The notes under the pieces: generated by a model
What the model was told of the DNA's origin: nothing
Seen by the model: the letters and a program-made list of their open reading frames with translations, nothing else
Database searches by the model: none
Program-made: the position numbers and the translations under genes
Shown here: positions 1 through 64,000 of the stretch, piece after piece
Position numbering within the stretch: position 1 is the first letter of the stretch
How the letters are laid out: every line of letters starts with the position of its first letter
Assembly: GCA_040285745.1 (NCBI GenBank)
Contig: JAUFOR010000005.1
Coordinates: 310,001 to 374,000, forward strand
DNA: 64,000 bases
DNA from: Barthelona sp. PCE
Taxonomy: Eukaryota
Reading direction: 5' to 3'

Positions 1-875
1 GTGCAGTTTTTGAATGTGCTGTCAGCTTCAAAAGTGGGTAAATCATTGTAAGCCTGGTTCATCATACCTTCCTCAAACTCTTCAAACAACAATCCTGTGA
101 TGTTGTACAAATTTTTGAACTGCTCATTAAGAGAATATGTGGTGCCCATAATGATGTTATCAAGCCACTTAATTGACAGTAGATTGAGACATCTTTCAAG
201 CATAGTGCAAAATGGAGGTCTTCCATGCACGCTTTCGAATTCTTCATCAGAAATTAGAGATACAACGACATATGTGCCATGCTTGGCGGCCTCTTCAATA
301 AGACTAACACCTCCGGGAGTCAAAAATTCGAATGAACCATGCACGACAATAACAGAATCTTCATTGGTTGCTTCACGACATGCATTACCACTTAGAGAAG
401 CAAAACGAGCAGAGAATGCAGTAAATCCGACACCAGAGCTCCAGAAAGAAGCCGAATCATCCATGTTAAGGATTCTTGATAGAAGGTTACTTGTCGATAT
501 CCCATTCGTTCTTGGGAAAGTACGGAACCGACCAGCTCTCTTTGCAATACTGTAGCAATCAGTCCCGTCATCGGCAGCGAGGACAAGATCGTCTCCATGA
601 GCAGCAAAAGCACAGTTGTGCTGGTCAAGAATATTAAGGGACAGATTCCAGGGTGCTCCGGGTACAACTTCGTCTACGTGGCGCGTGGAGCTGAAAATAT
701 ATGCTCTTTCATCCAGAGTCATGACAGTAGGACCCTTCTTGCGCAAGATAGTAGCATCATCATGGATACCTACATACAGCTTGTTATTAGGGTCAAGCTG
801 CTTGGCTTTGTAGCAACTAAGGAAGTGCCCGTAGTGGGGACAGTCAAAACAACCATCTAAGTATGTACCGTTCAT
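1..875 (-). CDS. PCYT2: Ethanolamine-phosphate cytidylyltransferase (two CT domains), 3' end beyond the window
   Basis: Absent from the ORF track because the frame runs off the window. Manual translation from ATG 875: MNGTYLDGCFDCPHYGH...VGIHDD...KKGPTVMTLDERA...VDEVVPGAPW...AHGDD...RTNGISTSNLLSRIL, then a second CT-like domain. Confidence 0.9.
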   Translation of the reverse strand, partial: MNGTYLDGCFDCPHYGHFLSCYKAKQLDPNNKLYVGIHDDATILRKKGPTVMTLDERAYIFSSTRHVDEVVPGAPWNLSLNILDQHNCAFAAHGDDLVLAADDGTDCYSIAKRAGRFRTFPRTNGISTSNLLSRILNMDDSASFWSSGVGFTAFSARFASLSGNACREATNEDSVIVVHGSFEFLTPGGVSLIEEAAKHGTYVVVSLISDEEFESVHGRPPFCTMLERCLNLLSIKWLDNIIMGTTYSLNEQFKNLYNITGLLFEEFEEGMMNQAYNDLPTFEADSTFKNC

Positions 876-1439
876 TTAGAAAAGGAAATGATAGTAAATG
901 CGGATCCTCATTCTTTCACAGGAGTATGTATGCTCAAATATGAATAAACGACTGGTTCAAATGCTTTTAGTAACGAGTTCAGAGGACACGTATGCATAAT
1001 GAAAATGTAATTGCTATTTTAATCAGTTGTTTGTTTTCTTGAGGATATACCAGCTTTTGCACACTTGATGTTTCGTTTAATGTGCGGCAAACTACATTAT
1101 GCGAGTGTTAGAATTAGTAACCATTATCGTGTATTTTGTTCAGTTTTTGAAACTAATATTGTTTTCAATGGATTTATATCAGTGAAAAAAAAGATGTTAG
1201 AGGAGTATATATCCACATTTGTGGAAAGTAGAGTTTTTCCAATTTTTTTTTTGCTTATAGTGATGTTGAGGTACTTTCAGACACGTAAAATACTTAGTTT
1301 TCAGGATGGCCAATTGGTGGGAACATTACATAGAATGAGCACTTTGAAGGATCAATGACAAACTACTTTTTCACTTCTTTCACTGTGACATTTCATTTTC
1401 CTTCTTTAAAACCCACACACATTCTTTTTATTCATCCAG

Positions 1440-1982
1440 ATGAACGCTCCCTCGTATAAAACAGCAGTGGTTTTAATTCCAGACCAAATTGCTCAAAATC
1501 GGATTAATGAGATCCGTGCCGTACATGACTCATCCAAGATTAATAGATGGATGCCTCATGTCACTTTGGCTTATCCTTTCAGATCTGAAGAACAGTTTGA
1601 CGATGATTTATATCAGAAACTTCAAACCATTGCCGATTCTGTGGATGCTTTTACATGTAACCACGGTGAAATCGGGTCATTCAGACGTGCAGGAATTGTG
1701 TATTCCAACCCTTCTAATAGGGGACCTATTAAGGCTATCATGAAGGCTATTGTTCGTACTTTCCCTCGATACAACAACCAGAAGCGTGGTGGACGCTTCA
1801 CCCCTCACATGACAATCGGTTCTAAGGTGGATGATGTTGATATGGTAATTGCTGAGGTTCAGGGTCAGCTTGATGAAGTTAACAACCATTACACAGGATT
1901 TCATTTAATCGCCCGTGGCGATGATACACCTTTCCGTATCGTAAGGACTTTCTATTTCGGTGGAAACGTTCCTCAAGAATAA
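1440..1982 (+). CDS. 2H phosphoesterase / 2'-5' RNA ligase superfamily protein (LENG9-like)
   Basis: Two HxT motifs (RWMPHVTLAYPF, FTPHMTIG) and N-terminal KTAVVLIP. Confidence 0.8.
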   Translation: MNAPSYKTAVVLIPDQIAQNRINEIRAVHDSSKINRWMPHVTLAYPFRSEEQFDDDLYQKLQTIADSVDAFTCNHGEIGSFRRAGIVYSNPSNRGPIKAIMKAIVRTFPRYNNQKRGGRFTPHMTIGSKVDDVDMVIAEVQGQLDEVNNHYTGFHLIARGDDTPFRIVRTFYFGGNVPQE

Positions 1983-2163
1983 TATGTTGAGTTATGCTCG
2001 CAATTTCACATCCCATGTGTTTTATTTGTGAATTTACTCACAGTTGAACACATGTCTGAACAGTTCAGCTTTCTACAACATCTTTTTCCCTGATATTTCT
2101 TTTATTTTCATCATTTTTTTTCATAATAAAATATTTGTGATTGTGTGTTTATTCAAATTATTG

Positions 2164-5100
2164 CTACACATCAAAAAGTTTGACAATAAGCCTAATTAAT
2201 TTGGAAGCAGGTGAATCATTGCTCAACAACTCAGTAATTGTTACCGATGAACTAGTACAAGCCTCTAACAAAATGTTAACACACTCCCTCAGTTTTCTGA
2301 TGAGTACAGGTACACGAGTATTAGGACAATGTAATTTAATACTGGTATCAGCTTCAAAAACAAGTTTGCCACTGCTTACGCTCAACTTTGACTCTCCAAC
2401 CAATAGAAGACTTAATGGGTGCACAAGGGTGCCATCTCTAATGAATATCTGGCTTGTTTTGAGCTTTTCGTTGAACACAACATGCCTGTAGCTATCCCAA
2501 GTGTTTCCACACAGCACTGATGACGGGTGAATGCGGGCCATACTGCCACGTAGCGAAACAGTTACGGTGTGGTTTTTTGAAATTGACTTCATAAAGCCTA
2601 CGTTGGGGAACATACCCGCAGCGATTACTGTCTTTACGATACTGTTATTGTCAGCAAACAAATTCTCTGCAGCACTTCCAAACGGATCAAGGCGCTTTCT
2701 GCGGTGCATTGGGATGAGTTGCGAATCGCACAGGATGCGATATAATTGATTAGCTTGCTTTTCTATGTTGTTGAGGTTTCCCATACTTAGACAGTATCTC
2801 TGGCAGTACGATCTCTGTCTATTATTCTTCTTTGCCTCTCTGAAACCAAGGAAGACACGGTAGACAGCAATATGATCGCTTAATGCGTTTCCGAAGCGTC
2901 TCTTTGCTGCATTCACTGCATCCTTATTTTTACCATTGTGCATGAACGGTGACTTAGTCTCCAGCGTGGCTGCAATGATGCAGCCTGCATCAACACACAG
3001 TAACAAACAGGAAAAGACCAGCATTTTTGCTAAGCGTAACGATACAGGCAGCCGAATCAAAATTTGTCCCAGACTTGTGAGGGAACCGTCAACGAGCTCT
3101 TCATATTCCCTGATCAGCGATTTCTTCTTGTTACGGAACACAGCATCAGTTATGGCACCATAAGCTTGTAACGTTTCAAGACCACTAGCTATAGACCTTG
3201 ACTGAGGTGGTTCAATCATCCTTGAAAGAAGTTCAGTTGAGAATCCCATGCTACGGATCTGGAGTATCAATCCTTCAAGCGGTACTCGCTGAATTTCAGG
3301 GAGCTGCTGTCTTCTAAGATTGTCAAATTCTGGCAGACTCACAAGACCAAAATACATACCTTCCATGACACGGCCTGCACGACCGAGTCTCTGTAGAACA
3401 TTTGCTTGTGACACCTTGGCCTCGACCAGAGACGGAGTCTTGCTTGTTGAATCGTACCTGAGCTCCTTGTGACGACAACTGTCCACAACGAATGATATGT
3501 CCGGGATTGTGAGTGAAGATTCAGCTACGTTTGTACTCAAAACAATCTTCCTTCTATTAGATCGTCTGAAAATGGATTGCTGTGTTGCTGAATCAAATGA
3601 ACCGTGTAGCTTGAACACTTCCACTTCATCGGATGATAACAATCCACCAAGTTCTCCATAAATCTCGTTAATACTCTCCAAACCTGGGAGAAAACATAGA
3701 ATACCACCGCCAACTTCAGTTAGCTCAAACTCACCGTGAATGTGGGCAATAAGCCTGCTGATGATGTACACGGCAGTCTTTGACCGCTCGATCCTACCGG
3801 GCCAACTAGTAATAAAGTCGATAGTATCGTAAGAGTAACCATCAAACAATTGCTCCAATTCCTCCTCTTTTTTCAAATCAAATAAGAGATCCTGACCGTT
3901 CATGGGGTTGACGTGTCCGTTTTTAACCTCAACAATATCTCCACTTGTGAAACCCATCGTCTCAACAATGTCCTCAAGGTAAAAGCGTTCAACGGGGAAA
4001 GCTCGACCCTCGACTTCGCACAATGCTGGATCAAAATCAGAGAAATAGTCCATGAAGGACCCGGCACTGATCGTGGCACTCATCAGTATCAGCTTCAATT
4101 GTGGTTTTTTGTATAACAAATTCTTGATCAGTACAAGTAACAAATCAATATCAACAGATCTCTCATGGACCTCATCTATGATGACGTGCGACACGTTCTT
4201 CAGCTCCAGATCATCAATTAATCTTCGCAGAACAACACCAACTGTCGCGAATGATAGCCTGGTGTTGCGCGACATCTTACTATCAAGTCTAACCGAGTAA
4301 CCAACCAAGTCACCAACCTTTGTGTTTGTGAGGCTAGCCACACGGTCAGCAATCGATATAGCAGCAATACGTCTTGGTTGGGTGCATACAATATTCGTCT
4401 CACTGCCAAGATCGTTCTTGCATCTATCCTCAAACAGCAACCCGCCCAACAGTGTAGACTTTCCTGAACCAGTTTCTGCTGTGAGTACGGTGACTCGGTG
4501 GTCGTTTATGGTCTGTACTAGTTCTTCTTTACGTTGATATACAGGTAGTGTCTCGATAGAACGCAGCAATTTTTGATATTTTCTGTCACTTTCCATTGCC
4601 TCAAAGTGGGCCTTAAGCTCATCATTGATCTTATTGTTTTTGTTAGTTCGTGAGCCAAAGTGAGTTCTCACCTTTTTCTTCTTTGTTTGACAATCGATAA
4701 CTTGCTCTCTTAGTTCTCCGGTTAGGCTCATCTTGCTCGTCAGCAGTTCATCAATAGCGCTTTCAATGTCTTCCTGTGTCATCTCAGGCTCAGCTTCTGC
4801 TTTTGCCTCTTCAACAACTTCAGCTTTCGGCATAATAGTCACTAAACCGCAATCTTTCAGCAAATCAAAAGAGATCATCGATGATAGAATACCAATACAT
4901 GACATACCACCCTGTACCATCTGTAGTAAAGTTATGTGAAGTTTGCGTAAAACAGTTTTGGGAACGATATTGCATTTGATCACAAAGGACGGTGGCTCAA
5001 ATGGGTAATATGTGGAAGGGAACTTTGGTACCTTAACTATAACACGGAAGAAATAACGTTGCGTTTTTTTGTTAGGATCTACTACCATGTGGGAAAATTC

Positions 5101-5847
5101 CATTTTGTTTCCTTTTTTTTTATAATGCTTACCATGAATCGACTTCAACGAGTCAAATTCCATTGTATTCATCTCTTCTGCCATCTGTTGATCTACACAA
5201 GTGGCATCAATTTCTTGAAAATCAGGAATAATCATCATATTTCTTAAAAATGCATTTCTAGGTGATTTTAATCCGAATTCAACCTCCTCTGCTGTGAAAT
5301 AGTCCTGGGCAAAGAGTTCATTGTCCTCTTCAAAAGATATTGTCTCACCCTTTTGTAAAGTTTGCACTGTAGAAACGGTTTCGATCTCTTCCATACCTCC
5401 TATCACTTCAAACGGTAATTCATTGTTGTTAATATAAAGGAAATTCAGAACAGTCTTTAATAATTCACGTGATGAATGCGTTTTATCCACAAAAAATGCT
5501 GGATGTGATAAAAATTTAACAAGAATATCTCTATCCTCTTCAGGTACGTTGTGCTCGATGACATACTCTACTATCTCATTAAAATGATCTGTATCCTTCA
5601 ATAAAATGAGAGTATCCTCAGAAGAAACCTGGCCTCCAGAGTTGTCCAAACCGCCCAAGTGTTCCTTGAGAAGCTTCTCCACAGTGCAATCAATGGAAAA
5701 AGGTACAGAATCTGGTTCTGGTTTTCTTTCTTTCTGTTTCTGCTTTTTTGCCCTATTTCTAGCTAAATATCGTAGTCTCTTTGCCTTTTTGAGGTGCTCC
5801 TTAGCTTTGTTCGAAAGCCCCTTCTTTCGTTTACGCTTTGCCGGCAT
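2164..5847 (-). CDS. DEAH-box RNA helicase, DHX57/DHX29/DHX36-like, with probable RWD domain
   Basis: AETGSGKST, TQPRRIAA, DEVHER, MSAT, STNVAESSLTI, QRLGRAGR, HA2 region (SDH) and OB-fold tail (IHPSSV); YPFEPP RWD-like motif upstream. Confidence 0.92.
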   Translation of the reverse strand: MPAKRKRKKGLSNKAKEHLKKAKRLRYLARNRAKKQKQKERKPEPDSVPFSIDCTVEKLLKEHLGGLDNSGGQVSSEDTLILLKDTDHFNEIVEYVIEHNVPEEDRDILVKFLSHPAFFVDKTHSSRELLKTVLNFLYINNNELPFEVIGGMEEIETVSTVQTLQKGETISFEEDNELFAQDYFTAEEVEFGLKSPRNAFLRNMMIIPDFQEIDATCVDQQMAEEMNTMEFDSLKSIHGKHYKKKGNKMEFSHMVVDPNKKTQRYFFRVIVKVPKFPSTYYPFEPPSFVIKCNIVPKTVLRKLHITLLQMVQGGMSCIGILSSMISFDLLKDCGLVTIMPKAEVVEEAKAEAEPEMTQEDIESAIDELLTSKMSLTGELREQVIDCQTKKKKVRTHFGSRTNKNNKINDELKAHFEAMESDRKYQKLLRSIETLPVYQRKEELVQTINDHRVTVLTAETGSGKSTLLGGLLFEDRCKNDLGSETNIVCTQPRRIAAISIADRVASLTNTKVGDLVGYSVRLDSKMSRNTRLSFATVGVVLRRLIDDLELKNVSHVIIDEVHERSVDIDLLLVLIKNLLYKKPQLKLILMSATISAGSFMDYFSDFDPALCEVEGRAFPVERFYLEDIVETMGFTSGDIVEVKNGHVNPMNGQDLLFDLKKEEELEQLFDGYSYDTIDFITSWPGRIERSKTAVYIISRLIAHIHGEFELTEVGGGILCFLPGLESINEIYGELGGLLSSDEVEVFKLHGSFDSATQQSIFRRSNRRKIVLSTNVAESSLTIPDISFVVDSCRHKELRYDSTSKTPSLVEAKVSQANVLQRLGRAGRVMEGMYFGLVSLPEFDNLRRQQLPEIQRVPLEGLILQIRSMGFSTELLSRMIEPPQSRSIASGLETLQAYGAITDAVFRNKKKSLIREYEELVDGSLTSLGQILIRLPVSLRLAKMLVFSCLLLCVDAGCIIAATLETKSPFMHNGKNKDAVNAAKRRFGNALSDHIAVYRVFLGFREAKKNNRQRSYCQRYCLSMGNLNNIEKQANQLYRILCDSQLIPMHRRKRLDPFGSAAENLFADNNSIVKTVIAAGMFPNVGFMKSISKNHTVTVSLRGSMARIHPSSVLCGNTWDSYRHVVFNEKLKTSQIFIRDGTLVHPLSLLLVGESKLSVSSGKLVFEADTSIKLHCPNTRVPVLIRKLRECVNILLEACTSSSVTITELLSNDSPASKLIRLIVKLFDV

Positions 5848-5981
5848 ACGAAATTTGTGTAAAAGGATTTAAAAGGAATTATAGGCGCAGGTGTTTTAAA
5901 AGAAGGAGACGGTTCAACGGCCTTTTACAAACATGTCTCAAAAATTCGTTTTCTGATTTTTACCTTTTTTAAAGCCTTTTC

Positions 5982-8900
5982 ATGTTTATTTTCATGCAAA
6001 AAAGCGTATTTTTAACATTTATTTTGTTATATGGGCTCTCTTTAATGTGCTTAACTTATGCTTATGACTCATTCAGTTGTGATTACGATTTGCCCGATGA
6101 TTTAGGTTGTAACGAGCATAGTGGTGGTATTCCATCCTTTTGCCACAAACAGAACCCCACATCCGTTCCAACACCCTTCATTAAACGCTCTACTCTTTCT
6201 GTTCATTCAACGGCTGATGTTCGTGAGGAATGGGACACCGATGATGAGCTTTATTCATTGAGCACTGCTACGATCAAAGCTGTACCGTTAGAAATCGATA
6301 CATTATTTGAAAGTGCAAGGCGATATATTGCAATGTTACAAATTGAGAGCAGAGTCGTGATTTATGATTACAACAATGACAACAGAGCTGCCAGAAAGAT
6401 GTTTGTTGAAAAGATGGATCACATGGATAGTGCAATAATCGAGTTTGATCTTCATGTTTTAACATCTTATTTAATGGTTTCAAGTTCTAATGCCTCAATA
6501 ACATACTTTTATAGAGTTGAGCTGGATGGGCGCATGACGAAACTGAAAACAGTCGGTACAACATGCACACGACTTCGGGGAATGAGACACGACGACGACG
6601 CATTAGTTTTTATGTTCTGCGATGATCGAACTCTTTTATCCACCAATGAAGGTAGCTTTGTTGACATTGGAGACGCGGAGCGCGTTGTTGACGATGTGTA
6701 CAGGCAAGGTACAGGAATCGGAAAAGGTGCAACAATCATTGGTAATGCAGGAGATGCCTCTTCTCATCAACTTTTATATCTTGTTTACAACACAAGCAAA
6801 CGGTGCTCGTACGTGACCCACGACATGTCCGCCACGCATGACTACTCGTGTGTGACGCGTGACAGAGGTCGTTTAAGCGGAGAGTACCTCAATCGTGTTC
6901 CAGTTCGAAAGCTTAATGATGCTTTCCCTAATCAGCCTGTGTTTATTGTTTCGGTCAACAGCAGTCATGTGATTTCGACACCAGTCTTTGGGTATGCAGG
7001 ATTTACCGACGCTGCATTCAAGAATTGTCCGGATGATTTTTGGCCGCGTTTGAATGGTGGTGGCGTGTTATGTAGTGTTCGCCGCAGTTTTTCTGTCATG
7101 TTCAACAACATCAGTGATACGGAGTCGATCTTAGATTTCGATATTGGCGAGGTTCTATTCCCTGAATATGATTTCTCACGGGCTTATGCATTTGCAGCAG
7201 AGACTCTTGATCCAGTAGTCCCCAAGAACCAGTTATGGCAGAAGTACTTCAAAACCGGATATAGAACAACGGTTGTTGTCGTTACGAGAACAAGGATCCA
7301 TTTCGTCGGAATTCAAGCAAAGGTTTGTGATATGATCGAACAACATGTTCGTGTTCTGGGCGTTTCCACGGTCGCATTCATGCCCCTTTCAGTGAAGATG
7401 ACACCCAATACACATTTTGTCTTTGTTGCAATGCGTCAAATTAGACACATGGCCATTGCTGAGTCTCGCATCAACACAATTTGTCAGGTTCTGGATGACG
7501 ACCCCCTCAATGTGTTCCTTCAAGTATTTAGAGACACATGCGACAGTTATTCAAAACCTGATATTTATTATCACCTCGGCCTTGTCTCTAAATGCATCGG
7601 GTCGAGTTACTGTGACTCGTTCGTTGATAGGCGTATCGTTAGCCCGCCCGGGGGATACTACCTGGCTTCTCCCGGTGCAAAGAAAGCATGTCCATCGGGT
7701 TACTATTGCTCAGGTGGAAGCCGGCGACGTTGCTCTGTGGGTACAATATGCCCCAACGAGCGTATGTCATCACCTGATGTTTGTGATTTCACTCTCCCAA
7801 AGAATTTGACTTGTGCAGCTACAGGCCTCAAGGAGCCTAAGGAGTGTCCTGATGGTTTTGTGTGCTTGGCTCCTTATCTCGATCCGATCCCTGCACCAGC
7901 AGGATACTTTGCACAAAACGGAACACTGGAGTTATGTACAAACGGTAGTTATTGTCCGCTGGGTCTGAATGAGAGCTTCCCCTGTCCTGCAGGAACGTAC
8001 TGTAGCCATGTGCGGCGTGTGACACCAAAGTTTTGCAGTCTGGGCGACTACTGCCCTGACGGTTCTGTTGACAACGTTGATTGCCCGGCAGGATTCATGT
8101 GTTTAGATCCAACAAAGGCGGAAAACTGCACAAGTGGTTATCACTGCCCCAACGCGTCCATTATTGAGAGTTATTGCCAGCCAGGTTACTACTGCCCAAC
8201 ACCAGCTGAAGAACTGGACTGTCCTGAGGGTTATTATTGCCGCACTGCTTCAACTAAGCCGAAGAAGTGCCCATTTTATGCGTCTTGTCCGAAAAACAGT
8301 TTTACACCAAGCGCCACATTTTTTGGTTTTGTTTTAGAAGCCATCATTGCTACTGCATTTCTTCTTATGATTTACTTGGTATTACAATTGCCTAAAATAT
8401 TCAAACCCGATATATCTGAGATTGCAACTCAAAGACCTCGTCGTCAAGGTTATCCTATTGTTATCAATAATCTACAAGTTTGTTTGAACAGAAAGCGATT
8501 CCCAACGATATTACACCCAATGTCGATGGTTTTCCCTAATAACTGCCTTACGTGCATCATGGGATGTTCTGGAGCAGGAAAGACAACATTATTAAATTTC
8601 ATCGTCGATAAACTAAACAGAAGTGTGTATGAATTCGATGACAGTTGTTTGAATCATCGTATTTCTCGTTCAGAGATCGGTTACGTACCACAGGAGAATA
8701 TCGTGCACCCAGAACTCACTGTTCGTCAGATGCTGTTATTTTCTGCAAAACTTCGTCTTCCACGTGGAACTTCTATGAAGGAGATTCAAACAATCGTCAA
8801 TGATGTATTACACACGCTCCGCCTTGAGGGATGCGCTGATACTGTGTGCGGGAGTGTGCAAAAGAAGACGTTAAGTGGAGGTCAACTTCGCCGTGTTGTT

Positions 8901-10220
8901 ATTGGATGTGAACTCGTCACATTACCACGTGTTCTTGTTGGAGACGAGGTCACAAGCGGTTTGGATTCGTTTGCTGCGCTTGAAATCATGAGATGTCTAA
9001 AGCGAATTAGCATGCAAGGAATCACAGTTATTACAACTCTACATCAACCACGGTTTGAGATTCTAAAGCTCACTGACAGGCTTGTTCTTCTGAGTCAGGG
9101 TGGATATTTGATCTATGATGATGATACAAGCAAGGCTCTTGAGTATTTTGAAACTATTCCACCAATACAGTTTAAATGCCCAAAACATTGTAACCCTGCT
9201 GACTTCTATCTTGACATTGCATCGTGCGAGAAATGCGAGTCTACTCCGTTCCCAATAATGGGTACAACTTTGGCTCAGCTCTGGCAACAACACAGCCATC
9301 AAAACTATGAAACAATAGCTCGCTCGCTCAGTTCTTACCCCAAACCATCCGTGCGCAAGCTGCCAACCCGCCTGCGACAGTTCATTGTAATGATGCACAA
9401 ATCACTTATTCAGGTGTTTAAGAAGCGTAGCGATATGGTTTTAAATTTCGTTTTCTTGCTTTTTTCTGCTTTTATTATGGGTATTGTTGTGCTGGGCGAG
9501 GGAGACTTCATCGGTCCGCTTCCTGATATTGTTGTTGACAAGTGTCCTGGTCCGCTTAAATTTGTTTGTTCGTTACCCCGTAAGGACCCCTTCTACACAT
9601 TCACAACGTGTTTCGTTCTGGCAGCACCATTCATTGGCGTCGTATTCGGCACGCGTACTTTTGCAACAGAAAGCGTGATTATGAAACAGCGATGCCAAAG
9701 TGGCGTTTCTGTCTTTGCGTATTGGTTGGCCAAAAACATCATTCATTCCATCGAGCTGCTCTTCTTCACGCTTGTCTTTGTTATATTGATTGATAGTATC
9801 ACAGGTACTGATATGGAATTGCAGGATACAGTGTTGTTATACTACGGACTTATATTTACTTTCGCTGGTATCGGATATACGATGAGTTTTGTGTTTAGTG
9901 AAGCAGTGAATAATCTCGCAAGTGTGGTTAGTGTTATTCTATCATATGTAACAAGTGGTATGCAACCCCCACGTCATTTTTATGTCGAACATAATCTGCT
10001 GTATGTACTGTATTTCACACCTTTGTATTCATGTATCAATTTGTTGGGTAAATTGTACATGGATGTGATACCAAAGGACGTCGATATTGGATCTTTCGTT
10101 ACTATTCACTCGCTTAACCTAGAAGATATTGGGTTTTACTGGTGGCAGATGACTGCACATGCTGTAGGACACCGTATTCTATCGCTCATTGTGTTGCAAT
10201 TTACAATTAGACGTAAATAA
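5982..10220 (+). CDS. ABCG half-transporter with large Cys-rich extracellular N-terminus
   Basis: Signal peptide, repeated CPxGxYC units, one TM helix, then NBD (GCSGAGKTT, LSGGQ, VGDEVTSGLDS, TLHQP, NPADF) and a C-terminal TM domain. Confidence 0.9.
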   Translation: MFIFMQKSVFLTFILLYGLSLMCLTYAYDSFSCDYDLPDDLGCNEHSGGIPSFCHKQNPTSVPTPFIKRSTLSVHSTADVREEWDTDDELYSLSTATIKAVPLEIDTLFESARRYIAMLQIESRVVIYDYNNDNRAARKMFVEKMDHMDSAIIEFDLHVLTSYLMVSSSNASITYFYRVELDGRMTKLKTVGTTCTRLRGMRHDDDALVFMFCDDRTLLSTNEGSFVDIGDAERVVDDVYRQGTGIGKGATIIGNAGDASSHQLLYLVYNTSKRCSYVTHDMSATHDYSCVTRDRGRLSGEYLNRVPVRKLNDAFPNQPVFIVSVNSSHVISTPVFGYAGFTDAAFKNCPDDFWPRLNGGGVLCSVRRSFSVMFNNISDTESILDFDIGEVLFPEYDFSRAYAFAAETLDPVVPKNQLWQKYFKTGYRTTVVVVTRTRIHFVGIQAKVCDMIEQHVRVLGVSTVAFMPLSVKMTPNTHFVFVAMRQIRHMAIAESRINTICQVLDDDPLNVFLQVFRDTCDSYSKPDIYYHLGLVSKCIGSSYCDSFVDRRIVSPPGGYYLASPGAKKACPSGYYCSGGSRRRCSVGTICPNERMSSPDVCDFTLPKNLTCAATGLKEPKECPDGFVCLAPYLDPIPAPAGYFAQNGTLELCTNGSYCPLGLNESFPCPAGTYCSHVRRVTPKFCSLGDYCPDGSVDNVDCPAGFMCLDPTKAENCTSGYHCPNASIIESYCQPGYYCPTPAEELDCPEGYYCRTASTKPKKCPFYASCPKNSFTPSATFFGFVLEAIIATAFLLMIYLVLQLPKIFKPDISEIATQRPRRQGYPIVINNLQVCLNRKRFPTILHPMSMVFPNNCLTCIMGCSGAGKTTLLNFIVDKLNRSVYEFDDSCLNHRISRSEIGYVPQENIVHPELTVRQMLLFSAKLRLPRGTSMKEIQTIVNDVLHTLRLEGCADTVCGSVQKKTLSGGQLRRVVIGCELVTLPRVLVGDEVTSGLDSFAALEIMRCLKRISMQGITVITTLHQPRFEILKLTDRLVLLSQGGYLIYDDDTSKALEYFETIPPIQFKCPKHCNPADFYLDIASCEKCESTPFPIMGTTLAQLWQQHSHQNYETIARSLSSYPKPSVRKLPTRLRQFIVMMHKSLIQVFKKRSDMVLNFVFLLFSAFIMGIVVLGEGDFIGPLPDIVVDKCPGPLKFVCSLPRKDPFYTFTTCFVLAAPFIGVVFGTRTFATESVIMKQRCQSGVSVFAYWLAKNIIHSIELLFFTLVFVILIDSITGTDMELQDTVLLYYGLIFTFAGIGYTMSFVFSEAVNNLASVVSVILSYVTSGMQPPRHFYVEHNLLYVLYFTPLYSCINLLGKLYMDVIPKDVDIGSFVTIHSLNLEDIGFYWWQMTAHAVGHRILSLIVLQFTIRRK

Positions 10221-10259
10221 TTTGATTTTTCTGTTAATAAATAAAATAATTACATCATT

Positions 10260-11417
10260 TTATTTATAGTGTTCTGCTGCAAATTCTGCGATGCTAGGAT
10301 GTGTTCTCTTGTTAAAAATGGATTCATTCTGCAAAATAAGCTGTTCTTGATACATTTCCTCAAAGGAACGATCGTTTTGTATCAAACTCAGGTTCTTTTC
10401 CTCGAACTTTTCCAATAATTCATTCCATGTAATCTTTTTATCCAAAAACTTTTCATAAATTACCTTTTCCTTAATGGTCAAGTCGAAAATGGGTACATCT
10501 AAAAAGTCCGACATAAGTTTTTGAACCTTAACAGCGGTCTCAGTAGGATCAGTAGCCTGCATCTGAGGCAAAATATGAATATTACAAGTTACTGGACGAC
10601 TAGTAAGCATAGCAAGAACCATGGGCCAAAAAGAACCGACATCAAAAGCAGGGTTGCTCTCTTTCCAATCGTATGAGAAGACCATGGGGTGGAAAACGTT
10701 CTCGTTATGGAATGCACCGCGATTAAAACGCATTAAACCACAGTTATTGCTGGTGGTACCTTCAGGAAAAATCATGACACTTGGGCCTGTAATATCACAT
10801 TTTGTGCGTGCCTTGATGATACGGCCGGCCAAAGAACGTGATTCAGGATCAAGACGATCAACAAAAATGGATTCCATCCCCAACAACAAAGAAGAAAGAA
10901 AAGGTGCTTTCTTTAGGTTGTGATTGACGATGCATGAGCAGCCAAACTGCCTGACTAGGATGACAGGATCCATAAAAGAAGTATGGTTGGCCACGAATAG
11001 TTTAACATTCTTGTCACGTTTACCAGTGACTTTAACCTTAACACGACCACCAGCAGTGAGGCCCCAGCCGACGAAACGGCACAATCCCTGATTAATTCTG
11101 ACAACCCAACGAGGTAAATCTGAATATCCAGTTTCTTCATTCAATTTAGTACGTTTTCTAAAGGGGAAAAGTAGAATTTTTGACAAAATACCACCAATGA
11201 TGAGGGGTACAAGCATTAAAACAACACGAATCCAACCATACAAAAAAAACTTAATGAAGCGGTTGACTTTAAAGTACGTACCACGTTTTAAATGGCGGAA
11301 AAACGGGAAAAAAGTGGACAACTCCTCCTTACAGATCGGAGGGTCTTGTTTATCGGCAGGAAGAAAATCCTTGTTCAAAAATCCTTTCTTGGCAACGGGT
11401 AAAGCATCACTGGACAT
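10260..11417 (-). CDS. Lysophospholipid acyltransferase (LPCAT/LPEAT family)
   Basis: NHTSFMD and IFPEGTTSN...F..GAF PlsC motifs, N-terminal TM segment; ATG 11417 preferred over TTG 11438. Confidence 0.88.
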   Translation of the reverse strand: MSSDALPVAKKGFLNKDFLPADKQDPPICKEELSTFFPFFRHLKRGTYFKVNRFIKFFLYGWIRVVLMLVPLIIGGILSKILLFPFRKRTKLNEETGYSDLPRWVVRINQGLCRFVGWGLTAGGRVKVKVTGKRDKNVKLFVANHTSFMDPVILVRQFGCSCIVNHNLKKAPFLSSLLLGMESIFVDRLDPESRSLAGRIIKARTKCDITGPSVMIFPEGTTSNNCGLMRFNRGAFHNENVFHPMVFSYDWKESNPAFDVGSFWPMVLAMLTSRPVTCNIHILPQMQATDPTETAVKVQKLMSDFLDVPIFDLTIKEKVIYEKFLDKKITWNELLEKFEEKNLSLIQNDRSFEEMYQEQLILQNESIFNKRTHPSIAEFAAEHYK

Positions 11418-11527
11418 TATAAGCGAATGAGACCACAAGGAAGTGCAAAAATGTGCAAAAATAGGTGAAATGGGTGAAAAAGCTTGATTGCAAGTTTTGT
11501 TTCCTTTTCGAAAAATCTGTCAACCAC

Positions 11528-11860
11528 ATGGAGAACGTTATACGGCAGCGGGCAATTGTTGATCTTGAAGAAGATCGTCTTATTGAAGAGATGGGGAAAT
11601 CCAAGAAAAGAGATGTTCTTGTTATTTTTAGAGTTTTAGATATTGAACAGCAGAACAGAATCGTCTTAAAGCTCCTTAAGGGCCTGGAAACAACGACAAA
11701 GCTTGATGTTTGTGAACATATTTTACTAATGGTTATTTCTCATCTCAATATTTCACTTCGGGATAGCGTTCTTCAACGTCTTGAAAGTCTGAGATACACT
11801 TCTAAATACGATACAACACGTCGTGCAGCATTACGCATAATTTTTGAAATCACCAAATGA
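11528..11860 (+). CDS. Hypothetical helical protein
   Basis: ORF fills the gap between convergent and divergent neighbours; first in-frame ATG at 11528; no motif recognised. Confidence 0.55.
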   Translation: MENVIRQRAIVDLEEDRLIEEMGKSKKRDVLVIFRVLDIEQQNRIVLKLLKGLETTTKLDVCEHILLMVISHLNISLRDSVLQRLESLRYTSKYDTTRRAALRIIFEITK

Positions 11861-11872
11861 ACAATTTTTACT

Positions 11873-13429
11873 CTAATATACATCTGTAATTTTACGTTCC
11901 TTGTTAATACAACCAAGAGAAAGTTGAATTGGTGCAACAGTTAAACCTTGAGTCTTACGTTGCTCAATAAGATCTTCTCCGTAAGCATGTAATAAACGTT
12001 GATAATCCTCTTCTTCTTCTTGTTCATTTGAGAATATAGCATCATCCAAAGCCTTTTCTCTCCTTCTACGCTTGTTAACACGCTCGATCTGCCTCAAACG
12101 ATCCTTTTTCAATTGTAAAGCTCGTGATTCCGCCAGAGCTTGTTCTTCAGCATCATTAACAGCATATTCATCTGCTAATCGCTGTAGTTCTCTTTTCTCA
12201 AACTGCTTTTGTTCTCTGGCATGTTTTTCGCGTAATTGTTTCTTTAAAATTTGACGCTGTCTACCTCTTTCTATACTTTCACGTTGAAGTCGTAAACGTT
12301 CTTGTTTGGCACGTTCAGCCTCATCTCTATACTTCTCGTACTCCTTAACATCATCCAATACACGACCCTCTTCTCTTAATTTGGCCTCATCTAAGATTAC
12401 ACTGAGACGCTCGACTTCACGTCTCCTTACCTTCTCCTTCTCTTCCTCTTCTGCTGCCTTGAACTCCTTGACTGCAGCCTCGTACTCATCTCTTTGCTCC
12501 ATCAACTGCTTGTGACGTCTCTCCTCAGCTTCATGACGAAGACGCTCTTCTTGACGGAATAATTCTCTCTGCTCAAGGAACTTAATGTTCTCTTCCATGA
12601 ACTTGCGCTTACGTGTATCCACAGCGGCCTTGCGTTCGTCGTCTAAACGTCCCTGTTCTTCAAGATAAGCAAGGTACTTACGGTCTTCCTCCAACTCCAA
12701 CTCGGTTTGCTTCCTTCTCAAAGTTTCATTGACCACAAGCTGCTCCTCAAGAGCGCGCTTACCAACGACGCTCTTATCGATGATTGCCTGCTTATCACGC
12801 TCTTCACGAGCGTTCAGTTCGATCTCATGCTCTGCAACCTGACGATCGATGATGGCTTCTTGTCGATCCTGAAATTCTTGTAATGCCATCTTCCATTCAA
12901 CTTGGCGCTTGCGCTCCTCCATAACATCGGAAACAAGAACAGCTGAATTGATTTGATCGAAACGCTCGTCACGATTACGTAACTTTTCGTACGCTTCATT
13001 CAACTTCTTCTTCTGGAAATAATCCTTCTCCTCGTCCATGCGGCGGAGATCCTCACGGAGTTTCTTCTCATCTTCAGCTTCTTTGTTGTGTAAACGCTCA
13101 AGTTTCTTTTTACGTTTTGCTGAAAGAGTGTCAGGCCAACATTTAGCTCTTTCTGCTGCTTCCTGCCTCAGTTGCTCCTTGCGGGAGAGTACATTCTGAT
13201 CATATTTATGCAGAGTGACTGGAGGTTTTGTTTGATTTTTCTTGCGGATGGTATTGAGAGCAGATGCAGATACAATTGAAACCTTGGTTCTATCGTGTAC
13301 CGTGATGGGTTCGGGACCGAACAACGTTGTGTCAACAACTAGGTGTGAGATAAAAAGGGGAACTGATGCTGGTTAGCAGTTCAACATACAGGAAGGCTTG
13401 AATGTTGCTTTAATGCGCTTATGCTTCAT
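11873..13429 (-). CDS. Trichohyalin-plectin-homology coiled-coil flagellar protein (CFAP210/CCDC173-like); exons 13429-13390 and 13338-11873
   Basis: E/R/K-rich coiled coil with WPDTL motif. The track's start is TTG; splicing out 13339-13389 gives an ATG start MKHKRIKATFKPSFVDTTLFGPEP. Confidence 0.7.
13339..13389 (-). other. Spliceosomal intron (51 nt)
   Basis: GTATGT...TCTCACACCTAG; contains an in-frame TAA and removal joins the ATG exon in frame. Confidence 0.8.
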
Positions 13430-13648
13430 TTTCGTTGCTTTGATATACTGGAATAGCTTGAAAGGGTTGAAAAAAGCGTAACAAAAAAGGATAATCAGTA
13501 TACCTATGAAAACCATAGAATTGGATGTGCGCTGAGACATTATCCATAAAAAGTGGAGATAAGAACAATAAAAACTTGTAAACTACAACAACACCCTTTT
13601 CATTCAACTTTTCCAAAGCTTTTTTGCTTTTTCGCACCATTTTCTGTA

Positions 13649-14359
13649 ATGAATCAGGACAGTTCTATTCAGCAGCTTGTCGCTGCAGCAAAAATACTTA
13701 AAGCAGAAGTTAAACGATTAAGGGATGTGGAGACCCAGTTAAGAGCAGAAATAGTCTCACTCACAGAAAAGCATGATAAGCTTGAATTCGATAAGGGCTC
13801 CGAAATCGATCAGTTATCTCGACAAATAGAGGAACTGGAAAAGAACAAAGAGAAGCTCTTGAATAGCATTACTACAACACAGGCAGCACATGACGCCGAG
13901 AAACAGAACCTGGAATCACGTCTGGAAATTGAGCACGAGGATCTTCAAAAGAGCTATGTTAATACCATTGAAGAACTCCAACAAAAGATACAAGAATTAG
14001 AGAACGTGGACTCAACCATCAACCAGTTCCCAGAGGTTGAAGGTTTTTTAAAAAAAAGAGGAGCGTCCGAGCGCAGTCGTTTTTTAGAACGGTATTTAAG
14101 ATTAGATTTTATAGAAGGAGTATTCCAAGTATTGTATTATGATAGTTATGAGACGAATATGAATGGTAAATCAAAAGGAAGTATAGCAATCACACCAACT
14201 GTACGATGTTTTCAAGTTGATAATTCCAAACATGATCGACCATATTGTTTTGAGATTGCAACGGATGACAGGACTTATGTATTGCAGGCTTCATCAGAAA
14301 ACGATGCCAGGAATTGGGTTGAACAGTTGAATAAGGTGTTAGGTAACTTGAATAAATGA
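13649..14359 (+). CDS. Coiled-coil plus C-terminal PH-domain protein
   Basis: EGFLKKRG...KGSI...CFEIAT..RTYVLQASSENDARNWVEQL PH signature. Confidence 0.85.
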   Translation: MNQDSSIQQLVAAAKILKAEVKRLRDVETQLRAEIVSLTEKHDKLEFDKGSEIDQLSRQIEELEKNKEKLLNSITTTQAAHDAEKQNLESRLEIEHEDLQKSYVNTIEELQQKIQELENVDSTINQFPEVEGFLKKRGASERSRFLERYLRLDFIEGVFQVLYYDSYETNMNGKSKGSIAITPTVRCFQVDNSKHDRPYCFEIATDDRTYVLQASSENDARNWVEQLNKVLGNLNK

Positions 14360-14505
14360 TTTATTTTTTAGGTGAGGATCAAACAGTCAAAGAGTTATGT
14401 TCCGCCTTCCTTCATTCTGTTAGAAGTGCATTGGCAATAACCAACAGAGGCATAGAAATTGCATGTGAATTAAAAAGCCCCCTGGAATGAAAGTTTAAAT
14501 ATAAA

Positions 14506-14719
14506 TACTGGAGCAAGTCCCAAAAGGTTGCTGCCACGAGCCACTCTCAAAACGCAGCAAAAACGTACCCCACAACCAAGCCAATGCCCGCACGCGTCCA
14601 AAATCTTACGTGTCACGCGCTACAAGCCCTGTGAACCACATCAATAAATCTGTGAGGGGATAGAAATTCGAATGCAGTTCTGTTTCACATTCTCGCTTTC
14701 TGTCTACGCTCCACGAGTA
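14506..14719 (-). ncRNA. Candidate structured non-coding RNA, family unknown
   Basis: GC-rich, G/U-rich on the minus strand, no ORF; complementary termini (TGGAGC/GCTCCA, TACT/AGTA) and three internal stems. Confidence 0.4.
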
Positions 14720-14808
14720 TTATATCATCTATATATGCCATGTACAAGCACTGATTTTTAAGAAATACATGCTATCTCAATATTCATCTACATCATCACC
14801 GGCTATTC

Positions 14809-16923
14809 ATGCCTAGGGTTCGTAAATTCGAGGACGATCTTATCATCAGGGCATATCCCGAGGGGCAGATGATATTTGAGGGCCAGGGCGTAGTATTGCT
14901 TGAATCAAGAGAAATCACCGAAATCAGCCTCATTGAAAGCGCTATTGAAGGCAAGGACTTTGTTGGATATGTGGAGGATACGGGTGAGCCTCTTAAGTAC
15001 ACATCTAAGCTGAGAGCTGGAGAATCTTACATGATCATCGAAAAGCTTCATAACAGTGGTATTATAACCCATTTTGATATCTTATTATTTAGTGATATTA
15101 TGAGCGATGAACATACAAGAAGGAGAATATTATTCCCATTGGAGGCGAACAACTTTAGGAGGCTATTCAACAGAATAATTCCGATGGATGAAAACCACTT
15201 ACTATTCATCATTAAAGAAATCGTTAATAATAGAAGAGTGTGGCAGTGCTACATATTAAATGTTATAACCGAGGAATATAAATGTCTTGGAGAGTATAGC
15301 TTTCAATCAAACATCAATTCAAACATCTATTCAAACTACATTTTTTTAAAAAAATGCCAAGATAATACCACATGGCATTACAATTTTTCTGTTGATGACA
15401 TGGACGAAGCACATGAAGTGGATATCGAGCAGTTTCATGGTGTCCCAATATACATCAGGTGTTACAACTCGGATTGCATTTGCCTAGTTAGCTTTCGCGA
15501 TCAAGAAATTGATGAACTAATAATATTTGACAGTCAAAGGAACCGCGTTAATTTAACAGAAAGGTTTCCACAGCTTAAAGGATTGTTTATTGGTAGTAAC
15601 TCAGATTTTACATTATTGACGCTTTCTCAAGATGTTTTGTCAATGATAGTTATTTATTCAAGTTTCATGGTGGTGGTTCATATCGAAAACGACGAATTGA
15701 AGATGTTAGAGGGTGAAATGAATTTTAAGAACGTAATTTGCGATTGCTGGAAGCATATAGATTTGAATGATAATACCTTTCATCATGAAGATTGTGCTTT
15801 TTATGGTGTTGATGAAATAACAGGACGTTATGGCCCAATCAAATTTAGAGAGGCTAGTAAGGAGGTGTTTCGTTTGAAAACTATTCATCCAAGAGGAATT
15901 TTTTTTGATGGAATAGCGGAAGTGTATGATGATAACGCTTTGATAAGATGTTACTTTTTTTTTAAAGAAAGGAAGCTTATTGTGCTGCGTAGGCGTAGGA
16001 AACCGTTTTCACGTACGATATGCGAGATTCTATCAGTTCATCCAAATGAAGCAGGTGATTTTATTGTAATGGCAGAGGTACGTAGTGAAATGAATACGTA
16101 TGTCAAAATTCACTGGCATGGCTCAGAATCCAAGCCTGTAATAACCATTTTGCCTCATTGTGGTTCAGAAAACTGTGGTTTTATTCTAGGGTTGCCATTA
16201 AATGTTGACTATCGTGACGATGACACAGGCTTGGTGTATTTGGGAGAAAAGATGATTATAGAGCTTCCCCCGAATATTTATGTTCGAAGTGTTCATGGTT
16301 CACATTTTGATAATTCAGCGTGCATTGTATGTATTGAAGCAACCCATTTCTTTCAGCTCAATGTCAACGGGTATGACGTGGAGGTTCAAAAGCACATTGT
16401 TTTTGAACCTGGATATACAAGTGATGTTTACTTTAACCCTCGTCCATTGAATGAAACACCTGATCACCAGCTGTTTGTTGTACACAAAGATGGTGATGAA
16501 GCAGAAATAGAACATTTACACTGTTTAGATTGGTCAACAGGAAGCTTCTTAGAGCCTGTTCTCCTTTGGAAGGGATCACATGATGATGGAACGGAGGAAG
16601 GCAACTATTTCTATAATTTCGTGGGTGATTCATACATACACGTGAAGGGTGGTATCATTAAAGCATACGTTGAAGATGGTGCTATCAAAACAAGATTTTT
16701 CACTAACAATGATTTCACTTATGTGAATATAAGCCAAAATCATAATCTGCCTAATAACACTGTTCAAGATATATCTTACAAAGAGGAGACCAAGACAATG
16801 GTGTTGAAAACATGCAATATTGAGGAAGACCAGGAATCGATGAATCCTACAGTGGAAACGTTCCACCTTCCATCGTTCTTGGCCGAGGCATCCATCGTTG
16901 AGTATCACATGCCAGATGTTTAG
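14809..16923 (+). CDS. Lineage-specific ~700-aa protein, tandem paralog 1 (beta-rich, possibly a propeller)
   Basis: 704-aa ORF colinear with 17117-19258. Confidence 0.85.
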   Translation: MPRVRKFEDDLIIRAYPEGQMIFEGQGVVLLESREITEISLIESAIEGKDFVGYVEDTGEPLKYTSKLRAGESYMIIEKLHNSGIITHFDILLFSDIMSDEHTRRRILFPLEANNFRRLFNRIIPMDENHLLFIIKEIVNNRRVWQCYILNVITEEYKCLGEYSFQSNINSNIYSNYIFLKKCQDNTTWHYNFSVDDMDEAHEVDIEQFHGVPIYIRCYNSDCICLVSFRDQEIDELIIFDSQRNRVNLTERFPQLKGLFIGSNSDFTLLTLSQDVLSMIVIYSSFMVVVHIENDELKMLEGEMNFKNVICDCWKHIDLNDNTFHHEDCAFYGVDEITGRYGPIKFREASKEVFRLKTIHPRGIFFDGIAEVYDDNALIRCYFFFKERKLIVLRRRRKPFSRTICEILSVHPNEAGDFIVMAEVRSEMNTYVKIHWHGSESKPVITILPHCGSENCGFILGLPLNVDYRDDDTGLVYLGEKMIIELPPNIYVRSVHGSHFDNSACIVCIEATHFFQLNVNGYDVEVQKHIVFEPGYTSDVYFNPRPLNETPDHQLFVVHKDGDEAEIEHLHCLDWSTGSFLEPVLLWKGSHDDGTEEGNYFYNFVGDSYIHVKGGIIKAYVEDGAIKTRFFTNNDFTYVNISQNHNLPNNTVQDISYKEETKTMVLKTCNIEEDQESMNPTVETFHLPSFLAEASIVEYHMPDV

Positions 16924-16928
16924 TAATG
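16843..16928 (+). repeat. 86-nt near-identical repeat at paralog 3' ends (second copy 19178-19263)
   Basis: Manual alignment shows 4 mismatches in 86 nt, extending past the stop (TAGTAATG). Confidence 0.9.
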
Positions 16929-17116
16929 ACGTAATAAATAGCTTTCATAATATTTGAGTATTATTGTATTATACAATAATCTACCATTACACTGACCATA
17001 CTAAGCTCAATATCTTCTAAGACACAAAGTATTATTACTATTAATGCATTAATTATGCATGGAATCCATGCTATCTCCTTTTTCCTTTATTTCATCCACA
17101 ACCAACTTTCTTGTAT

Positions 17117-19258
17117 ATGCCTCGCATTCGTAAATTCGAGGATGACCTTATCATCGGGTCCTTTTCCGAGGGGCAAATCTTTTTTGAGGGTCAAGGTGTT
17201 CGAATGGTAAAAACCCGTGAAGATACCCATATCAAATATCTCATTGACACTGTTGATGGTGAAGAATTTTGTGGATATGTTGAAAAAATGTGTGAACCAA
17301 TGCAATATAATTACAAGCGAAAAGCAGGAGCAGGATTTATGTTAATACAACTACATTTTGAGGAAGGTAATCGATTAACTGAACTTGAAATCAAATATTT
17401 CAACGAAATCAACAGTGATGAATATTCAACCAGAAGGATTCGTTTCCCTTTTGATGATTTGAATAATATGGAAACATATATTTCAAGCGAATTTATTCCA
17501 TTAGATGAAAACCATATTTTTTTTACTATCACTTATGTTGATGAAGAACACCAGAATGGGCAAGCGACTTATTGTAACATTTTAAATATAATAACAGAAC
17601 AGAACAGATACATTGTTGGAGAATACGAGCTTTACTCCCTCAATACTATTTTTTCCACTGGTTTTCTGATACTAACCAGGTTCGAAGAAGATGATTTTTT
17701 GTTATTTCACTACAATTTCTGCGTTGATGATATGGACGATACCCATGAGCCAGATATCGTACAGCTAGAAGGTTTCCATAATCACATTTGTATAGGATGT
17801 TATAATGCTGAATGTGTTTGTTTTGCTGTTTTTAACGAAGGATTTGAAGAATTGATCATTTTTGACCGTCAAAGAAACCGTGTTGACTTACTAGAAAGAT
17901 TCCCACAGTTGAGAGACATAAAAACAAACTACTTTTCTAGTTTTGCCTTGTTCACATTGACACAAGATGTATTTTCTGCGCTCTTCAATGATGGCTCAGT
18001 TTGTACTGTTGTTCATATTAAGGACGGGAAGCTGAAGACATCAACTGGTGATTTGGGCATTTATGATGTTCGTTGTGCTGACGCTAAACTCATTGACTTG
18101 ATGAATTCTTTTCACGATGAAAAGTGCCAGTTTTATGGAGTTTGTTGTGCTACGGCTGTTTATGGGAATACAAAGTTTAGAAATATCAGTAACGAAGTGA
18201 TGCACTTACAAAATTTTTGGCCTCATAGCGTAATGTATGATGGGACAGCACGTTTTTCAGATTACAGTAGGAAAAGACAGTGTTACTTTTACTTCAAAGA
18301 AAAAAGGGTAGTCATACATAAAAGCGTTATGACAAAAAATAATTTAGTGAATTACTCAGAGTTATCAATGCACCCGGTTGAGGAAGATCATTTTTTTATG
18401 GTTGCACAGACTTATGGAATACAAGAGGAATCAGAAATAGTTAAAATACACTGGGAAGGTTCAGAATCAAAACCAATAATAACTCCGTATGAACATGTTG
18501 GGTTAAACTGTATTGGTTTAGTTTTTGGGTTAACATTTACTATTGAGTACAGTGAAAATATTTGTCAAGGTTATATTTGTAATACAAAAGTTTTGGAGCT
18601 TCCACCAAATGAGCACATCAATTATTGCAAGCCTTTAGTCTCTGGAAATTATGTATGTGTTAACTGTACTGGTTCAACACACTTTTTACAAATTCTGATT
18701 AATGAAAATGATGTTGAGGTCCAAAAGCACATCACTTTGCATCATAACCATGCTGTTACGAATGTAATCTACAGTCATCATTTATTAACAGAAACACCTG
18801 ATCACCAGCTCTTTGTTATGTACAGATACAATGATGATGGTGAAGAACAATGTTTGCATTGTTTGGATTGGTCAACGGGCAACTTTTTGGAACCAATTTT
18901 GTTATATAAATTTTCAAATGTTGGGGAAGGTAACTGTTTCTCAAATTTCATAGGTGATTCATACATTCGAGTAGATAAAGGTATTAATAAGGTGTCCATT
19001 GTTAATGGCGTAATTGAAATGCAATTTTTTACAAATACTTTCTTGCCAAATATCACCAACGATATGAACAACAACCTAAATCTGCCTAATAATGTTGTTC
19101 AGGAAATGAAATACGAAGAAGAAACCAAAACAATGGTGTTGAAAACGTATAACGTTGAGGAAGATCCAGAATCGATCAATCCCACAGTGGAAACGTTCCA
19201 CCTTCCATCGTTCCTGGCCGAGGCGTCCATCGTTGAGTATCACATGCCAAATGTTTAG
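17117..19258 (+). CDS. Lineage-specific ~700-aa protein, tandem paralog 2
   Basis: Shares MPRxRKFEDDLII at the N-terminus and NPTVETFHLPSFLAEASIVEYHMP at the C-terminus with paralog 1. Confidence 0.85.
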   Translation: MPRIRKFEDDLIIGSFSEGQIFFEGQGVRMVKTREDTHIKYLIDTVDGEEFCGYVEKMCEPMQYNYKRKAGAGFMLIQLHFEEGNRLTELEIKYFNEINSDEYSTRRIRFPFDDLNNMETYISSEFIPLDENHIFFTITYVDEEHQNGQATYCNILNIITEQNRYIVGEYELYSLNTIFSTGFLILTRFEEDDFLLFHYNFCVDDMDDTHEPDIVQLEGFHNHICIGCYNAECVCFAVFNEGFEELIIFDRQRNRVDLLERFPQLRDIKTNYFSSFALFTLTQDVFSALFNDGSVCTVVHIKDGKLKTSTGDLGIYDVRCADAKLIDLMNSFHDEKCQFYGVCCATAVYGNTKFRNISNEVMHLQNFWPHSVMYDGTARFSDYSRKRQCYFYFKEKRVVIHKSVMTKNNLVNYSELSMHPVEEDHFFMVAQTYGIQEESEIVKIHWEGSESKPIITPYEHVGLNCIGLVFGLTFTIEYSENICQGYICNTKVLELPPNEHINYCKPLVSGNYVCVNCTGSTHFLQILINENDVEVQKHITLHHNHAVTNVIYSHHLLTETPDHQLFVMYRYNDDGEEQCLHCLDWSTGNFLEPILLYKFSNVGEGNCFSNFIGDSYIRVDKGINKVSIVNGVIEMQFFTNTFLPNITNDMNNNLNLPNNVVQEMKYEEETKTMVLKTYNVEEDPESINPTVETFHLPSFLAEASIVEYHMPNV

Positions 19259-19388
19259 TAATGTAAACAACAAAGCAGTAATTTAGATATTTGCAGATAT
19301 AGAAGAAAACAGAAAACTAGAATAATTGAAAACTGATTTTTAAACTGATTGGTTGTCTGACAAAGTGTGTGGTACATTCATATCTCCT

Positions 19389-21422
19389 TTACTGTATCAT
19401 GTTAATCTCTTCATGACTAGCAAGTCTTAATTTCCTCAACCTTTCAACAATCTGAGACTCTAAACTTGATGTATCATGATAGTACTTGAGTAATCTTCGT
19501 AATTCCCAAGTGCTTGTGACTGGTTTGGGCACTTCCTTGCTTGATTTGTGCGTGATGCCACTCTGGACGCGCCTTGATCTTGCACTTGGCAATGTCAGTG
19601 ATGCAGATGTCACACGTGGAGACTTTGCAGCCTGAATACCGTGTGTGTTAAGCAGTGATGGGAATTTAAGGAAAGCTGGTGCGAATTTTTCCAGTACATC
19701 CTCGACACTAACATTTTCAACTCTGTCAAAAGCTGATGCAATCCTTAGAACTTCATAACTGTCACAACCAACCAAATTTTTGTATTTTCTCAGCTCAGTA
19801 AATAGTTTCATGACCAATTTATCAGCATTAAAGAATTCAAGAGTAAAAGAACCATCATCATTAACAAACGAAAAACAGAAACCATTATTGACCTCCACCT
19901 TATGAATTGTAGAATGTGACAGTGGGAAACGTCCAAGGACCAACAATTCATCCATGAAACAAATTGAGATTCCAGAATCATCACGAACAACAATATGCAT
20001 ACCTAATAAATCGTCGCTCAATGCGTATGTCGGTATTTTAAAAGCTGATTTATCGATTATTGCAAACTTCTGAGCATCTAACAATAGAGAATCGACGTCA
20101 ACCTCGTGATATGAAGAGTAATGGACGCTAGAGAACTGGAACCATCTGCTTAAGTTGTGCACACATCCGTTCACATCGGAAATCACCAAAAGAGTATTGG
20201 AACGACCGCACACAACGCTGACTATGTCTTCATAGTCACATGGGTGACGAAGAGTCGTTTTAAAAATCAGAAAAGCAAGATCATAAACGAATATTAATTG
20301 TTTAGTTAAAATAATGTAAAATCGATCACTTAAAATGGTTTTTTCAATAGAAAATGGAACAACAAACGTCTTAAACTCATGTTTAAAGAAATCAATACTC
20401 AGAACATAAACATGATCGTTGGAGCTCATGACAAATACAGAAGTTGGATGCTCACACTCAAAATCGATAGAGTTCTCAAACAAATCACGGTCTGACGACA
20501 ATGAACACTCGCGTACAACATAGTTTTCACAATCTAAATAGGCATCAAACTTATATTTGGCAACAAACTCCACATCAACCAGAACTTCTTCACTTTCCTC
20601 ACCTTGTGCTTCTTCCTTCTCCAAACTCTCCAAACGATGCAAGAGATCGTCGATGCGGAAGCTTAAGACCTGATCTGTCGTAATTATACAAGCGAAATAT
20701 CCCTCCAATCGAACATCAATCACTTTCTTCACTACTTCTTCTTCATCATTCTCCTGTTGTGGTTCCTCACTCTTATCCTTGTCGCGGGAGGATTTTTTCT
20801 TCTTTGACGACTTCTCCTCTTTCTTTTCTGTCTCTACTTCCTCGTTCTCTAAAAATGTAGAATTTTGTATTTTGCATAATTTCACCAATTTACGATCACA
20901 AAAGTTATAAAACACAATGAACTCTTCACATATCACCGCTATACTTAAATTCTGACTATTACCTCCAATAGAAATTTTTTTTCCTGGTGATGCTAATTGT
21001 TCTCTAAACAAAACTCTTCCTGATTGATCTACACCTACAAACCCTTTGTAATCATCCTCGAAATGACACACAATCATGTTGTCCGGTGATATCTTAAATT
21101 CTGGATCCTTTATATTGATTGTTGCATCACTAAACAATTCATGTAATTGTGTTGCTGCAGAATCATACAGTGCCTGCAAATTTTCCTGCTTCACGCTTCT
21201 TGATATGTGCTGTTCGACCTCGTCCATCACGTCAGCAATAATGTTTCTTGGAAATGGTGCTGTGCGCTCAGATGGAATAAAAAGATCCTCATCTGTTACC
21301 TTTGGTTTCGATCGGTCGACGATTTTAACCGGGGGGTCGGTCTTCTTTCGTGGTAGAACATAGTATCCTGATCTAGTTGAGAAATGAACGGTTGTTTCAA
21401 GCGGATTAATCCCCGTTGGCAT
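19389..21422 (-). CDS. Hypothetical protein, possibly WDR93-like beta-propeller flagellar protein
   Basis: Long ORF, probable ATG 21422; PFPRNIIADVMDEV loosely recalls the WDR93 N-terminus. Confidence 0.5.
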   Translation of the reverse strand: MPTGINPLETTVHFSTRSGYYVLPRKKTDPPVKIVDRSKPKVTDEDLFIPSERTAPFPRNIIADVMDEVEQHISRSVKQENLQALYDSAATQLHELFSDATINIKDPEFKISPDNMIVCHFEDDYKGFVGVDQSGRVLFREQLASPGKKISIGGNSQNLSIAVICEEFIVFYNFCDRKLVKLCKIQNSTFLENEEVETEKKEEKSSKKKKSSRDKDKSEEPQQENDEEEVVKKVIDVRLEGYFACIITTDQVLSFRIDDLLHRLESLEKEEAQGEESEEVLVDVEFVAKYKFDAYLDCENYVVRECSLSSDRDLFENSIDFECEHPTSVFVMSSNDHVYVLSIDFFKHEFKTFVVPFSIEKTILSDRFYIILTKQLIFVYDLAFLIFKTTLRHPCDYEDIVSVVCGRSNTLLVISDVNGCVHNLSRWFQFSSVHYSSYHEVDVDSLLLDAQKFAIIDKSAFKIPTYALSDDLLGMHIVVRDDSGISICFMDELLVLGRFPLSHSTIHKVEVNNGFCFSFVNDDGSFTLEFFNADKLVMKLFTELRKYKNLVGCDSYEVLRIASAFDRVENVSVEDVLEKFAPAFLKFPSLLNTHGIQAAKSPRVTSASLTLPSARSRRVQSGITHKSSKEVPKPVTSTWELRRLLKYYHDTSSLESQIVERLRKLRLASHEEINMIQ

Positions 21423-21544
21423 AATAATACAATATGACTGCCTTGCTGGTGCGAAAAAGATAAATACGACTGACTGAAGCCGTAGAAAGGGTACAAAAGG
21501 ATATAACAGGTCAGCTTTTGAATTTTTGCACCCTTTCACTTTTG

Positions 21545-23833
21545 ATGGCTCAGAAGAATAAGAAACAAAAGCCCAGGCACAAGTCGAAGCGCTCCCGTAA
21601 GCAAGAGAGTGGAGGCCGATTGGACAAACAGTTCAATGTTGGTAGCAAAGCTATCGCTCAGTCTAAGGCGAGCAGAAGGAACAAGACGTCCCAAAAACGA
21701 CACAACAACAAGCAGAAGTTACTGGAAAGTAGGAGGAGTAACGCTCCTCGTGTAACGGGTATTGTTCCACTCAGTGAGAATATTGATACACGTGAAACAC
21801 TCGTGTGGCTCACTCAGGGCAACATGGATTCCATTGAAGAGGGAGAGCTCAATTTCCACGAGCCAATCACATATGAGTCCACACCCATAACATTTGTCGC
21901 TTGTGACACAAGTCTTCAAGATATTTTAGATGTCTCATTGTACTGCGATGTTATATTATTCGCCGTTGATGCGACAGAGGGTCAAGACGCATTTGGTAAA
22001 CAAGTGCAGCAAATGCTGGAGCATACTGGTGTTTCCATCGCCATGATCTGTTTATTAAATATGCACACAATCCCCAAGAAACAGCACGCTCAGATGCGCA
22101 AGGATGCGCTGGGTATCATTGATTCCTCCTTTGCAGGAAAACTACGTGTTTTTACCCAACCTCCCATTGATGAATTCCCTACTCAACTGTCTGATTTTCG
22201 TAGCTTCCACCGATTCGTTACTGAACAGAGAGTCGTCGAGCCCCTCGCGTGGCGTGAGGAAAGAGGGTATCTCGTTGGTCATGAAGTTGAATATGAACCT
22301 GATGAAGAAGACGTTGGCTTTGGTACGTTGCAAGTGAGCGGTTTCGTAAGAGGAGCTCCTATCACAGCCAACAACCCCGTACACCTGATGGGCTACGGAG
22401 ACTACGCAATCAAGTCAATCGAGGTAGTTCCTGCGCCGTTTGGATCGAAAAAGACCAAAGAAGAGAGAGTTTATGAACCAGAAGAGGAGGTAGATATGAC
22501 AGCCTTCTATGACGTCGATCTCCTCAACCAGGAGCAAACGTGGCCCACTGCTGATGAGATCCTCCGCGCTGAGAAGGAACAGAAGGAGATGAAAGCCCGA
22601 TTCATATATGGTGATGAACGTCTTGATAAGAGTGACGACGAGGAAGAAGAAGAGTTCGAGGACGAGGAAACACTGAAGAAGCGCCGTGAGATGATGGAAC
22701 TTGAGGAAGAACTGATGGACGCATACGCTGATTCTGACTTTGAGCCAGAAGAAGATGAGGGTAAAGAAGACTTGAAGGAATGGGAACTCGCTCTCCAGTC
22801 ACAGGTTGACTACGCACAGCGCTCGTTATTGGAGTCAGCTCCGCAAATGGAGAAAAGAAGTCATGAAGATTTGGAGTGGCCCGATGAAGTCGATACACCG
22901 CTCGATGCTCGTCTCAAATTCTGTCAATACAGGGGTCTGGAGTCCTTCCGCCACAGCAGATGGGATCCTTCTGACGATCGTCCAACAGACTACCAAAGAA
23001 TATTTGAATTTGACGATTTCTCACAGGCTCGTCTACACACACTTAAAGCATCCATGTTTAACCCAATTGAGGTCGGGAGCTTTGTCGTTGTTACCATTGA
23101 AAAGGTACCAGCAATCGAGACATGGCCGATTATGTTCTTTTTGAACCCACATGAGCATAGATGGAGTGTAATTCATGTTAACATGAAACTACACGATGAG
23201 GTTGTTGACTCAATTGAGCTAGGCTCTTCTTTCTCTCTACAGATGGGTTTCAGAAGGTTTAACATCAAACCGGTTATTTCAGAGACTGTGCGCAACTGTA
23301 GAAAGCGTAAACTTGCACGATTCATGCACCCTGGTAAGGACTACCAGTTCACTTTCTACGCCCCAATCAGCTTTTCACAGGTTCCAGTCATGACGTTTGA
23401 TGAAGAAGGAATTCAAGCCTTTGGTACCTTCCATGACGTTAACCCAGATGCTCTCGTCATTGAACGTGTTATCTTTACTGGTTACCCATATCGCATGAAG
23501 AAGAGAACCATTGGAATCAGAATGATGTTTTGGAAAGCCGAAGATATTAAATTCTTCAAAAGTGTTAATCTATGGACAAAGGATGGTGCACAAGGTCGTA
23601 TTAGTTCCAGTATCGGTCTTTATGGTCGTTTCAAAGCTATGTTTGATCGTCCTGTCAACGCTAACGATACAATTTGCATGTCCATTTACAAGAGAAGTTT
23701 CCCAAAGTGGGAGGATACAGAACAGGTTCTTATTAAGGAACCTCGTGTTGTTATCGGCAATCATGATGAACGGGAGCGTATTGTTGTTGAAGATCGTTAT
23801 GAGGAGTATGACATGATGATGGATATGGAATAA
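21545..23833 (+). CDS. TSR1: Pre-rRNA-processing protein TSR1
   Basis: WREERGYL, EQTWPT, WPDEVDTP..AR.KF..YRGLESFR.S.WDP, FTGYPY, MFWKAEDIKFFK, G.YGRFKAMFD. Confidence 0.95.
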   Translation: MAQKNKKQKPRHKSKRSRKQESGGRLDKQFNVGSKAIAQSKASRRNKTSQKRHNNKQKLLESRRSNAPRVTGIVPLSENIDTRETLVWLTQGNMDSIEEGELNFHEPITYESTPITFVACDTSLQDILDVSLYCDVILFAVDATEGQDAFGKQVQQMLEHTGVSIAMICLLNMHTIPKKQHAQMRKDALGIIDSSFAGKLRVFTQPPIDEFPTQLSDFRSFHRFVTEQRVVEPLAWREERGYLVGHEVEYEPDEEDVGFGTLQVSGFVRGAPITANNPVHLMGYGDYAIKSIEVVPAPFGSKKTKEERVYEPEEEVDMTAFYDVDLLNQEQTWPTADEILRAEKEQKEMKARFIYGDERLDKSDDEEEEEFEDEETLKKRREMMELEEELMDAYADSDFEPEEDEGKEDLKEWELALQSQVDYAQRSLLESAPQMEKRSHEDLEWPDEVDTPLDARLKFCQYRGLESFRHSRWDPSDDRPTDYQRIFEFDDFSQARLHTLKASMFNPIEVGSFVVVTIEKVPAIETWPIMFFLNPHEHRWSVIHVNMKLHDEVVDSIELGSSFSLQMGFRRFNIKPVISETVRNCRKRKLARFMHPGKDYQFTFYAPISFSQVPVMTFDEEGIQAFGTFHDVNPDALVIERVIFTGYPYRMKKRTIGIRMMFWKAEDIKFFKSVNLWTKDGAQGRISSSIGLYGRFKAMFDRPVNANDTICMSIYKRSFPKWEDTEQVLIKEPRVVIGNHDERERIVVEDRYEEYDMMMDME

Positions 23834-23893
23834 ATCACAAAGATGAACAGGCATTTTTACCCCCTTACAATAAGTTTGTATTCAGCAGAAAGG

Positions 23894-24169
23894 ATGTCAG
23901 ATACAGAGAAGCCGCTGAGTGAGATAGTTGATGAAACCGTTGAACAGATACAAGAAAATGTAGATGTTGAATCTCATCAAGAAGACGATGAATCTACTGA
24001 AGACATCGAGAATAAGGAGCGCAAACCTCTACCCAGGAATTGGAAGGAGTTACCATCGGGAATGAAGAAGCTAATGTACGTTTTTTTTGTTTTTGTGATT
24101 TTATTTTTTATCGCAATGTGGGGCGCTTTTAAATTGCTTCGCATGAAAGCTAATGGTGAGATTTCATAG
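23894..24169 (+). CDS. Small acidic protein with a single C-terminal TM helix
   Basis: Acidic N-terminus, hydrophobic LMYVFFVFVILFFIAMWGAF; alternative ATG at 23843. Confidence 0.6.
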   Translation: MSDTEKPLSEIVDETVEQIQENVDVESHQEDDESTEDIENKERKPLPRNWKELPSGMKKLMYVFFVFVILFFIAMWGAFKLLRMKANGEIS

Positions 24170-24221
24170 TCCATCACTTAAGACATGGAAGAAAAAGAAT
24201 AAACAGTGCAAAATTAATTTT

Positions 24222-26168
24222 TTACTGAATCAGAGCTAAAGCACGGGCCTTGACGTTCTCAACTGTGAAGCCAAACTTCTCAAAGACTAACTTGGCGGGA
24301 GCAGAGGCACCATAGCTCTCCATACAGACAACATCTTGGGCGTATCTCCACCATCCCTGACCGACACCAGCCTCAACAGCGAGCACGGGGAGTTCACCGA
24401 TGACGCTCTTGATGTACTCGGCATCCTGGTCCTGGAAGAGATCAAGGCAAGGAATAGAAACAACTCGAGCATCGATTTCAGCAGCCACCTTAACGGCCAG
24501 CTCAACCTCTGAACCAGTTGCAAGGATTGTGACCTTGGCATCTTCACCTTCCTGAAGAACATAACCACCGCGCATGGCCTTTTCATATGAAGAACCATCC
24601 AATTGAGGTAAGTTTTGACGTGATCCTGCAATGACGCAAGGAGTGGCCTTTTCAGCAGTCATGGCCTTGAGAGCGTGTGCGTACATGGCAGCAGTTTCAC
24701 GACCGTCGGCAGGACGACAGAAATGAAGGTTGGGAAGAGAACGGAGTTGTGCGAACGTTTCGACAGGCTGATGGGTGGGACCGTCTTCACCGACTCCAAT
24801 TGAATCGTGAGTCATGATGTACAGAGCTGGATAATGTGAAAGAGCGGCAACACGTATGGCACCGAGAGCATATCCAGCAAAGACAAGGAAAGTGGCACCG
24901 AAAGGAAGGAAACCACCGTAAACACCCATTGCATTAACGATGGCAATCATGGCGTGCTCACGAACACCGAAACGGATCTCGCGCCCAGAAGGGTTGTTCT
25001 GCTGGAAAACACCAGCGTTAAGCTCAGTCTTGTTAGACTTTGTCAAGTCGGCAGAACCACCAACAAGACCAGGGAGCAATGGAGCCAACAACTTAAGCAT
25101 CATCTGGCTTGTGTTACGGGTTGCAATGGGCTTCTCCCCCCAGTCCATAGTTGCCAATTTCTCAAAGATGGACTCTTCAATCTGACCAGACATACGCTGT
25201 TCTAATTCAACAGCGAGTTCAGGGTATCTGTTCTTGTAGCTCAACCAGCGGGTCTCCCACTCGATGTAGGCTTGGTGCCCACGTTCTTGAGCAGCTTGAT
25301 AGCAATCGCGTGTTTCGGCGGCAACATGAAGAGTTTCAACTGGGAAGCCCCATTCAGCCTTGAGGCGATCGAGGTCGTCCTTGATGGGGGATCCGTGGAC
25401 ACCGGGTGTGTCCTGCTTCTCAGCACCAAAACCAATCGTTGTCTTAACAGCAATCAAGACAGGCTTACCGCTAACATATTGGGCCTTGCGGATAGCTTCT
25501 TCGATACCATCATGGTCGTGATCACCATCAGCAACAACAAGCACTTCCCAACCGTAGGCGGCGAAACGCTGCTGAACAAATTCTGTAAAGGAAACGTTAG
25601 TGTGACCGTCGATTGTGATGTGATTATCGTCCCAAAGAGCAACAAGGTTGTCAAGACCGAGATGACCAGCAAGTGAGCATGCTTCCGAGGCAACACCCTC
25701 CTGCATACAGCCATCACCGAGCATACAATAAACCTTGTGATCAAAGAGCTTGGTGTCATCCTTGTTGTAACGTGCAGCCATCATCTTCTGAGCAATTGCA
25801 AAACCAACGGCGTTGGAAATACCCTGACCAAGAGGTCCTGTTGTGACTTCTACACCAGGACAATGGTTCCACTCGGGGTGTCCAGCAGTGAGGGATCCCA
25901 TCTGACGGAATTGGAGCAGATCCTCACGGGTGATATAGCCCATAAGATAGAGCTGGGTGTATAGCAGAGCGGATCCATGACCGTTTGACAAAACGAAACG
26001 ATCGCGGTTCCACCACTTCTGATTGAGACGATCAATGTTCATGATCTTGCTAAAAAGTGCGTGGGTGATACCTGCAGCGCCTAAACAAACACCAGGGTGT
26101 CCAGAATTGGCAAGATTGGGTAATTCAGCAGACAAAAGTCTGACGTTGTTTACGATATCAATACTCAT
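24222..26168 (-). CDS. TKT: Transketolase
   Basis: SGHPG, DRFVLSNGHGS, TTGPLGQG, GDGCMQEG, FGVREHAM, THDSIGVGEDGPTHQP. Confidence 0.98.
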   Translation of the reverse strand: MSIDIVNNVRLLSAELPNLANSGHPGVCLGAAGITHALFSKIMNIDRLNQKWWNRDRFVLSNGHGSALLYTQLYLMGYITREDLLQFRQMGSLTAGHPEWNHCPGVEVTTGPLGQGISNAVGFAIAQKMMAARYNKDDTKLFDHKVYCMLGDGCMQEGVASEACSLAGHLGLDNLVALWDDNHITIDGHTNVSFTEFVQQRFAAYGWEVLVVADGDHDHDGIEEAIRKAQYVSGKPVLIAVKTTIGFGAEKQDTPGVHGSPIKDDLDRLKAEWGFPVETLHVAAETRDCYQAAQERGHQAYIEWETRWLSYKNRYPELAVELEQRMSGQIEESIFEKLATMDWGEKPIATRNTSQMMLKLLAPLLPGLVGGSADLTKSNKTELNAGVFQQNNPSGREIRFGVREHAMIAIVNAMGVYGGFLPFGATFLVFAGYALGAIRVAALSHYPALYIMTHDSIGVGEDGPTHQPVETFAQLRSLPNLHFCRPADGRETAAMYAHALKAMTAEKATPCVIAGSRQNLPQLDGSSYEKAMRGGYVLQEGEDAKVTILATGSEVELAVKVAAEIDARVVSIPCLDLFQDQDAEYIKSVIGELPVLAVEAGVGQGWWRYAQDVVCMESYGASAPAKLVFEKFGFTVENVKARALALIQ

Positions 26169-26461
26169 GTTGATTAAATGTTTAACAGTACTATGCGAAA
26201 GAAAAAGGAATAAAACCTCAAAACATGGTCAATCATTAAAAAAACTTGCTCCTGTTAATTTTCAACAAAAAGACTTGCTCTGTGTGGTGCATTCCCAATC
26301 AATAATATGGAATTCAATATAAAAAAAGGAAATATCCATCATACAATCAACAATTTTTTATTTACTCACAAAACACAACGTTGTATTAGAAAATGTTAGC
26401 TGATGTGGTTTTCACCACGCGTTTCGAGATCACAAAAGCTGGCAAAAAGCCTTATAACTCC

Positions 26462-26704
26462 TTAATCACTCTTCTCTTTCTGAGCCTTGGCCTTCTTACG
26501 CTTAGCGTTCCATACATAGAAAAATACAAAGGCAACGCCCAAAATCGCAAGAGGCACAGGTGCCCAGGCAAAACACTTACAAGGAAAGTACTTGTGCAAA
26601 CATTCAGGAATAAAATCGGGAAGTAACCAAGCAGTATAATAAACTGCAACGACTATGGCGAACAGCATCAACACTGCTCCGATTGATTTGGTTACAATGC
26701 TCAT
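26462..26704 (-). CDS. DPM2: Dolichol-phosphate-mannose synthase regulatory subunit
   Basis: 80 aa, two TM helices, YYTAW..PDF and LHKYFP motifs, basic C-terminal tail. Confidence 0.8.
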   Translation of the reverse strand: MSIVTKSIGAVLMLFAIVVAVYYTAWLLPDFIPECLHKYFPCKCFAWAPVPLAILGVAFVFFYVWNAKRKKAKAQKEKSD

Positions 26705-26868
26705 AATGATGTTGAAAAGAGTCAGAAATATACAACAAGCTTTTCTATTCTATCTGTAAACGATTCCTACATCTACAAATATTGTGTACACGTTACTGTC
26801 AACTTTAAGATCATACGCTATACAAAACAAGTTATTTTGGGATGTTTTGTTTTTTTCTACCCAGTCCA

Positions 26869-27681
26869 ATGTACCCCAGAAAAGCAGCTCAAAAAGACAA
26901 CGTCGGGGAGATCCTCAACCCTAAACGCCCAACGAGTGGTCGCAATTTTAATAGAGAATACAGAAAAAGCCTTAAGAACCTCGCTACCCAAAAGAAACAG
27001 GAACAAGAGCAAACTACACGTAGGTCAACCGCACCTTTGAGCAAGTTAAAGCAGTTTACAGCTGTTGAATCTCGTGTTAAACAGCAACTCACTGCGCGCT
27101 CCACTGCGTCAGAAGAAGGTAATACTAATTTCCTCACAAAGGGATGTGCAGAACGTCGTCGCGAGGAGCAGACACGTGCAAACCGCGAAAAAGCAAAGTC
27201 AGTTCGTGAAGAACGCCTTAACGCTACTAAACCAGCTTTACCTGTTAATGAACCATTGAAGCAGGAGAAGAAGGAGGAGGTTAACTATGTTGAACGTAAT
27301 CGTTTACTTGTCAGCACATATAAGCAATCAACAACAAATGATCAGAACGAAGAATATCACAATCCAGGTGAATTACCTGAATTTTATTCCACCCGCAAGC
27401 AGGAAAGGGAGCAGGAAAGGGAGCAGATGTTGTTGAATAGCCAAAGAGAAGAATTACCACCTGGTATTCGTAGGATGACAGAAGCTGAACGCCAAGATAC
27501 ACTATCCTCTCTCAATGGCCGCATCCAGGAGCTCGAGGATGCCCTCAAAACGTTTCCTTTGGGTGAATTAAGCATGCGCAACCAGAAGAAGAAGACTGAA
27601 ATAGAACACTCATTAACTGAGTTAAATGAAGCTTTAACAATATTTGAGGCACCAATTGTATATGTAAACATGGACGAATAG
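26869..27681 (+). CDS. ENKD1: Enkurin-domain-containing protein
   Basis: PGELPEFY, LPPGIRRMTEAERQDTL, EIE..L.EL.EAL.IF...VYV enkurin domain. Confidence 0.8.
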   Translation: MYPRKAAQKDNVGEILNPKRPTSGRNFNREYRKSLKNLATQKKQEQEQTTRRSTAPLSKLKQFTAVESRVKQQLTARSTASEEGNTNFLTKGCAERRREEQTRANREKAKSVREERLNATKPALPVNEPLKQEKKEEVNYVERNRLLVSTYKQSTTNDQNEEYHNPGELPEFYSTRKQEREQEREQMLLNSQREELPPGIRRMTEAERQDTLSSLNGRIQELEDALKTFPLGELSMRNQKKKTEIEHSLTELNEALTIFEAPIVYVNMDE

Positions 27682-27682
27682 C

Positions 27683-28045
27683 TTAAGTTAACTTTGCTGC
27701 TGCTTTTCGAAGGGCCAAAAATTCTTCAACCTCGACACCGCTTAGTTCCTGTATGAACTGATATACACGTGCGTTGGCATAGTATAACTGTGATTTTGGA
27801 TCCTTGTACCTGCCCTTATCGCCTGTAATATCACATAAAAACTGTTTAGGTTTGGTTGATGCTTTAGCAGCAGTTTTTGAATACGAAACAGTTATTTCTG
27901 GGTGTTTCTTTAGCTTCTTGTTCATTGCCTGAATATATGATTTACGAGCTTTGTTTCGAAAACGAGAATTACGCTTCTTCCTTTCCCAATTATCAGCTTT
28001 AAAGGTTTTGCACTTCTTTAGCTCTTCCTTCGTACATGAAACCAT
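27683..28045 (-). CDS. IES6: INO80 complex subunit C / Ies6 (YL1_C domain)
   Basis: KP..FLCDITG...YKDPKSQLYYAN...FLALRKA. Confidence 0.85.
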   Translation of the reverse strand: MVSCTKEELKKCKTFKADNWERKKRNSRFRNKARKSYIQAMNKKLKKHPEITVSYSKTAAKASTKPKQFLCDITGDKGRYKDPKSQLYYANARVYQFIQELSGVEVEEFLALRKAAAKLT

Positions 28046-28087
28046 GCCCTTTCAAACAAAATTATCCGAAAATGGTTAAAAAAATAT

Positions 28088-28714
28088 TTACACTAGACAT
28101 CCAATACGATTACGAAACAGAAGCATAAAAACAATAGTTCCAACCCGATTGAAGTGGTACTCGAATATGAGTGTTGAAATTTTCTTCAACATTGGTTTAT
28201 CCTTCTCAAAAAACAATACAGGTAATCGTATCAACAGCCAATATATACTATGATGCAATTGGGGAACTTTCTCGAACACAGTGAACGTTTGAAGACATGA
28301 GCAAGCTGGATATTGTAACAAAACACACATAAAAAATGCTGGAATTATTGCCATAATAAATGCAAAAAATCCCCATAATAAACTCATACTACGTTCTTTT
28401 TTCTTTCCAAATAGCCGCATCGGGTCCAGTCTGTCCAAAATACCACTGCTCAATATCGTATCTAAATCAATACGCCCTGTACTCATAATTTTCATTAGTG
28501 CATGAAACAAATTACCATCCATCTCGGGAAAAGGATCTTGTGTGAGTGAATTGTTGTTCACATTCGGGTTCCTATTAACCAAGTCTGTGTTTTCAGCATT
28601 TTGATCAACACTATCTTGTGTTTCCTCAATTGCTCGCAATTCCTTCAATCGAAGCTCCCGCTTTTGCTGCCTTTTAAGCAGCCTTTCCCTACGTTCATCA
28701 GCTGAAAGTGGCAT
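28088..28714 (-). CDS. Membrane protein, candidate Get2/CAML
   Basis: N-terminal SADERRERLLKRQQKR basic helix, disordered linker, C-terminal hydrophobic segments. Confidence 0.45.
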   Translation of the reverse strand: MPLSADERRERLLKRQQKRELRLKELRAIEETQDSVDQNAENTDLVNRNPNVNNNSLTQDPFPEMDGNLFHALMKIMSTGRIDLDTILSSGILDRLDPMRLFGKKKERSMSLLWGFFAFIMAIIPAFFMCVLLQYPACSCLQTFTVFEKVPQLHHSIYWLLIRLPVLFFEKDKPMLKKISTLIFEYHFNRVGTIVFMLLFRNRIGCLV

Positions 28715-28765
28715 TAAACGTTGTAACGATTGTTTCACTCTTTTCTTCCATTTCAAACATTTGAT

Positions 28766-30271
28766 ATGCTTAGAGCTGCTACTTCCACGACCACAACCGG
28801 GCTTTTGGTATGCATTTTGGGCTCAATCCACAACACAACTCACTCCTAGTCGTCAATCGCTCATAGTTTTCATGACGGTACAAAAACATTGCCGTACGTG
28901 ACGCACAGTCCTGAGGAGCGCCAGGAAATGTGCGACTATTTAAAAATTAAGAACACTGACGAGCTGTTTTCACAAGTTCCTTCCCAATTTATTCTTCCCG
29001 AGGGTTCGTTGACCATTGGTGCCCCCAAGAGCGAGATGGAGGTTCTCAGAGAGCTTTCGAATATGTCTAAGAAGAATCTCAGCGCTGAAGACGCTCCATT
29101 CTTTGTTGGTGGCGGACTTTATCGTCATCATATCCCCACAATGGTTGACCATATGTGCCAGCGTTCCGAGTTCCTTACCGCTTATACCCCTTACCAACCT
29201 GAAGTTTCACAAGGTACGTTACAGGGAATTTTTGAGTTCCAAAATTACGTTACCAAGATCACAGGTATGGAGGTTGCCAATGCCTCCATGTACGATGGTT
29301 CCACTGCCACAGCTGAAGCTGTCAACATGGCTGTTCGTGTCACAAAACGCAAGAAAGTTATTATGGACGGATCTATTCACCCTCATTATTCTGAGGTCGT
29401 TGACACATACGTTGATCACTCTGATCGCGCTGAGCTTGATTGCATCGATCCCAGAACTCATTTTGATATGGATAGCATCATCTCTCGTATCGACGATAAG
29501 ACCGCTGCTGTTGTTGTTCAGAATCCAACATTCTTCGGTGAAGTCGTTGACCTGACCCCCCTCGCAAAGGCATGCCATGATAAAAAGGCCTTGCTAGTGG
29601 TTGTTGTTACTGAGCCCCTTTCTCTTGGCGCTGTTAAATCTCCTGGTGAAATGGGGGCAGACATTGTTGTTGGCGACGGCGGATCACTCTCCGGTAACAT
29701 GTCCTTTGGTGGCCCCACCCTTGGCTTCTTTGCCACCCGCAACAAACAGAAGATGGTACGCGGTATGCCCGGTCGTTTAGTTGGTGAGACCGTTGATGCT
29801 GATGGCGAAAAATGTTATGTTCTCACTTTATGCGCTAGAGAACAGCACATCAGAAGACACGGTGCAACCTCTAACATTTGTACAGCTGCTGGCATTCAGG
29901 CAATGGCCTTTGGCATGCACCTCACTTGTTTAGGTGAAACCGGTTTCAAAACACTCGCTCAAGCTAACCACGCCAAGGCAATGCTTCTGCAGAAGACAGT
30001 TGATGCCTCGCTCGGCCGCGGTTCTGTGATTAACAAGACTTTCTTCAACGAGTTCACTGTTCGTTTACCTGAAGGTTATTCCGCAAAGATGTTTGTCAAC
30101 AACCTCGTTCAGCTTGGTTTCTTGGCTGGCATTCCTGTGTCTCGTTTGCTTCCTAATTCTGATGGTAGTGATCGTCTCTTACTCTTGGCTGCTACAGAAA
30201 CTAATACAGAAGAAGAAATTCGTGCTCTTGGCAATGCCATGCGTCTTGCTTTACCCTATTCCCGTTTTTAA
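28766..30271 (+). CDS. gcvPA: Glycine cleavage system P protein subunit 1 with N-terminal presequence; exons 28766-28807 and 28850-30271
   Basis: EFLTAYTPYQPEVSQGTLQ, NASMYDGSTA, MPGRLVG, REQHIRR..ATSNICT; ends at ~490 aa, so alpha subunit only. Spliced N-terminus MLRAATSTTTTGLLSSIAHSFHDG. Confidence 0.93.
28808..28849 (+). other. Spliceosomal intron (42 nt)
   Basis: GTATGC...ACTCACTCCTAG; the terminal TAG is an in-frame stop if unspliced, and the downstream ORF starts at TTG. Confidence 0.85.
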
Positions 30272-30336
30272 TGCGCATTTGCACATTCCCCCATCAATAA
30301 AACTAATGTTTACTTTAATTTTCTCAAAAAAAATTG

Positions 30337-33300
30337 TTAGACTGTTGATAATTCCTCCAAATATTCATTAAGAGGATTCAAAATTTCTTCCCCTTTTTCT
30401 CTTCGTTGAGCAACTAACACAACCATACTTGTGGGGATTACTACGCAAAAGGCAATCAGAGTTGATGAAAAAGTATTAAATATATCATAAAAGAAAGAAA
30501 GTAAAACTAAACAAATGAGAATCTTTAACATAAGTGAATTAATAATGTTAAAAGGCTTGGCGAACACTATGTATGTGAGCAGGGCTAAAAGAAATACTTG
30601 ATTAGGAAGTTGACTGTGAGCAATATAAGAAAAGAGAGTGTAAATCGCTCGAGCAACCAAGCAGTAGAAAAAAATCATTCTAAAATCATGTAAACTATAA
30701 CCAACCTCCTTCTTTGTTTGCACGAAACAAAATACATAGAAACATAGATGAATGAATAGAATTACGATTAGATACCAATTATAATGAGTTTCAAATGCAC
30801 TCAATGTGTGCCAATACCCTTCCAGCTTGCCATATTTATCTTCGGTGTACACCGGAAGGGTGCGCAAGAACGCCAACTTGGTGATATAAGGAAGGAATAA
30901 CAAATTAAGAGATAAAAGTGAGCTAATAGAGATCTGGATTTTCCGTTCTGTGGTAAACAACAGAATCAGTGCTGGGAGCGCATAGAGGACCAGTGATGTA
31001 AATACATTTTCATAATCCTTGAACTTATATTCATGAACAGAACCTAAAACGAGAGAAAGAGCAGATAATGCAAACAATATTTTTTTTAGAATCCTACTCT
31101 TCAAGGACAATAAAATGACTGTAACTGTGACAGCGATGCCCGGGATGCCGAAATACCACAAACTAAGAAAAGATAACCAACAAGCATAACAAGAGCAAAA
31201 GAACCAATACGATATTCTGGGGAAGAACAGTAAGAAAATTACACAAACATAAATCACATGTATGTAAGGCAGTTCGTTCCTTACCAAAATAGCAAAATTC
31301 GCAAATGGACTAAAAAGTGCAGAAACAAAAAAAGATCCTGCACTCTTCTCAATAAAGAGAGCTGTACCATTTGTTTCGCTAATGACCAGAGGCCAGAGCA
31401 CCAGAATGAAGTTCTTGATGTTGGACAGAAGCTCAAAAGCTTCAAAATCTGTCATTCTTGAAGAACTGTCCAATAATTTGGACCATGGAATCCTATTAAG
31501 TAGGTAGTACTTTTTAGCAACAACAAACATCATGAGACAATGCACTGCGAACACCAAAGTCGAGATGCGCACAAAACGGTATTTGACCAACCCGCACTGA
31601 TGCGATAACTGGTTGAAACCAATAATTTGCTCATTATCGTATTTTGCAACAGAATAACACTCAGTACACGCCTTACCGTGATGGCCTATGGCGCACCCGT
31701 TGTTATCCAATGTCTTGTTGTTCGATAAAAATAGCTGGGTCTCTCGATAGTCAAGAGTCTCATAGGATTTACCGCTCATACCTGGGTATACCTGCCCACC
31801 GACGCAAAATGCATTCATGCAGTCGATGAGTGTCGTCGTTCCGTTGTACTCGTACACATAATTGCCCGCTGGTATCTTATACATGGAACTGGTTATCGCG
31901 TCTCTTTCTAAATACGTCAGATCTCTGTGGTTATCATCTAACTCACACAGCGGATAACCTGCATCGCCTATAACCTGCCTATATCCTGCTGTACATGACT
32001 GACACCTTTTTTTATCAAAATCCCAGCCAAATCCTTTTGTGCAAGAAAACGAGCCCGGACTTTCGTTCATAATCAATAGATGGCTTTCTCTCAGCTCATA
32101 TATGTATATACGTATGCCTTTTATATCATCTGCTTCAAATGGAAGTTTGGTAATATCAGAAAATTTTTCAATCGAAAAAGAAAAAAATGGTTGGGTATTA
32201 ATCAATAAGAAATTTCTAAATCCATGATGAAAAACATTAGCACCAAGCAATAGGGCTAAATCTTGAGTATCAATGGAGTTGATCCCTATTGGGAATAGAA
32301 AGAAATCTTTTGTTCTATCTTGGGATTGCATCCACACAACTCTACTCATATCTTTTGTATACACCATATTCATACTAAGTTCGATATAATGTCCATATAT
32401 TAAGAAGCTCTTATATAACTCAACTGCTTCGTTCACAAATGCATCATTTGTATCAAATACTAGATTATTTGCTTTAAAGTACAACATCGATCCTTGAGAA
32501 AGATGAATAACAAAAAAGGAATTTGAAGGAATGTAAAATTCTGATTCAGTGACATTTAAATAACTGGATTCATGATTATTTATCACAAAAACTGTACTAA
32601 AATCATCCAACTCCAAATAACTTTTAGTCATAAAGAAATTTCTAACACTGAATGTCTGAACAAAGAACGGAAGCGTTGAAGAGATTACCTGTACATCATT
32701 GAATGTAACTGAATTATTGCTATTATGCAAATTACCAATAAACTGAAAACCACCTCCAGCAATCAATCTTTCAAAGTAAATAGTGTTAAATGAAAAGTAT
32801 GATGATATCAAATCGGGTATAACAAAAGCAACCTCTGTAATTTGTGAATTGCTGATTCGAAGACCGTTGATTGTAAAATTTCGAACTCCCATATTCAAAT
32901 TTGATGATAAATAGATGCTCCATATCGAACTGGAATGTATAGTTATGTTTGAAAGTAATACTGCAGAATCGTTTTCTAGAAGGCCAACATTGAACAATGC
33001 ATAATTAAGTGATTTCAGATTAATTATGTACAGATTTTCATAATGTACTGATTGTTTGAATAATAGCAAAGCAGTACTAGAAAAATCTTCTAATGTTTCC
33101 GCTGAAACATCTATAAAACTAACACTGTTCATATATCTTACATTAATAGATCTATCAACCGTAATATTTCGCAATATTGTATTATTCATATTTTCATAAA
33201 CAGTAAATGGTAAATTTCCATCAGCAAAAGTAACATTATTCAAGTAAAGTAAAGTAGGTTCAGCCATAGCTAAAAAATGGTAACTAGGCTTATCGATTCT

Positions 33301-34383
33301 CTCCATATAACCATTTGTCAAATGGAGACTATCAAACCCAGGGAAAAGGACATCACAATCAATATTAAACGCATACCCATATATAATAACGTTATCAACA
33401 TATGCAGAAATAACCTTTGCTCTTTCCCAAACCCAAAAAATAAATGTATCATAGTAAGTTGTATTAGACATATGAAATTCATCAATAAGAACATCAGACA
33501 TCATCAGACTATGTAAATTACTGCTCATACTGTCTAATACAAACATTCTAAATTGCAGTGAGTGTAAAATAACACTGTTGAAATCACCATTAAACAAATA
33601 GAGTTCTTGATCAAGTCTGTGGTATTCTCCAGTATACTTAAACTCGTTACAGTTTGTGTTCTGGATCTTTGTCGCAGCACCAGTGCCATCCATTGAAATG
33701 CTAAGCTTATTGAACTGACTCTTCAAGATACTCAATTCAATCTTTGAAGAACGTTTACCAATTTCATAAGCTGAAACGTCCATAGAAATGTCATCACCAG
33801 TTACATTTCTTAACATTATACTGCTCATTGCATTAAAAAATATTGAGCTATGAATGTTTTCAACAAAGATATCATTAAAAAGAATTATAGAACCTGTAAC
33901 AGATAATCCTTTCCGAATACTTACATCTGTGAAAGTAATTAATTCGCCTTCAATATTCAAAGAATCCACAGCACATGAATTAATATGAATTGTGTTTTGG
34001 ATCGCATGAAAACTAATGCCCATTTCGATAGTTGATTTCACAATGAATACGTTATTAAATATATTGAAATACATTTCACGCACTTCTGGGAACATGGTTA
34101 TCTTGATACTCGAACTGGAAATATTAAAAGAGCTCAAATTAACTTCATTCTGATTTAAAGCTGTTGGAAAGGTAAATTGGAAGTTTGCTGAACAGTTTTT
34201 AAAGACAAAACCCGTCCCATCGCCCAAACCATGTGGAATATTTAGGATTACAATATCGCTTTCAAAGATATTCTCAAAAACATTTGTTTCATCATTTAAA
34301 ACATCTATGACTACTTTCCCATGTGCGCTAACCAAGACACATACTGTGATGAGTAAAATATAAACCCCTTTGAGCATTAGCAA
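30337..34383 (-). CDS. Large surface/membrane protein: signal peptide, beta-helix-like N-rich region, Cys-rich segment, multipass TM C-terminus
   Basis: 1348-aa ORF; CTKGFG..CQSCTAG and GCAIGHHGKACTEC motifs; many hydrophobic helices at the C-terminus. Confidence 0.75.
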   Translation of the reverse strand: MLMLKGVYILLITVCVLVSAHGKVVIDVLNDETNVFENIFESDIVILNIPHGLGDGTGFVFKNCSANFQFTFPTALNQNEVNLSSFNISSSSIKITMFPEVREMYFNIFNNVFIVKSTIEMGISFHAIQNTIHINSCAVDSLNIEGELITFTDVSIRKGLSVTGSIILFNDIFVENIHSSIFFNAMSSIMLRNVTGDDISMDVSAYEIGKRSSKIELSILKSQFNKLSISMDGTGAATKIQNTNCNEFKYTGEYHRLDQELYLFNGDFNSVILHSLQFRMFVLDSMSSNLHSLMMSDVLIDEFHMSNTTYYDTFIFWVWERAKVISAYVDNVIIYGYAFNIDCDVLFPGFDSLHLTNGYMERIDKPSYHFLAMAEPTLLYLNNVTFADGNLPFTVYENMNNTILRNITVDRSINVRYMNSVSFIDVSAETLEDFSSTALLLFKQSVHYENLYIINLKSLNYALFNVGLLENDSAVLLSNITIHSSSIWSIYLSSNLNMGVRNFTINGLRISNSQITEVAFVIPDLISSYFSFNTIYFERLIAGGGFQFIGNLHNSNNSVTFNDVQVISSTLPFFVQTFSVRNFFMTKSYLELDDFSTVFVINNHESSYLNVTESEFYIPSNSFFVIHLSQGSMLYFKANNLVFDTNDAFVNEAVELYKSFLIYGHYIELSMNMVYTKDMSRVVWMQSQDRTKDFFLFPIGINSIDTQDLALLLGANVFHHGFRNFLLINTQPFFSFSIEKFSDITKLPFEADDIKGIRIYIYELRESHLLIMNESPGSFSCTKGFGWDFDKKRCQSCTAGYRQVIGDAGYPLCELDDNHRDLTYLERDAITSSMYKIPAGNYVYEYNGTTTLIDCMNAFCVGGQVYPGMSGKSYETLDYRETQLFLSNNKTLDNNGCAIGHHGKACTECYSVAKYDNEQIIGFNQLSHQCGLVKYRFVRISTLVFAVHCLMMFVVAKKYYLLNRIPWSKLLDSSSRMTDFEAFELLSNIKNFILVLWPLVISETNGTALFIEKSAGSFFVSALFSPFANFAILVRNELPYIHVIYVCVIFLLFFPRISYWFFCSCYACWLSFLSLWYFGIPGIAVTVTVILLSLKSRILKKILFALSALSLVLGSVHEYKFKDYENVFTSLVLYALPALILLFTTERKIQISISSLLSLNLLFLPYITKLAFLRTLPVYTEDKYGKLEGYWHTLSAFETHYNWYLIVILFIHLCFYVFCFVQTKKEVGYSLHDFRMIFFYCLVARAIYTLFSYIAHSQLPNQVFLLALLTYIVFAKPFNIINSLMLKILICLVLLSFFYDIFNTFSSTLIAFCVVIPTSMVVLVAQRREKGEEILNPLNEYLEELSTV

Positions 34384-34408
34384 GATAGAAATAAATGCGA
34401 CACTTTAT

Positions 34409-36469
34409 TTAGGAAGCTGGGTTACAACATGTCATATCGATGCCTTGTTGAACAGCGTTGTACTGAACATTAGTTTCAAGCACCATTGAACTAATCTCAT
34501 CACCAAACTGCTTCTCGAATTCTCTTCTCTTCTTCTTCATAGAAGTAGTCAACAGACCGCTCTCTATTGTGAACTCTGGCTTAACTGACAAGATGTTAAT
34601 CTTTTCATATCCAGGCAAATTGTTCTCAGCAGCTAATCTATTGAGATCATCCATAATATCATTGTGCAACTTGTTAACCTCCGTAGGGTCCTCGTCGTGA
34701 CTCAACTGCTCGTACTTCTCAGCCCAAACAGGAGTCAATGAACAGATTGCAACTAATTTAACTGCCCCACCAAAGATACAGATGTCTTCAATGTAATCAC
34801 TCTCCTTGTAGACGGTCTCAACGCAGTCAGGCTTGATGTATTCACCCTGGGGGCTCTTGAAAATTGCACTAACACGTGAGACAATACAAAGGTTATTGTT
34901 TTCATCTATGTGACCGATATCTCCTGTACGATACCATCCGTCAACCAATGTCTCAGCTGTTTTCTCAGGCAACTTCCAGTAACCAATAAAGTTGGAAGGA
35001 GAACGTACCCATATCTCACCATAACCGTCCTTACTGAAATACTCACGCTCAGGACAATCGACCAACTTAATCTCGGCACGACCAACGGGCTTACCAACGT
35101 GTCCGTAGTACGTGGAATTGAGCTCACCCACAGTGACACCAGAAGCAGTCTCCGTTGAACCATAACCTTCAGCCAGACAGCATGACCACGTTGCGCGAAG
35201 GAAGTATGCTATATGAGGTGGAAGCGCGGCAGAACCGGAGAACACAAGGCGGAGACGACCACCAAACTTGGGACCAAAGGACTTCTTGAAGACGATCTTG
35301 TCCCAGATGGGCGTTGTTTGCCCCGATCTCATTTTCTGATACTTTCTGTTAAGGGCGCTGGAGACGAGGAAGCGGGAGAACCAGCCCTTCTGTTGGATAC
35401 CACTGTGCATGGCGTCATAAATCTTCTGGAAGAGACGAGGGACACCACACAGGATGGTTGGCTGGGCCATCTTGATGTCTTCAACCAACTTCTTGGTGGA
35501 TCCGCTGTAATAGCAGAGCTTACAGCCGATAACCATAAGTGCCTGCTCAAGAACTCGGTCAAAAATGTGAGCAAGAGGCAAGAAACTAAGGAAGACATCC
35601 TGCCACTCTTGTGTTTCTACTGGAGGAGGAGCGACCCGCTCAAGGAGCTGGTAGGCACCTGAAAGTAAAGCTTTATGGGTCATCATAGCCCCCTTCGGGT
35701 TACCACTTGTACCACTTGTATACACGAGTGAATGAATATCGTTTGTGTTCACCTGTGTAGGTTCGCTCCATAGAAGCCCCTCTGGGATAGCAAAAGGGTC
35801 CTCAGGGTCGAAATCGTCTCGTCCCAGGCACGACATGATGTACTCTCTACCCATCATCATTATCTCTGTAACAGTGTTCAGGACCTTATAGTGTTCCATA
35901 TCGTTCTCGCTGATGAACTTCTTGTCGATGTCATAGAAATCCATGAGAATAACACCTTGGACATCAGGTAACTCAGAGAATAAAGGTTGGATTTTGTCGA
36001 GCATCTTGAACTCAGCAACAATCATCTTCATACCGGCGTCGTTGACGACATGCTTGATATCAGAGGGAATGAGAGTGTCGTAAAGAGGAACTACAATAAT
36101 ACCAGCGTAGGCACAAGCAACATCTAACAACTGCCATTCTGAACGGTTAACTGACATGATACCGATACGGTCTCCCTTCTCGAGACCCATCTGACGAAGA
36201 GCTTCTCCTACCCAGATCACGTATTGAATAAATGTTTTGTATGTGTACTCAGTGTAAACATCAGCTGCAGTACCATCCTCGAGATGGTTACGGCTGCAGA
36301 TGAATGTTTTGTCCTTGAAAAACTGGGCAGATGTGTAAATATTCTTGAATAAACTATCTCTGTAGTCTGGAACAGGTTCTTGAAGCTTACCGTAAATGTA
36401 GTCGCCGTCAGGCTGTTTCCAGGGGTCGAATTCTGCAACAAAAGGTTGAATATCGTCTAATTGTGACAT
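34409..36469 (-). CDS. Long-chain fatty acyl-CoA synthetase
   Basis: YTSGTSGNPKG, SFLPLAHIFD, EGYGSTE, GWYRTGDIG, QGEYI. Confidence 0.95.
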   Translation of the reverse strand: MSQLDDIQPFVAEFDPWKQPDGDYIYGKLQEPVPDYRDSLFKNIYTSAQFFKDKTFICSRNHLEDGTAADVYTEYTYKTFIQYVIWVGEALRQMGLEKGDRIGIMSVNRSEWQLLDVACAYAGIIVVPLYDTLIPSDIKHVVNDAGMKMIVAEFKMLDKIQPLFSELPDVQGVILMDFYDIDKKFISENDMEHYKVLNTVTEIMMMGREYIMSCLGRDDFDPEDPFAIPEGLLWSEPTQVNTNDIHSLVYTSGTSGNPKGAMMTHKALLSGAYQLLERVAPPPVETQEWQDVFLSFLPLAHIFDRVLEQALMVIGCKLCYYSGSTKKLVEDIKMAQPTILCGVPRLFQKIYDAMHSGIQQKGWFSRFLVSSALNRKYQKMRSGQTTPIWDKIVFKKSFGPKFGGRLRLVFSGSAALPPHIAYFLRATWSCCLAEGYGSTETASGVTVGELNSTYYGHVGKPVGRAEIKLVDCPEREYFSKDGYGEIWVRSPSNFIGYWKLPEKTAETLVDGWYRTGDIGHIDENNNLCIVSRVSAIFKSPQGEYIKPDCVETVYKESDYIEDICIFGGAVKLVAICSLTPVWAEKYEQLSHDEDPTEVNKLHNDIMDDLNRLAAENNLPGYEKINILSVKPEFTIESGLLTTSMKKKRREFEKQFGDEISSMVLETNVQYNAVQQGIDMTCCNPAS

Positions 36470-36788
36470 CGAAATTGGTGATAATAACGAAAACACTTTC
36501 AGTAGTATCTATTTGATCCAATAAGAAACGTAAGGGCATATGTGTCCACAAAGACCTCGTGAATACGTGCCACAATGAATAAAATCAAGCTAGCTAAATC
36601 AATAGGAATCTTCCACTACAGCTATGTTATAAAATTGTGATGCACTCTACAAACACCTGTTCTACGGATTCCCCATCCTGCAGTGAGTAGCATCCATATA
36701 ATTTATTTTTAAAAATGAGAGAAAATTTATCCTCACAAATACAAACAATTTTTTCACAACAAACTGTATTCACACAAATATTAAAGCC

Positions 36789-37908
36789 CTAGTGCTCCCC
36801 AAATCCGCTGAAAACGGAAATATCACACTCTGAGAGAAAATCAACAATAGAAAAAGCTTTTCTCTCCGAAACAAAGCATGTATAATTCTCGTTGAAGGTC
36901 AAAATTTCAATATCAACACAAAAGTCATGTAAACAATGTGAACAAGCAACCAAAATACCAGGTTGACCTGATATGTTAAATTTAGTTTCTCGATCATCCC
37001 CTAAGAATAAAAAATTTGTACTCCCATCTCTATCAACTGAAAAAACTGTTTCTCCGAATGCATAAGCACCTGGACCAATTGCAACAGGTGTCTGTTTATG
37101 ATTAATTTCAGTGCACTCAAATTCTTCAATGATTTCAGCATCTTCATCGTATCTAACAATGAAATACTTCTTTGAAAACATAGTTCCTGTTTTAATAACT
37201 ACTTCGAAAGGATTAAATTCGTTTATATATATGCTGTTAATATCATTTTCGAAATACAACGCTACACGAAACAAAACCTTAGACCCATCAAACACCATCA
37301 TAACCAACTCTCCATCCTCAAACAGCCATAACACGTTATCACTGACCTTAAACGAATGAATTGTATCTACCCATCCTACTATACGATCGTCTTCATACCA
37401 TAGTTCCCATTTATCTCCTAAACATCTTGGAACAATCACTTGGGGGCGTAATCGATCTCACGTTTATCGTGTTTTTTGACTGATACACCATCTATAAAAA
37501 GCTCAAAAAAATCATTATTCGTTATTGTGTAATAAATACTCCATTTCTTGGTCTCTTTGTTGTAAAATCGATCTATTTTTGCGAGACTGGCGCTTTTTAG
37601 AGACTTATCAGGTGAAAAAACATAACCATTCATCGTGATGTTGAATATTGGCTCTCGGCATACTGTTTTTTCACTGCAGTAATATCAGTGCAAAGATGCA
37701 AATGGAGAAAAGTAGAGAAGAACATGAAGGATTTTAGTTTCTGCATAATTTTCCCTTCATCCCTCCAAAATACTGTGCTTAAAACATCGTGAAAGTATAA
37801 ATTTGAATAAACTAAAATTTGAGGACCTGCGTTTTTTAACCGTAGCTTCCTGTTTTCGGATCTGTGTGTTAACCCTTGACAGATGAAATAAACACTGTTT
37901 TTAATCAC
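36789..37908 (-). pseudogene. Frameshifted/truncated member of an orphan beta-rich family
   Basis: Three abutting ORF fragments in different frames, AT-rich; C-terminus AFSIVDFLSECDISVF echoes TFHLPSFLAEASIVEY of the 14.8-19.3 kb pair. Confidence 0.5.
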
Positions 37909-37985
37909 TTTTTGAGTCTAACCACAACACTTCATTCTACTAACTCGTGCTGTAATTTTTTTTCTCGCCTCTTTCTCCCTACTGT

Positions 37986-38297
37986 ATGAATAGTCCCATT
38001 CTGCGACGTAAGGAAACATTAAATCCGCCTTCAGAAAAGAGCAATGAGCTGCCAACCAAAGCAGAACTAATAGATAATAAGCACAGGCAAAATAGTCCTA
38101 CAACACGCAGTTTACACAGTCCATCCAGCCCTAGCATGATTCTTGAGCGGATGAAGGATGAAATGGGTAATGAACAACAACAACAATGCAGTTCACCAAT
38201 TGACTACAACTCTAGCTTGCGTAAACGTTTAACAAGAACTAATTCAAAGTCTAAACTGCAGCATGTGACCATAGTTCAAGATAATAAAGATGATTAA
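37986..38297 (+). CDS. Small Ser/Pro-rich disordered protein
   Basis: ATG-initiated 103-aa ORF whose stop overlaps the stop of the convergent gene. Confidence 0.55.
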   Translation: MNSPILRRKETLNPPSEKSNELPTKAELIDNKHRQNSPTTRSLHSPSSPSMILERMKDEMGNEQQQQCSSPIDYNSSLRKRLTRTNSKSKLQHVTIVQDNKDD

Positions 38298-38920
38298 TGT
38301 GGGATAATCATCAAAAATATTATTAACATTACAATAATCATAAAAATCAAAAATGTACACTCTGGAAGTAATTCTGCAGATTCCTCGTTGCTTTTGACAG
38401 GCACGGCTGGCTCCTCGTGCTCAGATATGCATATTTCTTCTTCTATTGAATCAATCTCTTGGTATTGTTCTACTGGTGCGTTATCAACTTCAACAACCTT
38501 CGGGATCACTTCATCCGCCTCTTCCGGTGCCTTTTCCTCTTCTTCCTGTTCGTTTTCTTGTGATTCAATAAAGGGTTCAGGAGTTTCATCAACTGTTGGC
38601 ATAGATTCTTCCTCGATTGGTGATTCACCAATTTCCTTACTTGGTTCCATTATGAACTCCATGAGGCCCTCGATTTCGGCGCTGGGAGGTATCTCCTCAA
38701 CCTCAATCTCTTGTCCACCGAGCGGAACGCCATCCAACACGGCAACACGTAATGCTTCAACTTCTGGCACAACAACGTACCCAGTGTATTCGTCTGTACT
38801 GTTTTCAACCATTAACTTAAGGAAAACATCAACATTCTGCGGAAGAACGAACATTATTTGCTCCTCTCCCAGAGAAGGAGACAAATTTGTAATTTTGAAG
38901 CATTTAAAACCTAAATCCAT
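38294..38920 (-). CDS. Tail-anchored protein with RRM-like N-terminus and acidic linker
   Basis: FKITNLSP...YTGYV...LDGVPLGGQEIEVE is RRM-like; Glu-rich middle; terminal TM helix. Confidence 0.65.
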   Translation of the reverse strand: MDLGFKCFKITNLSPSLGEEQIMFVLPQNVDVFLKLMVENSTDEYTGYVVVPEVEALRVAVLDGVPLGGQEIEVEEIPPSAEIEGLMEFIMEPSKEIGESPIEEESMPTVDETPEPFIESQENEQEEEEKAPEEADEVIPKVVEVDNAPVEQYQEIDSIEEEICISEHEEPAVPVKSNEESAELLPECTFLIFMIIVMLIIFLMIIPH

Positions 38921-39016
38921 CTCAAATAATCGAATAAAGTGCTGATAAAGACTTATTTTGAAAAACACTTGTTTCTTAAAAACTATATCTGTTCACATAT
39001 TTCACTGTTTAAACAT

Positions 39017-39946
39017 ATGCAACCAGTCGTAGAGGGCCAGAAAAAGAACGAAAAAACATCAAAAGCAATCACATTACCGGGTTTGACAATTTTTGGGACT
39101 AGTGGCGTTTCCCATATGGAGAAACTCATCGGGGAGATCATTTACAGTATGCATGACATTCCAAACGCTGAAGTTGAAGTCCGTTTCGGCAGAATGGTTG
39201 ATCGAGATTCGACAGTTAAGACGTTTGCTTCAGATGATCAAAGATACGTACCGCCCATGCCACTGTACAGCATGTGCGCGATCTCAGACTCTGACAAAGC
39301 AGCCAACAGGGACTATAAATTTGCAGCTACCGTAAGTCAACCAGCTTTTAATCTTCTTAACAGAGCTCTATGTGCATCTTTCACGCATAACAGCGAGCGC
39401 ACGCAGCGGAAGCAGCCCACATTCATGTCCGATGTTCGTTTTCAGCATTTCCAAGAAAGAGTTCATATACTTCCTGACGGAACTCGAGTAATGTTGAAGG
39501 GAGATTCCCCCATCGCTGCTTTCCGCAAGGAAAAGCTACGTATCGTCGACTTCTACTGTCCACGACATGAATTTGATTTTAGAATCCAATCAGCAATCGA
39601 GAGACCTGTAGAGTTGCCTGATTATGATGTCAAAAAGAGTAAGATGCGTATCAAGAACAGGCTGAGTATGTTCATAGGGTCGTGCAGGCTTGATATGACA
39701 CTTGTAGAGAATAGAAAATGGTCCAGGAAGAATGATTGCTTTATGTTGCAGAAAGAAACGTTTGAGGTTGAATGTGAGTATGCATTTGATGGCACCGCAT
39801 ACCAGGGTGGCCTCCAGAACAATATGCGTATTAGTGCTTTTCCTGGTGTCCACTTCCTGGATCGTATTAAGAGCTTTTGGCAAAATTGCGAAGCTGTACT
39901 TGATGAACTAAGTAATTTCCATGCACAAAGCTCTGCCGAGACGTAG
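39017..39946 (+). CDS. CET1: mRNA 5'-triphosphatase, Cet1-type (CYTH/TTM family)
   Basis: EVEVRFG motif A, DFRI, R.K.R.S...RLDMT, FEVECE motif C. Confidence 0.85.
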   Translation: MQPVVEGQKKNEKTSKAITLPGLTIFGTSGVSHMEKLIGEIIYSMHDIPNAEVEVRFGRMVDRDSTVKTFASDDQRYVPPMPLYSMCAISDSDKAANRDYKFAATVSQPAFNLLNRALCASFTHNSERTQRKQPTFMSDVRFQHFQERVHILPDGTRVMLKGDSPIAAFRKEKLRIVDFYCPRHEFDFRIQSAIERPVELPDYDVKKSKMRIKNRLSMFIGSCRLDMTLVENRKWSRKNDCFMLQKETFEVECEYAFDGTAYQGGLQNNMRISAFPGVHFLDRIKSFWQNCEAVLDELSNFHAQSSAET

Positions 39947-39947
39947 T

Positions 39948-40580
39948 TTATTGCAAATGAGAATATTGTTCAGGTAAAGATGTGACAATCTCCACCTTTT
40001 CTTTGAAGAACTTTCCCAAAAAAGGTTTGGCAATCTTAACAGCAACCTTCACCATCCTAGGGGGGTTCACCATGTATGCTTTACCGATCAAAAATGGGAA
40101 ATTCTTGAGAACGTCGAATAAATAGTTGGAAAAAGATGTATCCATGTTATCTTTGGTAAAACAATCATAAAATATGACTATATCAATGGGATCAGTCCTT
40201 CCAACAGCTTGACGATGCTCAAAAATCTTTAAAATTATATCAACAACAAGCAACTTATTTTGTAACTTTTCTTTATCACATGATGCTGGGAAGTGTCGGG
40301 AAGTGTGAAACACGATGATATTCTCATCAAAAAGACTCATAACTTTCGAAATATCAATCAGTGAAAATGAAGAACGTCTGGCTCTTAATTTTTGCTCATT
40401 TCCAATATAACCTGCAATCTTTGATAGCTGCTTCTTTGATTTCTTAACAGAATTTTTGTTCTCTGAAAGTATAGATGTTAATACAGAATTTGAGGTAAAA
40501 AAATCGGAGAGCTCAGAAAAATCACATTCAGAAATGAGTCTTTCGAGCTTTGAGGGCTTAGGAGAGGAAGAGTGAGCCAT
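39948..40580 (-). CDS. CRAL-TRIO (Sec14-like) domain protein
   Basis: NFPFLIGKAYMVNPP...KIAKPFL...KEKV...LPEQY signature. Confidence 0.8.
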   Translation of the reverse strand: MAHSSSPKPSKLERLISECDFSELSDFFTSNSVLTSILSENKNSVKKSKKQLSKIAGYIGNEQKLRARRSSFSLIDISKVMSLFDENIIVFHTSRHFPASCDKEKLQNKLLVVDIILKIFEHRQAVGRTDPIDIVIFYDCFTKDNMDTSFSNYLFDVLKNFPFLIGKAYMVNPPRMVKVAVKIAKPFLGKFFKEKVEIVTSLPEQYSHLQ

Positions 40581-40722
40581 GACCCAGTGTTTTAAATATT
40601 CAATAAAAGATGAAAACAACAAATCAAAGAAAAAGTACAACAAACTGACTACTAACCTTATTATCACATGCCCGCGTCGGTTTCCAAACGAAACATCTAA
40701 CTGGTGTGAAGAATATCAAAAA

Positions 40723-40941
40723 TTATTGCTCTAAAAGCTTAGAGATTTTTTCGAACTCTGAAAGAACATGGTCCATCTGCTCAGCGTTTAACTCCACGTC
40801 GTGAGTATTTTCGCACCCATCGTTGGCTTCACTTAAGAATCGTACCTTGTACAAAGGTTCTTTCTCAATAGAAATGTTTTTTTCTGATAGTACAATACTA
40901 GAATTAACATTAACACCTGTAAGAATCTCTGCTGAACTCAT
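40723..40941 (-). CDS. COMM-domain-only protein (COMMD6-like)
   Basis: 72 aa; IVLSE..I....EPLY.VRF and VELNAEQMDHVLSEFEKI match the COMM domain pattern. Confidence 0.6.
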   Translation of the reverse strand: MSSAEILTGVNVNSSIVLSEKNISIEKEPLYKVRFLSEANDGCENTHDVELNAEQMDHVLSEFEKISKLLEQ

Positions 40942-40994
40942 TTTAATTCCTTTATAATAACAAAAACGTGTTTAAAGATTTTTTCCCAATAACA

Positions 40995-42236
40995 ATGCCG
41001 AACGATCTGGAGTTGCAGAAAAGAGTTCAGGACCGGCTCAGGGCCTTGCAAAAGAAGCAGATGACATCTCCCATAAAGACATCCAGACAATTGAGTGAAG
41101 AACGCGAAAGAGAGTCAGTCATATTGGGAGATCGCCTTGAAAAGGTACCCTCAGTAGTGCCTTCATTCTCCACACCCAAGCGCCAACCAAAGGATGATCC
41201 CGAAAACGAATCACCTGGTTCTGTAACATCATTTAAGAGCATTAGTAGTGTTCGATCAGATCGATTGATAACAGTAGACCAGCTCATGAGCGATACCCGT
41301 AGCGCTAAAAGCACTGTATCATCAAAGGCAGCTTCGGAAAGTCCATTCAGGTCACCTTTTCCAGCTTTGTCACATATACCAACTTCACCAACACTTTCCA
41401 CGAGCTCTCGTGTCACAGCGCAGGAGCGCCTTAGATCTCCTCTGAAGATTACGACACATAAAGACAGCAACTTAACTTTATTGAAGACATATGAAAAATT
41501 GCAAAAAGATTATCAAGATATGATGTTGACTGTCACTAAAAAGCTTGAATCACAGCAGGAGCTCCACATGGATGAGATCAGGACAAAGAATAAGGTAATT
41601 CTTGATTTAGAAATGGAGTTAGAGAACGTTAAGACCAAATCGTTTGGAGAAATCGAACGAAAGAAGAAAGTTATTCGTGGATTGAAGAAACAGAACAAAG
41701 AGATCATGAGGAAGCTGTCCGAGGCTGAAGCTGAGAATATCGAACCTTCAAATGAAGGAGAGGAAGAGGTGAAAGAAGAGAAGCCTATATTTGATAACAA
41801 GCGCCTACTTGAGTTGGAAGAGCATATCCATCAGCTGACCGATGGACGTCAGGACCTGATGCAGAAGATAGCTGACTTGAACGCAAGGAATAAGCAAACT
41901 CATGATGAAAATATTTCGATCAAAGAAAAACAAGTTGTTTTGGAGAGAGATAACGAGGAAAAGGAGAAGAAGATCGCCCAGCTCGATCACTCTATTGAAC
42001 AAGCTGTGCACAGAACAAAGATTTTAGAGAACCTTGAGATTGATAACCAAGAGCAGAGTGTTCGTATAAAAGATTTGGAGAGATCAATTGAAACACAGTT
42101 GCAGGAGATATCCATTCTAAAGAAAAGAGAGACTGAGTTAGCTGAACTTCAGGAACAGTACAGCATCCTACATACTCGTTATAATCATTTATTGAGTAAC
42201 GTTCTTGATTTTGCTGATACTTCAGAGGGGAAATAG
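40995..42236 (+). CDS. Coiled-coil protein with Ser/Pro-rich N-terminus
   Basis: Long heptad-rich C-terminal half. Confidence 0.75.
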   Translation: MPNDLELQKRVQDRLRALQKKQMTSPIKTSRQLSEERERESVILGDRLEKVPSVVPSFSTPKRQPKDDPENESPGSVTSFKSISSVRSDRLITVDQLMSDTRSAKSTVSSKAASESPFRSPFPALSHIPTSPTLSTSSRVTAQERLRSPLKITTHKDSNLTLLKTYEKLQKDYQDMMLTVTKKLESQQELHMDEIRTKNKVILDLEMELENVKTKSFGEIERKKKVIRGLKKQNKEIMRKLSEAEAENIEPSNEGEEEVKEEKPIFDNKRLLELEEHIHQLTDGRQDLMQKIADLNARNKQTHDENISIKEKQVVLERDNEEKEKKIAQLDHSIEQAVHRTKILENLEIDNQEQSVRIKDLERSIETQLQEISILKKRETELAELQEQYSILHTRYNHLLSNVLDFADTSEGK

Positions 42237-42252
42237 TGTTGAATAAAGCGTT

Positions 42253-43428
42253 TTATTGTGGGGGATGTAATTCATCACACAAATTTTTAAAAATCTTCCC
42301 AAAGGTTTTCTGTGCTGGGGTATCTTGTCCTCTAGAAAGCTCACAAACAAACCTAACGAGTTGTGCAAGCCGTGTGTCGTTAAGTTCTTGTGGTTTAATA
42401 ATGTCACACATTTCTTCAATTACTCGATCAACAACAGTGGGCCTTACTCTCTTACCCAAGATATAATTATTCATTAATTCATCAGCAAACTCAACCTGTG
42501 TTTCCCTAAGATCCTTCAGAAAGCCAATCTTATCGTCGTGGTCCGAATCTAAAACTATTAATTTGCACAGGTTGGAAAACGACTCGAAATGATTAGTCTC
42601 CAGTGATGGATAATGCTCAATAATCAAATCCATTGCTTTAGTGTATAGCTTATCCTTCATTAGGCACTTGAATGTCTCCAGGATACTCTCAAATTCATCC
42701 TTTAAATTATCATTCACAGAAGTCGCTTCGATATATTCGTTGACCAGGCCCTGGAGGGTATAGTTGTTCAGTTTGATGCGCGCAATGTGGAGCTTGGCAG
42801 CCTTTTCAAATTCACATGATTGTAAAATTTCTCTTGCTTCATTAGGAGCAACAAATAAAAAGTCTGTCAGCATTTCCACTTCTGTGTCATTGACTTCACG
42901 CCTTTCACCGCCCTCAAGCGAGCTACGGTCGATGGGGGATCGTTCAGGGAGAAGTAATGAGTCTACAATTGGTTGATAAGGATGCTCGAACCCGCTAAAT
43001 AAATAACCATTAAGAAGGTACATTGCAGCCTTCAGAAACAGTACCAGGGCTGGGATCGTGTCGAGAGATTCTGTTGTTTGTAAAGATCGTGCTGCTGATT
43101 CTGCGCAAGCATTTCGGTAATCAGTAATGTCTTGTTCTGATGCAAAAACAATAGAAAAGATCTCATCTTCAAACATCTTGAGGCTGTATAGATTCTTCTG
43201 AAAGATTCGCTTCGCCACATCAAGATTATCTTCAAGACAGGCTTGTGCAATCATTGCTTTAAGAAACTCACTAGTTCCTCTGAACTGTTTTGAGCCCTGC
43301 ATGGTCCATAATGCAAAGGCCTGGTTAAGTTCAACCTTTTCAAGAGCTTCTCTCAGAGCAGTAAAATCATTCCCTTTCTGTTGGAGCATCTCATTGATCT
43401 CTGTTACCATTGTGTTGAGGTCGTACAT
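42253..43428 (-). CDS. Hypothetical alpha-helical protein
   Basis: 391-aa ATG ORF, no motif recognised. Confidence 0.7.
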   Translation of the reverse strand: MYDLNTMVTEINEMLQQKGNDFTALREALEKVELNQAFALWTMQGSKQFRGTSEFLKAMIAQACLEDNLDVAKRIFQKNLYSLKMFEDEIFSIVFASEQDITDYRNACAESAARSLQTTESLDTIPALVLFLKAAMYLLNGYLFSGFEHPYQPIVDSLLLPERSPIDRSSLEGGERREVNDTEVEMLTDFLFVAPNEAREILQSCEFEKAAKLHIARIKLNNYTLQGLVNEYIEATSVNDNLKDEFESILETFKCLMKDKLYTKAMDLIIEHYPSLETNHFESFSNLCKLIVLDSDHDDKIGFLKDLRETQVEFADELMNNYILGKRVRPTVVDRVIEEMCDIIKPQELNDTRLAQLVRFVCELSRGQDTPAQKTFGKIFKNLCDELHPPQ

Positions 43429-43788
43429 TCAACTGATGATGCAAAATTCACAAAACAAAAGGTGAAATAGGACGAATTGTTAATAACAGCTCATGAGACT
43501 TGCAGTTCACTTTTTCCGTTCAAATACATTCATTTTTTCAGCAAAAGGGTGGTTTTCTTTGGTTTGGGGCAGAATTGTATTGCTTTTTTGTATCCAGGGC
43601 TATTATAAACCAATTTCCCAGAAAATTTTGATAAGTCGATTATTTTTCCTTATTTACGCATACAATATCGCTATATGCTGCTGATAAAATGATACAATAC
43701 CCATTGGATGCAGAAATTCAAGTTACGTTAACCTGCAAAATCTTCGAAGTTTTCAATTCATTTAGATTTTTGCACTTCCACACATCAC

Positions 43789-44442
43789 ATGCTTCATATA
43801 GAGAAGGTATACAAGACAAACGCCAACATTGGGGCCCTTTTCAACTCGTATGGGGTCCGATACTTCATAGAACGTGATCATAGTTTTTGGGAGCTTGCAA
43901 AAGATCCAATCTCTTATTTCCCAGAAGGTAGGGGAGGGGGAGGTGTTTATCTTGTTAAGTGGGGCAGTGAGGTTATTGGTTTCATCTCTTGCCGTGAATC
44001 ACTCGCCTTATTAGATTCCATTGAAGTTTATTTTTTTGACATCCCATATGTATACATGCCTGATGTTTTTAGAATATTCCTAACATTGCAACAGGAGTTC
44101 GGGTACCTCGCGGTTGTCGTCGTCACACCTTTTGCGCGTGGATTACAGAAAACTTTGTTTTTTTCAAGCGAATTCTCAAAAATTCATAAATATTGGATTC
44201 AACCATATGCTATGTCTGGGTCTGAGCTCATCATGCATGTGTTTGAGTTTGACAGGTTGGATGACGAGATACAAGCGAATATTGAGATAGAAATTGAGGA
44301 TCATATTGATGAGTTAATGCTTGTTTCTGTTAAGGATTTTGAACAGCAATTTCCTGACATTATTGAGCTATCACCGGCTACAAAAGGAATTTTTAACATG
44401 CATGGGGTTGAGGATGTTCTTGAAGCTGCTGGAATTAAATAA
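43789..44442 (+). CDS. Hypothetical protein, possibly GNAT-like fold
   Basis: 217-aa ORF; VYLVKWGSEVIGFISC resembles a GNAT beta-hairpin. Confidence 0.6.
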   Translation: MLHIEKVYKTNANIGALFNSYGVRYFIERDHSFWELAKDPISYFPEGRGGGGVYLVKWGSEVIGFISCRESLALLDSIEVYFFDIPYVYMPDVFRIFLTLQQEFGYLAVVVVTPFARGLQKTLFFSSEFSKIHKYWIQPYAMSGSELIMHVFEFDRLDDEIQANIEIEIEDHIDELMLVSVKDFEQQFPDIIELSPATKGIFNMHGVEDVLEAAGIK

Positions 44443-44475
44443 AAGTTGCTGATTAACTTTTTTTAACCTTCTTCA

Positions 44476-44925
44476 ATGGCAAGTAGGGCACGTGTTTGGG
44501 CAGAACAATTGGGAGAAGCTACCTTATCTCTTTCAAAAGACCGAAACGAGACGATAATCCGTTTGTTGGAGGTTTCATGCTCTGATGATTTTAAATCGGA
44601 TATCCACACCAATATTTATGCGGGTCTAGACGATTCACAGCTAGATGAGCTTATTTTTAACGAGGATATAAGCATTAGAATATTATTTTGGAGATCAATA
44701 GTTATCAATAACCCAGGCCTATTTACTTACATGGTTGGACGTTCCTATCAGGGCGCACACCCCACAGACCAGGAACTCCCACATATACTTCAAGGATTCA
44801 TCACATTAAGCGTTTCCGAAAAATCAATGCTGTCCAGTTTCAATAATTTTGCTCAGTTTAGTGGAAATATTGATATACATAAAGATCTCTGGGAACAATG
44901 TCGTGTTTTACTAATTGGGGAATAA
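44476..44925 (+). CDS. Hypothetical protein
   Basis: 149-aa ATG ORF; its 3' end overlaps the convergent SDR gene by 15 nt. Confidence 0.6.
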   Translation: MASRARVWAEQLGEATLSLSKDRNETIIRLLEVSCSDDFKSDIHTNIYAGLDDSQLDELIFNEDISIRILFWRSIVINNPGLFTYMVGRSYQGAHPTDQELPHILQGFITLSVSEKSMLSSFNNFAQFSGNIDIHKDLWEQCRVLLIGE

Positions 44926-45996
44926 CCCCAACTCCTGCCATGCGTTCAACATTTCCATGATTTTTCCTGCCGTTAACTGGGGTGCACTATAATAAAAACC
45001 TGTGTCTTCAATCTTCTTACCGTTAATGCACAATGGGTCGCCCTTTAACAGCTCTAAATCCAAGAAAGGGTTGATAGGAGTGTGATCAACACCCTTTTCC
45101 TTGCAAATTTCGTTCCAAACCCTCAAATGTTGTGAATTAGAGACGGCAGCGGCTTCCTTCAACGCGAGCATGGCCGCAGCACTGATTGCCTTTCCGAAAT
45201 AGTCGGTTGTAATCGAGAAAATCCTTGAAAGATGTTCGTTGATGGAACCTTGCGTTGAATTAGTCTCGTCAGCCAGGTTAAAGATTGAACCAACCTCGCC
45301 AAAGTTGGCCATGTGTACAATAGCACGACATACATCGGTGACGTGCACCGTGTTAAGCAGAAGACCGGCGGTGTGCAAGAACTTCATATCATCACCAAGA
45401 TGCTGATAAATAGCAGCACATGCAACACGAGGCATGAGTCCCTTCAGATCACCGATACCGTATACAATAGCTGGACGTAAAATGATCAATGGCAAACCGT
45501 TCATAGCACGTAAACCTTCTTCAGCAGCGTAATGGGCACTAGCAATAACATGTTGAGGTGAAATCTTTGCTTTCTCGTTGAGCGGCTTGGATTTGGGCTT
45601 GTAAACACGTGCATCAGAAAGATATATGAATTTCTCCACACCATTTTCAACTGCTGCTCTTGCACAATTAAGAGCAATGTTAGTAAGTTTCTCAGTATAA
45701 ACAACGTCTGGGAGACCGAAACGAGTCGTGGCAGCAAGATGTACAACATAATCGAAAGCTTCTTCAGCTTCAAAAGCTTCATCTATCTGAGCTGGATCAG
45801 TCAAAGTAAGCTGCATAAACTCAACAATTTTGTTGTCGAATGCATCCTGCTGGTCCTCTGTAAGGAAAGCACAATCAGGAGTTTGGATATCGACGACACG
45901 AATCAAATCAAGATCGTCTTCGAGTTCCTCAACCAAATGAGTTACAAGGTTGCGGCCAATGAAGCCGGTTCCTCCTAGGATAAGCCATCTGGACAT
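44911..45996 (-). CDS. NAD-dependent epimerase/dehydratase (extended SDR)
   Basis: LILGGTGFIGRNL Rossmann motif, VVHLAA, ILRPAIVYG, VHVTDV; ATG 45996 directly precedes the Rossmann strand. Confidence 0.88.
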   Translation of the reverse strand: MSRWLILGGTGFIGRNLVTHLVEELEDDLDLIRVVDIQTPDCAFLTEDQQDAFDNKIVEFMQLTLTDPAQIDEAFEAEEAFDYVVHLAATTRFGLPDVVYTEKLTNIALNCARAAVENGVEKFIYLSDARVYKPKSKPLNEKAKISPQHVIASAHYAAEEGLRAMNGLPLIILRPAIVYGIGDLKGLMPRVACAAIYQHLGDDMKFLHTAGLLLNTVHVTDVCRAIVHMANFGEVGSIFNLADETNSTQGSINEHLSRIFSITTDYFGKAISAAAMLALKEAAAVSNSQHLRVWNEICKEKGVDHTPINPFLDLELLKGDPLCINGKKIEDTGFYYSAPQLTAGKIMEMLNAWQELGLFPN

Positions 45997-46260
45997 TGTT
46001 AAAGTGAAATGGGATAGAAAAAGTATACGGCTATATCGTATAGAAGATGAATATGATGTTGTGGAGATATGATTGGGGTGTTTCGGGGTAATACTGGGTG
46101 TGTACAAGAAGTCTAGCGACATAAAACCGCATTTCGACTTGCTTTTTGGAAACTTTAACTTTTCAGGTTTTCTTTTTGTGGGGCAAGTATTTTTGACTGG
46201 TTTGCACCTAACTGCCTATTCAAGTGTCTAAATTACAATTACCCATCTTTTTTTTTTTTA

Positions 46261-47307
46261 ATGTCAATTTTGCTTCGATTTTTGTCGAAAAAACTGTCTG
46301 AATCGCTTGCGAACACCGTTGACTGTGTATTTTTCTGTGTGTTCATTGCTCTTCTTCTTCCATTTAGCAAGATTGTACATTTTGTCCTCTTCCAAGCATA
46401 TTTCGTCTTTGCTTTGTTCTATTTTACCAGTACACGAGTATTAAAGCTCGCCAAAGACAGGAGCTACCTCTTGGTTTGCTCTTTTTGCCACTTTATTGTA
46501 TTTTTATACACATTCTTTCAGTTTTGTAGCTATTTCTTCAATATCACAGAGTTTCCCAACTATTATAGATACAGTTGGAGTGCTTATGACTTCATTTCTG
46601 TAATTTCTGGCGGATTTGAAAGTGTTTTTTCTTTTTTTATCTACCTATGTACATTGTTTTCTATTGTCACGTACAGTTCCTTATACACTACAATGGCTGT
46701 CGTTGCTAAATTGAACAAACACGAGGCAACAAAACCTTCTAATTGGTATATCCTTGGTGTTTTTGTTCGTATGTCTGATATAACTTGTGATTTTGTAATA
46801 ATTATTATGTTCTTCTTCTTAAACTTTGAAGAGGATGAGAAAAATTACTATGGAACATTTATCCTTATTTCTTCATTCATCACAGTTTTTTCTTCTTCTC
46901 ATATCATTAAAACACTCCGAAAAGGAGCATATGAACCAAAAATGGATGAGGATGAGGAATACGATAGTTCTAAGAAAAAGGTTCGGATTTATTTTATCCT
47001 TTTACTTTTTGGATTTCTATTTTTTGATCTTCCTATTATTATTCTTTTCACACTTTCAATGGTGTGCTATGGTTTCAATCTAACTTCTTCTGAGTTTTAT
47101 TACGATCCTACAGAGTTTCCACCGAAAGAGGCAGCAATTTCTCTTTTAAGTGTTTATTTCATTATTCTAATAAGTATATTAGTCATTACTGCAATAGTAC
47201 AAAGTGTGCAACGAGCCTACAAGAAGTTTAAACATAATTACGAAGAGTTTATTATTGTGGAACAAGGGAAACGGAAAAAATCGAAAGGCAAACCATCAAT
47301 GGTATAA
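46261..47307 (+). CDS. Multipass membrane protein
   Basis: About 7-8 hydrophobic segments, T-rich coding sequence. Confidence 0.7.
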   Translation: MSILLRFLSKKLSESLANTVDCVFFCVFIALLLPFSKIVHFVLFQAYFVFALFYFTSTRVLKLAKDRSYLLVCSFCHFIVFLYTFFQFCSYFFNITEFPNYYRYSWSAYDFISVISGGFESVFSFFIYLCTLFSIVTYSSLYTTMAVVAKLNKHEATKPSNWYILGVFVRMSDITCDFVIIIMFFFLNFEEDEKNYYGTFILISSFITVFSSSHIIKTLRKGAYEPKMDEDEEYDSSKKKVRIYFILLLFGFLFFDLPIIILFTLSMVCYGFNLTSSEFYYDPTEFPPKEAAISLLSVYFIILISILVITAIVQSVQRAYKKFKHNYEEFIIVEQGKRKKSKGKPSMV

Positions 47308-47451
47308 TTATGGTTAATAAGCAATGATAAATGAGGTGAATGGATAAATCAGTCGATTTAAAAGTTGTAAATAGTACTAAACTGTTGATTCCAGAATTTT
47401 TTTGTTTTCCTTTTTAAGCCTTAATTAAAATACACAAACCACCACACAAAA

Positions 47452-48102
47452 ATGTCAAACCCCATAATCATTGCCCCTTCGATTCTTTCATCGGATTTTG
47501 GTCACCTTGCACGTGATTGCAGTTTCATTCTCAGTGAAGGCGCTGATTGGCTTCATGTCGACATCATGGATGGCCACTTTGTCCCCAACATCACCATAGG
47601 ACCACCTGTAGTCAAAGCTCTTCGTAAGAATCTTCCCGATGCTTTCCTTGATTGCCATATCATGGTTTCCAAGCCAAGCCAGTGGATTGAACCACTCGCC
47701 AAGGGTGGAGCCAACCTCATCTGCTTCCACGTTGAGGTAGAAGAAGATATTGATACAGTCATTGCTCAAATTCGGGAATATGATAATATTGAGGTCGGCC
47801 TTGCCATCAGACCTTCCACGGACCCAGAGATGATCCTTCCCTACATTGATAAGATTGATATGGTACTTGCCATGACCGTTGAGCCAGGTTTCGGCGGACA
47901 AAAGTTCAATCCTGTCGGGCTTAACGCTGCAAAGCTCGCTAGAGAGCGCAGACCCGACATTAAGATTCAGGTTGATGGTGGTGTATCTGTGAAAACTGTT
48001 AAAGAGTGCAAGGACGCAGGTTGTAACGTACTCGTAAGTGGAAGTGCAATTTTTGGTTCGGAAGATAAAAGACACTACATGGATCAGCTCCGCAGCTTAT
48101 AA
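47452..48102 (+). CDS. RPE: Ribulose-phosphate 3-epimerase
   Basis: IAPSILSSDF, HVDIMDGHFVPNITIG, MTVEPGFGGQKF, IQVDGG. Confidence 0.98.
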   Translation: MSNPIIIAPSILSSDFGHLARDCSFILSEGADWLHVDIMDGHFVPNITIGPPVVKALRKNLPDAFLDCHIMVSKPSQWIEPLAKGGANLICFHVEVEEDIDTVIAQIREYDNIEVGLAIRPSTDPEMILPYIDKIDMVLAMTVEPGFGGQKFNPVGLNAAKLARERRPDIKIQVDGGVSVKTVKECKDAGCNVLVSGSAIFGSEDKRHYMDQLRSL

Positions 48103-48126
48103 TAAATAACTATAAAGCGTTTACAT

Positions 48127-50676
48127 TTACACATCAAGCAAATAATCGATATACTCCTCTTCATTCTTTGGCAGAACGGGTTCAAACTCATCACTGATTG
48201 GATTTTCATCCGCCACCTCATCAGGAACAACCCTGTTAGCCGTAAATTTGCTCTTCTTGATGGGCTCTGAGGTATGGGATGACACACTGCTGTTGCAACG
48301 GCTCATGCTCTCAATAAACCGTTGATAGTACATTTGTTCGTCCTCCTTCCTCTCTTCGGCGATTCTATTCAACAAATCATTCTTCTTCTCCAAAACCCTA
48401 TCTATCAAGTCCATTAACTCGGTTCTCTTCACCTTGATTGCATCGATTTTCGGCTGCATCGCCCTCAACTCTGCGCTCTCGCACTCAATATTTGCGGTCT
48501 TACTGCTTGCAACCAACCACGGTGTGTTGATACGGTTCTCGCTCACTGTTCTAATGCGAATGTCCTCATCATCCTCATCATCAGACTCTACGACGACACT
48601 GTTGTTCTCAACGTCTAATAGAAGTGCATCAGTTGTCTTTAAGAACTGTAAGAACGCTTGAATCTCGGTGGGTACAGCCAGATCCAACTTCTGATAGAAG
48701 CCAGCATATCCCAGCTCCAGCTGCCTGTGCTCGAGCAGCGCATTGAACACCTCTGAGTGATTCAACACCAAACGATGTGGGGGGTTCAACGGTATTGGTA
48801 ATTTGAATTTGAAATAAGACAAAAAGTTGACAATCCTCAAGCGCAAGATGTCCACAGGCGTAATCTCTAAATAAGTTGTCTGGAGCGGATTTTCTTTCCA
48901 TAGATTCAGTAATGTTAGGAAGATACTGCTGTGAGCGACCGTTTGTGTCTTAATAGCGACGCTGCTTGTGATATTCTTCCTGAGCGATTCTGTGTACTTA
49001 GCCATGAATTGATTAACTATACTGACGAGGTACGACTTGAATTCCAGGTCAATTTTGGAATTGAGAAGAGTAATTATCGCCTGAATACCGCCATTCTTTA
49101 AAAATGCATCAAAGAGCTTCTCATGACCGAGCGCAAAGACACGTAACGTCTCTGCAATGGTTGTAACAAACCCATCCTTATCCAGGGGTGAGTAAAAGAA
49201 AAGGGGCAGAAGCTTCAGCATTATATCTGCTGCCAAAGGCAATACACGACTGGGAATAGTCTCATAAGATTGGTATACATTACCAATGATGAGCACACAA
49301 ACACGCTTATCCAGCACTGGTGTTGTTGGTTCACTAAACAACTCAAACATATGGTTAATAAAATCCTCACTATCAAAAAAGGAATTGAGCGGGCTGGATT
49401 TAGTAACGAATGCAAACATACTCAAGATGTGTTGCTGTAAGTTTGTATTCTTTAGTAGTTCAACCAAAGCACCAAAAATGTTAGAACCACAAAAGTCATA
49501 ATAATTGCTTACTGTGAGAGCAATCGTCTCACATAATAAACGCTGAAGTTTGCTAATGGTGAACTCGCCCCAACGTCTTACTATCTCTTCGGTCGGTTGA
49601 AGGAAAATATACAAAGAACTAATAAAGTTCGGCTTAACAACATCGATATAAACTGCGATATAAGTATTGATTAAATCTAAAAACTTCAATGCGAGGTTTA
49701 TCTTTGATTTGGTCTCCTTCGAAGCCATAGAATTCTTTAAAAACAACATTTCTATACCATCTAAAAAAATCAACTCATTGAACACAATGTCGTTCTTATA
49801 AAAATGCTTGAATATTGACTTTAGCAAGTTAAAGTAATCAACGCAGAGCTTCATATCATTCTCACGATAAAAAATCTGTGGTTGTAGAAAATATTTTAAT
49901 AAATCTTCCAATATATGTAAATCATACTCGTTAATTAGCATATATATCCCTAGGAAGTCAGATCGCAAAACAATATTCCACAGTATCTCGATCAAGAAGA
50001 AGTGATAACTTGACTGACCACTTAGAAGATGAGTACTGTTAAGAAATTCCTCTGATAACTTTAATTTCTCAACTAAGCTCGAAAAATTTTCATAATAATT
50101 TTGAAAACTACAATGAGTGAAACTTAATATACGTAAGATCTGTACGCTGTCCTCTGTGAGCTCACAATCAAATAATACAGGTAAAAAACTGCTCATCCCA
50201 ATTGCCTTCACAATTGTTCCTTCATTATGTTCTTCATTTGATGTTAAATGGGCGGTTGGTAGATGTTTATCACCCAACAGCTCCTTAATGCCGTTGAATA
50301 TAATAGGGCGTAACGTTTCTTCTGTTAACAAAACACTCAATGTGTTGAAAATTGTTAGAGTATCTTTAAAATGACGAATCTCACAAGACAGACGTTCTTT
50401 TTGAAATTTAAAACAGAAACGCTGCAGGAGAAGCTGCAAACAATCATGGTACATATCGCAATCCTCCTGTGAGATACGCAATGCTTTAGAAATCTTTGAA
50501 TCAACATCCGAACGTTCCTTCAATTCTAATAACAGGTCTGAGAGCGCGCTTAGCTCGTGATAGTAATATCCGTCTGGTCTCTCACGAAACAGCTGTTCCA
50601 AACCAGCTTCATGCCGTTTGAAGGTTCTTTGCGATGCTGAATCGTTGAACAGCCCCAACAATACGTCTGCTTTCAT
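48127..50676 (-). CDS. CFAP69: Cilia- and flagella-associated protein 69-like (ARM repeats)
   Basis: GYYYHEL, F.KERLSCE, IEILWNI motifs and a C-terminal coiled coil. Confidence 0.65.
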   Translation of the reverse strand: MKADVLLGLFNDSASQRTFKRHEAGLEQLFRERPDGYYYHELSALSDLLLELKERSDVDSKISKALRISQEDCDMYHDCLQLLLQRFCFKFQKERLSCEIRHFKDTLTIFNTLSVLLTEETLRPIIFNGIKELLGDKHLPTAHLTSNEEHNEGTIVKAIGMSSFLPVLFDCELTEDSVQILRILSFTHCSFQNYYENFSSLVEKLKLSEEFLNSTHLLSGQSSYHFFLIEILWNIVLRSDFLGIYMLINEYDLHILEDLLKYFLQPQIFYRENDMKLCVDYFNLLKSIFKHFYKNDIVFNELIFLDGIEMLFLKNSMASKETKSKINLALKFLDLINTYIAVYIDVVKPNFISSLYIFLQPTEEIVRRWGEFTISKLQRLLCETIALTVSNYYDFCGSNIFGALVELLKNTNLQQHILSMFAFVTKSSPLNSFFDSEDFINHMFELFSEPTTPVLDKRVCVLIIGNVYQSYETIPSRVLPLAADIMLKLLPLFFYSPLDKDGFVTTIAETLRVFALGHEKLFDAFLKNGGIQAIITLLNSKIDLEFKSYLVSIVNQFMAKYTESLRKNITSSVAIKTQTVAHSSIFLTLLNLWKENPLQTTYLEITPVDILRLRIVNFLSYFKFKLPIPLNPPHRLVLNHSEVFNALLEHRQLELGYAGFYQKLDLAVPTEIQAFLQFLKTTDALLLDVENNSVVVESDDEDDEDIRIRTVSENRINTPWLVASSKTANIECESAELRAMQPKIDAIKVKRTELMDLIDRVLEKKNDLLNRIAEERKEDEQMYYQRFIESMSRCNSSVSSHTSEPIKKSKFTANRVVPDEVADENPISDEFEPVLPKNEEEYIDYLLDV

Positions 50677-50780
50677 GATACAATAAGTCAAAATGCGTGA
50701 TAGCGTTAAAAGAAAGGGTAATAGCTCAAAAAACACATGTTTTTTTACTTATAACTTTTTTCAACAACATCAGAACAATT

Positions 50781-50924
50781 ATGAACGATTTTGTTCACAC
50801 CCTGAATATCCTATTTAAGAATCTGGGTGCTGTGCTAGTTTTTTTTATAATGGTTGCCATTTTAAGAAAAGTATCAAATAGTATTAAAAAGAGATCTGGT
50901 AAAAAGAAGGAAAAGCAGGACTGA
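50781..50924 (+). CDS. Small single-pass membrane microprotein (47 aa)
   Basis: ATG, one TM helix, basic tail; divergent from the CFAP69-like gene. Confidence 0.45.
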   Translation: MNDFVHTLNILFKNLGAVLVFFIMVAILRKVSNSIKKRSGKKKEKQD

Positions 50925-51235
50925 CCACATTGTTTTGAGTTAAAATATTCCTCTTTCATTTTCTTTTTTAAAAGTATTTTGTTGCCTACTTGTGGGCGAA
51001 TATTAAGTTAAAATGCGTGTGCGTCGACAATTTTAAGCAATTCGTTATTTTGTGTAAATATTTTTATAATGTTTCTTAAATAGCATGTATTCAACTCATC
51101 ACCCACTCATATTACATAACACTTCCATTATCTACATGAAAATGACTATTTACACTCAAAATACAAACAATAAAAAAAATTAAGATTAAACATAGCAATA
51201 TCATGGTTTTGCAAACACTTCAAAGACAACTAGCA

Positions 51236-51450
51236 TCTCGTGACTGCGGGTGGAATATGATAAGGCGAATCAAGGAGCAAGCTCAACAGGATTCAATCAC
51301 TCTATGAACATTGAGCTACTTACACCATTTATCTCGCTAAATTAATACAAGTAGTGTGAGCACGCAGCTCGCCTCACCCTTAAAAGGACGGAGTAGGGTG
51401 AGAATTCAATATGTAGGTATAGGAAACGCTCTCATTGTAGACATGTTTTT
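51236..51450. ncRNA. Candidate structured non-coding RNA, family unknown
   Basis: GC-richer island in an AT-rich intergenic region with several perfect stems, e.g. CTCACCCT/AGGGTGAG and AGCTCAA/TTGAGCT. Confidence 0.3.
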
Positions 51451-51575
51451 CAGGCATTTCACAAGGTATATATCGCTTGTGATCGATATTTCTGTGTGTG
51501 GAGCCTATAAAAAATGCTCTAGCTATACTACGTACAGTAAAACTTCTTTTCTTTATTCTCCTCCGTATCTTTCAA

Positions 51576-52047
51576 ATGCCCAAGTTGTTTACGCCTGGTA
51601 AGATCTGCATTGTCACTGCTGGTCGTTATGCTGGTAAGAAATGCGTCGTTGTTGAGTGTATGGATTTCTAACTCGCATTGCTTTGCGTTGTTTACCTAGT
51701 TATTCTCATATTTAGCCCACGAGTCCACCAAGGATCGCACTTACGGTCACGTTCTCGTCGCTGGTATCGATCGTGCTCCTCTCGCTGTCACCAAGCGTAT
51801 GAGCAACGAAAAGGTCGATAGACGTTCTAGAGTCAAGCCTTTCCTTAAGGTCATGAACGCCACACACGTTATGGCCACTCGTTACACTCTTGACGGTTTC
51901 CGCATGAAGGAGCTCGTTCTCCCCAAGAACCCTTGCACCGATGTTAAGGCTAGCCGTTCTTCCGCTCTCCAGCAGATCAAGAACAAGTTCCAGAACATCT
52001 ACAAGGATGGCAAGAACAAGTGGTTCTTCAACAAGCTTCGCTTCTAA
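51576..52047 (+). CDS. RPL27: 60S ribosomal protein L27 (eL27); exons 51576-51657 and 51716-52047
   Basis: Spliced: MPKLFTPGKICIVTAGRYAGKKCVVVESHESTKDRTYGHVLVAGIDR...KPFLKVMNATHVMATRY...GKNKWFFNKLRF. Confidence 0.97.
51658..51715 (+). other. Spliceosomal intron (58 nt)
   Basis: GTATGG...TCTCATATTTAG; removal restores the conserved eL27 frame. Confidence 0.92.
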
Positions 52048-52139
52048 GAAAAATTATTAGGGAACATCAATCAGCTTTGAATAAAGTTCTACGGACATAT
52101 AATTTGTCTACAAAACACGTTTTTATTTATTTACTACTT

Positions 52140-53531
52140 ATGGCTGAAGAAGTTCATAATCTCATTGAATCAGGTAACTGGGTCATCGAACCTTTGGGTA
52201 ATTCCCATATTAGCACCAAAAATTTCCATTCCAACGCTAACATAACATATTTCACAAATTTTTTTAAGGATATGGACTTTTCATGTGCTGTTTCTGTTGA
52301 CAATGGTAAAGTTGATGCTCTGTACTGCGTATATGCAGACGCATCATTCGCTTTTGTACTTTCAATATCATCTCTCGAAGTGAAACTTTCCAAAATTCCC
52401 GTTGACTCGATTCAGAGCAGCTTCTCCATGTGTGGGTGCTGTTCTTCCACCGCTTCTGTTGTTGCTAATACCATTGTTAGTGCATTTCCCTCTGCTTCAA
52501 ATCTTCAACATTTGCAAGTCACCCCTAAACTCATTGAGGATATCCTCTCGTTCGAGGAGGAGCTCTTAAGCATCCACACCTCGCACAAAATCGGTGTGTG
52601 TTATGTACAGCAGGGTCAAGACGACGAAACACAATTTTTAAGAAATGATGAGGAGGATTTAACGATGGAAGCGCACCAATTCATTGATTTACTCGGAGAA
52701 AAGGTAGAGTTGGAGGGATTCAAGGGATTCTCTGGTGGATTGGATATAACAAAGCATAACTTCCATGGGAAAAAATCGATATACATGAATCACCACAACC
52801 AAGAAGTGATGTACCATGTGGGTCCATACATACCGTGTGGGGCACACGACACACAGTGCATTGCCCGTAAAAAGCACATTGGTAATGACTGTGTGGGTAT
52901 TGTCTTCCTAGAACAAGGTGCTAAATTCGAACCTTATAAAATCAAATCTCAGCACTTACATGCTTGGATTATTGTTGAGGTTGCACGGACATGGAAGCAA
53001 TCCGATGGCATGAATGAGTCAGACAACAGTGTGCGTCGTAATTCTTTAACTGTTAATCAAAAACCATTGGGTAGGAGGTCATCCATTCCTTATAACTTCG
53101 AGTTAAAAGATGTGGGCATCGTTGATAGGTTTGTAGACATGCTCAGTGACAGCGATATAGACTTAGAGCTTGACCTAGATAGCGAAACACCAGTGAGCCC
53201 GCGGAAGTCTGCTGTTTTTGATCCTGAACAAACATTGGCTTCAAACACGTCAGAACTGAGCATCCACTCGCCCCCTACGAGCCACTACGAGCTGCAGAGA
53301 ACCCTCACAGCAAGCAAATGGTATAGAATAACTTGTATGACTCGTGGACAAATATCGTCAGAACCGCTCCCCTTCCCTGGTATATATCCAGAGGGGAATG
53401 ATGTAGTTGAGCTCTTGTTCTGCAAGGCCGTTGATTTAAGTACCAGTATACAAAATGGAGAGCTTTTCATGATGAGATTTACAGGATTCAGGAGACAGTT
53501 TTTGAGAAAAATTACTCGGGAATATCTCTAA
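52140..53531 (+). CDS. Rap/Ran-GAP domain protein
   Basis: HKIGVCYV..GQ, F.GFSGGLD, EVMYHV, RKKHIGNDCVGIVF. Confidence 0.9.
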   Translation: MAEEVHNLIESGNWVIEPLGNSHISTKNFHSNANITYFTNFFKDMDFSCAVSVDNGKVDALYCVYADASFAFVLSISSLEVKLSKIPVDSIQSSFSMCGCCSSTASVVANTIVSAFPSASNLQHLQVTPKLIEDILSFEEELLSIHTSHKIGVCYVQQGQDDETQFLRNDEEDLTMEAHQFIDLLGEKVELEGFKGFSGGLDITKHNFHGKKSIYMNHHNQEVMYHVGPYIPCGAHDTQCIARKKHIGNDCVGIVFLEQGAKFEPYKIKSQHLHAWIIVEVARTWKQSDGMNESDNSVRRNSLTVNQKPLGRRSSIPYNFELKDVGIVDRFVDMLSDSDIDLELDLDSETPVSPRKSAVFDPEQTLASNTSELSIHSPPTSHYELQRTLTASKWYRITCMTRGQISSEPLPFPGIYPEGNDVVELLFCKAVDLSTSIQNGELFMMRFTGFRRQFLRKITREYL

Positions 53532-53564
53532 CTATCTGGTTAGTTGTTATTAATGAGGGTGTTA

Positions 53565-54077
53565 TTATACAGGATCTCTTTCCATTGCAATAAACGATGT
53601 GCTTAATTTGGAACCGCCGGATGGCAGCTCGACTCTTTGGACTTCAATAGAGAAGTTAGACGGTGATACTGGGTAGCTCTCGCAGTCTGGGCTATCAAAC
53701 GTTAGGGAATCCACGCTCATATTATCATAATCATCCAAAATAGGAGATGTAGCTCCGCTTTCTTCTTCTTTGAAACCCAAAGAGACCTCGCTCATGCTCT
53801 GTTCCAGATAGTCAAGAGAGGAACCATCCATACCAGTAAAATCATTATAATTGGAGAGCCTATTTGAAGCCCGAAGTTTTGTACGTCTAGCACGATTATA
53901 CAACTTTTCTATTGATTTCAGGTGCCTTTCCCTTCGCCTCTGGTGCTTACTGAGCTTCTTCTTTGTCGTTTCATCCTTTTTGCGTGCGTTTTCCCTTCTC
54001 TGCCAATCTAAAGCCAAATTCTTCGAATCAGAATTAAGAACTGATTCGATAACGCCCGAATTGACGCCCGTGGTCAT
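53565..54077 (-). CDS. Hypothetical low-complexity protein
   Basis: Basic then Ser/Asp-rich ORF; first ATG at 54077. Confidence 0.55.
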   Translation of the reverse strand: MTTGVNSGVIESVLNSDSKNLALDWQRRENARKKDETTKKKLSKHQRRRERHLKSIEKLYNRARRTKLRASNRLSNYNDFTGMDGSSLDYLEQSMSEVSLGFKEEESGATSPILDDYDNMSVDSLTFDSPDCESYPVSPSNFSIEVQRVELPSGGSKLSTSFIAMERDPV

Positions 54078-54130
54078 CAACAAAAAATGCTTAAAAGGTT
54101 TAAAAACGGTTTACCTGTCCATGTATCTAT

Positions 54131-56671
54131 TTACTTATTTCTCTTTCGTGCTCTATGTCTATACTTCCGCTGCAATTCTTTAAGCAGCTCCTTAGCCTCA
54201 TGGTGTCTATTAGCTTTTGCATGAGCTCGTGGTGTGTAATCGTCTCTATCTTTCACGAAAGGTGAAACACCTAAATCCTCAACCATGTACTTGATCATCT
54301 GTATATCACCGTGTCCTGCTGCCACATGCAGAGGATGTTCTCCTTTGTTCCTGTTTAGAGGAATGTTGAACTTCCTCAGCAACTTTGCTATATCGAGTGA
54401 TGAAGATCCATCAATTAAATGGACCCATGTATGCCTCGGCATCTTCGCCCCGCACATCAGTGCCTCATTGATGAACCCGTAGTCTCCAATAGCCAATCCC
54501 TTCTTTAGATTTTTCTTATCAAATTTTGCAAGCTGTGATGGCGCTACCTTTGGCTTTGTTTTGAACAATGACTTGATTTGCGGGTTTTCTATCTTTTCTG
54601 CAAGCTCCTGGGGTGTGAACCCTTCAGAATTAGTCATGACCATTAACTCTGGTGCCTTTCTCAAAAAAACGTCAACATAACTGACACGCTCCATGACAAT
54701 GGCGCGATGCAGCTCCTCGAATGATGCCGGAGCAATCTGAAGCATGCCACTCTCAATGAGGTCGGCCAACATCTCTGGATGAACTCCTCTCTCCATGGCT
54801 TCTTGCACCACGTTCTTCTCGGGTACATACTTTGTGTTTACCAGATAGTGCAATAAGCAGTCAGACCGCTTACAATCCAAAAACCATTGGAAAACAACGC
54901 TGTAAGGTCGCGATTCAAAGTGAACCCCCAAGATATCGGGTGAAATACCTGCACGGAGACCGAATATAATCGTATCATCCTCAACACTGAGCGGCATGTA
55001 CTTGCAATGCATGAAATATGTTTCTAAATCTTTTTCTGATAGACTTTCAATATTCCTCTCCATCTCATCAAGCTCCTCTGTGTTCTTCCACTTGTTTGCA
55101 GCAAAGAGCATCTCAAAACGCTGCAATACAGTAGGGTCTGCATCCTTGGCGTTCCTGAAACATGACTTTGCATAGTACATGTCCCAAAGATTGTCTTCTC
55201 CATGCGGCATCATGCCAATCAGTGGCATTGCGAGAGAAATCACACTTACAATATCAAATATAAGGTGCTCACAGCTGAAGAAAAAAACATCTTTGTATTG
55301 CTGCTCGTAGTTGAATAAATCACTGCGTGGGGGAAACCGCATGCGTCCAGCCACGCACTTCCACTGAGTGAAACCTTCTGATACCAGCATATCTAGCAAC
55401 GACAACGTGATATGCTCGCTATGTATCACTTCGATGACGTCTGCAATGACTTCGCTGCTCGCTGATGCCCTCAATAGAAGTTGTAAACAACGTTCAACAA
55501 GCTCAGGTACAAGATAACCACGAGAAATCAGAATTCGCAATACAGCGTGATAATCATCTACTACATCCTCTATCTCTGATATCTGGTGCTTTACCAGGTT
55601 GTATGTGCGGTCCAGGTGCGATAAATACCTGCAATCATGATATTTTACGTGTTTCAGGAAATCTTCTATTTTTTCAGGATCCTTTGTATCAAATATGAAT
55701 GAAAACACCGTCTTTCCCTCGCCTATGGAGTGTAAAAGAGATACATGAGGTATTTCCTGGAACAATTGTCTTGCTGTTATTGAATTTTTAAAAAAAAAAC
55801 GTTTCAGATATTTCTTGATCTTCCTTGGTCTTATAAACCGTTGCCTGATCTTCTTGTGGTGCTCTGCCATGGTCTCGGCGTCTATTCCAAGCATTGGCAA
55901 CTCTACAAATTCTGGAATAGTATAACTCATTCCATTTTTGAAAAAAATCATATCTTGGCTTAATATATTGGCAGGCAACACCGTTTCTCTGTAAAACGCG
56001 CCTATGGTGGTATCGTCTGAGTTGTAACTGTAATGTAAAGGGAGAAATCCTGCCTTATTGTAATGCAAAAGAAGCACACCACAATTAAACGTGTCTAATA
56101 GATATTCGACAAAGGAATCATCCTTCTGGTCAATCAGGTAATGGAAGAAGTTGTTCTGTGTCTCAAAAATGACAATTTTGTTCGATGCAAGGAATTTCAA
56201 AATTTCCTTAAAGTGATCATCCTTAACAAAGGGCATAACACCTTTAATACCATTAAAGAACTCTGTGACACACATGCAATCCATGTCGTATTTAGCAAAC
56301 ATTGATTCAAGAGTGTCAAATCGATTAAAAGCAACTAAAAAAATAGAAAATCTTGCAAAAAATTTCTTGACCAAGTCTTTTCCATCTAAAAACGGTAAAA
56401 AATCGTTAAAATGCTGCATATAACGCAGTGAAGAAGTGCTTTTTTTGAATGCATCTGCATAAAATGAACGAAAAACTGTAACGACCTCCTTATTTGCCAA
56501 CATAACTGGCAAACACCAGTACTGAAACGCAAAGGGGTACTCCCGCTTTGTGTAAGGACATTTATCGAACTTATCCGTTGTTTCAAGCAAATGAGCAAAA
56601 CAATATGCTTCAAAACAGTGTGGGACAATACTCCCCATGTCTGTATTCTGATAACAATGCCCACATCTCAT
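54131..56671 (-). CDS. Ankyrin-repeat protein with N-terminal RING-like Cys/His cluster
   Basis: CGHC...HC...YC..H...CPY at the N-terminus; GFLPLHY, GFTPQELA, GEHPLHVAAGHG ankyrin motifs. Confidence 0.75.
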   Translation of the reverse strand: MRCGHCYQNTDMGSIVPHCFEAYCFAHLLETTDKFDKCPYTKREYPFAFQYWCLPVMLANKEVVTVFRSFYADAFKKSTSSLRYMQHFNDFLPFLDGKDLVKKFFARFSIFLVAFNRFDTLESMFAKYDMDCMCVTEFFNGIKGVMPFVKDDHFKEILKFLASNKIVIFETQNNFFHYLIDQKDDSFVEYLLDTFNCGVLLLHYNKAGFLPLHYSYNSDDTTIGAFYRETVLPANILSQDMIFFKNGMSYTIPEFVELPMLGIDAETMAEHHKKIRQRFIRPRKIKKYLKRFFFKNSITARQLFQEIPHVSLLHSIGEGKTVFSFIFDTKDPEKIEDFLKHVKYHDCRYLSHLDRTYNLVKHQISEIEDVVDDYHAVLRILISRGYLVPELVERCLQLLLRASASSEVIADVIEVIHSEHITLSLLDMLVSEGFTQWKCVAGRMRFPPRSDLFNYEQQYKDVFFFSCEHLIFDIVSVISLAMPLIGMMPHGEDNLWDMYYAKSCFRNAKDADPTVLQRFEMLFAANKWKNTEELDEMERNIESLSEKDLETYFMHCKYMPLSVEDDTIIFGLRAGISPDILGVHFESRPYSVVFQWFLDCKRSDCLLHYLVNTKYVPEKNVVQEAMERGVHPEMLADLIESGMLQIAPASFEELHRAIVMERVSYVDVFLRKAPELMVMTNSEGFTPQELAEKIENPQIKSLFKTKPKVAPSQLAKFDKKNLKKGLAIGDYGFINEALMCGAKMPRHTWVHLIDGSSSLDIAKLLRKFNIPLNRNKGEHPLHVAAGHGDIQMIKYMVEDLGVSPFVKDRDDYTPRAHAKANRHHEAKELLKELQRKYRHRARKRNK

Positions 56672-56758
56672 TTCATTGATGATGCGAATGAAATGAGAAC
56701 AGAAAATGGATCAAAATGCAATTCCAATTCTATCCTTTTTAACAACGGGCTATATTCA

Positions 56759-57097
56759 ATGGACGAACAGAGGGTCGAGAGCCAGATCCGTGATCTTTGT
56801 CAGGAACTCTCAGTACTTGAAACTGATATTTATGGGTTGGAGCGCAATTATCTTGATAGTTACAGGGGAGCCAATGTGATAAAAGGATATTTCCGCACGC
56901 ATCAAATCGCTTTTCCGAAAAATTCCGATGCAATGATGCTCTTCTCACAATCATCTGTAACTAATCCTGCAACTACCGTCAAACCACCTCGACAGACCGA
57001 TGAGCGGCTCATATGCATCCTACAGTGCCCCACATCCAACGTAAATCTTCAGGACGGACTCGATAAGAAACTTTTTGAACCAAAGGATCCAATTTAA
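56759..57097 (+). CDS. EAF6: NuA4 histone acetyltransferase subunit Eaf6
   Basis: LETDIYGLERNYL...NVIKGY...LFSQSSVT. Confidence 0.8.
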   Translation: MDEQRVESQIRDLCQELSVLETDIYGLERNYLDSYRGANVIKGYFRTHQIAFPKNSDAMMLFSQSSVTNPATTVKPPRQTDERLICILQCPTSNVNLQDGLDKKLFEPKDPI

Positions 57098-57120
57098 CTG
57101 TTATTCACTCAAAACATGCT

Positions 57121-58437
57121 TTATTGTTTTCTACTCAGTGTGTCTAAGCTAACAAGCGCATCATTATAATGATCAAAGACTTCTGTGAATTTTTGAATAA
57201 TATTTTTCTCTTCTGCTTTGACAGAAATACCAAACCACTCTAGATTCTTTTTCTCTTGCTGTTTCTCTACCTTCTTCAAGAGTTCTTCATCTAAATTAGG
57301 TTCATTCAATAAAATTTTCCCATTATCTTGATCAATGTAACCGAATAATTTCTCATCCAATATCATGCTTTCAACAAAGTCCACTATCTGCTCTGTACTT
57401 AAATTAGTTAATTTCTTTATATGTTCAATATAAATACAGCTATATGGTTCAAGAATTTGTAGCAAATTTTCTTCAACCAACCTTGACTTCAATCTATTCA
57501 AGCAACGCACGAAATGCTCACTGAACATGTCCTCTATACCAGCCATGAAGCTATCCAAACGATGAGGCTGTCGGTTCCTCACAATATCTGCAAGTTGATG
57601 CAAGTTCTCGAAATGTTCATCATACTCTCTATAATTAACAGTCACCTTGACGTCCAGTAGCTTGGAAAGGTCAGTCCTTAACTGTAAAATCTCACTTAAC
57701 GCAACAAAGATCAAAGATTCAGCAGCCATATCTTTCTGTTTGATAACGTTAAAACCATCAAAACTCTCAAAGAAATAGGAAGCGGCGCTCTTGAAATCCT
57801 CGTCTTCGAGGTGCAATAATCCATTGTGGAAGTCCAATTTAGCCTGTAATTCAGATGTGACATGAATAGCATGCGCTGTCGCCATTGCTGCAATTAACGC
57901 ACCCTTGGCCTTACCAAAGTTCTGCACGCGCATGTAGATCGTGCTTTCCAGTAGGTATAGCTTGGTCAACAATACCTTGTCATCGATTTTTTGTGTTTTA
58001 TAAATGGCTTCTTCAATTAATGCGAGAGATTCACGGAACTTACCCACAATTGAGTAGAGCTCGGAAAGAATGACCTTAATGCGTTGCTCCAATACACGTC
58101 GCTTTGCTTCACGTGCCCATTCCAAAACACTTTCCGTAAACTCAGTACGATTCTCTACTCTTTTGGGTATGGAGCATAGGGTTCTGAGGAGCTTTGAGAT
58201 TCTTGGCCCCGATAAACTGCCAAAGAACGGTTGAATATCTTCCAAAAATCCTGATACCCGTTCATCTTCCATGCCCTTGTAGTACTCTGAAAGCGCTGTC
58301 TCGCGGTGTGTAACCTTTTGGCTATCTAAAAATTAGCGTAATCTGACTATAAAAAGTGTAAGCATACTGTCTATGTAAATATTCCAAAGCTCTTGTTCTG
58401 TAAGCCCCTGGTGGTCTACTGTATCTAATAGCTCCAT
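57121..58437 (-). CDS. RPN6: 26S proteasome lid subunit RPN6/PSMD11; exons 58437-58368 and 58325-57121
   Basis: DDKVLL..LYLLES, KAKGAL.AA, DFKSAASYFFESF, PCI domain (LEPYS...MILDEKL.G.IDQ). Confidence 0.92.
58326..58367 (-). other. Spliceosomal intron (42 nt)
   Basis: GTATGC...GCTAATTTTTAG with an in-frame TAA; removal joins the upstream ATG exon MELLDTVD. Confidence 0.8.
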
Positions 58438-58508
58438 TGTGTACACAAAATAAAAATAGAAGTGAAAAGGAACGAAAAACTGAAATTCAATATCTTTACT
58501 AAATATGT

Positions 58509-60560
58509 TTAAAAATCTTCTTCTTCTTCACTGTCCAAGAAATCCGATGGAATCAGGTCAGAATCAATGTCATAAGCATCATAACCATCAGTATCTACAT
58601 AATAATCTGCGAAACCAAACCCATCAATATTATTGGCCTGCATATTACGTTCTGCCTCCTCCAATAAGTTCGTTGGTACCTCCATTTCTACTACACTATG
58701 AATATGATTGGGATCAACGTTATTATCGCGAACTAAATCAGTTAATGACTGTTCAGCCACAATATCATCTTCATATCCTCTGGTCCCGTAACCCATGACA
58801 GGGTTGGAATAAGAGTTCTGCATGCTATTCACAGGCACATCATCTTCAATGATTTCGTCATACTCATAATCAGAAAACTGCTCCTCTACCGTCCTTGAAG
58901 AATTAGAATGCAGCGTGCTCATGCTCTTCTGGTTGTTCATCTCGCCACACATTGCTAAATACTCATCAACTGCAAACTGTCCCTTGGGTTGTTGGCTTGG
59001 AACATTAAATAAGGCATGTGCCTCTTGATGCATAACATCCTTGTAGTCCACGTTCAGGTTGTGGTTTGAATATGTAATGTATGGATCTAAAAATGAATCA
59101 TCAGGTTCGCTATCATCCAGTTCCAGATAATCTCCATAGTCATCAACTGCATAATTAATGGCACCTGGGGTTTCCTCCTCCTCATAAATACCCTCATCAA
59201 TCATGGACACATGAACAGGGCGAACCTGGGCAGGCAATAACGAATTGCTCGCTGCGGAAGAGTTGCTGGCCGAAGGTGATAGACCTGGTTGTACGTAGCT
59301 CGCGCGCCTCTGTCTTGTCGCGTCGTTCGGGGAGAGGACACTCAGCCGCCTCTTAACGTTCTTGTATGCTTGCTGGTCTTGCTTGATTGCTTTCGCAATA
59401 TCTTCAGGTGTTACGTCAAAAGCATCCAACGCGAGGTTCGCCCATGGCTCGTTACCCTCATCTGTCACCCAGGGGTGCTTTATGAGCTCCCTCATCTTGA
59501 TCCGGTCTTCCGGCTCCTTCTCCAACAAAAGTCTTAGCAAATTCTCCAATAACGGATCAGTGTTCGGTGGAATATACAAGTCTCTACTCATGATCTCCTC
59601 AAATAGGTCAATTGCGTTTTGTGCTGCAAACGGCACGGTTCCAAAAGACATAAGATACAAAGTGATGCCGATAGCCCAGAGATCAACCGCTTCTGGGTTT
59701 CTAATGTGGTCTCCACGGCACACCTCAGGTGCAAGGAATGCGGGGGAGCCCTGTGTTTCGTTGATGGTTTCATCTGCGTCGTCTTCACTCTTAAAAAAAC
59801 AACTCACTCCAAAATCCGAAATTTTTAACTCTCCTGCATGACCAACCAGCATATTCTCCGGTTTTATGTCTCTGTGAAAAACGCCCGAGTTATGTACGTA
59901 CTGTATTCCTCTCAACACGTCTCTGAAATATCGCCAGACATCTGCAATCGGCAAAGGCAAAAAATTCATTTGTACTAGATTGTTCTCACCTACATGCTTC
60001 TTGTTATGGCTCTGGTTCTCTTCCATGAGTTGCATGAGAGATCCCAACTCCATATATTCTAGAATCATAAAAATTTTATCAGAAGTTTCGAAAACCTCAA
60101 ACAACTCTACAATATTGGGGTGCTTGATTTTTTTCATTACGGCAATCTCTTGGTACACGCTGTCTATGAGATTAACACGTCCAAAACCCTGCTTCTTTTG
60201 GAGCCTCTTCTTGTCAATTTCCTTGACAGCGTAAAACTCTCCAGTTTCCCTATGTTCTGCCAAACGGATCTTGCCGAACGAGCCAGAGCCAATCACATGA
60301 AGGAATTCATAGTTTCGCAGATTCTCTTCTGAGTGTGAACGATTTTCCAATCCTGAACCGAAACTGCTCCCCAGTTCAAGTGAATGAGTGCTGATATCTT
60401 TGATCATCCCCTCCAGTGAGAACACTGCGGCACCGCTCTCCTTCCTTTCTTCAGATTGTTTTGGGAAAAATGATTCAATTGCGTGAACTTCGCTTGTTTG
60501 TTCCCCTGCGATCAATGATGGGCTATCCTTGACAGCTATCTTGGAGCCAAAGCACCCCAT
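58509..60560 (-). CDS. Ser/Thr kinase, CaMKK/SnRK1-activating-kinase-like, N-acylated
   Basis: MGCFGSK myristoylation/palmitoylation start; GSGSFG, AVK, HRDIKPEN, DFG, GSPAFLAPE; acidic C-terminal tail. Confidence 0.9.
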   Translation of the reverse strand: MGCFGSKIAVKDSPSLIAGEQTSEVHAIESFFPKQSEERKESGAAVFSLEGMIKDISTHSLELGSSFGSGLENRSHSEENLRNYEFLHVIGSGSFGKIRLAEHRETGEFYAVKEIDKKRLQKKQGFGRVNLIDSVYQEIAVMKKIKHPNIVELFEVFETSDKIFMILEYMELGSLMQLMEENQSHNKKHVGENNLVQMNFLPLPIADVWRYFRDVLRGIQYVHNSGVFHRDIKPENMLVGHAGELKISDFGVSCFFKSEDDADETINETQGSPAFLAPEVCRGDHIRNPEAVDLWAIGITLYLMSFGTVPFAAQNAIDLFEEIMSRDLYIPPNTDPLLENLLRLLLEKEPEDRIKMRELIKHPWVTDEGNEPWANLALDAFDVTPEDIAKAIKQDQQAYKNVKRRLSVLSPNDATRQRRASYVQPGLSPSASNSSAASNSLLPAQVRPVHVSMIDEGIYEEEETPGAINYAVDDYGDYLELDDSEPDDSFLDPYITYSNHNLNVDYKDVMHQEAHALFNVPSQQPKGQFAVDEYLAMCGEMNNQKSMSTLHSNSSRTVEEQFSDYEYDEIIEDDVPVNSMQNSYSNPVMGYGTRGYEDDIVAEQSLTDLVRDNNVDPNHIHSVVEMEVPTNLLEEAERNMQANNIDGFGFADYYVDTDGYDAYDIDSDLIPSDFLDSEEEEDF

Positions 60561-61079
60561 TAAGCTTCAAAACCAAAAAAAGAAAGATTATCTAAAACGG
60601 AAGGTGAATTTCCTACATAGCTTCTGATTTACTTTGGTTGGTCTTTTTAATCCATCTATCACTTATATCATACAGTTTTATTCCAACATTCGGAAAAAAT
60701 GCCTCACACTTTTTTGAAGCTAGTATCAGTTTCTTGATTCTGCTAAATGAAGAGTATATATCGTTTTTACAGAGTGAGGTATAAAAATTTTTAATAAAGA
60801 TGAAAAGAAACTTTTTTTTCTGATGAAAAACTTTTCCTAAATCATTTAAAATATATATCAGTTCTCAAACAGTCTAAACTACCGTTTTTCAATAAATTTC
60901 TCTCGAAATCAACCCTATTCTTTAAACTCATATACATAAAGCAGGTATTATTCATAGAACATGAAGCATTATTCAACCTTTAAAAACTGTATCATCCTAA
61001 CATTTGTACAATCAAATGCATATAAAAATTGAAAACCATGCTGGAGTATCGCTAAACTTTTTCTTACCTTTTCATTGAA

Positions 61080-61940
61080 ATGTCAAAAGAGGAACTTATA
61101 GAAGTTACGCGCATGCTGCTTAAAGAGGTGCGAACAGAGCAACCAAGCCTCAACGACTTGTATAGTGGATTAAGTTCATTAAGTGATATTCTTGATGAAT
61201 TCACGCTGACAACACCACTACTAAACAAGCTCAAGCTACACAGAATCCTCGCAAAGGTGCTTCAAATTGGGCAAAGGGAAGATAACGAGGAAGTAATAGG
61301 TTTAGCCCGCCGTTTGATGAGTGGTTGGTTACCTTTAATATCAAAGGCAGCCGCGCCCAAGAAGAAGTCCACGGCGCGGAAGGTGGAACAGCTCAACGTT
61401 GATATCTCAGCGCCTGTTATTCCTCCTATTGATGCATTTGAAGACGAGCGTCGGACAAGGCTAACTGAAAGACTCATGGCATCAATGCAGATTGGGCTGG
61501 AGAACTATTCATACAACAAGAGGTTGCTGCGTGATCATGCTGTTGCTCTGGAGTATGCCATATATGAAATGTATAGTACAGATATGAAGAGTTTCCGTAT
61601 CTGCTTCCAGAACATCGCAGACTGTCTCCGTACAAACACACCGTTGTTAATTCGGTTGTTAACTGATGATCACATGGATCATCAACAGCTTGTCGATCTT
61701 GATATTGAATTATTGATACCAGAACACATTGCGCAGGAGAGAATGAAGCAGAGGCAACATATGATGGAGTCTTCCGTCACAAGAGAGACTTCTCAGGGCG
61801 CCACCACACATTCTTTTTGTGGAAAGTGTGGTATGAACGTTCTCGCCCAAATTGTGGCGATGAAGCAGCTCCGTAGTGCAGATGAACCAATGACAATGTT
61901 TCTTAAATGTTCTAAGTGCGGTAATCGTTTCAAGAGATAG
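61080..61940 (+). CDS. TFIIS: Transcription elongation factor TFIIS
   Basis: N-terminal helical domain; C-terminal Zn ribbon CGKC...QLRSADEPMT.F..C..CGNRFK. Confidence 0.9.
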   Translation: MSKEELIEVTRMLLKEVRTEQPSLNDLYSGLSSLSDILDEFTLTTPLLNKLKLHRILAKVLQIGQREDNEEVIGLARRLMSGWLPLISKAAAPKKKSTARKVEQLNVDISAPVIPPIDAFEDERRTRLTERLMASMQIGLENYSYNKRLLRDHAVALEYAIYEMYSTDMKSFRICFQNIADCLRTNTPLLIRLLTDDHMDHQQLVDLDIELLIPEHIAQERMKQRQHMMESSVTRETSQGATTHSFCGKCGMNVLAQIVAMKQLRSADEPMTMFLKCSKCGNRFKR

Positions 61941-62064
61941 GCCTTTTTTAAGTTTTTTTAAGTTTTGAATAAAAGACCCCACCATTTTCACCAATGTAAC
62001 CTTCTTTATCTCCATCATGTCCACCAAATATAAAAACACTGTTTTCCAAAAAATCAACTTCTTC

Positions 62065-62733
62065 ATGCATCTCTCAGCCTTTTTATTGCTTTCACTCTTC
62101 ATTGTAGTCCATACCTGTGAAAATCTTGGTGCCCAAAACACCACCACAAATATAAATGGCGATTCTGAATGTATTTCTGTGCGCTCTGGGCTTAATAAGA
62201 ATTCAATGTATGTGTTTAACTTCCAAGAGCCCAACACAACCCACTCAGTTATCGTTGAAATGACCCAATTTGTTCTTCACAAAAGGAAAAACGTTTATGT
62301 TTTTGATGGTGATGAATGTGGCACCGACAGCGACTATTTGAAATGGGACTCTTCCAACCGCCTTTGTGGTGATGTTGGATCTTTTAATATCCTGATAACT
62401 AACAATTTTTCAACACTAAAGTACTATACCTCAAACTACGCAACTTCCTCCTTTACAATGTCATTTGAAACAGTTGAAAACACGGCAGTAACTCAGTGTA
62501 CAACTGGAAAAGGTGTGTGCTATAATGATGAGCGTGTGTATGAACACAGTGAGTTTAATGCATTCATTGCTGAAATTACTGTTCATTCTTGGGGATTCAT
62601 TCTTGCCGTAATCGGTGTTACTTTCTTCTTTATTGCACTACTTGGTGTCATGGTTTGGTGGTATGCCGGTAAAAAGAAGACAAACAGAACTATTGTTCCA
62701 AGTGATAGCAGATACAATAACAACAAAGTTTAA
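62065..62733 (+). CDS. Type I membrane protein with CUB-like ectodomain
   Basis: Signal peptide, VYVFDG..C...RLCG...F.MSF CUB-like pattern, C-terminal TM helix; alternative ATG at 62017. Confidence 0.65.
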   Translation: MHLSAFLLLSLFIVVHTCENLGAQNTTTNINGDSECISVRSGLNKNSMYVFNFQEPNTTHSVIVEMTQFVLHKRKNVYVFDGDECGTDSDYLKWDSSNRLCGDVGSFNILITNNFSTLKYYTSNYATSSFTMSFETVENTAVTQCTTGKGVCYNDERVYEHSEFNAFIAEITVHSWGFILAVIGVTFFFIALLGVMVWWYAGKKKTNRTIVPSDSRYNNNKV

Positions 62734-62749
62734 TCATATTTATTTTTAA

Positions 62750-64000
62750 TCATATAAAGGGCATCCAGCCTTCAAACATGTGGGATAAGTTCTCAGTTGA
62801 AGATGCTTCTTGTATAAGTATCTCCACTCGATGCCCGACAACATCCATATCAGGAAGTGAAAGGTAATCGAAGAATAGCTTCTTTCTCAGATTTGATAGA
62901 GCAATACGTGCTGCATGTACACCGCTTACAGATCGCCACATTGATGTTTTGATGTCAAGCACTTCGTTAAAGAGGAATAAGAACAATTGACGATGGTTCA
63001 AAAGCTTTGTAAAGAGATTACACATCAAATTACTGAACTCTGAGTGTTCATCAGCAGTGCAGTTCAGCGCATGGAAGATATTTTGCGTCAGCCTGAAGGG
63101 TACCTTTTCTGGAACTGGCAACAACATGCCTTGATCGAAAACAAGTTCCAGGTCAATGTGAACAACCTGACCTGACTTTGAAACTAGCACATTGTCAAGA
63201 TGGCGGTCTCCAAGGCCAAACATATGACCCACAATACAGTAGGCCGAGTAGCTGCGCATGAAAAGCTTGCGCATATTCATGAGTTCCTCCACTGATCCGC
63301 TTTCCTCGAGGAAGTAGTATCCCAGCGTTGGAGTGTGGTTGTCGAGAATAACGTTAAAGCGTTCGAGGTGCTGCTGTCCTAAATCCTCTATCGCAAACGA
63401 CTGTGACGAAGCGTTGCTCCTTCTGCTCTTCTTCATGCTCTTCACTTCAGTCACATACTTGTTCCTGATACTCTTGAAGCGAGTGCGGAGTTCATCCAAT
63501 CCTGGTTCATCAGGGAAATATCTGCTGTGCAACCCCAGCATGTTCGAGTGTGTGCGGGCGCATCGCTGCACAATACTTGTAGATTTATGCTCCTTCATGA
63601 GTCGTTTCTCCTTCTTTTCACGCGAATGCCTTGATTCCTTTGGTTCACTGCCTCCGATCAAATCACGTAAGGAGCGCAGTCCATCCACAAATTGAATCAC
63701 ACCGACTGCGAGCTGCAAACCAACACACTTGATAGCATACGGTTTGAGGTAGTTGGGGATGATCGCGTTGACATTATCCATAAAACGGGAAACAATACTT
63801 GATATTTGCAAGTCTGCACGTTTCACGATCTGAGAGACAACCGTCGACCTGCTGTTGTTGACCGTAACAGGCGTGCTTAGATCCATTGATATGAGAATCG
63901 GGCTTGTGATTCCACTTAACGCTGTCACACTCGTTGAGAATCGACGGATGGAGACATCCACCGTAATCGACCGTGAATCAGGAACATACTGCTGCAGAAA
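62750..64000 (-). CDS. PIKK-family kinase (ATM/ATR-like), C-terminal kinase and FATC domains; 5' part beyond the window
   Basis: GLGDRHLDNVL, HIDL, PEKVPFRLT, FATC EASSTENLSHMFEGWMPFI. Confidence 0.9.
   Translation of the reverse strand, partial: FLQQYVPDSRSITVDVSIRRFSTSVTALSGITSPILISMDLSTPVTVNNSRSTVVSQIVKRADLQISSIVSRFMDNVNAIIPNYLKPYAIKCVGLQLAVGVIQFVDGLRSLRDLIGGSEPKESRHSREKKEKRLMKEHKSTSIVQRCARTHSNMLGLHSRYFPDEPGLDELRTRFKSIRNKYVTEVKSMKKSRRSNASSQSFAIEDLGQQHLERFNVILDNHTPTLGYYFLEESGSVEELMNMRKLFMRSYSAYCIVGHMFGLGDRHLDNVLVSKSGQVVHIDLELVFDQGMLLPVPEKVPFRLTQNIFHALNCTADEHSEFSNLMCNLFTKLLNHRQLFLFLFNEVLDIKTSMWRSVSGVHAARIALSNLRKKLFFDYLSLPDMDVVGHRVEILIQEASSTENLSHMFEGWMPFI

Follow-up and report, generated by a model that had tools for sequence, protein, structure and literature searches.

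Which protein does the reading frame that ends at position 30271 of this stretch encode, where does that protein begin, and in which compartment would it act? The stretch analysed here, hereafter the window, comprises 64,000 nt of Barthelona sp. PCE DNA (contig JAUFOR010000005.1, positions 310,001 to 374,000). An earlier note on it had described a split, prokaryote-type P1 subunit of the glycine cleavage system, preceded by a hidden exon that would encode an organelle-targeting presequence. We consider it quite probable that the locus is a nuclear gene with an intron, belonging to a barthelonid metamonad, and that it encodes an alphaproteobacterial-type P1 as a spliced 487-aa precursor, the leader of which, we infer, directs the protein to an organelle.

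The encoded protein and its gene model

The exon-2 translation matched the Pfam family GDC-P (2.8e-110, 369.6 bits) and scored 535.7 bits against the NCBIfam GcvPA equivalog NF001696 (cut-off, 364), covering profile positions 3-443 of 447, while the fused gcvP model gave 239.8 bits against a cut-off of 859.2. The closest solved chain was P-protein subunit 1 of Thermus thermophilus (PDB 1wyt_A, residues 15-466, 1.4e-95). In the alignment, Leu28 of the window protein falls on Met1 of alphaproteobacterial GcvPA and the C-termini coincide, an end-to-end correspondence that indicates a stand-alone P1 rather than part of a fused P protein. On these matches, the product is a full-length GcvPA (P1, the alpha subunit of the two-subunit glycine dehydrogenase [decarboxylating]).

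When ORFs are called in prokaryote style, this gene comes out truncated, without its leader. The table-11 ORF listing starts it at TTG 28889 (460 aa), as the earlier note had remarked of the frame it tracked, and the first in-frame ATG, at 28928, gives 447 aa. That ATG lies 13 codons inside the conserved N-terminus as aligned with the homologues. The 13 residues that precede it, LPYVTHSPEERQE, align with the conserved N-terminus of every homologue, and coding sequence upstream of ATG 28928 must therefore be translated. Read without splicing from ATG 28766, the frame runs MLRAATSTTTTGLLVCILGSIHNTTHS* and hits the intron's own TAG, which explains why the ORF is closed upstream by an in-frame stop. 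In the spliced model, a 14-codon exon starting at ATG 28766 is joined across a 42-nt intron to the plus-strand frame 28850-30271, yielding 487 aa (Table 1). The N-terminus of the spliced protein then reads MLRAATSTTTTGLLSSIAHSFHDGTKT-LPYVTHS, and TTG 28889 encodes an internal leucine, not a start. Given the putative start of the divergent upstream gene, the promoter and 5′ UTR of the GcvPA gene must lie within the 51-nt spacer or next to it.

Table 1. Features of the GcvPA locus and of the introns compared with it (window coordinates)
Feature	Position	Strand	Description
Divergent spacer	28715..28765		51 nt, from the first ATG of the upstream ORF (minus strand, 28714-28712) to the GcvPA ATG
Exon 1	28766..28807	+	ATG (28766-28768) plus 13 codons, MLRAATSTTTTGLL; first half of the leader
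Intron	28808..28849	+	42 nt, phase 0, GTATGC...CTCACTCCTAG; terminal TAG at 28847-28849
Predicted branch-point/acceptor motif	28839..28849	+	CTCAC-TCC-TAG, with fixed spacing to the 3′ splice site
Exon-2 part of the leader	28850..28888	+	SSIAHSFHDGTKT; upstream of the residue aligning with bacterial Met1
Conserved GcvPA core	28889..30268	+	460 codons, Leu28 to Phe487
Rival start	28928..28930	+	First in-frame ATG of the ORF; would cost 13 conserved N-terminal residues
Stop codon	30269..30271	+	TAA; protein ends where bacterial GcvPA ends, no fused P2 half
TPH-domain gene	13429-11873	-	Putative mini first exon, ATG 13429; 51-nt intron 13389-13339
PCI/Rpn-like (PCI-domain) gene	58437-57121	-	Putative mini first exon, ATG 58437; 42-nt intron 58367-58326
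Branch/acceptor elements of the four introns	28839-28849 (+), 51705-51715 (+), 13349-13339 (-), 58336-58326 (-)		Fixed distance

What is apparently the same gene is already in print. Supplementary Data 1 of PMC11316075 lists for Barthelona sp. PCE the gene model g3359, with 487 aa and an FPKM of 102. Compared by eye, its protein is the same as the spliced window protein over 400 of the 487 residues, and the total length is equal; it lacks the 14 intron codons and has the same N-terminus as exon 1. The corresponding nucleotide entry (2154 nt) starts at window position 28161, and 28300-28560 match by eye. This start lies inside the divergent upstream gene, possibly reflecting merged overlapping transcripts. 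The Barthelona sp. PCE models in that source are RNA-seq-guided GeneMark-ET/AUGUSTUS predictions with PASA validation, made on a genome of 10.2 Mb in 8 contigs with 40.3% GC (PMC11316075), and the composition of the window is similar. For this gene, then, the spliced model, its expression, a presequence prediction, and the partner genes were already known from PMC11316075. The present analysis adds independent, sequence-only support for the splicing, a donor and a fixed-spacing acceptor shared by four 5′ introns, and a tree.

Several claims of the earlier note can be settled at this point. The positions it had given for the ATG exon, the 42-nt GTATGC..TAG intron, and exon 2 all hold when read from the sequence, and its split, prokaryote-type P1 is borne out by the NF001696 score of a stand-alone protein with its TAA at the bacterial C-terminus. 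The exon that it called hidden is indeed missed, together with the leader, by ORF-only calling, but the published RNA-seq-guided annotation already has it (PMC11316075). The separate gcvPB that it had postulated corresponds to a listed P2 gene, g4932, which appears in the same source along with those for the H (g4209), L (g1776), and T (g2559) proteins (PMC11316075).

For P2, the listed FPKM is 0, and the L protein in that list lacks an extension, its FAD-binding motif standing at the very start (PMC11316075). Neither is what one would expect of a functioning organellar glycine cleavage system, and both may be artefacts of annotation or mapping.

In the mechanism that we propose, transcription would begin within the 51-nt divergent spacer or near it. 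Spliceosomal removal of 28808-28849, marked by the GTATG donor and the CTCAC-N3-TAG branch/acceptor motif, would then join the 14-codon ATG exon to the main exon to give the 487-aa precursor. The first 27 residues would most likely be an N-terminal presequence by which P1 enters the mitochondrion-related organelle. Inside, the partner of P1 would be P2, the PLP-binding subunit encoded by a separate gene, and the P1/P2 enzyme would take part in glycine cleavage and one-carbon metabolism together with the H, T, and L proteins.

The leader and import into a mitochondrion-related organelle

The leader that precedes the bacterial Met1 position is 27 residues long and contains 11 Ser/Thr, two His, one Arg, and one Lys; its net charge is about +1, and its first acidic residue is residue 23. 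This agrees with the earlier description of a Ser/Thr-rich leader that has no acidic residue in its first 22 positions. In the alignment, extensions before the conserved (L/I/M)PY motif are present in the window protein and in two relatives, the P1 of Barthelona sp. PAP020 (P0001) and a GcvPA assembled from Logan contigs (P0032). The P1 of Skoliomonas sp. GEMRC is also N-terminally extended (PMC11316075).

Published predictions for g3359 comprise a MitoFates call of 'possessing mitochondrial presequence' (0.564), a TargetP value of 45 (targeting peptide 'MLRAATSTTTTG'), and a MitoProt value of 36 (PMC11316075). This amounts to a positive result in one of three predictors, which falls under the authors' two-tool criterion. 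In Barthelona sp. PCE, that level was reached only by a hydrogenase, GCST, and IscU, and the T protein g2559 was positive in all three predictors (PMC11316075).

It is unlikely, in our estimate, that the gene is spliced as modelled and that the 27-aa extension is nevertheless no targeting signal, P1 being cytosolic or imported via internal signals. Glycine cleavage is exclusively mitochondrial in eukaryotes according to PMC11316075, and the T protein of the same system has a strong predicted MTS. The recurrence of extensions in the window protein, P0001, P0032, and the Skoliomonas sp. GEMRC P1 likewise argues for a function in targeting, as does the P1 of Trimastix, which has an unrecognised extension and is imported into yeast mitochondria (PMC3596361). 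What speaks for a leader without targeting function, besides the single positive predictor, its one Arg and one Lys, and the L protein without an extension, is the very reduced import machinery of barthelonids. PMC11316075 reports no MPP/PreP homologue in these organisms and, for Barthelona sp. PCE, only Tom70, Tim17, Pam18, and mtHsp70 as detected import parts. The authors also stress that MTS prediction in metamonads is unreliable (PMC11316075), a point that fits the same explanation.

Import of P1 into a mitochondrion-related organelle is the best-supported reading, and one that we can reasonably infer, weakly predicted as it is. The authors of PMC11316075 take barthelonid organelles to be hydrogen-producing mitochondrion-related organelles, a view that the 'hydrogenosome-like' wording of the earlier note matches. 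Overall, the exon, the intron, the leader, and the split P1 as read in that note are supported and its observation is confirmed, with import to be put as a probable destination of the protein. The locus raises the question of whether leaders this weak can drive import where the translocon is minimal and no processing peptidase is detected.

Splice signals of the 5′ intron

GT..AG models that link an upstream ATG exon to the conserved N-terminus, with introns of 20-200 nt and within 400 nt, numbered exactly one, with the intron at 28808-28849. How much such a bridge means was gauged on the long frames of the window: of 46 stop-to-stop frames of at least 150 codons, 34 were kept, and the 12 that overlapped longer frames or ran off the window were dropped. 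A bare GT..AG bridge was present in 26 of the 34 real upstream regions and in 1062 of 1700 shuffled ones, and, being so common in shuffles, carries no weight as evidence. Bridges whose donor is GTATG occurred in 284 of 10,200 shuffles (2.8%) and in three of the 34 ORFs, i.e., GcvPA, a TPH-domain gene, and a PCI-domain gene (Table 1). GTATG taken alone was rejected as evidence, its 52 and 62 sites comparing with 63.7 expected per strand and showing no enrichment.

A fourth intron could be verified by homology. The RPL27 gene (51576-52047, plus strand) carries a 58-nt phase-1 intron (51658-51715, GTATGG...CTCATATTTAG) after a 27-codon first exon; exon 1 encodes the KOW motif (8.5e-7) and exon 2 the Ribosomal_L27e domain (1.3e-27). 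Each of the four 5′ introns (GcvPA, RPL27, TPH-domain, and PCI-domain) measures 42-58 nt, opens with GTATG, closes with CT[CA]A[CT]-NNN-TAG, and interrupts its gene within the first 27 codons. The composite of donor and acceptor had four matches on the two strands of the window, solely at these four introns. First-order resamples gave a mean of 0.42, and none of 300 reached four, the pattern having been defined post hoc, after the four introns had been seen, so that this result is supportive and not independent.

Two further intron-like GTATG...AG segments occur in the window, at 42175-42106 on the minus strand, with CAGCTAAC and a pyrimidine tract, and at 62208-62248 on the plus strand. Both candidates were set aside for their misfit to the fixed-spacing acceptor motif.

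TTG initiation is unusual in eukaryotic nuclear genes. This bears on the possibility, very unlikely in our view, that there is no splicing and that translation starts at ATG 28928 (447 aa) or TTG 28889 (460 aa) to give a leaderless protein. These are the starts that the ORF listing alone yields, and of the two, the ATG would remove 13 residues whose counterparts are conserved at the N-terminus of all homologues. The upstream segment, moreover, bears the donor and acceptor signature of this genome, and the published RNA-seq-guided model is spliced (PMC11316075). Highly improbable is a readthrough or reassignment of TAG 28847, with translation of the unspliced frame from ATG 28766 and a gain of 14 residues (with VCILGSIHNTTHS). 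An intron that is in frame and a multiple of three in length would permit this, but the 34 long ORFs of the window end in TAA (23), TAG (10), or TGA (1), so that TAG is a stop here and a sense reading is excluded, and the published protein is without the 14 intron codons (PMC11316075).

We regard the predicted GcvPA intron and the split P1 as solid, the splicing being indicated by the sequence signals together with the published gene model. More generally, very short 5′ exons of a compact protist genome with few introns can be recovered from sequence signals alone.

Genomic setting, relatives, and comparison with known systems

The window is eukaryotic and compact. Domains detected in the 35 window ORFs scanned include enkurin, TPH, Tsr1, TFIIS, DEAH helicase, kinase, and PI3/4-kinase, and RPL27 is also encoded in the window. 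No other glycine-cleavage protein, GcvPB included, was found among these 35 ORFs, and the ORF downstream of GcvPA is convergent and unrelated. In one alphaproteobacterial locus (L004), gcvPB lies directly 3′ of gcvPA; in another (L036), gcvH precedes gcvPA, and the downstream frame, when scanned, gave no match.

Some other frames of the window are also of note. The convergent ORF at 30337-34383 (minus strand; 1348 aa) has no Pfam match, and about 65 nt separate its stop from that of GcvPA; its N-terminus begins hydrophobic, its middle is rich in Cys, and a long C-terminal portion is again hydrophobic. Two adjacent plus-strand ORFs, 14809-16923 (704 aa) and 17111-19258 (715 aa), are likewise without a Pfam match and contain similar stretches (16635 and 18964, minus strand), which suggests that they may be tandem paralogues. 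A transketolase (24222-26168, minus strand) and a ribulose-phosphate 3-epimerase (47452-48102, plus strand) belong to the non-oxidative pentose phosphate pathway and have no evident N-terminal extension.

The best match among 8000 scored candidates was the transcript-derived P1 of Barthelona sp. PAP020 (P0001, EukProt EP00792; 488 aa), with 59-60% identity. The other named matches among the 120 listed were alphaproteobacterial GcvPA or JGI 'glycine dehydrogenase subunit 1' entries, the closest alphaproteobacterial ones with 53-57% identity. Exact look-up of the 447-, 460-, and 473-aa translations in the protein collection gave no match, and the window's own GcvPA was absent among the 120 listed matches, though the window's Tsr1 is present in the collection (P0121). 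P0032 is a GcvPA of 466 aa that derives from short Logan contigs, the longest measuring 1871 nt. Its N-terminus bears a short extension of the MLS type, and the sequence probably represents the P1 of another protist.

A GcvPA phylogeny, which the earlier note had named as a check, was run as a quick maximum-likelihood analysis with 72 rows (the window, P0001, P0032, and 69 of 80 loci, the other 11 having been dropped for a stop or X in the translated match). It is a short-search tree of loci picked by similarity to the query, with fused eukaryotic P proteins left out. The window protein is sister to P0001 (SH-aLRT 98), with P0032 next (98), and all three fall within the alphaproteobacterial side of a branch with a support of 100. 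This placement among alphaproteobacterial GcvPA agrees with the affinity of Trimastix, both P subunits of which are robustly related to alphaproteobacteria (PMC2148110).

We see next to no likelihood of bacterial contamination or an unexpressed recent transfer, to which the 53-57% identity of the closest named alphaproteobacterial relatives and the nesting of the gene among alphaproteobacterial GcvPA would be congenial, given that the gene is flanked by eukaryotic genes on one contig of the same composition, has a spliceosomal intron and no bacterial start, lies next to neither gcvH nor gcvPB, unlike L004 and L036, is sister to another barthelonid transcript, and has a published FPKM of 102 (PMC11316075).

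The preferred reading of a nuclear barthelonid gene with alphaproteobacterial affinity raises the question of whether the split P enzyme of this type in metamonads is ancestral or was acquired laterally. In a stronger proposal, the split P1/P2 enzyme would descend vertically from the alphaproteobacterial endosymbiont and have been retained in metamonads, not acquired later by lateral transfer, and the leader would be a functional, uncleaved, MPP-independent import signal in a lineage that no longer has the processing peptidase or most TOM/TIM subunits. We regard this combination as doubtful; if the part on vertical descent were true, the fused P protein of other eukaryotes would be of separate or later origin.

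Compared with known systems, the introns described here resemble those of Trichomonas vaginalis (ACTAACACACAG), Spironucleus salmonicida (ACTAACAAACTAG), and Giardia in their GT..AG borders, GTATG donor, CTNAY element near the AG, and 5′-proximal position. Fused branch/acceptor motifs are known in Trichomonas, Giardia, and Spironucleus (PMC3916229); the element in Barthelona differs in taking the form CT[CA]A[CT]-N3-TAG, as derived from four examples.

Among the P1 proteins, that of Barthelona sp. PAP020 shares with the window protein an N-terminal extension ending in T-LPYV-HS as well as small insertions relative to bacteria. Its leader, in contrast, is mostly different in sequence and three residues longer (30 versus 27 before the shared Leu), and the protein is known from a transcript. 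Paratrimastix (Trimastix) pyriformis likewise has a split, alphaproteobacteria-related P1/P2 with a P1 extension that predictors missed, and is likened here by its published description; it belongs to a different metamonad lineage, Preaxostyla. Alphaproteobacterial GcvPA proteins, such as those of Kordiimonas marina (P0013) and Inquilinus limosus (L036), are of the same length class and align end to end at 53-57% identity, but they have neither leader nor intron and carry Met where the window protein has Leu28. The fused human mitochondrial GLDC (PDB 6i33_A, 984 aa), finally, in which P forms one chain as is canonical in eukaryotes, matches in its N-terminal half only (1.7e-56), the window protein ending after the alpha half.
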